From Callorhinchus milii (taxonomy: Eukaryota), in contig NW_024704742.1 in NCBI RefSeq assembly GCF_018977255.1, positions 29,266,001 through 29,330,000 of the forward strand: a stretch of 64,000 nucleotides of DNA, given 5' to 3'. The position numbers and the translations under genes are program-made. Numbering within the stretch: the first letter of the stretch is position 1; the number at the start of each line of letters is the position of its first letter. Under the pieces are notes generated by a model, which did not search any database, had not been told where the DNA came from, and was given only the letters and a program-made list of their open reading frames with translations. This document shows, piece by piece, positions 1-64,000 of the stretch.

Positions 1-205
1 CATTAAGCAATCCCTTTAGTTAAACTAAATGAGGGGCCACTATATTCCTATATTTTTAATAGAGGACATTTATTATTGGAACTGAGCCATAAACTGGGGG
101 TGGAAGTTGTGCTTTTTTTTGCGCTTTTCAAAGAGCCGGCGCAAACTCGATGGGCCGAATGGCCTTTTTTTGTGCTGTATGGTTCTATGATTCTATGATT
201 CTATG
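1..205 (+). mobile_element. CR1-type 3' tail
   Basis: GATGGGCCGAATGGCCT...TGTGCTGTA followed by (ATTCTATG)n. Confidence 0.75.
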
Positions 206-455
206 TATGTGGACTGCTGTGCATGTTTAGTGTGAGTGTAATGCATATGCATGTGTAAGTCTATGTATAGGAGTATATGAGTTGTGTATAATTATGTTTA
301 CATGTGTGAATATGCATGTATGTTTATGTTTCTGATCCATGTATGTGCAAAACATAGATTAGACCCATGTTTGTGCATGGGTGTAATCTATGGATGTGCT
401 GTGTGTGCATGTTGTAAGTGGGAATGCATGTTGGAATTGTGTGCATACATATGTT
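205..455 (+). repeat. Degenerate (TG/TA)-rich low-complexity tract
   Basis: Runs of gtgt/atgt/gcat following a CR1-type (ATTCTATG)n tail. Confidence 0.8.
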
Positions 456-2042
456 TCTCCAATTAAAAGTGCTATTACAGAGCTCAGATGTTTTTAATTT
501 CATGTCAGACTCCAAAGAAGTCAGATTAATGGCATAAAGTTTCACCCAACTGCTCTAAGGCACTAAGTTTCCTGTATCTTTGCATTACTATATTACCTAT
601 CATAATAATTAAGCAGAGTTCTGGATGTTCTGCAGCTTGTGGAGGGAAAAGTTGGGGAGACCGGCAAGGAGGGAGTTTCCGTAGTCGAGCCTTGAGGGGA
701 CAAATGCAGGTATGAGGGTTTAGATCGTACCTAGAATAAATATTTTTGATGTTCCCTTGTTTCAGGCAGTCGCTAATCCATCGTCAGAAGAACTAATTCC
801 CACTTTGCAACGTAAAGCTGCCTTTCTTTCACCTTCAGTTCTGAACAAATACTATTATTACCAAGCACCAGCAAATGCCAACAACTTGAAAATCAAGCTG
901 AATTTTAGTAAATTACCCAACATCACCTGCACATTAATAACTGTAATAAGTCATATTCACACAAATGACAAGCTGTTCTATTAAATGCCTTGTTGGGAGA
1001 GTGCTAGTTTTAATCATAGTCATGCTGCAGAATTTCAGTAAGGTCTCCACTGCCATCTACTGGGACTTTCCTCCCATTTGCTTTCGTACATAGCCAAATG
1101 GCCAGGAAAAATTGGAGGGGTTACTTGTCGTGACAATACGTTAATGCGAATGGGTGTAAAGAGTAAATGAGGAGGGAGGAGAGTCAGGAGAATTGTTAAG
1201 AGCCTGCTGCTATCATACTTATTTTCTTAGCTCCTCAGCTCTTTCCCATGTCACCCCAACCCATCACCAACACTAGCTGGGGAGCTCAATCAGCCATCAA
1301 TGCCCTCCCAATAAATAAAAATAACCTTTAGATTTGATATGGCACGTTTCACCTCGGGAGGATATCTCAAAGCGCTTCACAGGATTTGCTGTAAAGTGGA
1401 GTGACTTGGGACATCCTCCTGACGTGAAAGGCACTCTATAAATGTAAGTTTGTTATTGTTGTTGACTGTATGTTTTGTGGGTGAATGTAAAATATAATTG
1501 CAAATTGTTTTTATTTAAGGTGGATGTTAAGGGACATCTACCCACTTGATGTTACAGGATTACTGTGCTCCTCGGGGAGGGGCTCCTTGAAGCTGAAGTG
1601 GCTCCACGGTGATGTGCTTGGAAACAGAATGTCAGAATCGAGTCAACCCACTTTGGGTAGTCCAGTTCCTGAGCTAAATTGGCCCGCAGTACTCCAGGGC
1701 ACTGCTGAAAACAGAGACTATCAAGGTTCATTGGCAGGACTTCCTACTTGACTTCAGTTAATCTGCAAGCCAAAGCCCTAATAAGTAGGGTGGGTCTAGC
1801 TCATCAGAGGGGATACTTGCCAGAAGTGCTCTCCAGAGCAAACAATGCGGTTTTAGCTGGTTAAACTCTAGCAGTACCCCAAGGCACAATTTAGGGTCCC
1901 CAAGCTTGTGCTCTTGCCAGTCCATGCTTATTGCTCTTGTTTTAAGTAAGGGTGGACCCTCCAGGGAGAGAGTGCACATTTCATTCCAGATACAGAGAAA
2001 TTCCATGCATAGATGGGATACAATTTGCAGCAAACAAAAACA

Positions 2043-2345
2043 TTGGGCAAGTTTCCTTGCTCCACACTACTCTGTTTACCTAACAGTAGGTAGGAACCCG
2101 GTTGTTAGTCAATTGGCGGATCTCTTTTCCAGGGGTAATAATTCCTTCAAAAATAGATATATATATAATGAAAATTGTTCACTCAATCCACGACTGTGTG
2201 TGGACACTGCTGTGCACAATTGGCTGCCACGTTTCACCCACAAAATATACAGTCAATTCACTTTACAGTATATTCTGTGAAGCGCTTTGAGACATTTCAA
2301 AGACATGATAAGGCGCAATATCAAATGCAAGGATTATTATTATTA
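2043..2345 (+). mobile_element. Same SINE (long variant), head truncated
   Basis: Starts TTGGGCAAGTTTCC; core and tail followed by (TA)n. Confidence 0.88.
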
Positions 2346-4329
2346 TATATATATATATATATATGTGGAGCTCTCAGTCTGCTTTGCGTATGCTTGGTGA
2401 AGGATTTCTTCATGTGTCAGAAACCCAACTGACGAAAACAAAATTGTGAAGCTTTGCTCCTATTTCTCGTGCCTTATATTGCGCTCCCCATGCAAATTCA
2501 TCTGAAAATATCAAATTAATTAGCTGCTCTTGTTGTGGTTTGTGGGTCATTGCTGGTTCAAATTAGCTATCATGTTTGCCTACGTAATAATATGCACTTC
2601 ATCTCTAATTAAACTCATTCTGTAAAGCGCTTTGAGATGCTTCTTTTACATGAAAAGTGTGTCAAATTGTAAATGTAAAAACAAATTGTATTTGCTACTC
2701 AAAATGCTCCACAAACAGTATTTGTTTAAATATTTCCAAGAGAATGTTTAAACAATTTTTTAATGCCAGAGTATTTCACTTGCTATTCTTGTTCACCTTT
2801 CCGAAATCTGTGCTGGTAACAAAGTCTAGCGACTGTGTTGATGGTTGAGGCAAGGCACAGAATGTTAACTCCACATCCCTGGGAACGCACGGTTGCAGTA
2901 CAGTCCAGATCACTTTTTAATCTTCCTGGCTCTGTGAATCCATTATACAGTGGGAGATTACAACAGCTCATGTTGAGTTTGGGCTTGTGTCTGCTGCACT
3001 GGGAGGCACCCAGGGATATAAGGAAGGGGAATCAAACCTTAGCAAGAGAAGATAGCATTGTTTTTGCTTGTTGTAGCCATGCTGAGAGACACGGCTTACA
3101 GATCTGAATATCAGAAAGGATTCCTCAGAGTGTTCACCCTTGCCAGTGGCTAGGCAATTCATAGCATCGCTATACTCCCAACTCATGGGATTGTTCATCG
3201 AGAGGCAACATGAGTCAGCCCTAGGTGAGTGGAAGCACTGAGCTGGACACCTGTTTCGCTCAGCATCCTTCTATATGCAACCATCAGACTACAACTGCCT
3301 TCCTATAGCATTAAGTGATAATGACCCTTGGATTTGATATAGCGCATTTACTTAACGCCCTGCACATAAGGTAGCGTCTTGGAGCATTGAATGGGTTTGG
3401 ATGTGATAGTTATCACCAGTGATAATCATGAACGGAATGGCACATTTTTCACTCCAATTGTCTTAAAATCTAGCATGCGGGTCACATGCATGGATAAGTT
3501 AATCAACCATTATATTCCTATGTGTCCATCTCGTCCCCACCGAAGGTCCCACGTCTTACTGGAACACTGTTCTCTTATTGTTCAGCTTTACGTCATGAGG
3601 GGAGTTATTCAGTGGCAGGAAGTAGGGTGGGGTGGGGAGCGAGGAGGATAGGCCTGGTAAGAGTGCTACAGAAGAGAACTGAGTACCAAGAGGGAGCCTC
3701 GTGAGTAACCACTGTGCGTGCCAGCCAGCCTTGTGGCTTCTCTCAGTGAGACTGACAGTTCCATGTTGAATAAACAAATTAGTATTTAACACACATGTCT
3801 TTCATTTAACAGGATAGCTGAGCGGTCTTGATCAGATTATGCTGTAAACTTATACAGTTTATTAGCTGCAATGCTGGTGTTCCAGAAAGCAGGGAGAAGC
3901 TAAACGTTCTGCGGAGGAGTGCCAATGTAAGTGCTGTAAATTGATCCAGATCAAATAAATGAAGTACTTCAGCTGCCTGTAAGATTGGTAACAGCGAATA
4001 TAGACAGGGCCAATTAAACCCAGGCACCTTGTGCAATAAATCTTTCCTTCTACCTTCATACAGATGGGTCCTGGCAGCAGATCAGAGGAACATCACCTTT
4101 CCATTCCACATATTACAGTTTCAGGTACAACACCAATGCTATGTCTGTCTGCAGGCTGACATCCTCTGGACTGGAAAGGCTTGGTGTGGCACAGTCCAAC
4201 CCATAGTCTCCTAGCCCACCACCACTGAGTACTAACTGCTACCAGAAGATGTGCTACTCTCAAGCCCAGCGGGTCATTAAGGAGAGTGTAAAAGAACATA
4301 TCACCCCAGCTCCAATCTTATGAAGGGTC

Positions 4330-4735
4330 TAACAATACATTTATATTGTGCCCTTCACATCAGGAGGACATCTCAAAGTGTTTCATGGAAAATACTGCAA
4401 CGTTCAGTGATTGTGTATTTTGCAGGCAAACACAGCAGCCATTTTGCACACAATCAGTAAGTGAATAATCAATTTTATCCAGTTGTTGGCTACGGTACCA
4501 GGGGAAGCTCCCTTCTCTTTTAGAGCATTGCGGTGGTATCTTTAACATCCACCTGTCCAGGTAGATGAGACCTCAGTTTAACGTGTCACCCGAAGGACAA
4601 CACTGCCAACAATGCAGCATTGCACTAGTGTGTCTGCCTAGACTATGGGTTTTAAGTCCAGATGTGGAGACCGATGTGGGGCTTGAACTCACAACCTTTT
4701 CACGCTGAGGTAAGAGTGCTACCAACTTTGCTGGG
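4330..4735 (-). mobile_element. Older tRNA-headed SINE family; further copies near 11980-12320, 13450-14000, 16105-16350, 22040-22450, 56860-57190
   Basis: Shared GGCTCAGTTGGTAGCACTCT...GGTTCAAGYCCCAC head, GATGAGAYGTTAAAC central motif and L2-like tail; copies are highly diverged. Confidence 0.7.
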
Positions 4736-5150
4736 CTCAATGACAGACTGACACAGTGTACCTGCTTTTGCACAGTTTTGTCACTTTCATCACAATACAA
4801 TTAGTAAAACAATTACATCGAGGTCTAAAACACGACCATTTTGAAACACAATTCTTTAAATAAACAGAGGTGTATTCAACAACATTAACAAAATTACATT
4901 TGTATAGCGCCTTTCACATCGGGTGGATGTTCCATATTCAGGCATCTCCTGTGAGTCAGCGTGATGTACTTCCAATTACATATTCTTACTTACAGATATG
5001 TCATTTGTATTGGGAGCTCTTATACCAATAGAGACACGGTTGAGAACACCCTGTACCCTGAGGATATTCCCGACATTAAAAAAGTTGCTTGGCACTCACA
5101 GAGGCTCAAAATGTCACCAGGTTTTAGCGTATTATTTAGTTCTAACCGTA

Positions 5151-5636
5151 CAGTATCGTCCCTGAGCACTTACAAATAAACGTAATGCAATTCCATCTTA
5201 CAAATAACATTGAATTATGAACATAACATCAAATCATAAATGTAAAATTGGATTGCAATTATTTCTTAGGGACAGTTTCAGCGAACAGAAAATTCATCTT
5301 AAGGTCTTAGCCTTAAGACCATTGTCGTGAAATTTAGCATCACGCAAAATTTTTGCTAAATTTTTAAATTCAGGCTCTTTTTGGAAGCCAGCTTTCTGCA
5401 ATTCAGCAGGAAAAACAATTTGCAAATAAAGGCAAGATTTAAGAATTCTCCCAAATTCTGCTCACTCTTACATTTTAAGACAATGAATTTTGGCTCTCTG
5501 TCCCTGTACACCGTTCCTTAGAAATAATTGCAATCCAATTTTTACACATATAATTAAATGTTACATTTATAATGTAACGTTATTTGTAAGTTGAAATTGT
5601 ATTACGTTTATTTCTAAGAGCACAGGGAGAATATTT
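5151..5636. mobile_element. MITE with ~115-120-bp terminal inverted repeats
   Basis: 5160-5273 is the reverse complement of ~5513-5627 (CCCTGAGCACTTACAAATAAACGTAAT... / ...ATTACGTTTATTTCTAAGAGCACAGGG). The left end TA|CAGTA is Tc1/mariner-like. Confidence 0.85.
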
Positions 5637-6435
5637 AACAAATTGAATGCAGTGGTAGATTGGCTGACATTAACAAATTGACTACCTGGAGCATACAGAG
5701 CAGAACGGCCTCCTCTGAGCCTTGCTTTTATGCTTCACATTTCTGGAACATGGTTTCTCACAGGAGCTTTGATAGAAAGATCCTCAACTGTTAAAATACG
5801 CTGATGGGTGGACGTATGGGAATACATCACTTGGTACCATCATCATTTGTAACCCTTGCACAACTGCTAGTGGCGCTGTCAATGTAATGCTCCAAAACTA
5901 GGAGTTACTAAGACTGTGTTTTAGTGATTGACAGCCCTGAAGATTCTGGCATTGTGCACGAAAAAGGAGAATCTGCCTTTCACCAGTTATATATTTTTTT
6001 GGGTGGAGGGGGGGAATTGTTGGCCAGCATACTAGTCTCCTGGCCAACAATCCCCTCAAATAAAACTGGTCATTCACTACATGGCTATTTGTGGGACTTT
6101 GCTGTGTGCAAATTGCCTTCCACATTCGACTGCACAATACAGTCACTACACTTTAATAATATATCCTATGAAGTGCTTTGAGGTGTTCTTTTGATGGGAA
6201 AGGCAGTACTGTATCTCAAATGCAAGGATTATTTTATCATTATTTTATTCTATCCCCTATTCAAGGGGCTGCGAGGATTTTGCTTTTTGGGAGCTTTTAA
6301 TTTGAATGGTTATATCTTTCTTTTAATGCCTGGGACCCACCATGTTGCCCTCAAATGAGATCACGCCCAGGGTATGTTTGATGCCCATCAAGACAGCCAG
6401 GACATGAGCCTAGGGCTTCCCTTCAACTTGGCTCC

Positions 6436-6912
6436 ACAACAACAACAACAAAATTACATTTGTATAGCACCTTTCACGTCGGGAGGACGTCCCATAGCAC
6501 TGGAGAATCAGTGTTTCGGACCCGAGCTGGGGGTTGGGATCAGGGAGGGCAAGGGGCAGGGTGGAAAGGAGGGTGACCAAAGGCACAGTCGAAGAGGAGG
6601 ATCTTGAGATGGGTCTTGAAGGAGGCAAGGGAAGGGGCGAGGCAGAGGGACTACGGGATGGAGTTCCCAAGTGTGGGTGCTGAGAGGCTGAAGGCCCGCC
6701 CACCAATGGTGGGGCGAACGAGGCAGGGGAAGTGAAGCAGGCCAGAGCCCACTGAGCGGAGGGAGCGAACAGGGTGATAGGGGGTCAGGAGATTGCAGAG
6801 GTAGGGGGAGTAAGGTTATGGAGGGCTTTGAAAGTGAGGACCAGGATTTTGAACTGTATCCTCTGTGATTTGGGAAGCCGGTGGAGTCAGGCGAGGGTGG
6901 GGGTGATAGATT
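6436..6912 (-). mobile_element. L2 LINE 3' fragment
   Basis: Reverse complement of the same L2 3' end, with (CAA)n tail at 6436. Confidence 0.92.
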
Positions 6913-8399
6913 GAGTGCATCTGGAGCAAAACCAGTTATTTCTAACGTGTCACTGTGCAACACAGCAGAGGGGCTTGGAAGTGTTATGTTAAAAAAAATG
7001 CTGCGTGAGCTTAAATGAACAGCAATTGGGCCGAAAGGGTAGAAATCCTGGAATCACAAACCTGTCAGAGGTTTGCCTTTTTTAATCTTGAGAATGCAGG
7101 ATTTTGTTTTCCGTGTGGAACAGAATGAATTCATTAGAAACCGTACACCAGAGAATGTAACCACCTCCACCAGCTTTTCCTCTGGCTGTTTTATAATTAC
7201 ACATTAATTTTGTAATGCTACAGTTCTCCTCCCTCCCCTTTCCTGAGACGTGTCTCGCTGCTGTGCAGAGTAATGATGACTCTGCTCCTCCGGTTCCAGT
7301 GTAGCAGGCCGATGACAAACCTGATACATATTGATAAATGATAATCCACACTTCAAACCCTCATAAAACAGCTGTCGACTTCAAAAAGCTTCAATGCCAT
7401 TGATAAATATCTTTGTATCGCGAGAGCGAGGCCTTTTTGCTGGCAAACCCTGTATTTGACTTCACTGCTAGAGCTGTCGGGAGAGCCAGACTTGCCCACC
7501 ACGGGGCCCTTTTAGGAAAGAATCCTTTACTTTATAATTTGGATAAAAATGAAAGGAGAAGGGGGAAAGCAAAAATGGTTATCACTTTCTATTGAATATC
7601 ACTCTGCTGGTTGAGTGATACGTGTTCTGTGAGCTGATGGCTTGTTCCTATTTTTAATCCATTTGGCCTTGATTCATCACACAACTGTACTCAATAGTGG
7701 GGCCTGTCACATGCCGGTGGCTATTGCTAGCGATCTTTTCATCATGTGTTTATCAAGGGAATTCCCACTGTGTTGAGAGGGTGAGGGGGAACAATAGGGA
7801 GATGTGTAATGATAATAATAATAATAATAATAATAATGATCCTTGCATTCGATATAGCGCCTTAACACTTCATTGAGATGTCTCAAAGCACTTGACAGAA
7901 TATGCTGTAAAGTTACAGGTTTGTGGGACTTCACAAAATATACAGTCACTACACTTTACAGTATATTTTGTGAAGTGCTTTGAGATGTCTAGAAGACATG
8001 AAAAGAGCTATATCAAATGCAAGGATTAACTGTATATTTTGTGAGAGATATGCGACAGCCAATTCCCCAAACCAATGTCCCACAAACAGTCGCGGATTGA
8101 GTGACCAAATTATTATTATTACTTTAATGTGATATGATCAAATCAATCAAAAATATGGAGGTTAATATTTATCACTCCAAGAGGTGAGGGAGAGAAAAGA
8201 GTCACCTTAACACCAGTGATAACTATTGGATTCTTTTGATTACACTTTTGAACGATGTGATAATTATCACTGCTGTTAATAGCACATGACACCCTCCTTC
8301 TCGCAAAAACAACCTGTAACTCGGGTTAACACTCAGTGGGTGATACCACAATGGCACAATACTCCTACACTGCAGAAAATGAAGGGCCTGAAGTTAGAA

Positions 8400-8707
8400 G
8401 AATAATCCTTGCATTTGATATAGCGCTTTTCATGTCTTCTAGACGTCTCAAAGCGCTTCACAGAATATACTAGTAAAGTGTAGTGACTGTATATTTTGTG
8501 GGCAAAACGCGGCAACCAATTGTGCACAGCATTGTCCCACAAACAGTTGTGGATTGAGTGACCAAATTGTTATTGATTTTTTTCTTGAGGGATTATTATC
8601 AGGCGTGTGGAGTTAGGAAACTTGCCCAAGGTTTCACCCTGCCAGGAATCGAACCAGGGTCTCTCACTTGCGAGGTGAGTGCTCTAACCACTGAGCTATA
8701 GGACTCC
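8400..8707 (-). mobile_element. Same SINE (short variant), full length
   Basis: Head at 8637-8707 and tail at 8400. Confidence 0.9.
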
Positions 8708-8779
8708 TACATACTATTAAACCTTTCCCATGATGAACATCACGTGAGGATAGAGCTGGATGCACCAGAACAGTAAAAG

Positions 8780-8985
8780 TAGAGGATACGGGTTTAGTGT
8801 TGTGAATGTCAAATTCAGGATAGACACCAGGAAGTTTTTCTTTATTCACAGAGTAATTAACTACTGGGACAGGCTATTAGGAAGGATGGTTGGGGACTCA
8901 TTTAAAAGGCAGCTTGATGCTGTAGTGGGAGGACGGTATGTTGAGTGTTTTGCAAAGATTAGATCAGATGGGCCTAACCAATCTT
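8780..8985 (+). mobile_element. Old CR1 3' fragment
   Basis: FRIDTRKFFFIHRVINYWDRL...FKRQLD is a CR1 RT C-terminus. Confidence 0.75.
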
Positions 8986-11388
8986 GCGATTTTCTCCCTA
9001 GGCTCGACTGTGGTGTTCACAATGAACTGCGTTCCATATCCCCATCATCTCTCAGCTTGATCAGCGCAAAATTCATCAAAATAAATCTTGTGGCAATAAC
9101 GCCGCCAATCCCTGACACACTGAAATGACTGTCTTACACAGAAGTTATCATAACTCAAATTCGATGGAGGGAACAAGAGAAAGTGACACATGAACCAGAA
9201 TCCTAAATCTATTATCTTGTGAAAAGTAAGAGAAACAACAGAACTGGTAGTTGTATTATTTTAATCTACAGAATGTGACATTTAATTAGATACTTCAGCA
9301 CCCACATAACTTCTCATCCTCCAGGGCATCTGTGTAAAGTGATTTTTGGTGCCATGTTCAATTCAGCTGTCCCATTGATGTGAACTATTGTTTTTGTCTG
9401 AAATCCTGTAAACGTTAAAAATATGTAACTATCAGAAAATGATTATCAGAATGTTCTGGATAAGGAGAGAGAAATGAGAGCAGAGCACAATATTGAAGCA
9501 CACGTCATGTCGAAAAGTGCTTTGTTCTGTCTGGCGTGTTATTTATCTGCTGCTGCATTAGTTAGCACAATTCACAGGGGCAAAATAATAATAATAATAA
9601 TAATAGAACAATTCTTGCACTTTATATAGCCCATCATTTGATATAGCAAACATTACGCCACACGTCAGCAAATCTTGAAGTCTGCAAAGGTGCCCTTAGT
9701 ATTCAATGAGAAGAAAAAGCTGAATATGAGGCAGTCAGGATTTCATCAACAACCACCAGGTTCAGCATGACAATTATAATAGAATAATCTTTGGATTGGA
9801 TATAGTGCCTGTAACATTGAAATGGTTCAAAGCACTTTACATAGAATTGCTGTCAAGTGTAGTGACTGTGCATTGTGGGCGAACATAGCAGTCAATTTGC
9901 GCAGAGCAATGTCCCACGAAGATTCGTGAAGAGATGAACCAATTTATCTGAGGATTATAAGGCAGTACAAATGTCCTCTTTTTGAATAGTGTCATGAGAT
10001 CTTTAGTGTTTACCTAAAGACGCAAAGAAAAATAAGTGTGTCAGAGATTGAAGGGAGAAAGATCGGAGACAGGGAATGAGACAAAGACAGAACTGGGAAA
10101 AAAGAGAAAAATAATGAGAGAGATTAGAATATATATAATTAAGTTTGAATATGATTTGGGTGTGTGTTTGGGCAATGGCAGCTTTTTTAACAGCATTTCT
10201 TTGTCAAAGGTCCATTTGTGTTTGCTAGCCTCCCTTGCCCCCATCCCTCCACCCCCAATAAAACAGTCTTTCCTCTAAACAATGGTGTCTTTGAGCTCTC
10301 GTGTGCAGAAGACAGTCAGCCAGACATCACCGACTCTTAGAAGCTGGCACAGCACTTCATAGTGCCTAGCAACACATATGAAACTAGTACAAGCTCTGTA
10401 TCAAATTCTTACTGAAAGCTTTCCCCACATGCTCCAGGAGAAAGGAGGCTACAGAGAATCAGACAAACTGTCCTAAAACTGCCAGAAATATCATCGTTTG
10501 GGCTAAGGCATAGACTCAATTACTGAGACTGTCGAGGCTTTTTTTTTGATATTCATCCTTAGCTAAAGTGTAAATTTATACAGAATTGCTAGACGCTACA
10601 GGGAGAGAAACCTGTCCACTCACTAGTACATCTCATGCTGCACTTTTAATCCTGTGAGCATATAAGCTTAGCACACATGCACACTTACGGAAATGGCTGT
10701 TGGTATTTTGTTCCCATTAAAGAAATGGCTGCATGTTTGGATTGTTACATATCACATATACAGGTCTCACCGAAAGTTCTTGGGCACCCAATATAATACA
10801 AAATTACATTTGCATAGTCCCTTTCACGTCAGGAGGACATCCCAAGGCGCTGGGGATAGCAAAATATCAAAGGAACATGGGAGACAAATTCTAGTTTGAT
10901 TTGCACCCACCAGGCTTGTACTATAGAGGATGCGACTCACTCACCCATTATCCACAGGCAGAGTCCAGTCCCATATGTATACAGAGAGGACACTCTACTT
11001 TTCTGCCTACACCCTTGACTCCAGGCCCAGTGCTGTTCTGATAGAAGTTCTGGATGAGCCTTACCTTTCTCCAACTTTATATTGACAGAACTAAGTCTAA
11101 CAGCTTGGCTCCTGTCAGCACCTCCTCTGCTCAATCGCTGATCGTATTGATCTCCCAAGTTGCTCAAACATTCAAACCTTTCTTCCAGCCTCTAACTAAA
11201 TCCGCCTTACTCCATCTCCAAAACATCTCCCATCTATTTCATGCATCCCAAAACTCTCATCCATGCTTTTGTCACCTCCAGACTCGAATTCTACAATGTC
11301 CTACTCTCTAGCCTGCCAGCTCCACCCACCAGTTTTCAGACTATCCAGAACTCAGCAGCACAGATCACCATTAAACTTAGAAACGGAG

Positions 11389-11606
11389 TACAGGTCACTT
11401 TTATCGGTGCTCTATAAAGTCTGGACAGGTCAGTATTATCGGTGCTGTATAAAGTCTGGACAGGTCAGTATTATCGGTGCTGTACAAAGTCTGGACAGGG
11501 TCAGTATTATCGGTGCTGTATAAAGTCTGGACAGGTCAGTATTATCGGTGCTGTATAAGGTCTGGACAGGTCAGTATTATCGGTGCTGTATAAGGTCTGG
11601 ACAGGT
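11389..11606 (+). repeat. 35-bp minisatellite, ~6 copies
   Basis: TTATCGGTGCTGTATAAAGTCTGGACAGGTCAGTA recurs at 11401, 11436, 11471, 11507, 11542 and 11577. Confidence 0.97.
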
Positions 11607-12414
11607 GACTTCTTGCTGTTGTGTTGTGCTGTGGAACAGCTGCCATGTCTCTCCTGTGACATCATGAATGAGAGCAGGTCACTACACTACACTACACTGC
11701 ACTGCACTGCCCACTCGTGATGTCAGAGCAGCAAAGGTACAAGCCCTCGGCCCAGAGATGTCTACCAACTGCGGTGCTCAGGCCTGGTGTAGAGGCATTA
11801 GAAGAAGCACAGATACCTTGCTGTCTTGTATTTAAGATTGTGGAGCGACTCAGCATAAGGTACTACCCCTTAGGTTTGTGGTTCCCTCCACAGTGGTCTC
11901 CTACCTATCTGTAAAGAAGCTGCAGTGATTGTTCTGTTATAACGGGTGATTCGCACTTGAAAGTTTGCTCTGGGCCAGTATAATAATAATCCTTGCCTTT
12001 GATAGAGCGCCTTCTCATATCATTGAGATTTTTCAATCGCTTCACAATTTTACTGAGTGTAGGGACTGTTTATTTTTTAGGCAATTATGGCAGCCAATTT
12101 GCACACAACAGTGTCTCACAAACCACCATGATGGGAATGACGAATTTTATCTGGGGCGTTGTTGATCTGGACCCCGGAGGAAATTCCCTTCTCTTTTTGA
12201 GTAGTGCCATAAGATTTTTATTGTCGGAACAGGTGAACAGGGCCTTGGTTTAATGTTGTGTCTGAAGGACGGCATCTTGGAATGTCATCCTCAACTATGA
12301 GGTCTGGTCCGAATGATGGGTGCCAGCATTTTGAGTCAGGTTTGGATGCAGTTGGAGAGGGAAATCTCAAAATGCATTTTAACAATATTCCTTAATTATT
12401 GTGAAGATATCAAA

Positions 12415-13297
12415 TCCTGGATGAGAACTAACTTTCTTCAGTTGAAAATAAGACCGAGGCCCTCCTGATTGGCTTCCGTCAGCGCTTCCTCACCTCAGGC
12501 GCTGACAGCATCACCATCCATGGTTGCACACTCCACCTTACTGAGCCAGTCCAGAACCTTGGGGTCTTCTTTGACCCTCAACTTTCCTTTCTACCCAACA
12601 TCTGCGCCATGACCCGCTCTGCCTTCCCCCACCCCTGCAACATTGCCCGGCTCCGCCACTGTCTCACACCGCAGGCCGCCGAAACCCTCATACACACCTT
12701 CATTACATCGAGGCTCGACTATGCAAACTCCCTGCTTGTCTGCCTCCCCAACTCCTCCCTCCACAGACTGCAAATCATCCAGAACTCTGCAGCCCGTGTC
12801 CTTTCCCGCACTAGGCTCCTCAACCTTATCACCCCCATCTTTGCCTATCTCCACTGGCTTCCCATCATACAGAGGATACAGTTCAAGATCCTGGTCCTCA
12901 CCTTCAAAGCGCTTCATGGTCTTGCTCCCCCCTACCTCTCCAACCTCCTAACCCCCTACCACCCTGTTTGCTCCCTCCACTCAGCGGGCTCTGGCCTGCT
13001 TCACATCCCCTGCCTTGTTCACTACACTATCGGCAGGCGGACCTTCCACCACTCTGCCCCCACCCTCTGGAACTCCATCCCGCAGTCCCTCCGTCTGGCC
13101 CTCTCCCTTGCCACCTTCAAGACCCACCACAAGACCCTCCTCTTCGACCGTGCTTTCGATCTCCTCGCTTCCCCCCCTGCCCTCCACCCTCCCCCACGCC
13201 GACCCCCAGCTCAGGTCCACAACTCTATCTATCCAACGCCTTGAGGAGTCCTCCCAACGTGAAAGTCACTATATAAATGTAATTTTGTTGTTGTTGT
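12415..13297 (+). mobile_element. L2 LINE 3' fragment
   Basis: AETLIHTFITSRLDYANSLL...LHWLPI..RIQFKIL...APTLWNSIP, followed by 3' UTR and (TTG)n tail. Confidence 0.95.
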
Positions 13298-14712
13298 TAA
13301 TTAACGAATGGAATGATTTTAGGATTACTGCCATGCTAAAGTAATCTCTTTATGAATAAAAAGCTCCTAACCTATAACCATTCCCTTTGGAGGAAAATGG
13401 CAAATCCTTACATTTTCTCTGGATGGTTCTTCTGCTGCTCTTTGATCCATTAATAATAATCCTTGCTTTTGATGTAGCACCTTATCATGTTGTAAAGTCC
13501 CATAGCTTTCTGTGCATTTGTAGGCAAATGCAGCAGTCAATTTCAGCACTTCATGAATGATCAATTTTAACTGAGGGAGTATATTGGTCAGGACATTAGG
13601 AGAAACTCCCTTCATTTTTCAATGCTGTCAATGGGATCTTTCATGTTCCCCTGAACTGGCAGATGGGGACATTGGTTTTAACGCAGTGGTGGCAACAAAA
13701 TAAATATTCTTGATTGAATATTTTATGATTTCTGCCATAAATCAAGAAATATTGAATCGAGAATAAACTGCAAACACACTAGCAATTAAATGCAGACTTA
13801 CCCAGACTTGTCCAAATGTTGGGGTGGGAAGGGCGCCACTTCATGAAGGCCCCACCGGTGACTTCCAGCCTGTGGGCCACAGGTTGACCACCAATCGTTT
13901 AATGTCTCATTACTAAGGGCAGCACTGCTGGTATTGAGGCGCTCTCCCTGCCCTGCACTGCAGTGCCAACCTAGACCATGAGTTCAAATTCCCAACCTGG
14001 CGTTTGAAGTGTTCGCATGAGAATTTTAATTTAGATTGGTATCTTAATAGTTAATTTGGCTTAAGTTGTTTTGCTGAATTGTAATGTGCGTATGATTTCC
14101 ATTCTTTAGGGGGACTGAAACATTATGGGCAAGTTGTTCTTGACATAAGAATAATGCACTGTTGGATTATATATTATTGCTAGGCTTTACCAGCAGGAAA
14201 TATATATTTGGAATCACTTTAACACTGTAGATTGATGAAATTTTGTTAAATGATAATTATGCTGTTATATTGCTACCGTATATATTTTGTCTATAATGAA
14301 AAAAAACATTTGTGCTACTGAATCTTTTAAGTAAGGTTTTGCTGATGATTGTGCAACTTGTTTACTTGCTAGAAATTAATAGTGTCTGTCTTTTTTTATC
14401 TAATGTCCTTACTCCATCCTTCATTGTTATGTGCAAAACGAATGTGCAACAGGCTATAAAGAAGTGGTGGCTATATGTGATAATTAGGTGGCCTTGCAGA
14501 ATGTTGAAATGAGATGAACATTGTTAGGTGAGGAGTAAAAAAGAAAACAGTATATGATAAAAATAATAATAATCCTTGCATTATTAGCGCCAAGTCAACA
14601 ATTTGATTTAAGTTAAATACAACCAAATAAAATTAAAATATAGTGACTATTTGAGATGCACAATCTTCTGACTTAGAGGCAAGAATGCTACATACTCTGG
14701 TTTTACATAATA

Positions 14713-15082
14713 TAATAATAATCCTTGCATTTGATATAGTGCCTTATCCATCGTTGAGACGTCTCAAAGTGTTTCACTAAATATACTGTAAAGTGAATTG
14801 ACTGTATATTTTGTGGGTGAAACACGGCAGCCAAATACGCACAGCAGTGTCCCACAAACTTGTGGATGGAGTAACCAAATTATCATTATTTGCTTTATTT
14901 AGTTTTTTGAAGGATTACTCCCCGGAGAAGCAATCCACCAATTCACTAACAACCGGTTCCTACTTAAGGCTAGGAAACAGAGGCCCGTGGAGTAAGGAAC
15001 CTTGCCTAAGGCTTTGCCCTGAAATCGAACCTGGGTCCTCTCGCTTGCAAGGCGAGTGTTCTAACCAATCCGCTGCAGGACT
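14713..15082 (-). mobile_element. Same SINE (long variant)
   Basis: Head, ~60-bp extra central segment, core and tail all present. Confidence 0.88.
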
Positions 15083-15122
15083 CATGTCAGGACATAAGCA
15101 CTTAATGGCCACAGTTGCAACT

Positions 15123-15463
15123 AGTCTTAGCCTGTAAGACAATTATGTGTTAAAATTTAAGATTGTGTAGAATTGTTGAAAATTCTTAAATTCAGCTTTA
15201 TTTCTGAAGCCGATTCTTTTCAAGAGCTGTGGGAAAACGGATTCCAAATTAAGACTGAATTTAAGAATTTTCATAATTCAGTACAATACAAATTTACATT
15301 CATGTCAGGAGGACATCCTAAAGTGTTTAACTATTAATGGCTGGGCACCCGAGGTGGGGGTGAGTGTTGAGGGAGGTGGGGAGAAAGATGACCGAAAGTA
15401 CAAAGAGGTAGCTCACGCGACAGACCAAAATCTTAAGACACAATGGTTTTACAGGCTAAGACT
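15123..15463. mobile_element. AT-rich foldback/MITE element, interrupted by an L2 tail (~15290-15425)
   Basis: AGTCTTAGCCTGTAAGAC at the left end and GTTTTACAGGCTAAGACT at the right; internal arms are also inverted. Confidence 0.8.
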
Positions 15464-18400
15464 GGGTGTGAACAGAAATAAAAAGTGGCAATGTTCAGAG
15501 TTAATTATCACACTCTTTAACCTGCCTCTAACTGGAAGCAAGAAAGTAGGAGAAATGGGACCTTAAGGTACTTGTGGTAAACAAGACAGATTATGGAATT
15601 AAAGGATTCTATTTTCTGATGTGTGAAATCTGTGGTATAGCAATTTCAGTACCAGGTAAACGGGAAGTTGATCTTTTTGAATTGTTTATTAAAGAGCAGC
15701 TGTAGTAGACGTGTTCTCTGGAAGTCGGGCTGCCCTGTGCATTCTCGAGGGTTCTCTGCAACAGTGAAGCAAGCGAGAAGCTGCTCAAATACAAGAGCAC
15801 CGTCTAGGGATGGTTTGTGCATTAATTTCACACTGGATCCACAAATCTGCACCGGCAGACTCTGAAATAAAAGCACATTAAATCGGAGGATTTTGCAAAT
15901 TCAAACTAAGTGAAGAAATCGCACAGTAGAGTCTATCTGTTACCAATAACTTACACTGGTGATCCTTTCCATTGCGTGACTTTAACGGACATGATATTTT
16001 GAAGCCCAAGTGTCATTCTGATTCTGTTTTCTACCAACAATCGGTGTGTGGAGTGGCCAAGGCTGTTTTCAGTAGCAATGACCTTTATTATTCAGCTTGG
16101 CCTGCGTGTCAATCTGGCTCAGTTGGTAGCACTCTCGCTGTTGGGTCAAAAGGTTATAGGTTGAAGTCCCACATTGGGATTTGAGCTCACAGTCTAGCCT
16201 GACATTCCAGTGTAGTACTGGATCATTCAAGTTGCCTCTTTTAGGATTGGATATTAAATCGAGATCCCTTCTGCCTACTCTTCAGATGGAGATTACAAAT
16301 CCCACGACACTTTTTGAAAAAGAGAAGAGATTCTCCCAGTCACTTGGCTGACAATCCTGATTGGATGATAAATTGGCTGATGAATAACCTGGTAACTGAC
16401 CTTCTCTCACCTATAATCTTTCAGTTCAGCCCCTGCTTTTCACTTTTTGATCAAATGTGCAGCTTTCAAGATTTCCTGCCATGTGGTACTCCATTGCAAT
16501 GCCTCTACCAAAATGATGGCTTTGAGTTTTGCCATTGTTGAAGGTTACCAACGATAAATAGAACTGGGGATCTCCACTCTCTCAGAACTATAACCAGTGG
16601 AGTACTGGCAGAGAAAATAATAGGTGCACAGCATCATTCAGTTCAAACTATTTCATCCACAAAAATATACACAATCACATGGCTTTACAGTTTATCCTGT
16701 ACACTATATCATACGATAAGGTGCTTTATCAAAAGTTAGGATTATTATTCAGCACTCCGTGACATTACCCCGCTATATAAATACAAATTGTATTTTCGAA
16801 TAAAAATATTTTTTTTATGCAATACACATGGCTTTAAAAGAGTTAAAATAATTTAGGACCAAAAAAGATAAGCTTTACCCATAGTCTTGGTGGATAAAAG
16901 AGGTTATGCTCCTTAGTGTCAGTAAATGTAGCAACGTTTGACAACATTTTTATCTCATATGCAAATCTATCAACCTCTGGAAAGGCATGCTTCATTTTAA
17001 AGGCACACAATAAAGATTGTTATACTTGTTACAGACAAGGAAAATACAAACACCCCTCCTCCTCCACCACCCCCACATTCCCCACCCCCGCCGTCCATCA
17101 AAGTCTCCTGCAGATCTTCTGCAATGTGATCCTCCCTGAAAAAGGAACCATACTGACAGCGAAGGTGACAGGTTCGATGTTTAGTCTGTGCTGAGTTAGC
17201 TGATCTCAGGGAGCGCGACAGTTAGGGAGGAGAAAATAAGTCGCTGTCAACCACTATCTAGTGAACACCTGCTGGAACATTTCCCGTGAAGACATTCGAT
17301 AAACCATCAAAATCCCGAAAGACCGTCCGCCACACCTAATATTGATTGTGTGGAATTTTAGAAAACAGTCTTAAATGAAGTCTTAATTTGAAAGCCACTT
17401 TCAGCAGTTCTTTTTCAGTCCGGCTGAAAACTTTGTTCCGCATTTTGAACAAATTTAAATAATAAATGCATCCTTTTTGTTTGTTCTACGTCTTTCACAT
17501 CAGGAGGGTGTCTCAACGCGCTTCACGTGATTTACTGTAAAGTGCAGTGACTGTGCATTTTGTGGGCAAACTCAAAATTTAATTCAGTTTCCTAGCATCT
17601 CATAAAGTTTTAAATTTTAAGTCAACCGTCTTAAGCCAACGAGGATAAGAAATGGCAGGTCTCTGGTGAGGATGGGTATTATTTTTGCTATACTTTCTCC
17701 TCACTCTGATGGGCTAACACGTGTAGAATGGTCACTTGGACCACATAATGCTGCTGAAAGCATGAATGTCCCCCAGCATGAATCGGGAGCTGTCAAGTGA
17801 GAAGACAAAATTAAGATGAAAAAACGAACAAGAAAACACATTAGCAACCAGGGTCGGTGTTTGTTATTGCATTGAAACAGGGCTGCAGTCTACCCTGGGT
17901 TAAAGCACTCTATCACTGTCCTTTTGTACATCCATCAGCGTGTTTTATTTTTAGTGGCACTGTGCTATAATGGGAAATTCAAGAATGATGAACTGTAATT
18001 ACTGTCATGAAGCACTTTTATTTCCCAGTACATTTGAATACATATGGAAGATTTGCAACTCTTGAGTGTTATTTTCTCAATGTAACCCAGTGTGAACACA
18101 GCCCAATAAATGCGCCTCTTTAAAATAACACAGTACTGTAAATGTTACAGCCTAATTTCTACTGAAAATTGCATAATTAACAAGAACTCGCTCTGAGAGT
18201 TTTCGGAGAGTCAGTCAATCATTCTTTTGCCCGAATTGAACTTCTTGTCCTTTTTTTGGTACAACAAATGCTCGCTCTGTGCAACTGAAGTCTTACCATG
18301 GACTCCAGCTCCCTCCGCTGGTGTGGCTAAGCACAGCACACTGATCTGAAAGCCCCATCATGAAACATTGATAAAGCTGAGCGGTTCCATTAAAATGAAT

Positions 18401-19177
18401 AATTAATATTGCTCTGATTGTTTATTGACTGTATTTCTTTTTAATTACTCTTCAGTTATTTAAAAAAAAAGCATTAGCATGCGACTCTATGGCGCGACAG
18501 TCAGATGTTCAGCCCTAGGCCATTTCTGAAAATAACACAAGCGTTGGATGAAAGTGAAGGTCAACCAGCAATTGTCTATCTGTGGAATTTTCCAGTGGTC
18601 TAAGGAAGAGAGCCACACTTGAGATAAATGGTAGCCCTCACTAACAAAGTTTAGTGTTACTGGTGAATTCACTTTACAGTATATTCTGTGAAGCGCTTTG
18701 AGACGTCTCAAAGACGTGATACGGTGCTATATCAAATGCAAGGATTATTATTATGACAAAGTAGATGTCTGTTAGCTGATCTCAGGCAGGGCAATGTAAC
18801 AATGTTACAATGGCCCTCTTTATCTCCAGATGAGGGAGCGACAAACAACAATAACAACAACAACTTGCATTTATATAGCACCCTTGACGCCGGGCGGCGT
18901 CTCGTAGAGCTTAAAGTCGAGGCTGATCACTCGCAAGTGACCAAGGCTGGAAAGTGCCACGTGAGGCTGTGATACCCTCATAGATTGATGGCCTGCTGTT
19001 TGCTCACTGTCCAAGCTCGCACGTGGATTAGGTTCTTGGAGGTACTGTACTGCAGTAGAGGGCTCCTGAAGACCTTGGAACTGTACCTCAGCCTTCAGGG
19101 TGGAGAAATTCCATCTTGGAGTTGTTAAGAGTTTCAGAGCACAAAAATTTTGAACAATTCTCAAATTCAGTTTTCAA

Positions 19178-19395
19178 CCACAACAACTTGCATTTATATA
19201 GCGCCTCTCACGTAGGGTAGCGTCACAGAGCACTCGACAGTGGCGGAGCACAACATCAAGCCGGGGGGAGGGGGAGGTGACCGTAGGCTCGGTCAAAGTG
19301 GAAGGTCTTCAGGGGCGATCTGAAGATGGGGAAGGAATGGGGCAAGGCGGAGGGATAGAGGAAGAGTGTTCCAGAGTTTCGGGTCCTAGTAGCTG
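19178..19395 (-). mobile_element. L2 3' end inserted in a foldback element
   Basis: LKTFHFDRAY and (CAA)n tail, flanked by inverted arms. Confidence 0.8.
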
Positions 19396-22300
19396 AAAGT
19401 TTCTTTTTGAACCTGTTTTTTGAAACAATTAAGAATTGTTCCAAAATCTAAATGCTCTGAAAAATGGTTAGATCATGGCGGAATGTCTTCCTCCTTCCAC
19501 CTCCCCATCCCACCTTACTAACCCCCATCCTCCTCCCTGAGAAATGGAAGAGCAAAATATTAGGAAAATAAAGAGCAGTGTCGAGTGAAGTTGGGTTTCA
19601 CGTTATCAGGTTCCTTTTATTGGTAAATTACACAGAAGTTCATTGTCCTATATAAAGTACTGGCGTACCTGACTAGTGGCACAGAGAGTCCAGGAGTCAT
19701 AAGAACCTGATCACTGCATATTTCTGTTAAAGGTGTTTCTTCATCGTTTAGAGGTCTCTTGCAAGATGTCAAATTCAGAGGCCCAAATCAAGGATATCCA
19801 GGATGGAGCGAACCTTGGAGCCTCCTGCCAATTTAACAGTAAGGGTTTTGAATTGTCATGAAGATATCATTTTTAATTAATATGAAAGTTACAGTAGTCT
19901 TGATCATCATTGTCATGTTGAATAATTTGGTTCCTCCAAAAGATATTCGGATTGGGAAATTCTAACCTATTTTTTTGCTTGCATCCCTTGTATTCAGCAA
20001 CAGAATAATTCAGTTATTGAACTTGCTCACATGAACATTCCCTCGTGGTCAGATGCTACACTTCATTACTCAGTTATTATCCACACACTCTGATAATGAT
20101 TCTATTATTATCAAATTTTGTCTCTTATAGTTAAAATTGTGCAATAAATAATACATACATTAGAGAGAAAGGAATAGAGGGGATAAGGAGCGAGTCGGGC
20201 TCATGTGGCGTAGAAACATTGGCACGGACTAGTTGGGCCGAACAACCTGTTTCTTTGCTGTACATTATATGCAATTGTATGTAAAATTGCACAACGGATA
20301 ATTTATATTTGGGTCTTGTTGAAACTTCATGAAAAGTAAATACAAATACGTTACTTGATATTCTTCATGTGTGAGACAAGGAAGTGAGTGCTGTGGCAGG
20401 CAATTCTGTTGCAGAGGAATATCACAACTCTATACTGGCCTCAAATGAAACCTATATTTGCACTTTTCAGCAGAGGTTGAGTGAACCATCATGAGTGGGA
20501 GCCCATGGCTGGTTTTATTTCTTGGTGCTAATCTGGACTCTAGAAGATTACATTATAGCCAATTATAGGCCCCACTCCCTCTCACCTCTGCCTTCAAATG
20601 AGACTGAAACTGACTCCAAGCCCTAGAGGCCATACAGAGGAGAACAGTGAGAATTGTTCAGTGTTACAGAAATGAACTAAATGAACAACAATTAGGTAAG
20701 CAAGGGATCATCTGCCTTGAAAGGAGACTTGTCTGAGGGGACCTTATAGAACTGTATCACATTTTAAATGTGACACCAGGAAGTATTTCTTTACCCAGCG
20801 GTTAATCAATGATTAGAACAGATTGCCATGAAGGTTGACTGAAAGCATGGCGCTGGAATAATTTAAAATACACTTTGATGCTGTGATGGGGAGATGGGGA
20901 GGTGTTTTTTTTTCTGAAAGGATGAGATCAAATGGCCCAAAGAGCCTTCTTCATCTGAATCAATTGTATGATCTTGTGACGCTTCAATTTCTGAGATGAA
21001 AAATGCAATGTTTCCTAACAGAAATTATGTGATAATTATCATTTTGAATCCATTATACACCAGATGTAAAGTGCGCTGTATAAATGCAAGTTGTTTTTGT
21101 ACTATATTTCTACGGTGTATAGATATCTTAATCAAAATAGTGATCTTTTCACTAGAGCTTAAACCCTGCTATAAATATGTACTAAAAGGTTGCAAATTTT
21201 ATTAATCAGCATAAACCAATTAAGATCCTTTAGTCAGTAGTAAATACACATTTCTTTCAGGCAAATAGTATAGTGTGTTTTTAAATCACGGATGAAGGTT
21301 TCACCAAATGAAACATTTTACAAGCAAAACGTATATCAAACATTTAAGTGTGTGATGTATTCTCTGCACATAAAAGTTGACAGCAGCAGCCTTCTTGCAT
21401 CTAATCCTCTGAAGGTAATGTGTTCTGATGGACTGCAGAAATGGCCCTGGTGGGCATTCGGCATTACATGAAAACACAACATTGCAATTAATTGTGAAGA
21501 AAGTCTTGGCAACAAGTATACAAGGATGGGTCAAACTCAATAACAACACAAAGGGTAATTATAAAACAAAACACAGCTATCAGCATCTTGGCTCTGCATC
21601 AAATGTTTATCTGTCCAAATTGGTAGAGATTCACTTTATGATTTCCTTGTTAATTACATCTTTTCTCTCCTGCACTTCTGAGAAAGGGAAAAAAAAGAAA
21701 AATAATGCAATAGCAGCAGGGAATTGTAAGGCTTCACACTGGACTAAAATCACTAGGTTCACATGATGATCCTCAAATTGCACATTGTAAGTATGTTATC
21801 ATAAAAATGCTGTCCACGATTTCTAAGTTAAATGCTCAAACATGGGGCTTGTTGCGTTCATGGTAAAATGCTTGAAGTAACTCATTCTGTCTGATATCTC
21901 TTTCTTTAGCAGCAGAGTTTTAAAATGAGCTCATATCAAATTGGATTTACTAGAAGTGGTCCAAATAGCCAATCTCCACATCAACCAAAGGACCAGCGTA
22001 AGAGAGGGAAGGGCAAGGTGCAGGAGGAAAAGGTTACCTGTATGCCTGAGGTAGCAATCTGACCTCGGAGTGAGAAGGGTGCAGGTACAAGCCCCTTGTT
22101 GAGCCTTTGAGCTCAGTGTCTAGGCTGGCACTCCAGAGCATTACATTCTCAGAGTTGTCATCCTTTAGATGAGATGTTAAACCAAGGTCCTGTCTACCTG
22201 TTGAGGTGGACATTAGAGATCCCCTAGTACTATTCCAAAAAAAGAAACAGAGTACCTCCCGGACTCTTAACCAACAACCCCCAGTTAAAACTGATCATTC

Positions 22301-24014
22301 ACTTCATAGCTGTTTTGGGAATATTGCTTGCTGCTGCATTTGTCAACAAAATATAGTCACTAAACAGCAAAAATCCTGTGAAGCGCTCCGAGATGTCTAG
22401 AAAACATGTTTAGGGGCTATATCAAATGATGCAAGGATTATTATTATTATTGTAATCCATTGACTTGTAACTCACTCACACCCTGCATTATTCTATCTGT
22501 TTGTACTAAACCCGCTCCAGATTGAGCGAGGATGTATGTAAAACCCGAGCATCAGCAGAAACTATCATTGCACTGTCGCCAGCAATGAGTCATTGGGGTT
22601 CTAAATAGGTTTCAAGGCAGACCAAAAAAAAGAGAAAAAATTCCTGAAAGATGTCTGGCTTTCACTCAAAGATTGCTGACACCCACAAGTCCCCTCAGCT
22701 GTTTTCCACAGGCCGCACTTCACAGTAGATTATTAGTGTAAAGGTTCATGGTCATTGGACAGGGAGTTTTATCATCAATTATTTCCGGGGGAGGAGGAGA
22801 AGACACTTCACTTTTGAGGTCTGGAGTCTTCCATCATGTTTGCTCCTGTGAGTTTTATTGCGTAAATAAGTGTTTGTTTCTGTCACAATAGCAGCCATAG
22901 TCTTAATACACAAGGTCATTGATTTTGCCACTAACATTAACATGTTGTGCCATTAACTGCAGCAGACAAATAGGGAATACTTCTTATACATTTTTATACA
23001 TATTTTTAAAATATTTTTCTTGTGACTTTTTGCTTGTAATATTTTACATACATGAATTACACAGCACATAAACGTATTAATAATGGCAATGCTAAAAGGA
23101 CACAAATCCATAACCTGTAGGACATTATCTTCTATTATCTGTATCATTGGTTCTTATTATTAATAATAATAATAATGCACTATTTAAAAAGACAGGGAAT
23201 TTCTCCCAGTGCCCTGCCCAACATTCCCCCAAATAATATTGGTCATGGCTGTTTGTAGGATATTGCTGTGTGCAAATTGGCTGCCCTATTCACTCACAAG
23301 GTACAGTCACTCCACTTTACAATATATTCTGTGAAGTGCTTTGAGACATTCTCCCAACATAAAAGGTGCTAAATCAAATGTAAGGATTATATATCAGGAT
23401 TATTATAATAATAATGATATTATAAAGCCTTATCACGTCAAAACATCTCAAAGTGCTTCACAGAGGTTACTCTAAACTCTAGTGATTATATATTTGGAAA
23501 CCAATACGACAGCCAATTTGCACACAATGCGTCACAAACAGTTGAATGATTAATTTAACTGGGAGATTGTTGGTCAGTCAACTCCAGGAGAAACTCCCTT
23601 CTCCATCCTCCTTCCCTACATGGGAAAGAGCATGAATTACCATAAAACCTGTTTGAAACGTTCCTATCGTTCTTGGAAGATTGTTCTTAAAAGCACACTC
23701 ATACTAAATTGTAATGAATTCATGAGGACTGAGAATTTGTTACCCAGCTATAATCGGCTAAAAAGCGCTGTACAGTACATATAGAAATTATTATTATAAT
23801 AATCCTAATATATAATCCTTACATTTGATGTAGCACCTATTATGTTGGGAGAATGTCTAGTAGATCGGGAGTAAAGGAGGGTTTCAGACAAAGCTCTAAC
23901 AATACCTTGAACCTCAATCTCATCATTTATGGCCTTATAAGTATGAGGCACTCAGTATCAGCCTGCAGAATGTAAACATACAATGCCTCCCATCCCAATC
24001 CCATAATATCATGT

Positions 24015-24388
24015 GGAGTTCTGTAGCTCAGTGGTTAGAGCATTCGCTTCGTAAGCGAGAGACCTGGGTTCCATTCCCAGCAGGGTGAAATGTTGGGCAA
24101 GTTTCCTTACTCCACACGTCTCTATTTACTTAGCAGTAAGTAGGAACCCAGTTGTTAGTCGATTAGCCGATTGCTTTTCCAGGGATAATAATCCTAAAAA
24201 AAAACATTAATAATTTGGTCACTCAATCCACCACTGTTTGTGGGCCACTGCTGTGTGCAATTGGCTGCCGCATTTTGCAAAATATACAGTCAATTCACTT
24301 TACATTATATTCTGTGAAGTGCTTCAAGACATCTAGAAGACGTGAGAAGCACTACATCAAACGCAAGGAATATTAGTATTATTATTAT
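24015..24388 (+). mobile_element. Same SINE (long variant), full length
   Basis: GGAGTTCTGTAGCTCAGTGGTTAGAGC head; CTCTATTTACTTAGCAGTAAGTAGGAACCC extra segment; tail. Confidence 0.9.
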
Positions 24389-25519
24389 GATACTAGTGGA
24401 TTTATTTCTTGAAGTGGGGGGGGGGCGCTGTTTTGAGGAAAGGTGATTCCAAGCCTTTCTCTTTGTTCATGATCGCACCACCAGGAATACTGCTACCCAA
24501 ATGCAGCACGTTAGCCCAAAAGATCATCGCTTGAGATTCATGTGATCTCTATGGGACATTAATTATGCACTGCCTTTCTGCTGTAAGAAGGCTGTTCTTT
24601 TTAAGAAGAAAACAGACCTGAAAAGTCTCTGAGTCTTAGCCTTAAAATCATTGTCTTGAAATTTTAAGATTTAAATTTGGAATAATTCTTAAATTCGCTC
24701 TCATTCTGGAAGCAGGTTTTGCTACAGACAAACATCTATACAAACACATGTTGCAGCCATAATTGTTCATCTGTGTTATATTCAGGGTTTGCAGAGATAA
24801 TTAGACATGATCCTCTTTGGTCACTGCATGGCATATTATTTTAAAACTTTCCTGTAATGTGACAAGAATATCCACAGGAGGGATTTTCATGGTTCATTTG
24901 CTTTAAATAGGACTTAATCCACATAATAATCCTTATCTCACTGATCGCTCAGTAACCACATTTCTTTGCTGTGGGTAGAAGGGGTGGGACTACATATTAA
25001 TGTTCCGCATTAGGATGTCACTGGGGATTACCAGGACAGTCATATACCAGTTGTATAATATTTACCCTTGGACAAATGTACTTAAATCTACTCGTTTACT
25101 CAATAATAAATTATACATGCAGTAATGAATATGTACTGACACATCAACAGTGAATAGTAACAGTGATCTTGAGCATTGAATGCCTCCACCATCAGGAGAG
25201 AGATGCCAGGCTCGGATACGAAATAATAATAATTCTTCCTTTCAAATCGGAAGTCTCAAAACAATTCACAGGATTTACTGTAAAGTGTAGCGATTGTGTA
25301 TTTTGTAGGTGAATGACCTTGACCTGCAGTCAGATTTGGGCTTGAAAGAGAGTATCTATGATTTACCCTGTTATTTAAAACGCAGAAGCCACAAAGGAAC
25401 CTGAGTATATCCAATTGCCTAAAGTGATCCAGTTGTGCCTACAGTTGAAGACGATTCTGGTATATGAACCACATTCTCTCTATGGCTCAGTTGATAGAGG
25501 CATTGGTCCATTGTGTAAC

Positions 25520-26050
25520 TGATCAGTTTTGGGCACCCAATCTTAGGAGGAATATACTATCTTTGGAAGGTGTCAACCGATAGTTAATTAGATTGATTCC
25601 TGGCCTGACAGAGTTTAGCTACAATGAGAGTTCGATGAACTAAGTTTACAGGAGAGGAGGCTAAGGAGTAATTTTATTGAGAGGGATTCAAAATAATGAA
25701 ATGAATTGACAGGTTGGAAAGTGAACTGTGAAGATGTGGAATGTTCTGCCCCAGAAAGCTGTAGGGGTGAAATCAATAGACATGTTTAAAAGAGAGATAA
25801 ACAGGTACTTGGGTATCAAGGGGTGTGACGAATAGGCAAGGCATTGTAATTAAAAGGTCTGTTCAGAAGCTGTAGTTGAAACAAAAAAATCAATGTACTG
25901 TATTTAAGAGTAAACTTGATGCATATATGAAGGGAGAGAAGGCAATAGAGGGCTATAGGTGATGGGAAAAGAAGGGGTGGAAGTTAGTATGGAGTATAAA
26001 CATCGTCATGGAAGCGTTGGGTCAAAAGGTCTGTTTCCTTGTCCTATGTA
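25520..26050 (+). mobile_element. Degraded CR1 3' fragments
   Basis: Remnants of the FW.P.L, ERRLR..LIE and WN.LP.KAV motifs, plus a CR1-type tail. Confidence 0.65.
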
Positions 26051-27109
26051 ATGTACCAGAACTACCCTGATCCCCTGATTAAGATGCTGCCTTAAGGTCT
26101 TTAGGAGGATAAAATCAGAGATAAAATTGGAAAATAAAAATTAAATTTCAAGACACAGGCCTGAGCCCATGCTGCAGATACCAGTGCTCGCTGATAGGAG
26201 CCAATGACTCATTAAAATTGACTGCTAAACTGGGGGGAACTAATTCCAGTATAATTTAAACTCATTATATACTCAAGTACGTCACACAAAACGTATTAAA
26301 AAATCATCAAGCAACTTTATTCATATTTCTTTCCAACATTTTGGATCATCATTTATATGTCAAGATAATGAGCAATGATACCCAGCTGCACTATTAATAG
26401 GGCAATTACACACAGCAACATTTATTTTGGTAATTAGCTAATCCGTCTCCCGCACTGCGTTACTCACAGGATAACATACAGGCAGTTCGTTGCGAACCTG
26501 ATTCACGCGACAGAGTTCGGGTTGGATCACGCCTTACAAGAGAGAGCAGCAGTTACTTTGAGTGTCAGCATGGGCTTGTAGCCCAGTGCCCGCTGTTTAC
26601 ATATATTCTATATATACTGTATATATATACAGTATATTCTATGAAGCGCTTTGAGACGCCTCAATGACATGATAAGGCACTAAATCAAATGCAAGCGTTA
26701 TTATTCCTATTATTACATATAGTCCAGTTATCAATCTTTTGTTTCCTCTTCATTACCAGAGTGCTAAGCGAAGCTTCTTGCATGGTAAAGGTGTGCTAGG
26801 CACTGAGCAAAAAGGTAAATGAAACAGACATTTACTTTTGATCTGTGAAACTACAGTGTCACACTGAGAAATCCCTTGTCGTGAGTCAGTTTCAGCAACT
26901 GAGCAGTCCTGAATACTTATAGATCCCGAGTTTCTGCTTGACAATTCTGGAGTGAGCAATCCCTCCCCAGGAAAGGAAGAGGTGGGGAGAGGGGTTGTCG
27001 GATAAGGTGACAGTTAGGTGGACATATTGCACTTGCTTGCTAGCTACGATATTTTGTGAAGTTTCTTTAGCAGCCTGCGACTGTAATACAGTATAAAATA
27101 TGGAGTGCA

Positions 27110-27450
27110 TAACTTCTTTTATCAGTACAGAAACAGACTACTTGAGCTAACCACTAAACCATGCCGGTGTTTAATACTCCACGAGTCTTCACCCATTTCT
27201 TATACCCTCCCATACCCTTTCATTTCCCTTTCCCTCATGTGGAAGTCTAGCTTCCTCTTGACTGCATTTATACCATCTGATTCAACCATCATTTTGGACT
27301 GGGAGTTCTCCTATCTCACTATACTCTGTGTGAAGTAGTTCCTCCTAAATTCTCTTTTGGATCCGTTCGTCACAAGCTTATACTTGGGTTCCCTGGTTAT
27401 TGATTCCCAACCAGTGGAAACAGCCTCTTTATGTTAACCTTATCGAACCC
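27110..27450 (-). mobile_element. Degraded CR1 3' fragment
   Basis: Resembles the 43416-43750 CR1 3' region in the same orientation. Confidence 0.6.
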
Positions 27451-30039
27451 TAAGGACTTGAGCCTGACATGATTTGAACACGTAGCCTTCTCATCTGGAC
27501 TCAAATGTGCTACGGTTGCACCTTCTCTTTTTGAATAGGTCCACGGGATCTTTGATGTCCACCTGAATAAGCAGATGGAACCTCAGTTTAATGTCTCACC
27601 CAAAAAAACGTACCTCCAACAACGCAGCACACCCCAGCACTGCGCTGAAGTGTGAGTTCAAAGTTCTGATGCAATGCATCCAAGTAATACAAAGCCCTCT
27701 GATCAGACTATAACTTGTAAGTCACTTCCTCCTGTTGCTTTTTATACTACTTTTGTCTATCACAGGGGAAAACATGCCAATATGATAATACTGCTATTAG
27801 TACAGTATGTAACATTGGAGTCTTACTTAATGTTTTTTTATAGTGATGTTTAGTGCTGGTAAATATAAAATGAGCCAATGAAACAGTCTGTTGAATTTCT
27901 ATGAGCTGAAATGCCAGACGGAAGAACCAAACAGCCAGCAATTCCACTAATATGGTTTTGATTCCAGATTGTACGGCTTCACCCTTAGAGAGAAGAGATT
28001 AAAATTTAATCAATGCTGCCACCTGCATCTTGTACCTGGGAGACAAAGATAAACTGAAAAAGATGTCTTGCGATATAGATGTACACCTGTCCTTATCCCA
28101 TTGTGCATGTTTTTCACAAAAGACCATGTTAAGCAGCCATATAAATGCTAAATAGGTTGTCATATTATCAAAGGAATAGACTGGGGCAAAACAGTAAGTT
28201 TCTCAGAAAAAGTTCCGTGCGAGGGATAGGAGGAGGACAGAAGGCGGTGGCCTTATCAGCTGAGGTACACATGTCTAGAAGTCTCAAAGCACTTCACAGG
28301 ATATACTATAAAGTGGATTGACTCTATATTTCGTGAGCGAAACATGGCAGTCAGTTGAACAGGCAGACCTCAGTTTTACGTCTCATCCGAAATACTCCAA
28401 CAACAGAATCTAATAGTGGTGGACTTGCACATCAAAGTATTTTGAAATCTTGAGGCCACAACAGCAGCAGAAGTCATAGACGAAACAAATGACATTTTTG
28501 CCAGTTATACTGACAGAAATAATAAGCGCTAAAATGGACCACAATTTTCACCAACAAGGACTGGAACATAAAACGCACGGCCACGTCACCCACAAAGTTT
28601 ATAGAATGAATGTTCCACACAAAGCAAAGGCAACACAGGATCTATGGCACTCTGTGAGTCCAGCTTTGGTGGCAGAGAGAGTGGCACTCTGTGCCACCAA
28701 AGCCTACCACTTGCATGAATCATCACTTTCAGGAGAGCGGAGAAAACTGGAGGGTGGTGGTGGGACAAAACATCCTGGGAAGATTAGCTTCTTATTTAAA
28801 TTCTTATTGTAATATTAATTAGTGGAGATTAATGCAGATTATTATACCGATAAACCTTAGGTACAGATACAATATAATCTGTGACAGGACACAGAAAGTC
28901 GGATTTAGGAAGAAACCCGAGAACAATACAGCATCAATTTACATGTAAGCAGTGTCTTTCACGTGGGGAGGACGTCTCAAAGCACTTCACAGTGCTGTGT
29001 GGGCACCCTGCACATGGGGGTGGAAGCCGAGGGCGTGAGGGGAAAGATGACCAAAAGCACAAAGACGTACATTTTGAGACATGCCTTGAACGAAGGGAGG
29101 GATTGAGCAAGTCAACCTGCGCTTGACATTCTCTAATTAAGTAAGCAGGATGCATCTCTCCAGGGAGAAAACGCGCACTCCATTCAAGACACAGAGAAAC
29201 TTCTGTATATTGGTGGCATATATTTATGGAATTCTGTCTGATTTTGAATACTCTTATCCTAAACGTGGTGATGGGTTTCCACGTGTGTCAGACACCCATC
29301 TGACCAGTAAAATGCAGTCATTGGAAAATGGAGCACAATTCACAAAAAGCCTCCCAAGAGGTGGTGATCCACAGCTAAAATCAGTCAGAACTTGAGTATA
29401 ATCTTTGATAGATTATTTTATCATTGTGCTCTCAATCACTGTCCTCTGGAACTCCCTGCCCCAATCCCTCCACCTTTGCCCATCTTCAGATCACACCTGA
29501 AGGCTTTCCTTTTCGATCGTGCCTGCTGCCACCTCCCATGTTTTCCCAGCTCGGCATCAAACGTACCCCACTGATAAGCACTCCGAGACGCTACCCCAAA
29601 TGAAAGGCTCTATATAAATGCACGTTGCTGTTCTTGTTATTTAAAACACATTTTCCAACAAGGTTCCAAATAAATCCATTCTCTCTTTCATTTAGTGAGC
29701 CCTGCTAGCTTAATGTACACGTTTTGTGCTGTGCTTTGTTGATGACAGGAGCATCGCAGCATCAGTCTTTGGTACATCTATAAAGGCTTTTTATTTCTCT
29801 AAATATCCCAATTTTTCATTTGCACAACTGACAAGCCATATTCTGCTTCAGCGCCAACAATATTGATTTGGCCTGTAATCTACAATCAGTCTTGCCTCTT
29901 GCCATTTAGCTGAGAGAGCTGTTTAGTTTGCAGAAAATGATGTATCTGCACAATGCAACATTTTAATTTGCACCGTTAAAGAATGCACAGTTCTTTGAAA
30001 ACGTGGAGTATTATTACTTTTACACAGGGTTAATTTGAC

Positions 30040-30606
30040 TGGTTCAGATTGTACCTCTCACACCACCTCCACTTCATCCCCATAAACATTTTCTCCTCTA
30101 GCCCCCGCACCGTCTCATATGGCGTTCCTCAGGGCTCTGTCCTTGGTCCCCTCCTCTTCAATATCTATGTGCTCCCTCTTGGTGACATCATCCACAGACA
30201 TGGGGTCAACGTCCACATATTTGTAGATGACACCCAACTCTACCTCTCTGCCTCCACCCTTGACGCCAGGACCATCAAGTCCTGGATGAGAGTTAATTTT
30301 CTTCAGTTGAACGTTAACAAGATTGAGGCTCTCCTGATTAGCTCCCGTCAGCGCCTCCTCATCTCAGGTGCTGACAGCATCACCATCCATGGTTGCACAC
30401 TCCACATTACTAAGCCAGTCCAGAACCTTGAGGTCTTGTTGAACCCTCAACTATCCTTTCTATCCCACATCTATGCCATGACCCACTCTGTCTTCCCCCA
30501 CCTCCACAACATCTCCTGGCTCTGCCACTGTCTCACACCGCAGGCCCCCGAAACCTTCATACACACTTTCATTACATCGAAGCTCGACTATGCAAACTCC
30601 TTGCTT
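30040..30606 (+). mobile_element. L2 LINE internal RT fragment
   Basis: GVPQGSVLGPLLFNIY, FVDDTQLY, NFLQLN..KIE, ITSKLDYANSLL. Confidence 0.95.
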
Positions 30607-31825
30607 CGAAAGTCAGGCTAGTCTATGTTCAAGTTCAAAGTCCTAATGTGGAGTTTGGACCCACAATCTTTCGATATGATTGAGAGGTAAATTTCACCCA
30701 CAAAATATACAGTCAATTTCACTTTACAGTATATTCTGTGAAGCGCTTTGAGACGTCTAGAAGACGTGAAAAGCGCTATATCAAATGCAAGGATTATTAT
30801 TATTAAGTGCGCCACCAAGTCAAATTGGCCAAAGAGTATTCTTCAATCTAATCTCACATTAAATGTGTTGTAACACACTGAAGGGCCACAAGGTGCCGGT
30901 GTTCCCCACGTTGTATGCTTTGAAAGACAATGCCAAGTTAAATAGTGGAAAATTCTTCCCTTTGGTGGAGGGATCCATTACAAGAGTACATAGCCTTAAA
31001 ACCAGAACCAAGACAGTTAGAACTGAAGGCCAAAAAAACAGAGGGTTGTGAAGATGAGGAATTTTCTGCTCCAGAAAGTTATAGAATTAGAATCAATAGG
31101 AATGTCTAAAAAAACCCAACAAAATCTTAAATAATAGTCTTTGCATTTTGATATAGCCCCACATTATTGAGATATCTCAAAATGCTTCATTTTATTGTGA
31201 AGTGCAGTGGTTGTGTATTTGTAGGTGAACGCAGCCGTCAATCCGTTCGGACTGAGTATGAAAATTGGAACATGGCGCTACGTGGGAAACTCAAGCACTA
31301 TTTGGCCGTTTGCTGAATCACAGCAATTCTCTGTGGTGATCTGAGCAGCCTGTTTACTGAGTCAGCTCTGCAATACTACAACAAACGACAACAAATTACA
31401 TTTATGTAGCTCCTTTCGTGTCGCTGGACAGTCGAGAGTTTACACCTGAGCTGTAGTTTAGAATCAAGAGGCATGTGTGCGCGGGTGGTGGTGGTGGTGG
31501 GGGGGGGAAGATGACCGAAGCCGCCGGTCAAAGAGAAATGTCTTGAGATGCACCTTGGAGGAGAGGAGGGAATGGACGAGGCAGAGGGACTCCGGGATGA
31601 AGTTCCAAAGAATGGGGCCAGAAAGGTTGCCGACGGTGGGGACGGGGTGGAGGGAGTAGGCGGAGTTAGGGTTGTATGGAAGGGGGTGGGGGGTTGCAGT
31701 GGAGAGGTTTCAAAGTGAGGACAAGGATGTTGAGCTGAATACTCTGGGACTGTACTCTGGGGAACAAATTCATCCTAAATCAGATGCCCTGGTTTAGAAC
31801 TTTTCCCAGTGCCTTGTGAACTCTG

Positions 31826-33215
31826 ACAATAACAACAAAATTACATTTATAGTGCGCCTTTCACACCGGGAGGACGTCCCAAATCCTGAACAGTCAGGTG
31901 TTGGGGCCCGAGCGTGGGGGAGGAGGGATGGTGTAGGGGTGAGGGAAGGCAGAGAGGTGGAAGGGAGACCAAAGGCACGGTCAAAGAGAAAGGACTTGAG
32001 ACCGACCTTGAAGGAGGCACGGGAGGAAGCAATGCAAAGGGACCGTGGAATGGAGTTCCAGAGTGTAGGGGCAGAGAGGCTGAAAGCCCGGCCACCGATG
32101 GTAGGGCAGGTCGGGCGGGAGACATGGAGCAGGCCACAGCCCGATGAACATAGGGAGCGGACAGGCTCGTAGGGAGTCAGCAGATCAGAGCTAGGAGGGC
32201 GCAAGGCCATGGGTGGCTTTAAAGGTGAGGACGAGGATCTTGAACTCGATCCTCTGGGGGATGGGGAACCAGTGGAGTCGGGCGAGGGTGGGAGTGATGG
32301 GGTCGCGGAGCCTGGTGCGCGAGAGTACACGAGCTGCAGAGTTTTGGATGATCTGCGGCTTGTGAAGGGAAGAGTTGGGAAGGCCGATGAGGAGGGAGTT
32401 CCCATAATCAAGCCTTGAGGTGACGAAGACGTGGGTGAGGGTTTGGCAGCCTGAGGGGTGAGTGAGGCAGTGGCGAGTCTGGCAATATTGCGTAGGTGGT
32501 GGTAGGCAATGCCGGTCATAGCGTGGATTTGGGTGAGAAAGGACGGTTCAGGGTCAAACAAGACACCCAGGTTCCTGACAGGGCTTAGTGAGGTTGAGTG
32601 TGCAGCCGTGGAGGCTGATGCTGTCGGTGCCCGAGGTGCGGAGGGGTTGAGTTGGAGAAAGTTGTCCCTCGTCCAGAACTTGATGTCGGACAGGCAGTCG
32701 GTCAGGACCTCAGTAGTCCTGGAGTTCAGGGTGGAGTCAGAGAAGTAGAGTTGAGTGTCAGCCGCATACATGTGGCAATTTACCCCATGTCTGCGGATGA
32801 CGTCACCAAGGGGGGAGCATGTGGAGGGTGAAGAGGAGGGGACCGAGGACAGAGCCCTGAGGAACACCGCACGAGACGGTGCGGGGGCCGGAGGAGAAGC
32901 CGTTTGCCGCGACAAAGTGGAGGCGGTGTGCAGGGTAGGACCTGAGCCGGTCACGGACAGAACCTCGGGGGCTGAGGTGGGAGGAGAGGAGGCGGCGGTC
33001 CACGGTGTCAAAGGCGGCGGAGAGGTCGAGGAGGACGGGGAGGCAGAGGGGAGCCTCTGGCCGCACAGGGTCAGGGTGTCGTTCGGGACCTGGACCGGAG
33101 CGGTTTCCGCGCTGTTGGGAGGGGTTCGTGGCGGGAGTGGGCGGAGAGGAGAGGAAAGAGCGGAGCTGGGAGGCCGCGGCTCTCTCAGGGACCTGGGATG
33201 GGAAGGGGAGCCGGG
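31826..33215 (-). mobile_element. L2-clade LINE, 5'-truncated (RT domain to 3' tail), inactive
   Basis: Minus-frame fragments LLDLSAAFDTVD, GVPQGSVLGPLLF, YAADTQLY, VRNLGVLFD, IGGRAFS..APTLWNSIP; (TTG)n tail; frameshifts. Confidence 0.95.
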
Positions 33216-33299
33216 GGTGGACTTCATGACCTGTCGCGTGTTCCCAGCGATGCGGGTTTGGGGGTCCGGTGTCTGCAGTGCGGCCCATTCCCTGTTGGG

Positions 33300-33730
33300 C
33301 TTCGCTCCCGGGAAGGTCCTACCCGACACTGGCCGAGCCAGTGACGTCATTCGGGCGGGGGTGGGTGGGGGGGGGGGGTGTGAAGTCATCAGGTCATCTA
33401 CGTCACTAACCGTCTCCTGGTCGTCGCTCCCCGCCGGCGGCAGGTACAAGGCCACGTGACGCTGTTCCGGCGACGCGATTGCAGCGCGCGCCCGCGCGCG
33501 CGCGTGGGTGGGTGGCGTAAGGTGTTGTGGGCGCGGCTCCCCCGCCCCCCGCCGCCCGCCGCCGGCCTGTGTGACGTAGGAGCGCGCGTGGTGGTGGCCG
33601 CTCGCTCGCTCGCTGGCTCCTCCCCCCACCCCCCCCCCGAGCACAGGCCCCGCCCACCCCGAGCACAGGCCCCGCCCACCCCGGGGACAGGCCCCGCCCC
33701 CGCTCCCGCTCCCCCCTCCCCCTGTGTGAA
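33300..33730 (+). promoter_or_regulatory. CpG-island promoter, probably of NOCT, with CRE/E-box/GC-box cluster
   Basis: Very high GC and CpG density. Full CRE TGACGTCA 33342-33349, TGAAGTCA 33381-33388, TACGTCAC 33399-33406, E-box CACGTG 33453-33458 overlapping TGACG, GTGACGTA 33571-33578, several GGGCGG/CCGCCC boxes. Confidence 0.75.
33639..33704 (+). repeat. 22-bp tandem triplication containing GC boxes
   Basis: GAGCACAGGCCCCGCCCACCCC at 33639 and 33661, plus a variant third copy at 33683. Confidence 0.9.
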
Positions 33731-33735
33731 TCAGA

Positions 33736-35112
33736 GACAGGCAGTGAGGGAGGGGAACAGGCAGTGAGACAGGCAGTGAGGGAGGGGGACAGGCAGTGAG
33801 GGAGGGGGACAGGCAGTGAGGGAGGGGGACAGGCAGTGAGACAGGCAGTGAGGGAGGGGGACAGGCAGTGAGGGAGGGGGACAGGCAGTGAGGGAGGGGG
33901 ACGGGCAGTGAGACAGGCAGTGAGGGAAGGGGACAGGCAGTGAGGGAGGGGACAGGCAGTGAGGGTGGGGGACAGGCAGTGAGGGTGGGGGACAGGCAGT
34001 GAGGGAGGGGGACAGACAGTGAGACAGGCAGTGAGGGAGGGGGACAGGCAGTGAGGGAGGGGGACAGGCAGTGAGGGAGGGGGACAGGCAGTGAGGGAGG
34101 GGGACAGGCAGTGAGACAGGCAGTGAGGGAGGGGGACAGGCAGTGAGGGAGGGGGACAGGCAGTGAGGGAGGGGAACAGGCAGTGAGGGAGGGGGACAGG
34201 CAGTGAGGGAGGGAGGGAGTGAGGGAGGGGAACAGGCAGTGAGGGAGGGGGACAGGCAGTGAGACAGGCAGTGAGGGAGGGAGATAGTGAGACAGGCAGT
34301 GAGGGAGGGGGACAGGCAGTGAGGGAGGGGAACAGGCAGTGAGGGAGGGGGACAGGCAGTGAGGGAGGGAGGGAGTGAGGGAGGGGAACAGGCAGTGAGG
34401 GAGGGGACAGGCAGTGAGACAGGCAGTGAGGGAGGGGGACGGGCAGTGAGACAGGCAGTGAGGGAGGGGGACAGGCAGTGAGGGAGGGGGACAGGCAGTG
34501 AGACAGGCAGTGAGGGAGGGGGACAGGCAGTGAGGGAGGGGGACAGGCAGTGAGACAGGCAGTGAGGGAGGGGCACAGGCAGTGAGACAGGCAGTGAGGG
34601 AGGGGGACAGGCAGTGAGGGAGGGGGACAGGCAGTGAGGGAGGGAGATAGTGAGACAGGCAGTGAGGGAGGGGGACAGGCAGTGAGGGAGGGAGGGAGTG
34701 AGGGAGGGGAACAGGCAGTGAGGGAGGGGGACAGGCAGTGAGGGAGGGAGGGAGTGAGGGAGGGGAACAGGCAGTGAGGGAGGGGGACAGGCAGTGAGAC
34801 AGGCAGTGAGGGAGGGGGACGGGCAGTGAGACAGGCAGTGAGGGAGGGGGACGGGCAGTGAGACAGGCAGTGAGGGAGGGGGACAGGCAGTGAGACAGGC
34901 AGTGAGGGAGGGGGACAGGCAGTGAGGGAGGGGGACAGGCAGTGAGACGGGCAGTGAGGGAGGGGCACAGGCAGTGAGACAGGCAGTGAGGGAGGGGGAC
35001 AGGCAGTGAGGGAGGGGGACAGGCAGTGAGACGGGCAGTGAGGGAGGGGCACAGGCAGTGAGACAGGCAGTGAGGGTGGGGGACAGGCAGTGAGACAGGC
35101 AGTGAGGGAGGG
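33736..35112 (+). repeat. G-rich minisatellite (interspersed 20-bp GACAGGCAGTGAGGGAGGGG and 12-bp GACAGGCAGTGA units)
   Basis: Directly visible ~1.38-kb tandem array with variant units and extreme purine/G strand skew. Confidence 0.98.
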
Positions 35113-35379
35113 AGAGTGAGGGAGAGAGAGACCGAGAAAGTGACAGTGAAAAAGAGAGTGAAACAGAAGGAGTGAGTGAAGCACCGTGAACGACGGAGTG
35201 GGTGAGGGAGAAAGAAAGAGACAGAGGGACAGAACGCGTGAGTGAGAAAGTGAGTGAATATAAAAATAGTAATAACAATCCTTGCATTTGGTATTGCGCC
35301 TTATCACGTCTTCGAGACCTCTCAAAGTGTTTCACAGCATATACTGTAGAGTGAATTCACTGTATATTTTCTGGGCGAA

Positions 35380-35580
35380 GGAGAGAGAGTGAGAAAGAAA
35401 GAAAAAGAAAGAAAGAAAGAAAGACAGAAAGACAGAATGAGTGACTGAGAATGGGAGCGAGTGACAGGGAGAGAGAGAGAGAGAGGAAGAGAGTGAGTGA
35501 CAGGGAGAGACAGGGAGAGAGTGACGGGGAGAGTGAGGGAGGGAGAGGGACAGAGTGACGGAAAGAGGGAGAGAGTGGCG
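35380..35580 (+). repeat. Polypurine (GA/GAAA) low-complexity tract upstream of NOCT exon 1
   Basis: (GAAA)n, (GA)n and GAGTGACAGG-like units. Confidence 0.9.
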
Positions 35581-35614
35581 GAGAGCAGGAGGTGGTGGGG
35601 TCTCTGTGCCGGGA

Positions 35615-35804
35615 ATGTATTGGAGGGCAGCAACTCGTCTCCAGGCTCGTCTCCCGCTCCAGCAGCAACAGCAGCTGCTGATGATGATGATGTCGGGGGT
35701 CCCAGGACCTCCCCCCAGAGCTGCCCTGAGGAAGGCTGGGAGTGCCCGCGGCAGGACAGCCCCGGGTGCGACCGAGGCCACTGGAGGAGGAGAGGCGGCA
35801 GCAG
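35615..35804 (+). CDS. NOCT: Nocturnin coding exon 1 (putative mitochondrial targeting sequence)
   Basis: ATG at 35615 opens MYWRAATRLQARLPLQQQQQLLMMMMSG...GGGEAAA, Arg-rich with no acidic residue in the first 53 aa. It ends at a consensus donor CAG|GTGAGT (35805). The 190-nt phase-1 exon joins exon 2 as G|TG (Val), placing the second Met at position 67 and giving 431 aa in total, as recalled for human NOCT. Primary-sequence similarity of this exon is low; the call rests on splice phase, length and position. Confidence 0.78.
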
Positions 35805-35938
35805 GTGAGTGCGAGAGAGAGGGCTGTGTGATTGAGACAGTAAAATCAGGAGCTCGGATTGGGCACACAACCACTAATAATAATAATAATAATAATAGGT
35901 CTTGCATTTGATACAGTACCATCGTCGATGCAACATTA

Positions 35939-35953
35939 CCCCCCCCCCCCCAC

Positions 35954-35986
<33 letters not shown>
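35939..35986 (+). repeat. poly(C) plus (CA)n microsatellite at the start of NOCT intron 1
   Basis: Direct reading of the sequence. Confidence 0.95.
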
Positions 35987-35989
<3 letters not shown>

Positions 35990-36255
35990 TCCCCCCACCA
36001 CAATGAATTGTAATGTCAGACAGACCACGTGAGTTCAAATTCCAAGGCGGTGCTTGAACCCACACCCTTTTGATTCAGACACTGAATCAACTGAGACTGA
36101 CGCATAAATCCCCAAGGCTAACAGGGGAAGCTTGTCATAATTTTTTTTGAATAAGCCTGGGAGGGGAACTGTGACTTTGAATTGCTTCGAACTGGGAGTG
36201 AAAGTACAACTGACTCACCGGGAGAGAACCGAGCGACTCGCTAGGACTCGTAAGT

Positions 36256-36857
36256 ACAACAACAATTTCAACAACTTGGATTTACATAGCGCCCTCCACG
36301 CCGGACGGCGACTCAGAGCGCTTTACAGTTTCGGATCCCGGGACCGAGCCAAGGGGAGGGGGAGGAAGGTGACCAAAGGGGCGGTCGAAAAGAAAGGTCT
36401 TCAGCAGAGACCTGAAAATGGGAAGGGAGGGAGCGAGACGAAGGGAGTGAGGAAGGCAGTTCCAGAGCCTCGGGGCATAGTGGCTGAAGACACGGCCTCC
36501 GAGGGTGGAGCGGAGGACTCGGGGGACGAGGAGGAGGCCAGACCCGGAGGAACGAAGGCAACGGGTACTGTTTTGAGGAGAGAGGAGGTCAGAGAGGTAG
36601 GGGGTGCAGAGGAGCGCAGGGACTTGAATACGAGGGTGAGGAGCTTGAAATCGATCCTCTCTGGGACAGGCAGCCAGTGCAAGGACTGGCAAGGACTGGG
36701 GTGATCGGGGAGCAGAGTTTCGTGTGGATGAGAATGTGGACGGCAGAGTTTTGAATGATTTTGATTTTATGGATGGTAGTAGAGGGGAGACCGGCGAGGA
36801 GGGCGTTGGAGTAGTCCAGCCGAGAGGTGACAAAGGCACGGACCAGGGTTTCAGCAT
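36256..36857 (-). mobile_element. L2 LINE 3' fragment (second subfamily), CpG-rich
   Basis: HWLPVPERIDFKLLTLVFKSL, LGGRVFSHYAPRLWNCLP, LKTFLFDR; (TTG)n tail. Confidence 0.93.
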
Positions 36858-38114
36858 CGTAAGCGATGGTTGTTTTTTAACTAGGATTAATTTCTAATCG
36901 GGGCAGGGAAAGAGCAATGTATTCGCATTTCATTGATTATAACACGCAGACAGCCTTTATGACTTCGGTTTGGCAGGTGCCCTTCTTTGCTAGGTAGCTA
37001 TTTTTGTGTTGTGCTTTATAACCCAGAGGTGAATGGAAAAGGGATGACTGGAATGCATGCGCATGACCGCTTCGGTTTGTTCCGGCACATGACAATTGTT
37101 CAGTCTTCTCAACACGTCATTCAATGATTTGGATGGTTTCATCCGAAGAGATAGATAGTAGATACGACTTTCTATGTTATCAGTTAATAGTTGATGAGGC
37201 AAGAAAGCTCTCAGTTATTGCTGCTCTGAATATTTTCAGGCATGATAATAATCCTTGCCTTTGTAACTCCTTATGACAAGACATCTCAAAGCGCTTCACA
37301 GGTTACACTGCAAAGTGATGTGACTGTGTGTATTTTATGGGTGATACCCATACTTTGAATAACTTAGTTTTCCTTGAGTGTCTGTAAGTCACAATAATGT
37401 GGGGCTATTGTGAAAATTGGGGTCTTCATTCACTACAAACGATTCACTTCAAAAGTCTTATCTTAACCAGGTTTTATAATGGGAATTTTCTGAAGTTAAT
37501 ATTTACTTGAAGACAGTGCTTTTCACTAAAGTATAAGAAATATTCCAATTAAGACTTTTAACAATTGTATTTGTGAATCCAACTCAGCATTTTCGAATTA
37601 TTTTTCAGGAGAAATGCATTGGTTTGTGATGAGTAGTTTTCTTTTTGCCAAAAAAGCAAAAAGGTCTGTCATTCAGTCTTGGCCATGTTTGCTTTCGGAA
37701 CACTACAATGGGAATTGCTAGATAAAAAAAAGACCAAGGTTCATCTGGTTGCCTTCTACCATCATGGTAGTCATGTGCTAGATCAGTGAAGATGTAGCAA
37801 TTAATTCTGTGTGGATTAGTCTACTGACACATTGGAAAGTTTGGGGAACATTAGACCCCAAATTACCTTGTCGTCCAAGCATACCACACTTGTCATGTCT
37901 CAAATTACTCATATACTGTACCCCAAAATGTGTTTTCTAAAAGAAATCTATCTAATTTGTATTTGAATGAAATTACATTATCTGCTTCCAACATCTCCCT
38001 AAGGATTTACCACTCTCTCACTGAAATTCCACAGATTGGTTTTGAATTAACAAGAATAAGAATACTTGCTTTTGATATAGTGCCTTATCACGTCTTAAAT
38101 CACAGGCTGTGTCC

Positions 38115-38360
38115 TCTGGTTCTACCAGTTGTCAGTCGATTGGCGGATTGCTAACCGGGGGTAATAATCCCTCGAAAAAAATAATAATAATTTGTTCACT
38201 CAATCCATGACAGTTTTTGGGACACTGCTGTGTGCAATTGGCTGCCGCGTTTCGCCCACAAAATGCACAGTCAATTCACTTTACAGTCTATTCTGTGAAG
38301 CGCTTTGAGATGTCTCAAGAAGGCGCTATATCAAATGCAAGAATTATTATTATATTAGTA
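38115..38360 (+). mobile_element. Same SINE, 5'-truncated
   Basis: End of the extra segment, core and (ATT)n tail. Confidence 0.85.
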
Positions 38361-39149
38361 TTATTATTTTGGGGGGAAAAAGTTATAATGCAGTTCCATG
38401 AGATAATTCTTTGTTTGTGCCTTTTAATCTTCCAAAATAAAATTCTAAATGTGTGTCACATCTGACATCTTGGTCAGGGTCCAGTTGGCAGATATAGGCT
38501 GTGGATCTAACAGGTATTTTAACTGACCTGGTTGTCGCCTGGCCGGGGGAAAAATATGTATACACTTCGTACTCCAGATAGCCATTCATTGACCTCTGCT
38601 AAAAAATGCATGTGTGTGGCCAATAGATGAGGAAAGAGCACATGTAGTGACATCGGATGAGGATGGATTGAGCTCAGCTGTACCTGAATATTCTGCCAGC
38701 AGCGTTCTGTCTGAAACCACAGGGTGGCTACATGCATGAGGTGTGGCTTCTGTAGTTTGTGGAATTGTGCCCTACACTGAGTCACTGCCACTGGCAAAAA
38801 GGAGCAGGTGGAGAGAAACTAGAGAAGATCCCTCTCGAGGTAGTCCAGTTCCTGACCCAGGCGGATCAGCAGTACTCCAGGCCATTGCCGATTACATTGG
38901 CAGGACTTCAGGGGCAGACCCCATGGTCGCCGGGGCAGGAATTATTCCCACTCAGCTCCTGTTTAGACTCCCACAGAACCCGAACACTGTAGGGTTCCCG
39001 AGCTTTGCTTATCTAGATGTGGAGAAAACTTAAGGTTGCCACCCTGATCCTAAAGTTCTCTACATCTGGATAAGGAAGTTGTGTTCCTCCTGGGAAATAA
39101 TGTGTATTCTATTCCAGTAACGTTTACAAATTTCTATGCAGATGGCATA

Positions 39150-39452
39150 TAGGTGTGAAACTGTTCACTGGCCTACTTCACGTCCCCTACGCTGCCCGCC
39201 CCACTGTCAGGCCTTCAGCCTTTCTGCCCCCACTCTCTGGAACTCCATTCCAGAGTCCTTTCGCCTTGCCCTTTCCCTCTCCTCCTTCAAGGTCTGTCTC
39301 AAGACCTTCCTCTTTGACCATTCTCCTTGACTGTGGTCATCTTCCCGTCCCATCCCTCCAACTCTCAGCGCAGGTTCAAATCCCCGACTTGTCCCCTGCT
39401 TTGAGACGTCTTCCTGACATGAAAGGCGCTTTACAAATGCAATTTGTTGTTG
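39150..39452 (+). mobile_element. L2 LINE 3' end
   Basis: AFSLSAPTLWNSIP...LKTFLFD, then tail GAAAGGCGCTTTACAAATGCAATTTGTTGTT. Confidence 0.88.
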
Positions 39453-41438
39453 TTTGGTTTGGGTACTCTTAAGCACGATGTTGGGTGTCCGCAAGTATCA
39501 GACACCCAGCTTGGCAAAATAAACTACGGCAAAGCTCTGTCTGTCACTGGTGGTACAGCAGAGCTCCACTAACCAAACTCAGGTCATTTTAAGCTCTGCT
39601 CATTAAATAGGTTTTGTTGTGAAGAAGATCATCCTACAACAGACCTCAGTAACACAACATTTTAAGAGGCAGCTTAGTGGACTCGAGAGACCATTTCTAG
39701 CTTGGAGACTGAATCCATTGGCAGCCTCTGCCTTTACATAGTAGTGGTTTAAAGATCATACTCCGAACCAAATCGGTGAGGTTTCAGTCCAGATGGATTT
39801 GAAGTTTCGAGCCTAGCCTTGAGTTTCTATACTTACTTTTTGAGGCCTTTTTGTGTCAACTTGATGACAACAGCATTTTTCTGAACAAAATGTGTTTTAA
39901 GAATATTTCTGCTTTAAGGGGAATGTTGCCAGAGGTAAAGTTCAGCTGACGCAACGTTCTGGCCCTGATATTATTTTTAGCTGACCTTTGTGAGCAATCG
40001 TCCGAGGGCCTCCTCCGTAGTGCTGCTAATCAGGTTTTGATTATAAACTAACTGAATGTGGGTTCTCGTATGGCTGCATAAGGATTTTCAAGCGGCAGGA
40101 GTGTTGCTGTTTAAATGCCAGAGACCTGAAATGTTTCTTACCTTTTGCTAAGAACAGGAGGAGTTTCACTCCTCTGACTGGTCAGGGTCAGGAACTAATC
40201 CCAATGGTTTAAGGAGCTGTAACAATGCAAATCAGACATGTCTGTATTTACAGTACAATACAAAATTACATTGGTCTATATCGTGGCTTTCGCGTCGGGA
40301 GGAGATCCCAAGGCGCTGAGCCTTGGGTCACTTGGCATTAGGTCTGCTTTTAACGACTTCTGGATACCTCTAAATAGATCAGAATTACACATCAGCTGTG
40401 TGCTTTTCACGGAGGTATTCCATCTTTTACTCGTTTTTTCAGTGAATTGTTGGTGAGTTTGTGTAGTGCTGTGATTGCTATCAATGTGTGTGTGTATTGC
40501 TCTGGCTTCCGATTTAAAGCACGGGCTTGAAGTGGAGGAACTCACATCTTTTCCGCAGATATGTAAATGCTGCTTGTGTAACTGTCCTGTGCAGAGTGCT
40601 CCAGTTAATTTGACTCCCCACACGTTCTGAGCTGCCTTCCTCCCAAGTCTTGCCATGTAGGCTTCATCTGATACTGTGCTGAATGACAGGATCTCTTTAA
40701 ATCATTCTAACCTCTTGTAGTCGGTAAGGTTACGTAGGGCAATAAGTTCAAGTTAATCATGTGATGCACATTCAATTCATTCACAACAAGGAGATTAATG
40801 CGTGTGTGTGCGGTGCTTTCTTAGTGCCTGTCTAACTTTGTCTCAATTTCTTTTCTTTTTCTCACTTTCTCCCCCCCCCCCCCACCTCCTACTATAAACT
40901 AAATTGCAGAGAATAGCGTCTAATCTGTGAAACACAAAATACTGACCCATGAGAGCACAACACTAACTCAATCCATTTATGGTGTGGCATTCAACCAGAT
41001 TAATGTGACCTGCTTCTGGTTCCCAGAATGAGTTGCTCAATTTCCTTTATTGAGTAATTCCATTACAAATTGACTCAAGATTAGACTCCCACACACACAC
41101 ACCTCCCAGCATAGTGACATTTCCTGTATGATACGCAGAAATGCTTATTATACCGTACTCTAACTTCCTCCTTGGTCCTGGGGCCTTCATGTACAATAAT
41201 TACATTATCAATGTCTCAGAACTGTGTAACTTGGCATATGAGAATAGCCTTTTAGCAAACATCTTTCTGTGGCTACTCATTGTATGTTGGTCAATTAATA
41301 TTTTTCTAGTTCAAATTTGTTGTTAGTTTACATCGGGCTTAGTTCCTGAGGAAAATTTGGGCGGTACAAGGGAGCTATCCCTACTTTAATTCATTGATAA
41401 ATCTGAATCTGTATAATCTAATTGGTAAATTGTTGCTG

Positions 41439-41888
41439 CTGTATATGAGTAGAATACAGCATCAGAAGCTATGGTTTATTCCAACTATGAAAGGACACCA
41501 AATTCATTTGCTCTTTGTTAGAACAAATCTCACATTGAACAATCTGACATAAAAGGCTTTATATAAATGTAATGTGTTGTTGTTACTGTTGTCTAGGTGC
41601 TAAAAACTTGAGGGTGTATGATTCTACAATACCATAATAATAATAATAATCCTTGCGTTTGATATAGTGCATTATTATGTCACTGAGACGTCTCAAAGCG
41701 CTTCACAAAATATACTGCAAAAGTGAATTGACCGTATATTTTGTGGGCGAAACACAGCAGCCAACGGCGCACCATGTAGGATTGTTAAATGTGAGGTTTG
41801 TTAAACAAAGAGCAAAGCGATTTGGTGTCCTTTTACAGCTGGAATAAAGCGTAGCCAGCTTTTAATACTGTATTCTACTCACACACAG
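41439..41888. mobile_element. Palindromic element (~110-bp arms) with L2 tail and SINE inserted centrally
   Basis: 41439-41550 is the reverse complement of 41774-41888. Confidence 0.82.
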
Positions 41889-42331
41889 TGTTTTTGTCTT
41901 TACATATGGAATAAATACACCACCTTTAATCTGGTCATTTTGCTTCATACAGATATTCTCACTGTCTCTGTGGGATTTATGCTGACACCTGCTGACGCTT
42001 AGAGGTAGTGCTTGAATTTTATGTTGCCACACTTCAGACTGTGTCACGGAAAGCTGAGCTGCTGTTTGAAACGTTATGGTGGTCCTTGGAATTAGAGTGC
42101 AAGTGGATGGCTGCGCGCATTTTTGTAAGGCAGCTGCTGATCAGCAGGAGAGGACTGAACTTCTGGTCTGGTAGTTCCTGTGACATATTACTGGAATAAA
42201 TCTTATGCCCCACATGTGGGGAAATGAGTTTCGGTGTACACAGCACCAAATCTGAAATGCCTATTTGTGCAATAGACTGTTAGTATGGTACGACTCTCCA
42301 ATCAGATATGTACAGCACGCAGGAGTTTCAT

Positions 42332-42990
42332 ATAATAATAATCCTTGCATTTGATATAACTCTTTATTGGAGTCCCGTAGCTCAATGGTTAGAGCACTCG
42401 CCTCGCAGACCAGAGACCTGGGTTCAATTCCCGGCAGGGCGAAACCTTGGGCAAGTTTCCTTATTCCACACGCCTGATGATGATAATAATAATAATAATC
42501 CTTGCATTTGATATAGCACTTTTCACGTCGGGAGGACGTCCCAAAGCGCTTCACAGAACACACTGTAAAGTGAATTGACTGTATATTTGTGGGCGAACGC
42601 GGCAGCCAATTGCGCACAGCAATGTCCCACAAACAGTCGTAGATTGAAAATGACCAATTTATTATTGTTTTTGGTTTTGGAGGGATTATAATTAGATTAT
42701 TATTAGATAATCCTTCAAGAAAAAAAAACAATAATAAATTGGTCACCTCAATCCATGACTGTTTGTGGGACACTGCTGTGTGCAATTGGCTGCTGCGTTT
42801 CGCCCACAACTATGCAGTCAATTCACTTTACAGTATATTCTGTGAAGCGCTTTGAGACGTCTAGAAAACCTGAAAAGCACTATATCAAATACAAGGATTA
42901 TTATTACTACGTCTCAAAGCACTTCACAGAATAAACTGTAAAGTGAATTGATTGTATATTTTGTGGGTGAAACGCACAGTCAATATTCAC
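42332..42990. mobile_element. Triple-nested SINE cluster (minus, then plus, then minus)
   Basis: Minus tail 42332-42366 resumes at 42909; plus copy 42369-42477 resumes at ~42705-42908; inner minus copy ~42480-42700. Confidence 0.85.
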
Positions 42991-43415
42991 ATGGTCTGGC
43001 CGCAGGTATCTGTGTGGGGATTGTAGCTTTAAGTCGTGTCAGACTACAGTGCCTCAGACTCTGAAAAGTCAGTTGCACAGTTTGTAACTTGATTTAAGTT
43101 TAAACTGTGCAATGTAGTACAGTGTTTTACTGCATCAAAATCCCATTACAAAGGTACTCTTAAGCGAAGTAATGGGTTTCTATAGACACCTGGTTGACCA
43201 AAATAAAGGTTCATGAGTAATTGAAATATAGATGTGCGCAGCCCATCATCTCACCCAGATGACAAGAGAAGACTACAGTCCTGTGTTTTTGGTAAATTTT
43301 GAATGAGGGCAGTATAGTGCTCAGTATACAAGGAGAACCAGATATAGGATTCACAACAACAACTTGCATTTATATAGCGGCCTTCACATGGGGTAGCATC
43401 CCATAGATATTAATA

Positions 43416-44000
43416 TACATAGGAACATAGGAATTAGGAGCAGGAGTAGGCCATTCAGCCCCTCGAACCGCCCCCGCCGTTCAATAAGATCATGGCTAAT
43501 CTTCTAACCTAACTCCATCTGCCCACCTTATCCCCATATCCTTTAATCCCTCTATCCTTTAGAAAACTATCAATCTCAGTCTTGAATATGTTCAAGGACT
43601 GAGCATCTACAGCCTTCTGGGGTAGAGAATTCCATAAATTCACTACCCTCTGAGTGAAGAAGTGTTTCCTCAACTCAGTTCGAAAAGGCTGTCCCTTAAT
43701 CTTAAGACTGTGACCCCTGGTTATAGATTCTCCTACCGGGGAAACAGTCTCACGCTGTCTACTCTGTCAAGCCCCATAAGAATCTTATATGGTCTATAAG
43801 ATCACCCCTAATTCTTCTATATTCTAGAAAATATAGACCTAGTTTACTCAACCTATCCTCATAGGTCAACTCCCTCATCCCAGGAACTAACCTAGTGAAT
43901 CTACGCTGCACCCCCTCTAAGGCGAGTATGTCCTTTCTTAAATAAGGAGACCAAAACTGCACACAATATTCTAGGTGTGGTCTCACCAAGGCCCCTATAC
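43416..44000 (-). mobile_element. CR1 LINE 3' fragment
   Basis: [33 protein letters not shown]...LGL..LE.RR.RGDLI, plus CR1 3' UTR ending in TTCCTATG repeats. Confidence 0.95.
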
Positions 44001-44759
44001 AGTTGCAAGAGATCTAGATATTAAGCGCTCCGAAACTCTGTCCAGCGTAAGCAGCACTATATAAATGCAAGTTGTTGTAGGGTATTTAACATCCATTTCA
44101 ACCAGAATGGGTTCTTCAGGACCAGCCTTGGAACAAAGCAGCAAATCCTCATTGCTGTACTGGAAAGTCTGCCTGGGTTCTGCGCTGGATTCCAAATGTG
44201 GGTTTTGAGCCATCATGATTGCCTGACTGAGACAAACTGGCAATTTGATTGATGACGGAAACTGCCTTTGGCAACTTCAGTCATCAACGTGTTGTATTTT
44301 TGTGAGGAGCTGTGTTGTAATTCACAGCTTTGGTGCTCTATAATTTAATATGGCTCCTTTCCCGTGGAAGAGTCTTGAGGTGCTAGAGTAATGTGGTGAC
44401 ACCAAACACAAACAAAACAAGATAACAGCCAATCCATCAGTAATTACAACTTGCATGTATATAATACCCTTTGGGTAGGACAACATCTCATTGCACTTCA
44501 GGACAGTGTGGAAAGTTGAACAAGGTGGGAAATATTGGAGGTAAGAAGGAGTTGATGCAAGACAGAGGACGAGTCATACCTTTAGAAAGATTTTGAAAGC
44601 TGAAAGGGAAAAGAGAGATTTTTTGAATTTATGCAAACATCTTTGGAGAGATTTTTGCATACTGTCTGAAAGCTTGTTCAATGATAGTTGGGATGGGTGG
44701 GGCAGTAAATGTAAACGGTCCAAGTGTACAGAACAGAGGGAGTGGATGGGAGAGTTGAA

Positions 44760-45130
44760 TTACAACAACAACTTGCTTTTTTTATAGCATCCTTCATGCA
44801 GGGTAGTGTCCCGGAGTGCTTGACAGTGGCGGTGTCTGACACAGAGCCAGAGGAAGAGGGGAGATGACGGTAAGCACGATCAAAAAGGAAGGTCTTTAGA
44901 CGGGATTTGAATATGGGGAGCGAGGGGCAAGGCGGAGGGATTGAGGGAGAGAGTTCCAGAATTTCAGGGTGTAGTGGCTGAAGGCACAGCCACCTATGGT
45001 GTAGGAGACGAGGCACAAACAGGAGGCTGGAGCCAGCCGAGCGGAGGCAGCGAGTGGTGGAGTGGGGGGTAAGCAGATCTGATAGGTAGGGAGGTACGAG
45101 GGCAGGCGTGAAGGGATTTGAAAACAAGTG
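44760..45130 (-). mobile_element. L2 LINE 3' fragment
   Basis: PPYLSDLLTP...FKSRLKTFLFDRAY, with (CAA)n tail. Confidence 0.88.
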
Positions 45131-45380
45131 AAGATCTTGAAGGATCGGTTCGGTAGTTGGGATTAGAGGAGATTGTAGAGGTGGGGTGAAAAAAGGTGTG
45201 GAAGGATTTGAATGTCATTGGGGTGCTTGGAGTTGATGCCAGTGGAGCCTGGAGCAGGTAGTGGACACACAGAGCATATTATTCAAGAGGAAATGGGAGT
45301 TCTAGATGAGCTCGACAGGCAGCATTGGAAGCCAGGTTGACAGTGGACCAGTTCTCTAACGCAGTTGCCCTGTATAAAGT

Positions 45381-45515
45381 AAAACGCAAAATACTGCAGA
45401 TGCCGGAAATCTGAAACAAAAACAGAAGTCACTAGGAGCACTCAGCAGATCAGGCAGCATCTATGGAGAAAGGAAAGTGGTTCAACGTATCGGGTCCAAC
45501 ACCCTTCATAAGAAC
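45381..45515 (-). mobile_element. Penelope-like element terminal-repeat fragment with degenerate hammerhead motif
   Basis: AAATACTGCAGATGCCGGAAATCTGAAACAAAAACAGAA...CAGCAGATCAGGCAGCATCTATGGAG is a common cartilaginous-fish repeat (from recall). The minus strand reads CTTATGA-AGGGT-GTTGG-ACCC-GATAC-GTT. Confidence 0.6.
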
Positions 45516-48500
45516 AGACGAATGCCCTGTATTAAGCATTGTCTGACATGTTACTGTACAATTAAACTGCATGGAGTTAGGTATCGTTGATGCTCTTAAA
45601 AGTCCAGTTCATATATTTGGCCTGAAGTAAATAAGCAATTTAAAAAATATTGATGTCGCATTGTGTCTTGTATCCTTCCATCTTAAACTCGGATCATCTC
45701 AATTGTACTTTGACTTGGAAAGATTATATCCCAAGGACATTTCTACTATCAAAGTAACTTAATTTTGCAAATGTCAGATAAACTAAAGCCTTGCAAACGA
45801 TGATGAATAGATTCAGTTGTTTTTCTATGTTTTTTAAAAAATCTTCAAATCAGTATTTGAAGTTTCAAAATGTAATGGGGGGGGGGGAGAGGTTGTTAAT
45901 GAGTTATATTAGCCTCTGTTGCGATGCAATGTTGTTGCTTTCAACTGTCATTTTACTTAACCATCGTTTTATCTTGATTTATCATTTGGTAATGGCTGGA
46001 TGCATTATCAAGTCTCCAGTTTTCTCTGCACGTTGGACAGCGACAGCCTGTCTAGCCTGCTTTAGGAAACCACTCAACAGTTGCATTTTTATTCTGGTTC
46101 AGATTCACTGCTCGTACCATATTCCAAGTCAGGATTATCCTCATTAGGATTTCCTGACTCAATGAGCACGATAAATTCAGCAGACACTGCTGTGTACAAT
46201 TCTCTGCTTACCAGGCATTCACATTACAGTATGGGATTGCTCCTAACTCAACTCTGTACATCAAGGCAAGCTCTTCGTGAGTATTACTACAGAGCAGACC
46301 CTGACAGTATATTGCACCATAGAGTATACTTCCTCCTTAGTGACAATCATGCTGAACTGAGTGGTTGAAGCCAGACACTCAGTGAAATGGAGAATATGGT
46401 TGGAAATGTGCACTGAGCATTTTTTCCTCTCCGTAATGTGTTCCTCGGTGAAAATTGACTGTCTAAGGGGTGACTGAATTCCCCTCCCTCCATCATTTGG
46501 GAAACAGCAGCCTTTGGTTAGAGGATAACACTGACATTGTTATTGTGACAAGGAAGATGGATCTTGTGTCTTCAAAGGATTTACATTGACCTGGGTAGGT
46601 CCTTTTTGTTTCTATGCCCCTTCCCCAATCAGTTTTGTTCAAGTAAATTATTACTCCTGTCTGTTCAGCTACACACGAGATTCAACAGAGCTGCTGTTTT
46701 AAAGGTGGGGGACGAGGAGAAACCAAAGGATAGTTTTCACAGTGCGGGTAACTGGAAGTGCTCATGTTAAGCAATGCTCTTCCTCATGAGTGTGTACGTG
46801 CATTGCTTCTACAGAGTTGCTTTATGCAGTGAACCACCTCTAGATGGTGCAGCTCCACTGTCTTCGAGTGTCCTTGTGAAACCGCTAGTTTATCTGCCCT
46901 TGAAACCAAATGGTTCAGGCAAGAAGCCTTCAATCTTGCATCACTCGCCTGTGTTTTTGCTAACTTTGTGGCGAGTCCACACATCCGGTGTGTATTGCTG
47001 GCATTGTGTCTGTCTGTCTGTCTGTTTGTCTTTCACTTGCTGCCTATGTAAATACAGTAACCTCCTGAGCTTTATCTCGACAAGTTGGTCTTGTAATATA
47101 ATTACTGCATGTTACCTGAGTTCTTGTAAACTATGTCTAAGCATTTGTTGGCTGTTTTACGCCAGTTTTCCCAGAAGCTTTCAAACTTACTGAACGTGGT
47201 GTGTTTAAACTGACGTATTAACAAGTAAGTGAAGCTGACTGAGAATGAATGCCGGGGTGACTGGGTGTCTGAGCAAGTTGAGGCCTACTCCTCCTGTTGG
47301 AGTTGTACGCAGGCCAAAAGCTGAGTGCTGCGAGTGAAATCTGAGCTCATGTGAACTGCATCCACCGCATAGCATTACAGTGGAAGCAACTGCATTTGAC
47401 TCTGAATTTGACTGGGCAAGAATTTCACAATGTTTTAACACTCTGAGTCACCAGGCAAAACATCGCAATAAATTAACCATTTTTGATTAGTGATGATCAT
47501 ATTCCAAATAGAAATGAAGGTCTTGAAAGGGTCATTTTGAGGATTACAGTAATGTCAAATTTAATCACATCCACATTGTAACCATATTTAGCAAAATGCA
47601 TTGTTTATGCGGCAAATACTTATGAAGTTAATTTCCTTTTTTTATCAATGCAATACTCTGGCTTACATCTATAATAGCAAATGTAAGCAAATATTATAGT
47701 ATAATAGTAGCAAGCTCTCTGAGAAGCCGTCTGGCGTGAAGGGCGCTATATAAATGCAAGTTGTTGTAATAATCCTTGCATTTGATGTAGCGCCTTAACA
47801 TGTCATTGAGACGTCTCAAAGCACTTCACAGAATATATATTGGAAAGTGGACTGACTGTGTTTTGTGGGCCCCTTTTGTTGTGCAGCTGTGGAATGGGAA
47901 CAGATAGCAATGGTTGCTGCCTCTGGAGACTATGAAACACGCCTCCTGAGTTGGGTCTCAGACCTACACCTGCAGAAATGCTGTTGGTTGGTCTGTCCTC
48001 GTCTGGCCTCGCTGACCCAGCTGCTGCTTACGGCTGAGAATCATTCAAAGATTCAAGCCTGCAATTCATTTTGCTCTGTAGGGCATCGTCAAGCATTCCG
48101 GTTACCACAACTAGGCCAAAGGGAGAATCCTTATGCTTTTGGTATCAATTTGGATGACCTTGTCAGATCAATGGTCACTCTGAAGAAAAGGGTTCAGTGT
48201 CGAGTTATCTGGAACAGCAAGTTAGGCATATGTATAAGTACATTCATATATGTAGCCAGGATATTGACACCATGATGACTTTCGCCTCTCATCAGATCCT
48301 GAAGCTCTTTCTCTTCTGAGGTATAAAAATCATATTTCTCAGTGTCCACTTTTCATACTGTCCTACCGGTATGAAACGTATGAAAGGTAAATTATTTAGT
48401 GATCCATTTACATCAGCGTCTTTATGTTCTGTGCCTGCTTCCAGAGAGTTTTGAGGGGGTTGTGACTATTTTTTTAATTACGGTGGAACTTAATTCGAAG

Positions 48501-48741
48501 CGATTTGATTCAGGGTAACATCACTAGTTGTTAGATTGGATTGCTATTTGACCCATTCCTCTCCACTTTAGCACCTATCTTTCCGACCATACTTTTGGTC
48601 GCCTTCTTTACACCCCCCCTCCCCACAAAGTTATAGTTCCCAGATAGCTGTGTGAAGCCCTCTGAGATGTCCTCCCAAAATGAAAGGCATTCTGGAAATT
48701 ATTTACTGATTCATTTACATCAGCCAAGATGCCATTTTTTG

Positions 48742-49070
48742 GGAGTCCTGTAGCTCAGTGGTTAGAGCACTCGCCTTGCAAGCAAGACATCTGGGTTCAA
48801 TTCCAGGCAGAGGGCGAAACCTTGGGCAAGTTTCCTTACTCCACACAGAGCCTAATAATAATCCCTCCAAAAAAAACAATAATAAATTTGTCATTTTCAA
48901 TCCACGACTGTTTGTGGGACACTGCTGTGCGCAATTGGCTGTCTACTGTTTTGCTCACAAATACACGGTCAATTCACTTTACAGTCTATTCTGTGAAGCG
49001 CTTTGAGACGTCGAGAAGACGTGAAAAAGCGCTATATCAAATGCAAGGGTTATTAAGGATTATTATTATT
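48742..49070 (+). mobile_element. tRNA-Ala-headed Deu-domain SINE (short variant), full length
   Basis: A box TAGCTCAGTGG, anticodon-arm-like CTCGC-CTTGCAA-GCAAG, B box GGTTCAATTCC; GTGGGACACTGCTGTGCGCAATTGGCTG core; L2-like tail ending (ATT)n. Confidence 0.9.
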
Positions 49071-49139
49071 ATCTCTATGTCCTGTGCTTGGAATTCTTGT
49101 ACAGGGCAGTCTTGTGTTTTGGATCCGTAAAAGCGGGTT

Positions 49140-50270
49140 TTAATGCAACGTGACCAGGCGCTGTGCGGGAAGCCTACAGGCCACTTCCAGGACTAAGAGA
49201 AAAGCTGACATGCGGGTCGGTCAGTGACGGCAGGGTCCCCCTGATCATGTGCGATGCGAGAAGTGTCAGTGATGGCGACCTGATGATCTGGAAATTAGCC
49301 TTTTTTTTAGCACAGGAAACTTTGCAATCCTCGTCATTGCTATTTCCTGGTCTGTGTGTGTGCCGCAAGACAGGAAGTGATGCTGACGTAATAAGCTGGA
49401 AGTGGAGCCCACGGTGTAACTACAGTAAACCTCACATAAGTCAGATCAGTTGGGACCAAACATTTAACATGACTTATGCAAAGTATGAGTTGTGTCAAAC
49501 TTGCATTGAATATATACTCTTGAACCGGACTTGGGCAGATGTCTGACTTAGGCGATTAAATGATTTATACAGATCAGCTGTATGCGAGTTTTAGTGTATA
49601 AGTGAATTAATATTACAGTGAAGCGTGTTAAGCCCTCCCAGATACTATCCCACGTGAAGGGCCCCATATAACTGCAAGTTGTTCTTGTGTTATAGCGGGA
49701 CTTCACTGCATCGACATTTAATAAGACTTGTGTGCAACAAAATCAAATGGTCTGAACTCTCCATTCGGGAAATGACGTATGTTCTCATAGCAAAAAGTGC
49801 AAGCTCTCTCTCTTTGTCCTCGCTGTAGGACATTCAGCATTAAATCCTTCGGTTGGGTGGGGGTGGACGAGGAGGGTTCGTCCACATCTGTTTTGTAGCT
49901 CTCCTCCAGCTCGGGGTTTGCGGTCGCGCTGATATGAGAGGTTGGTGAATTCTGGCGCATTCCTGGAGTCAGGCTCGTTGTTGCAGGTTGCTAGGACAAC
50001 AGCGAGCTTCCCTCCGGGAATCCACGGGCTGTGTTAAATGCGGCCTTGCCCGTTCTGTGACGTCCCAGGATTTGTTGTCGGCTGTGCTTTCTTATCCAAG
50101 CTTTCTGCTGCTGCTTTTAAATGGATGGGTTCTGACAGCTTAGGCCGTTGTGACAAGCAGCTGTAAACTTGAATGTACCGATTGCTTTTTTTTTCGCTTC
50201 CTCTCTCTCGCTCGCCCGGCGACTGTTTGCTTGCACGGAAGCCACCGGAGATGGCTGTGTGGGGTATGTT
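49140..50270 (+). promoter_or_regulatory. Candidate intronic alternative promoter of NOCT
   Basis: Largely repeat-free, locally CpG-retaining segment. ETS GGAAGTG at 49373 and 49398, TGACGTAA 49384, CACGTG 49651, TGACGTA 49773, RFX X-box-like GTTGCTAGGACAAC 49987-50000, GTGACGTC 50057. Confidence 0.5.
50251..50263 (+). CDS. NOCT: Candidate alternative first coding mini-exon of NOCT (MAVW- joined to VCSMG)
   Basis: gagATGG strong Kozak context, then ATG GCT GTG TGG G|GTATGT, a phase-1 donor compatible with exon 2. Lies at the 3' edge of the motif-rich segment. Confidence 0.4.
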
Positions 50271-50547
50271 AATACCATCGCTCTGCTCTGAATGCTTAAA
50301 ATTCTGCTCTGCTGCTAGTACTGTCTTTAAGAGACAATTTAGCTCTTACCAGCAACCACAGTATTAGATGCTCTCTTTTAATGCCTTTGATTCTAGTTCA
50401 AGGATAAATTAATGCACTATCTTTTGATTTAACCACTCGTCTGTGGAAGAATAATAAGTAATATGATAATAATCCTTGCATTTGAGTTAGCACCTTTCCC
50501 ATCTGGCAGACATACCGAAGCGGTTCACAGGATAAACTGTAATAATC

Positions 50548-50878
50548 CTAATAATAATCCTTGCATTTGAGATAGCACCTTATCACATAGTTGAGACATC
50601 TCAAAATGCTTCGCAGATTATACTGTAAAGTGAATTGACTGTATATTTTGTGGGCGAAATGCTGCAGCCAATTGCGCACAGCAAAGTGCCACAAACAGTT
50701 GTGGATTTTGTTAAAGGATTATTATCCCGGAAAGCAATCCAGCAATTGAATAACAATCAGGTTTCTATTTATTGCTAGGTAAACAGAAGCGTGTGAAGCA
50801 ACGAAACTTGCCTAAGGTTTCACCCCGCCCGGGAATCGCACTCGGGTCCTCTTGCTTGCGAGGCGTGCGCTCTAACCG
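50548..50878 (-). mobile_element. Same SINE (long variant)
   Basis: Tail, core, extra segment and partial head on the minus strand. Confidence 0.85.
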
Positions 50879-52931
50879 GTAAAGTTACTGCTCTGTGAAG
50901 TGTAGAGACTGTATTTTGTAGGCAAGTGGAACATGCTGATTAGTCAAACATTATACCATTACCTCGGAGAATGAAGTGCCAATTTGACCAATTAGAGTGC
51001 ATATTTAGAAGTTTTTTCGAAATCCGAATTTTAAAAATTGTTTATTTTGATCAGATCGTTGAGTTCTTGCTTTTCCAAAGTTATAAAAAAACAATTTGTT
51101 TTCAGTGCCAACCTAACCTACCTGTCCACAAGGAGTTTGTATTGTTGTAAGTCTAACGATAAAATATGAAATTCAGACCGATTATCTGATATCCGAGCAC
51201 AATACTTGCTCGCATTTTGTAATAATTTTGTACATTTTGTCCTAAAATTGCTATATTGCTACAATGATGTGCACAAATTGGCTGTCGATGCACCCACAAA
51301 ATACAGTGACACCACCTTACAGTGTTTCATGTGAAGTGCTTTAAGACGGCTCGTGGAGGGGTCAAGGAGCTATATCAAATGCTAGGATTATTATTAGATG
51401 TTGGTGTGCGACCAGCTGGCTCTTCGATAACATTTAGCATGTCGGTGTGGCAAACCGCCTGTTACTTGTGAATTTGCAGAACTCTCCTCCGTACTCCACA
51501 GCTGGCAGCTTAGGAAGTACTAATCTGATTTCTTTCACTGTTAGATGTGATAAGGTTCTATATGCATATGCAGTGTATTTACTAATAAGCTATCAGAGGG
51601 AGCTCCAATCTTGTATTAGTTCTGTTGCTTCAAAGGTTGCATTAATCAATGGTTTACGGTAAAATTGAAGGCAGTAAATATTCCAAGCTTGGCCCCATTG
51701 CTCTACTGAAAAGCTATTTATTTACAGATCACCTTTCCATTAACTGTGTTGGCTCCTTGTTTCTGCCATTTTCATATTGCGATGCTTTCTCCAGCACTTT
51801 GTCCGGGTTTCTACACGACACAATGAGGCACTATATTAAACGCAAGGATTTTTTATTTGTTTTTTTGTGAACTCATTGGAGGTATTGGTGTAAAAGATCT
51901 GATTGCCTTGTGACAGTGTCTGCACTTGAAATGAGAAAATGACCAGTTTGGGTCACCAGCTTGATCTAATATTTCAAATGTTGGTGGTTGGGTAGTGAAA
52001 TTGAGGCAGAGAGTTAGTGATTATTTCCTTTGTGCTCTGTGCAGGTACAGATTGTGATCCATTGGGAGTGTCTTGGACCTAAATAGTTGTGCATCACTTT
52101 ATAGGGAGGTTCCTTTGATAGAGGATTGTTTTACATGGAATAACAGAGTAAAATTCATTCAATGGTGGACTCTATTAGCAGAAGGCATCAATCAAGCTCT
52201 TTTACAAGGCTGTTTCTCACACCAACTGCAAGTATGGACATATATAAAACCTGATTTAATCAAAATCTACACTGCACACAAGTAATTCAGTGAAGTAGGT
52301 AAAGTGCGCATTTGGTAGTTCATCACTGTAGCCAGTAAGTGTGCATGCGGTGTCTGGTCAAGACTACATATCCCTCGATTCAATGCGACTTGACCCGTCA
52401 CCCCATGAACACTTACCGGTAAGCATTGGAATCGTGGGAAATGAAGTTCTGCGCATGTGGTGCGCAGAGACAACGCCCGGCGTAGAGGGCGCTATATAAA
52501 TGCAAGTTGTTGTTGGTGATGGATCAAGACTATGTTTCCCCCGATTCACTGCACCACATGTAAGTACGTATACATCGATGGGTCAGGATGTCATTTCCCG
52601 TGATTCAATGCAGCCGATAAACGCTGGAATCATTGAGGATAGGGAAGCGGCATTTTGAGTTAGGAGATGATAAATACGACTAGTGCAAAGAAATCTAAAT
52701 GGTTTTGATAGGAACCTGAATGGGATTTGGGTGTAGGTATGATTTGGGCGATTATATGATTCGTAAAGATAAGACTTATGAATTAAGTTGGTAAGTCAGC
52801 TTACTCCTCAAGTCTGAGGTTTTTAGTAGTGAAGTGGAATGTTCACACCCGATATCCACAACACGAAATTTGTGCAGCTTTTTATGAACCTTCACTGTTC
52901 CTCCCATGTAACTTGCGTAAATCTCTTGCAG

Positions 52932-53204
52932 TGTGTTCTATGGGACCCAAAACCAGCAGGCTGTACAGTGCTCTGGCTCCGACTATAACCACAAATGGAA
53001 TCCCACAGGTGCCTAAGTTCATGATGGACCCCAACCTGGAACCGCTTGATCCAACAGACCCCAGTGACCTCCTGAAGGAATGTCAGAAAGCTCTAGAGAA
53101 GCGTCCGCCCCGGCTCCAGCGGGACTTCCTGGAGCTAAGGAAGATCCAAGTTCCCACTGATTGCCGCCCGATCCGGGTCATGCAGTGGAACATACTAGCA
53201 CAAG
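52932..53204 (+). CDS. NOCT: Nocturnin coding exon 2
   Basis: Acceptor tctcttgcag| at 52931 and donor CAAG|GTAGGG at 53205. Encodes (V)CSMGPKTSRLYSALA...RPPRLQRDF...PIRVMQWNILAQ, the nocturnin-specific VCSMG..SRLYSALA and EEP WNILAQ motifs. 273 nt, phase 1-1. Confidence 0.96.
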
Positions 53205-53654
53205 GTAGGGCAAGTCTCCCTGGCTACGCTGGTCACACAACAGAACCCACATTTAAAATGTGTGTTCTGGGGCGCTTGTATTAAATTGGATTCTGGTGAC
53301 GAGGTGGATTTCACGAACTAGTTCTTAATCTTGATATGTTTAATAACGTGTACTTCTACAGGATTACCCTAAAGCCAGTGTGTCCCACTTATTTAATCTG
53401 GAGATGAGACCAAGGTTTCACTGCCTTCTGCTGAGTCAAAATAATTCTGGGACATCTTAGCCACATGTTCCTATGGTCCTCCACAACTTTTTTTTAAGAT
53501 TAAAGCTTCTTTATTTTTGCTAACATTTGTATTCTACTGTACTGCCTATCAACAAGTTTACCATCTCTGCTGTAGTTTGTTCAAATGTGTTAATGTAAGT
53601 ATTAGCCCTAAAAGTTGATGTGCTTAGAGCTATTCAACTACTGGTCATATGCCT

Positions 53655-54683
53655 GACGCTGACAGCATCACCATCCATGGATGCCTTCCCCCACCTCCAC
53701 AATATCGCCCGGCTCTGCCACTGTCTCACACCGCAGGCCACCAAAACCCTCATATATGCTTTCATTACATCAAAGCTCAACTATGCAAACTCATTGCTCG
53801 TCGGCCCCAACTCCTCCCTTCATAGGCCGCAGGTCATCCAGAACTCTGCAGCCCGTGTCTTCTCCCGCACGAGCCTCTGTGACCCTATCACCCCCATCTT
53901 TGCCCGACTCCACTGGTTTCCCATCACACAGAGGATACAGTTCAAGATCCTGGACCTCACCTTCAAAGCCCTCCATGGCCTTGTTCTCCCCCTACCTCTG
54001 CGACCTCCTAACTCCCAAGCATCCTGCCCGTTCCCTCCACTCAGCGGGCTCCGGCCTGCTTCACATCCCCCGCCTCGCCCATCCCACCATTGGCGGGTAG
54101 GCCTTGTGCCACTGTACCCCCATCCTTTGGAATTCCATCCCTCAGTCCCTCCACCTCACCCCCTCCCTGGCCTCCTTCAAGACTCATCTCAAGATCTCCT
54201 CTTCGACCATGCCTTCGATCACCCTCTTTCCCCCCCCACCCTGCCCTCCAGCCTCCCCGATTCCCGACTCCCAGCTCAGGTCCGAAATACTGACTGTCCA
54301 GCACCTTGGGACGTCCTCCTGACATGAAAATAATAATAATCCTTGCATTTGATATAGCGCTTTTCACGTCGGGAGGACATCCCAAAGTGCTTCACAGAAT
54401 ATACTGTAAAGTGAATTGACTTTATATTTGTGGGCGAACGCGGCAGCCAATTGCGCACAGCAATGTCCCACAAAGAGTCGTAGATTGAAAATGATCAATT
54501 TATTATTGTTTTTGGTTTTGGAGGGATTATTATTAGGCTCTGTGTGGAGTAAGGAAACTTGCCCAAGGTTTCGCCCTCTGCCTGGAATTGAACTCAGGTC
54601 TCTCACTTGCAAAGCGAGTGCTCGAACCACTGAGCTACAGGACTCCATGAAAGACGCTATACAAAGTCATTTTGTTGTTGTTA
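53655..54683 (+). mobile_element. L2 LINE 3' fragment in NOCT intron 2, interrupted by a SINE
   Basis: LHNIARL...FITSKLNYANSLL...LHWFPITQRIQFKIL; the tail resumes at 54647 after the SINE. Confidence 0.93.
54330..54646 (-). mobile_element. Same SINE (short variant), full length, with TSD
   Basis: Close reverse complement of 48742-49070; ATGAAA duplicated at 54324-54329 and 54647-54652. Confidence 0.92.
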
Positions 54684-55210
54684 TGACTACCAGATACATC
54701 AGGGCAGCGTTTCTCAAATGCAGCCACTCGCTTGAATTTTTGGGGCCACAGCAGCCCCCACTCCACCCTCCCACTGCATGAGATTTGCAGCTGCTATTGA
54801 CCAGCTTTAGCGTTAATGCAGATCATGGCCAGATTTCCACATTGACCAGGAGAGACAGGACCCTATGTTTTATATTACACAATAAAATGTATCATCAGTC
54901 AGGGGACACGAGCCATTGTCTGGCATTGGTGCTTGTGTTGCAGCTGGAACATTGAAGCAGTAAATGTAATACTAATCCTTGTATTTGATATAGCATCTTA
55001 ACATGTCATTGAGACGTTTCAAAGCGCTTCACAGAATATATTGTAAAGTGGATCGACTGTATATTTTGTGGGCGAAATAAAGTGGGCATGTACAAGTGGT
55101 GAACAATTTGTCCCTAATATAAACTAGAATAATGTGTGAGTGTGTGAGAAAAAAAAGATGTATTTTAATTTCACCTATTTTTTTTTCCCCCTGCTCCTGT
55201 TTTGACACAG

Positions 55211-56043
55211 CTCTGGGGGAATGGAAGGACAATTTCATCAAGTGTCCGAGAGAAGCTTTGAACTGGTCCGAGCGTAAATACCTCATCCTGGAGGAGATCG
55301 TAACCTACCGGCCTGATATTGTGTGTTTGCAGGAGGTGGACCACTACTTTGACACCTTCCAGCCGGTACTCCGAGGGCTGGGTTATCACTCCACCTTCTA
55401 CCCTAAACCGCGGTCGCCGTGCTTGGATGTGGAGAACAACAATGGGCCGGATGGATGCGCCTTGTTCTTCCTACGGGAGAGGTTTGAGCTGCTTGACAGC
55501 GTCACCCTCCGTCTGGTGGCCAAGAGGCTGCAGACCAACCAAGTGGCCATTGCCCAGACTTTGCGCTGCGTGGAGACGGGCAAAGTCTTCTGCGTAGCCG
55601 TGACCCACCTCAAAGCCTGCAGTGGGTGGGAACGATTCCGCTCGTCGCAAGGCAGCCACCTGCTCCACAACCTGGAGAGCATCACTGAGGGGGGCGGCGC
55701 ACCCCTCATCGTGTGCGGAGACTTCAATGCCGAGCCCACTGAGGATGTATACAAACAGTTCAGCTTGTCCAGCCTGAACCTAAACAGTGCTTACAAGCTG
55801 CTGAGCAAAGACGGGCAGTCGGAGCCTCGCTTCACCACCTGGAAAATCCGCACGACCGGAGAGAGCTGCCACACTTTGGATTACATCTGGTATTCCAAGC
55901 AGGCTTTCATTGTGAATACGTTACTCAATATGCCAACAGAGGAACAGATTGGCCCAAATCGGTTACCATCCTTCCACTATCCCTCCGATCACTTGTCTCT
56001 CGTGTGTGAGTTCAGCTTCACGGACAATCCCATTAAATCCTGA
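55211..56043 (+). CDS. NOCT: Nocturnin coding exon 3 (EEP/CCR4-like NADP(H) 2'-phosphatase domain)
   Basis: Polypyrimidine tract plus acacag| at 55210. Encodes CLQEVDH, NNGPDGCALFF, THLKA, GDFNAEP, TTWKIR, TLDYIWYS and YPSDHLSL; stop TGA at 56041-56043. Confidence 0.98.
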
Positions 56044-56166
56044 CCCCAACATCACCTCTTTTTGATACCCACGCTTGAGATTAAAGCTCCAGATTGGAAT
56101 GAAGCAGAATGACTTGTGTTTCTTTGGTAATGACCTAAACAACACCCTTGCCGTGAAACCACCTGA

Positions 56167-56172
56167 AATAAA
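56167..56172 (+). terminator. Candidate proximal poly(A) signal of NOCT
   Basis: AATAAA 124 nt after the stop codon, with GT-rich sequence downstream. Further AATAAA hexamers lie at about 59339-59399. Confidence 0.45.
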
Positions 56173-58614
56173 CATGTAGCCTCAGAACAGGAATGGTATG
56201 AAAATGATGTACATTGGATGTTACACTATTTGTGTTGCTTTACAATTTGAGATTAAGTTGAAATGCCAGTGAACTTTGTAAGCGGTTTTTAACTGTTTTG
56301 GAGGCTTAGAACCAATTCTAGATATTCAGTAACCTGAATGTGCGATCACTTGAACTGTTTTTGTTTTTCTTAGCATGTTCTAAGTATTGGTTAGTGGGTG
56401 AGGGTTTCACTCTTACCCTCCTGTGGTGGATAACCCAGTCGTGACCTTAATGATCAACTTTAGCCCTAGACGTTGAGAAGAAAAACTGGAGACTTGTTTG
56501 CTAAAGCTAGCAAATTCCGTTCCCGTTACAAAGTGCAATCAAACAAATGTTTAGCTGCATGGTTGATGACTTCTCCATCACCACTACCTAACAGACATAG
56601 TTACTGTAGTTCAACACTGATATATTGGGAGCGTGGAGAACGGGAAGTGAACCTCCAGGACAATCCATCCACCAAGTCTCCAAATGTTCTCAAAGTCTGT
56701 TCTCGAGGGAGTGATTCAAGTACTGACATCACTTCACCTTTGAGCACAAATCACCAAGTCACACATGTACAACTCCATCTGACTCAAGTGCTGCGTTAGT
56801 ACAGGCCTGTGAGCATCTTGTCTGCTATGGTGATGTAACGTTTTGCAGAGGAACCAGATATAATAATAACCTTGGATTTGACTAGCGCAGGATCACGTCA
56901 TCGAGGTGTTTTGTGGGTGAAAAGTGACAGCCAGTTTGTGCACAGAAATGTCCCCACTAACAGCCAATGGAGTGAGTGACCAGGTTTATTTGGGGAGGGG
57001 TGTCAGCCACTGGGAGAAACTCTTCTCTTTTCCGAAGGACGGCACTTTCGACAACGCAACATATCCAGCACTGTATTGAAGTATCACCCAAGTGTCAGCT
57101 TAGACTATGATTTCAAGTCCTAATTTGGAGCTTCAATCCACAACCTTCTGACTCGAGAGGTGAGAGCGCTACCTCCTGAGCCAGACTGACACACAGAGGA
57201 GAACGTTCAAAAATCTTGTTTGTTTTATTTTAAAAGAAAAGGGTGTCAAAATACCAGCTCACCATAAAGCTTCACCTTTCAGCCACAGTCTTGGGCTGTC
57301 AATTCTTAATTGAAGGAAAATGAGAGGATGGCAGAGATCAGGTGGTGGTTTACCTGCTTCCTATGTTCGGGAAAAGTGCTGACACGGTTAACACTTGCCT
57401 GAGTATTAAACCTTGCAGTGTTAAATTGTGGGTAAAGCTGAACTAGCTTTCCAATCTTGATTTGCATAGCATTCGAGTATCTTGAAAGGATGTTTGCAGC
57501 GGGGGAGAATGCTGCAAACATCAAACACAAGAAGAGGATCCCTTAAAGTTTTAAACTTTTTATCTAAAAAATGCATTTCAGGGAGATATTTCAATAACAG
57601 TGTTATCCTTGATTAAAAGAAATGACAAATTGCGGTTAAGCTAAGCTGGTGTGGAATTTGTATGCATTTGACCAAGCATTGATATCAAGTTTATTTTGGT
57701 TTTCATTAAAATTTATGGTTCTAGTTAGTTTTATAAACTTTCAGAGTTTTTTTTACATTAGCAAAACTGCTGGAATGTCCAATGTTAACAATTGATGTAC
57801 TGGAACTTCCTACCATTTAAAACAAATCCACTACCCAAACTTAGAAATGTATTTTCAAGTAAAATTTCTGAATCGATAGTATTGCCTGAAAAGCTCCTGT
57901 GTGTTGCTGTAACCTTCAGAAACTAGAGGGTAATAAGTGTAAATTAATAAGCTAATAGTAATGTTTTAAGTCCTAAGAATAACCACTGTGCTATAGTTTA
58001 AAAAGCTGAAGAACTTAGAAAACTATTTTAGCTAAGATGTATTGTGTTTTCAGGAAGTCTAAATTTAGACAATTCTCCAAATTCAAAGGCGAGCAGCTGA
58101 TAAGACTTTAAATGTAGTCTGCCTGTTCAGGTGCATGTTAAAGGTCCCATGGCACTACTTAAAACAGAAGTTTCTCCCAATGTCCTGGCCAACAAACAAT
58201 CCCTCAGATAACATTGATCATTTGTTTCATGGCTGTTTGCTGTGCGCAAATGCCCTGCCCCCTTATAAGCCCTGTGTCAAATGCAAGGGTTGTTTTACAG
58301 AGAGCTGGCTTCCAAATTGAAGAACGGTTTAAGAATCTTCCAGAATTCTGCACAATCTTAAATTTTAAGACCATGGGATATTTTGGGCTTTTTGCACAAA
58401 GACTTGAAAAGGAAATGTGGCTCTGAATTATTCCTTTTGGAAGAGCCTTGCAAACAACTATGAATGTGATTTTTTTTGTGTGTGGGGCAGAGGCAGACGT
58501 AAATGTCTGTATTTATTCTCTGTATCAGTCTGATTCGGTTTTGTTTATATCATTGTATGGTTTGTTTTTGCTCCAGTCGCCTGTCTCTCTGCAGCATGTG
58601 TGACCCAGAGGGTA

Positions 58615-58796
58615 CAGTAAACACCTGATAACTCAACCCTGGCTTAACTTGTCACTACCACTTAAGTCATCACACTGTCAATATCCTGGCCACATTTATT
58701 TATGTGTGCGTATTTATATGTATGCCTAACTCACCACTAGAGATAACTAGTTACTGAGCCCTTCCCATGGAGTGACGAGTTATCAGGAGTTTACTG
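58615..58796. mobile_element. Tigger/pogo-like MITE
   Basis: TA|CAGTAAACACCTGATAACTC...GAGTTATCAGGAGTTTACTG|TA: 20-bp TIR with one mismatch, TA TSD, 182 bp. Confidence 0.9.
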
Positions 58797-60040
58797 TATT
58801 TCCATTGAATTACTCTACCAGATTAATTGAACCAATCCCTGATGATAGAAAGATGTCTGTTCTTGTGCTAACTGTTTCCTGGCATTACAAATGTAAACTC
58901 GTATAACTTATTTTTGTGACATAAAATATAAGTATTTTAATATTGAAATCAATTTACATATAGCTATTAAATGCTTACATAGAAGTATGTTGTACTGTTT
59001 TTGTTTAACCCCTTCTTTCCCCATCCACACATCCTCTGTATTTATGGTTTCAAAGTGCATTATTAATTTATTATTGATGCATTCACTCCTCTTTGTGCAT
59101 TTATCTATTCATTCAGAATTGAAACTGTAGGCAAAATTTGATTCCTTGAAGCAATCCTCAGCTTATTTAAGGATACTTTTGAGATCACCCAGTAGGTGGT
59201 GGCCATCTCTCAGTGTAAGAAACCCAGTGGTCTGAGTTTTGTTAAGTAGAGATGATTATTGCAATGGGTTTCACCCTTCAGTATCCTAGTTGGATAAGGA
59301 AATACCACATTCTTCGCTGGCATGAAGAACATGAGGGAAATAAATTAATTTTCTTATCCTCAATGTAAGTCCCAGAGTTTAATAAAAAAGGAAAATAAAT
59401 GTTTTTCTCTATCAATCACCTGCACATTATTTTGCTGAGATACATATACAAGAGAGGAGTAGGTAGGTACATTAGGTGTCCACCTGACTCAGTTAGTAGC
59501 ACTCTTGCTTCTCAGCTCGGAGTTTGTTGGTTAAACCACAGGAAGATGATCAGTGCCAATACTTCTCAGTAAGTTACTTATATTTATCGTCTCTTGAAAT
59601 GTTGTCATTCTTAGAATAAGAAAACCGTATAGCTATTGTGTCCCTTCCAGGGATGATACTCTCTTTATTTCTGTTGAAATTTATTACAATTAACTCATCT
59701 TGAATTAAAGACCATTTGTTTGTCTTAAGATGCCTGGTATTTGTGTGGGAGTGTTCCAATGTGTGCAGTTGCATAAAGAGGTGATGCAGAAATGGGAGCT
59801 TGTTAAAATGAGAAGGATCTTAAAGTTCTGCTGACCAACCAGTGCGGAAAGGTAGTGGGAAATTAGAGCTGGTCACACTATTCGTATAGTATAAAATGCT
59901 ACTTTTGGTCTAAAACCTCATTGATCCCCCGGCACTTTGTTTCTGAAGAAGAATTAGTCAAAGACTTCAGCACAATGTGTTATACTTACAAGTCTGACCA
60001 TAATCTCTGCATTCAAACTCTTTGGGGGTTTCAATGGCAT

Positions 60041-60334
60041 GGAGTTAGAGCACTCGCTTTACAAGTGAGAGACCTGAGTTCAATTCCAGGCAGAGGGCGA
60101 AACCTTGGGCAAGTTTCCTTACTCCACACGCCTAATAATAATCCCTCCAAAACCCAAAACAATAATAAATTGGTGGTTTTCAATCCACGACTGTTTGTGG
60201 GACATTGCTGTGCGCAATTGGCTGCCGTGTTCGCCCACAAATATAGTCAATTCACTTTACAGTATATTCTGTGAAGCGCTTTGGGACGCCTAGAAGATGT
60301 GAAAAGCGCTATATCAAATGCAAGGATTATTATT
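60041..60334 (+). mobile_element. Same SINE (short variant) between the NOCT and ELF2 3' ends
   Basis: Head with partial A-box deletion, core, tail. Confidence 0.9.
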
Positions 60335-60794
60335 TCAATGCCACTCAACAACAGGTCACTTTTCTTTAAAAAGCAGAAATTTGACGGATGCTAAATGAGA
60401 ATCATAACGCCACAAGGCAAATGTCAAGCTGTCCCCAGTCAGGTCACTGACATGATTGCAGTACATTGTTCGTTACAGTGGCAGTGCACAAAAACAGGCC
60501 ATTCAGCCCCAACTAGTCAGTGCTGGTGTTCATACTCCATACAAGCCCTCACTCTTCTTATTCCCCTCTGTTCCATTTCTCCCTCAAGTATGGATCAGAT
60601 TTTCTCTTAAATACATTGATACATACATCAGTGATATCCTTCAAACAGTTAAGATATTTGCAGTGTTTCAGAATACAACACCAGACATTTCACTCCAATA
60701 CTCTTTCCAGAGGAACTGAATGAAAGTGGAAACTTGTCAGAATGGAACTGATTCAAGAAATGCAGTTTCTGTGATATTTGCTGATCAAGTAAGA

Positions 60795-60800
60795 TTTATT
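60795..60800 (-). terminator. Candidate poly(A) signal of ELF2
   Basis: TTTATT on + (AATAAA on -) at the end of a ~2.2-kb AT-rich, TE-poor stretch after the ELF2 stop codon. An ATTAAA variant lies at 60831-60836. Confidence 0.45.
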
Positions 60801-63045
60801 GGTGATAACTGACTAAAACGTGTTTTTACGTTTAATTTCATCTTTTAGTAAAAAGTCTTTAAAGAAGACATGGACACCAGATTTGTTTGTATTTCTTTAC
60901 CAAAAGTCAACCAAAAACAGGTTTCACTTTTATATTTTGGTAAAATCTACTTGAATACACTTTGAAACAAGAGTACAACAAAATAGAATATACTTCAAAT
61001 GTTGAAACTGTACAAACGTCTTCAGTCAGAACACTGGGCATCTTCCTCATTGAACGTTAAAGAGCGAGTTTCAGGACCCGGTGTCAAACTTTTATAAAGA
61101 ATTGTGATCAGCAACATTTTGCTTTTTTTAAAGTTTGGTTTTACTGCTCTTTCACAATTTCTGAACCCTTATGCTCAAACGGTAAGTCCAATGAGATCCA
61201 ATGGCACCACCACGTTCAACAGGTATAACTGTGTCAAAACTACATTAAACTAAAAGACTTACCCAAAGTTTTTTTAGGTTAAGTGAGTTATCTTTACTCA
61301 AGATATGACTTAAAACCGACCCAAGTCAATGCCCCTCATCCCCCACACCACGCTGTGAGACACTTCCTCATGTGAAGAGCGCTATATAAATGCAAGTTGT
61401 TGTTGCCATTAACTTTTTGCAGGGGAGTGGGGAAAAGGAAAGGTTTCAGACTGTTAGTGCTAATAAACATTTTTTGCCTTTCTGAAGGTGCAAAGTGTGT
61501 AAGACAAAGTTAAACTTCACTGTTTAAACTCAATGATTCACAAAACAATTGTCTGGGTGGGTGTCTGGAACAAAAAAAGGCTGATCACAATTCTTTCCTT
61601 CCGCCCAAGAAAAAGGTTCCGGATCGTGAAGTTCCCTAATTAATTGAAGTCTGCAGGTTTAGAAGTACCTAAAAAGAAACAGCTCATTGCACAAAACCTA
61701 AACGGAACATGACCTTGAAATGACAAAAAAGATAAAATCCAGAGTGAAATGTTGGTACAGACACAGTGGGGCAAAGTGACACAGGCATTAGAGAAAAGTT
61801 GTGCAGCCGAAAGTCTGTCACTTAAATTTGACCACAACCCAGGTAGCTGACTGACTCTAACTACCATAAGATAACATGTTACTCCATAACAATACTGTGC
61901 TTTTAAGTGTAAGATTAAAAAGAGCTTTAAACAAAAATCTAGATCTTTTTTCTTAGCTTATTTTTTTTAAATGAGAGGGAAAACTGAAGCTTCCATTTTA
62001 ACGTTGCTCACAAACTTAATTATACAAATCCTGCAAAAAGAACTTCACATTCATCTCTCCAAATAAAAGCAGTTTAATCCCGAGCTTCTATTTCAACTTA
62101 ATCCTTCTTCGTGTTCCAAACACAGTTTTTTTTAATATATAAACGAGAATTCACTCAGCACCAGTAAAAGAAAAAAAAATACTGCGTGCACACAGTGTTA
62201 TTTAAACAAATGCCGCCACTGCAGTTGATTGCAAAAGGCAGCATCCCCGGTTTTAAAAAGGCCCAGTGTCACCAGCGATTTCCTGCACACTAGTAACCAA
62301 TTCCTATCCTCCACAGGTTCTTGGGCTCCCAGGACCCCAGGGTCAAATAGATCCAATCCTGTCACAGTTCTAATGACAAGCACGACTGGCCTGATTCGAT
62401 CAGGCAAGTTTCACCACTTAAGGTTGATGAAGAAAAATATTCCTGGTTCAAAATGTTTTTTAAAAAAAAAGTGGCTTTCATTGCAAGATGAGGGCAGGTT
62501 ACATTGCTCCCACCACAGCACTGCTACCTGCTTAACAAGCACCTTTTTCTTTGGGGTGGGGGGGGGGGGCGGGGAAGGAATTTTTTTACTTGCACTGACA
62601 ATGGCATGAAGACACAGCGGGCTTTTTTAAGAAAAAATTGTGCAGTATTCATGCTACAAAACCAAATCATAAACGCTAGTTTAGTGTTTCCAGAAATTCT
62701 TTAGTGTAGGTTCAAAAATGTAGTGAAACTCTTATGGTCCCTTATTGTTTGCGAATTGATGATGCTTTCCACCTGCATCTCAATTTCATTGACGTCTCTT
62801 GTATTGGTTCCTATTTTGTTTGTTTTTCTTTTTTTTTGAAAAAAAGAGACTGTTTCTTTGTCAGCATTTGATGGCGTGGCTCAAACCCCGCCTTGAACCG
62901 TTGGGACGGCAAAAAAAATAATTAAAAGGAAGAGTTCGTTGCCCGCTGAGAACGTTCCTTTTTTTAAAAAAAAGTCTTGCATACGACCAAAGTTTCTTCC
63001 TTTTTTTAAAAAAAACAAAACAAAATCAAGTTCTTTTTCAGCTGG

Positions 63046-63688
63046 TTATTTTTCTCCCGTCACCGTCGATTCTGCCTCTGTTTTGGACGTCAAAGGAAGG
63101 GCAATGGCCGACGGCGTGTTGACGACAACCCAGCGAGTCAAAGTCTTGCTGCCCTCCACAATTCGCTCCACTTCCTTGATCACGGGCAGGTTGTGCAGCT
63201 CTGCCCCCACCTTCCCTCTCTGCCCTTGCTGCCTCATCTCCGGTCCTTTGATGACCGCTGTGATGACTTGAGGAGCACTTTGGCCTCCTGCCTGCTGGGC
63301 GGGCACTGCTAGCCTCATGACCGGCGTGCCCCCCGCCACCGACACGGGGGACAGAGCTTGAATGGCTGTCGCCGCCCCCACCACATTAATGCCGCCGGAC
63401 GTAGCCAGGCCTGCCTTTGTCTGTAAGTGGCACTGGGCTATCTGTGCCACGGGGATGGTGATGATTTTGGTGGGCTGCATCGCGATTTTGTCGCCATTCT
63501 CTGCCGTGCCGGCGGGCACCATGGTAGGAATAGTCTGGATGACCACCTTCGGGGTCGAGCCAGTGGTGTTTGTACTGGTTATTACCGTGGAAACAGGATT
63601 CAGCGTCTGGACGGCCATCGTTGAAAACTTCTGCCCCGAGGAGGTCATGACGACAGGCACTTGCATTGCCACCCGTAAGGTTCTGCTG
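63046..63688 (-). CDS. ELF2: ETS-related transcription factor Elf-2 (NERF), last coding exon; upstream exons lie beyond the window
   Basis: Minus-strand ORF RTLRVAMQVPVVMTS.GQK...PKVVIQTIPT...ENGDKI.MQP.KIITIP...GTPVMRL...AVIKGPE...PSAIALP...EK* matches the ELF2 C-terminus. Acceptor tttctctgccag|; TAA at 63048-63046. ELF2 is the known tail-to-tail neighbour of NOCT. Confidence 0.95.
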
Positions 63689-64000
63689 CTGGCAGAGAAA
63701 ACAAAAATTGACAAATTAGCAATAATTACCCATTTCCCTTCAGGTTTCGAGTTCCACTTACTGTGAAGTCTCATTCTTTTCTGGAATGCATATAAGACAG
63801 GTGCTTAATGTCAGCCTGACTCAGTGGGTAACCCTCTTTTCTCTAAGGCAGAAGGTTGTCGGTATAAAATATGATAAACTGCTAATAGCTCGTCATTCCA
63901 AGGGAAAAGGGTTCAGTGACAAGTTATGCTGAGAGGCAAGTTAAACATGCGTATAAATACATAAATGCGTATGCAATATTTTGAGATGACTGGCCAATCC

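Follow-up and report, generated by a model that had tools for sequence, protein, structure and literature searches.

The nocturnin gene (NOCT) of the elephant shark encodes a cysteine, Cys291, in place of the lid arginine of the human enzyme, and this cysteine is shared across the cartilaginous fishes examined, which excludes a defect of a single animal. From the comparison of sequences we propose, with moderate confidence, that the chondrichthyan protein is a working NADP(H) 2'-phosphatase whose pocket rim was rebuilt on the chondrichthyan stem, the arginine lid being lost and Trp159 covering the gap. The window, that is, the whole stretch of DNA analysed, is 64,000 nucleotides long. Shark residue numbers are the human numbers plus one.

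The pocket of human nocturnin

In human NOCT the adenine has weak density and is sandwiched by R290 and R367 through cation-pi contacts, and the stable contacts of NADPH go to the sugar-phosphate backbone (PMC6542800). The first-pass annotation of this DNA had placed R290 in a basic patch that recognises NADP(H). The residue does contact the substrate, but as an adenine-stacking lid seen in weak density, the stable contacts being made to the backbone. In the same study every pocket mutant tested was detrimental, and its oligonucleotide table contains primers for R290A, R367A, D160A and D160A/F162Y (Estrella 2019, PMC6542800). The deadenylases are described there as having Trp at the position of NOCT Ala289, where it clashes with NADPH, and as being without the NOCT-specific coil.

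An earlier report treats R290 as a conserved lid that occludes the active site, with no assigned function, and proposes it as a possible switch; the R290A mutant failed to unlock poly(A) cleavage (Estrella 2018, PMC6214945). It also places D160 in a motif that lies over the active site, with P220-N230 in a coil beside it, and states that NOCT is without the hydrophobic base-docking patches found in PDE12 and CNOT6L (PMC6214945). Another paper assigns K219 and K288 to the basic cleft; R290 is absent from its main-text description in the part available (PMC6158716). Redox control of mammalian NOCT via C136, C302 and C372 has been described, and the Xenopus protein, which is without equivalents of these cysteines, is constitutive; sharks and R290 are absent from the available text of that work (PMC13241770). 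In the open-access literature, subscription journals being mostly outside its coverage, no published description of an R290 to Cys substitution was found.

The NOCT gene and its cysteine codon

The codon TGC at 55618-55620 of the forward strand, read in the frame of exon 3, gives THLKACSGWE, and its residue is Cys291 of the 431-aa model. When solved structures were searched with phmmer, human nocturnin chains were the top relatives of the exon 3 product (E 2e-140), and Cys291 stood opposite human Arg290 (THLKARTGWE in 6MAL, 6NF0 and 6BT1), which confirms the equivalence assigned at first sight. The encoded protein is 100% identical to a Callorhinchus milii record named nocturnin X1 and falls inside a 68-row vertebrate NOCT clade with support 98/99. 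Human NOCT also provided the top structural matches of the predicted shark model (TM 0.96 over the target, 72-73% identity). The gene has three coding exons, the first of them predicted; the 365-aa isoform starts in exon 2, which also encodes the catalytic Asn150 (53189-53191), and exon 3 encodes most of the EEP catalytic domain (PF03372). The locus is the elephant shark NOCT, an intact and spliced gene (Table 1).

Table 1. Coordinates in the window of the NOCT exons and of the codons discussed in the text.
Feature	Position	Strand	Basis or remark
Exon 1 (predicted), 431-aa isoform	35615..35804	+	tblastn with P0001; GT donor
NOCT exon 2	52932..53204	+	tblastn; spliced contigs carry its 3' end as their loose end
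NOCT exon 3, coding part to stop	55211..56043	+	open frame, Pfam PF03372, tblastn, spliced contigs
Trp159 codon TGG	55222..55224	+	human Gly158; two residues before D161 (human D160)
Arg222 codon	55411..55413	+	human Trp221; NOCT-specific coil beside the active site
Cys291 codon TGC	55618..55620	+	human Arg290: active-site lid, one side of the adenine sandwich
Phe362 codon	55831..55833	+	human Tyr361; conservative change
Arg368 codon	55849..55851	+	human Arg367, second of the two arginines that stack on the adenine; kept

Contigs of runs X1, X8 and X5, which come from three studies with one organism code, cover the cysteine codon and present no alternative letter in it; contigs from 4 of the 24 listed runs were compared, and contigs lose rare variants, so that a rare Arg allele may have escaped them. 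Those of X1 and X8 begin at the boundary of exon 3, their loose end corresponding to the end of exon 2, and were therefore taken as spliced, a call that rests on the loose ends of contigs, no listed run being recorded as RNA. Run X16 derives from a second organism of about 92% similarity; the rows listed, from which 40 are missing, give differences at 55614 and 55623 and none at 55618-55620, so that the codon is probably shared. The reading of this codon as Cys is thus borne out by the frame, by the phmmer alignment and by contigs of three studies. The proposed route to it, a single CpG transition from CGC, is possible, the human codon being CGC in the primers of Table S2 of Estrella 2019.

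An assembly error or a rare allele had been left as alternatives by the first-pass annotation. We rejected an assembly error or private allele, given the same codon in three studies, with no other letter in X1, X5 or X8, and a Cys that is clade-wide, in 22/22 chondrichthyan species. A pseudogene was likewise rejected in view of the open frame, the exons found intact by tblastn and the purifying selection described below. What can be said for an error or rare allele is that the codon was checked on contigs only; with the spliced contigs and the other evidence on the opposite side, we regard an assembly error, a rare allele or a decaying pseudogene as extremely improbable.

Residue 290/291 across nocturnin homologues

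In the best 120 of 857 clusters of homologues, residue 291 is Cys in 14 and Arg in 106, and 13 of the 14 Cys rows are of chondrichthyan type. When cluster members were added, Cys was present in all 53 chondrichthyan rows, which represent 22 named species of sharks and rays together with one chimaera among them, and chondrichthyan NOCT forms one clade with support 100/99 and short crown branches. The 246 rows taken as bony vertebrates comprise 240 with Arg, five with Cys and one with Leu, the latter in a copy of Anguilla rostrata. The named exceptions are all teleosts, namely Paramormyrops (with Brienomyrus in its cluster), one Gymnothorax copy, Collichthys and Anguilla rostrata, and the unnamed Cys-bearing rows group with percomorphs. 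Collichthys has Cys and Larimichthys Arg, the two being 95% identical. No residue other than Arg was found in the tetrapod, coelacanth, lungfish, bichir, sturgeon or gar rows examined; the vertebrate counts include no row named lamprey or hagfish among the matches listed.

The alignment across chondrichthyans and other vertebrates, which had been suggested as a check, was run and identifies Cys as a trait of the chondrichthyan clade. The premise that vertebrate nocturnins all have Arg proved to be wrong, since Cys is present in all chondrichthyans examined and in a few copies from teleosts. Whether Cys is common among orthologues, which had been offered as a ground for giving up the original reading, has a divided answer: it is fixed in 22/22 chondrichthyan species and recurs in teleosts, whereas 240/246 bony-vertebrate rows keep Arg. 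On the whole the original observation is confirmed, and the interpretation given with it holds in part.

Beyond the vertebrates, column 291 of 146 distant representatives contains K in 68, R in 41, a gap in seven and other residues in 30; K or R is thus present in 109 of the 139 with a residue at the column, the 30 with neither including some that are poorly aligned. Amphioxus NOCT has Arg there. Because K and R prevail in the distant representatives and amphioxus has Arg, the basic residue is read as ancestral and Cys as derived. A single origin of Cys was rejected by an AU test on 41 hand-chosen rows with the trait column masked (p 4.5e-20; 7 changes on the 41-row tree). About five separate origins of Cys, and none of His, can be counted across the vertebrate rows, and these numbers are small. 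CpG decay of CGC, the codon in human NOCT, is expected to yield Cys and His about equally.

Two observations on individual rows can be added. In mormyrids (P0088, P0161, P0167), the full-length copy of both genera reads Cys-Cys at 290-291, and the sole Paramormyrops copy found to bear Arg is a short model on a long branch, without the C-terminal PSDH motif and its catalytic His; these fishes are possibly a second lineage relying on a Cys-type nocturnin. In P0159, a low-quality model of a second copy in the stingray Hypanus sabinus, on a second, shorter contig, Cys is present at 291 and Gln replaces R368, with which both adenine-stacking arginines are gone; this row is either a recent decaying duplicate or an assembly artefact.

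Changes accompanying Cys291

The 130 positions with 99% invariance or more across 107 bony-vertebrate rows were compared with 13 chondrichthyan rows. At 126 of them all 13 rows are identical to the bony vertebrates, and three are changed in all 13: G159W, R291C and Y362F. The fourth changed site is D227A, in four ray rows (Mobula, Hypanus) that also have Leu at 375. The first-pass annotation had omitted the two further changes fixed in chondrichthyans, Gly158 to Trp and Tyr361 to Phe in human numbers. Trp occupies position 159 in 13/13 chondrichthyan rows, against Gly in the 106/106 bony-vertebrate rows with a residue there, and with cluster members added the counts for W159 are 53/53 and 0/246; it is absent from all 146 distant representatives, among which 47 are gapped at this place. 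Position 362 is Phe in 13/13 chondrichthyan rows versus Tyr in 107/107 bony-vertebrate rows, and Phe also occurs in 44/146 distant representatives and in 9/109 teleost rows; given this occurrence elsewhere, Y362F is probably a minor change. Position 222 varies within chondrichthyans (R/S/L/F) and is Trp in 102/107 bony-vertebrate rows. Outside vertebrates it is often Asp, with Trp in a tunicate, and no clear ancestral residue emerges.

Since G158W and Y361F are fixed alongside the lost arginine, the single C291R revertant, proposed earlier as an assay, would not be a clean test. No chondrichthyan stem lineage survives from which the three changes could be ordered.

Retained features, selection and copy number

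The 90-row alignment A1 shows no variation at E196, H287, K289, D325, N327, D378, H415 or R368, and hardly any at N150; the annotated catalytic set and K289 are all present, as had been claimed. R368 is kept in 22/22 chondrichthyan species, and the same is true of the NOCT-specific P220, P223, L225, N230, D160, K365 and R367 (human numbers) and of Ala290, which corresponds to human Ala289 and to Trp in deadenylases. The lysines K220, K289 and K366 (human K219, K288 and K365) are unchanged in the shark protein. With Ala at the 289 position and the coil present, this protein does not classify as a CCR4-type deadenylase. It also departs from the canonical two-arginine adenine sandwich, the lid position being Cys in 53/53 chondrichthyan rows.

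Across the 22 chondrichthyan species 214 of 281 catalytic-domain positions (76%) are invariant, and the chimaera NOCT is 85-88% identical to those of five sharks and rays. Between the window and organism B, the exon differences amount to 21 synonymous and 7 non-synonymous (pN/pS 0.10, an uncorrected value from the listed rows up to 55746 only, with one two-change codon counted wholly as non-synonymous). Judged from these comparisons, chondrichthyan NOCT is under purifying selection.

A second, Arg-bearing chondrichthyan NOCT was found neither among the best 120 of 857 matches nor, with an amphioxus query, among the best 120 of 1150. The amphioxus query listed both teleost paralogues, yet from chondrichthyans only the known rows, in its best 120 of 1150. 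These listings argue against a hidden Arg-bearing copy in chondrichthyans and still allow a fast-evolving one. In the available text of the literature on these genes, teleosts carry duplicated noc genes and chondrichthyans are mentioned for splice variants only (PMC10779419). As regards the predicted models, the loop residues 155-160 have low confidence, with a block mean of 54 in the shark and in the mammalian control alike. Low confidence in this loop was considered as a sign of remodelling by W159 and was rejected, the mammalian control having the same block mean.

Discussion

If the rim was rebuilt on the chondrichthyan stem, Arg290 would have changed there to Cys, Gly158 to Trp and Tyr361 to Phe, position 221 would have become free to vary, and the new rim would have been kept from then on. 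Catalysis and recognition of the backbone would be as in human NOCT. The adenine would lose one of its two arginine partners, to be held by Arg368 alone or by Arg368 together with the new indole, and Trp159, in a flexible loop above the site, would fill the space of the lost arginine lid or that of Trp221. The outcome to be expected is an enzyme with a shifted Km or gating and not a dead one; loss of function in chondrichthyan NOCT is unlikely.

This proposal is supported by the 22/22 Cys species that form a single well-supported clade with short crown branches, by the near-invariant sites, nearly all kept and three changed in every chondrichthyan row, and by the invariant share of the catalytic domain taken together with the low pN/pS and the absence of a second NOCT type from the matches listed. 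The weak adenine density and the stable backbone contacts of the human complex agree with it (PMC6542800, available part), as does the location of D160 above the active site, two residues from the new Trp (PMC6214945, available part). The D160A and D160A/F162Y primers, in the available material of Estrella 2019, and the TM of 0.96 between the shark model and human NOCT give it further support. Trp159 probably compensates for the lost lid, as far as the aligned sequences can tell. Against such compensation, the teleost Cys copies are without Trp at 159, so that Cys may be tolerated uncompensated; Paramormyrops points the same way, since its one Arg copy found is short and without the C-terminal catalytic His. 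It also counts against a rebuilt rim that the W159 loop is of low confidence in the shark and the mammalian control models, and that all human pocket mutants tested were detrimental in the available text of Estrella 2019, where an R290A primer is listed.

It is possible, if somewhat doubtful, that no rebuilding took place: Cys came from a CpG transition at small cost, as R290 adds little binding energy, and the allele was fixed, with W159 and F362 unrelated to it and the enzyme somewhat weaker. The AU test and the seven changes on the tree indicate that Cys is recurrent, the human codon is CGC, the teleost Cys copies do without W159, and Collichthys differs from the closely related Larimichthys in this residue; moreover, with three quarters of the positions invariant in chondrichthyans, the invariance of C291 alone is weak evidence. 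On the other hand, the bony-vertebrate rows without Arg are confined to teleosts and rows grouping with them, a setting in which the loss may be buffered by a second paralogue. C291 has stayed constant over 22 species, against four residues at position 222, and two radical changes have been fixed among the 130 near-invariant sites, both in elements around the active site.

That the chondrichthyan nocturnin has diverged in function, acting on RNA ends or another nucleotide besides NADP(H), or being gated by oxidation of C291, we consider to have a low probability. This reading derives from the fact that an open lid and a Trp above the pocket would answer both published reasons why human NOCT cannot take RNA. 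For its substrate part, the loss of the lid and the added aromatic residue would make another phosphorylated nucleotide or an RNA end preferred or accepted. R290 occludes the human site and NOCT is without the base-docking patches of PDE12 and CNOT6L (PMC6214945, available part), and chondrichthyans both drop the lid arginine and gain a Trp near the site. Nevertheless, human R290A gave no poly(A) cleavage in the same report, Ala289 is kept together with P220, P223, L225, N230, D160, K365 and R367, and this is apparently the only type of NOCT in these fishes (best 120 of 1150 matches), all of which makes a shifted substrate rather improbable. As for gating, the thiol of C291, at the rim and next to K289, might be oxidised, glutathionylated or disulfide-linked, and the consumption of NADPH would then be lowered under oxidative stress. 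It would be an independent route to the control described for the mammalian cysteines (PMC13241770, available part); the shark is without all three of them (V137, S303, S373), a role that C291 could take, and Cys has arisen about five times where His, the other CpG product, has not, in small numbers. CpG decay, however, accounts for Cys without selection, and Xenopus NOCT is also without the three cysteines and is simply constitutive according to the available text of that work. The reactivity of C291, a proposal from the sequence, may coexist with a rebuilt rim; as an explanation in its own right, redox gating seems unlikely to us.

Compared with known systems, the shark protein shares with human nocturnin (6NF0, 6MAL, 6BT1) the fold, the catalytic residues, A289, K219/K288/K365, R367 and the NOCT-specific coil, and differs in the fixed R290C, G158W and Y361F, in a W221 that is not kept and in the absence of C136, C302 and C372. 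The teleost copies in which residue 290 is Cys or Leu (mormyrids, Gymnothorax, Collichthys, Anguilla rostrata and unnamed rows) have equally lost the lid arginine with the catalytic residues otherwise in place, but they have separate, scattered origins, belong to a lineage with duplicated noct genes and are without W158 (human number). CNOT6L, PDE12 and ANGEL2 share the EEP fold and the catalytic centre with shark NOCT, at 22-26% identity; they have Trp at the 289 position and are without the NOCT-specific coil, features for which the shark has the NOCT state. The redox-regulated mammalian NOCT gives a precedent for control by cysteine, but through other cysteines, none of C136, C302 and C372 being found in the shark (PMC13241770, available part). 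Taking the sequence features tested, the shark protein is a nocturnin on all of them save the lid arginine, and the chondrichthyan NOCT is a class-wide variant of a known enzyme and no new kind of system.

A whole vertebrate class in which the lid is replaced while the enzyme stays under purifying selection represents a natural experiment on the role of R290. Shark NOCT allows this role to be probed, whether in binding, gating or exclusion of RNA, and with it the compensation by G158W. The idea of a uniform NOCT pocket across vertebrates is hereby corrected.

Other features of the window

An ORF at 63046-63804 of the reverse strand, Ser/Thr/Val-rich and tail to tail with NOCT, has no Pfam match, and its top match in the Atlas bears another name; it may represent the terminal exon of ELF2, the gene next to noct in fishes. 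In cyprinids elf2 lies downstream of noct (PMC10779419, available part). The ORF at 53599-54327 of the forward strand, inside NOCT intron 2, is also without a Pfam match. This intron 2 ORF may be the 3' fragment of a LINE. A reverse-transcriptase fragment (PF00078) lies at 30034-30621 of the forward strand. A purine-rich tandem array with strong GC and AT skew, made of about 70 copies of a 20-base unit, extends from 33734 to 35112, about 500 bases upstream of the predicted exon 1.
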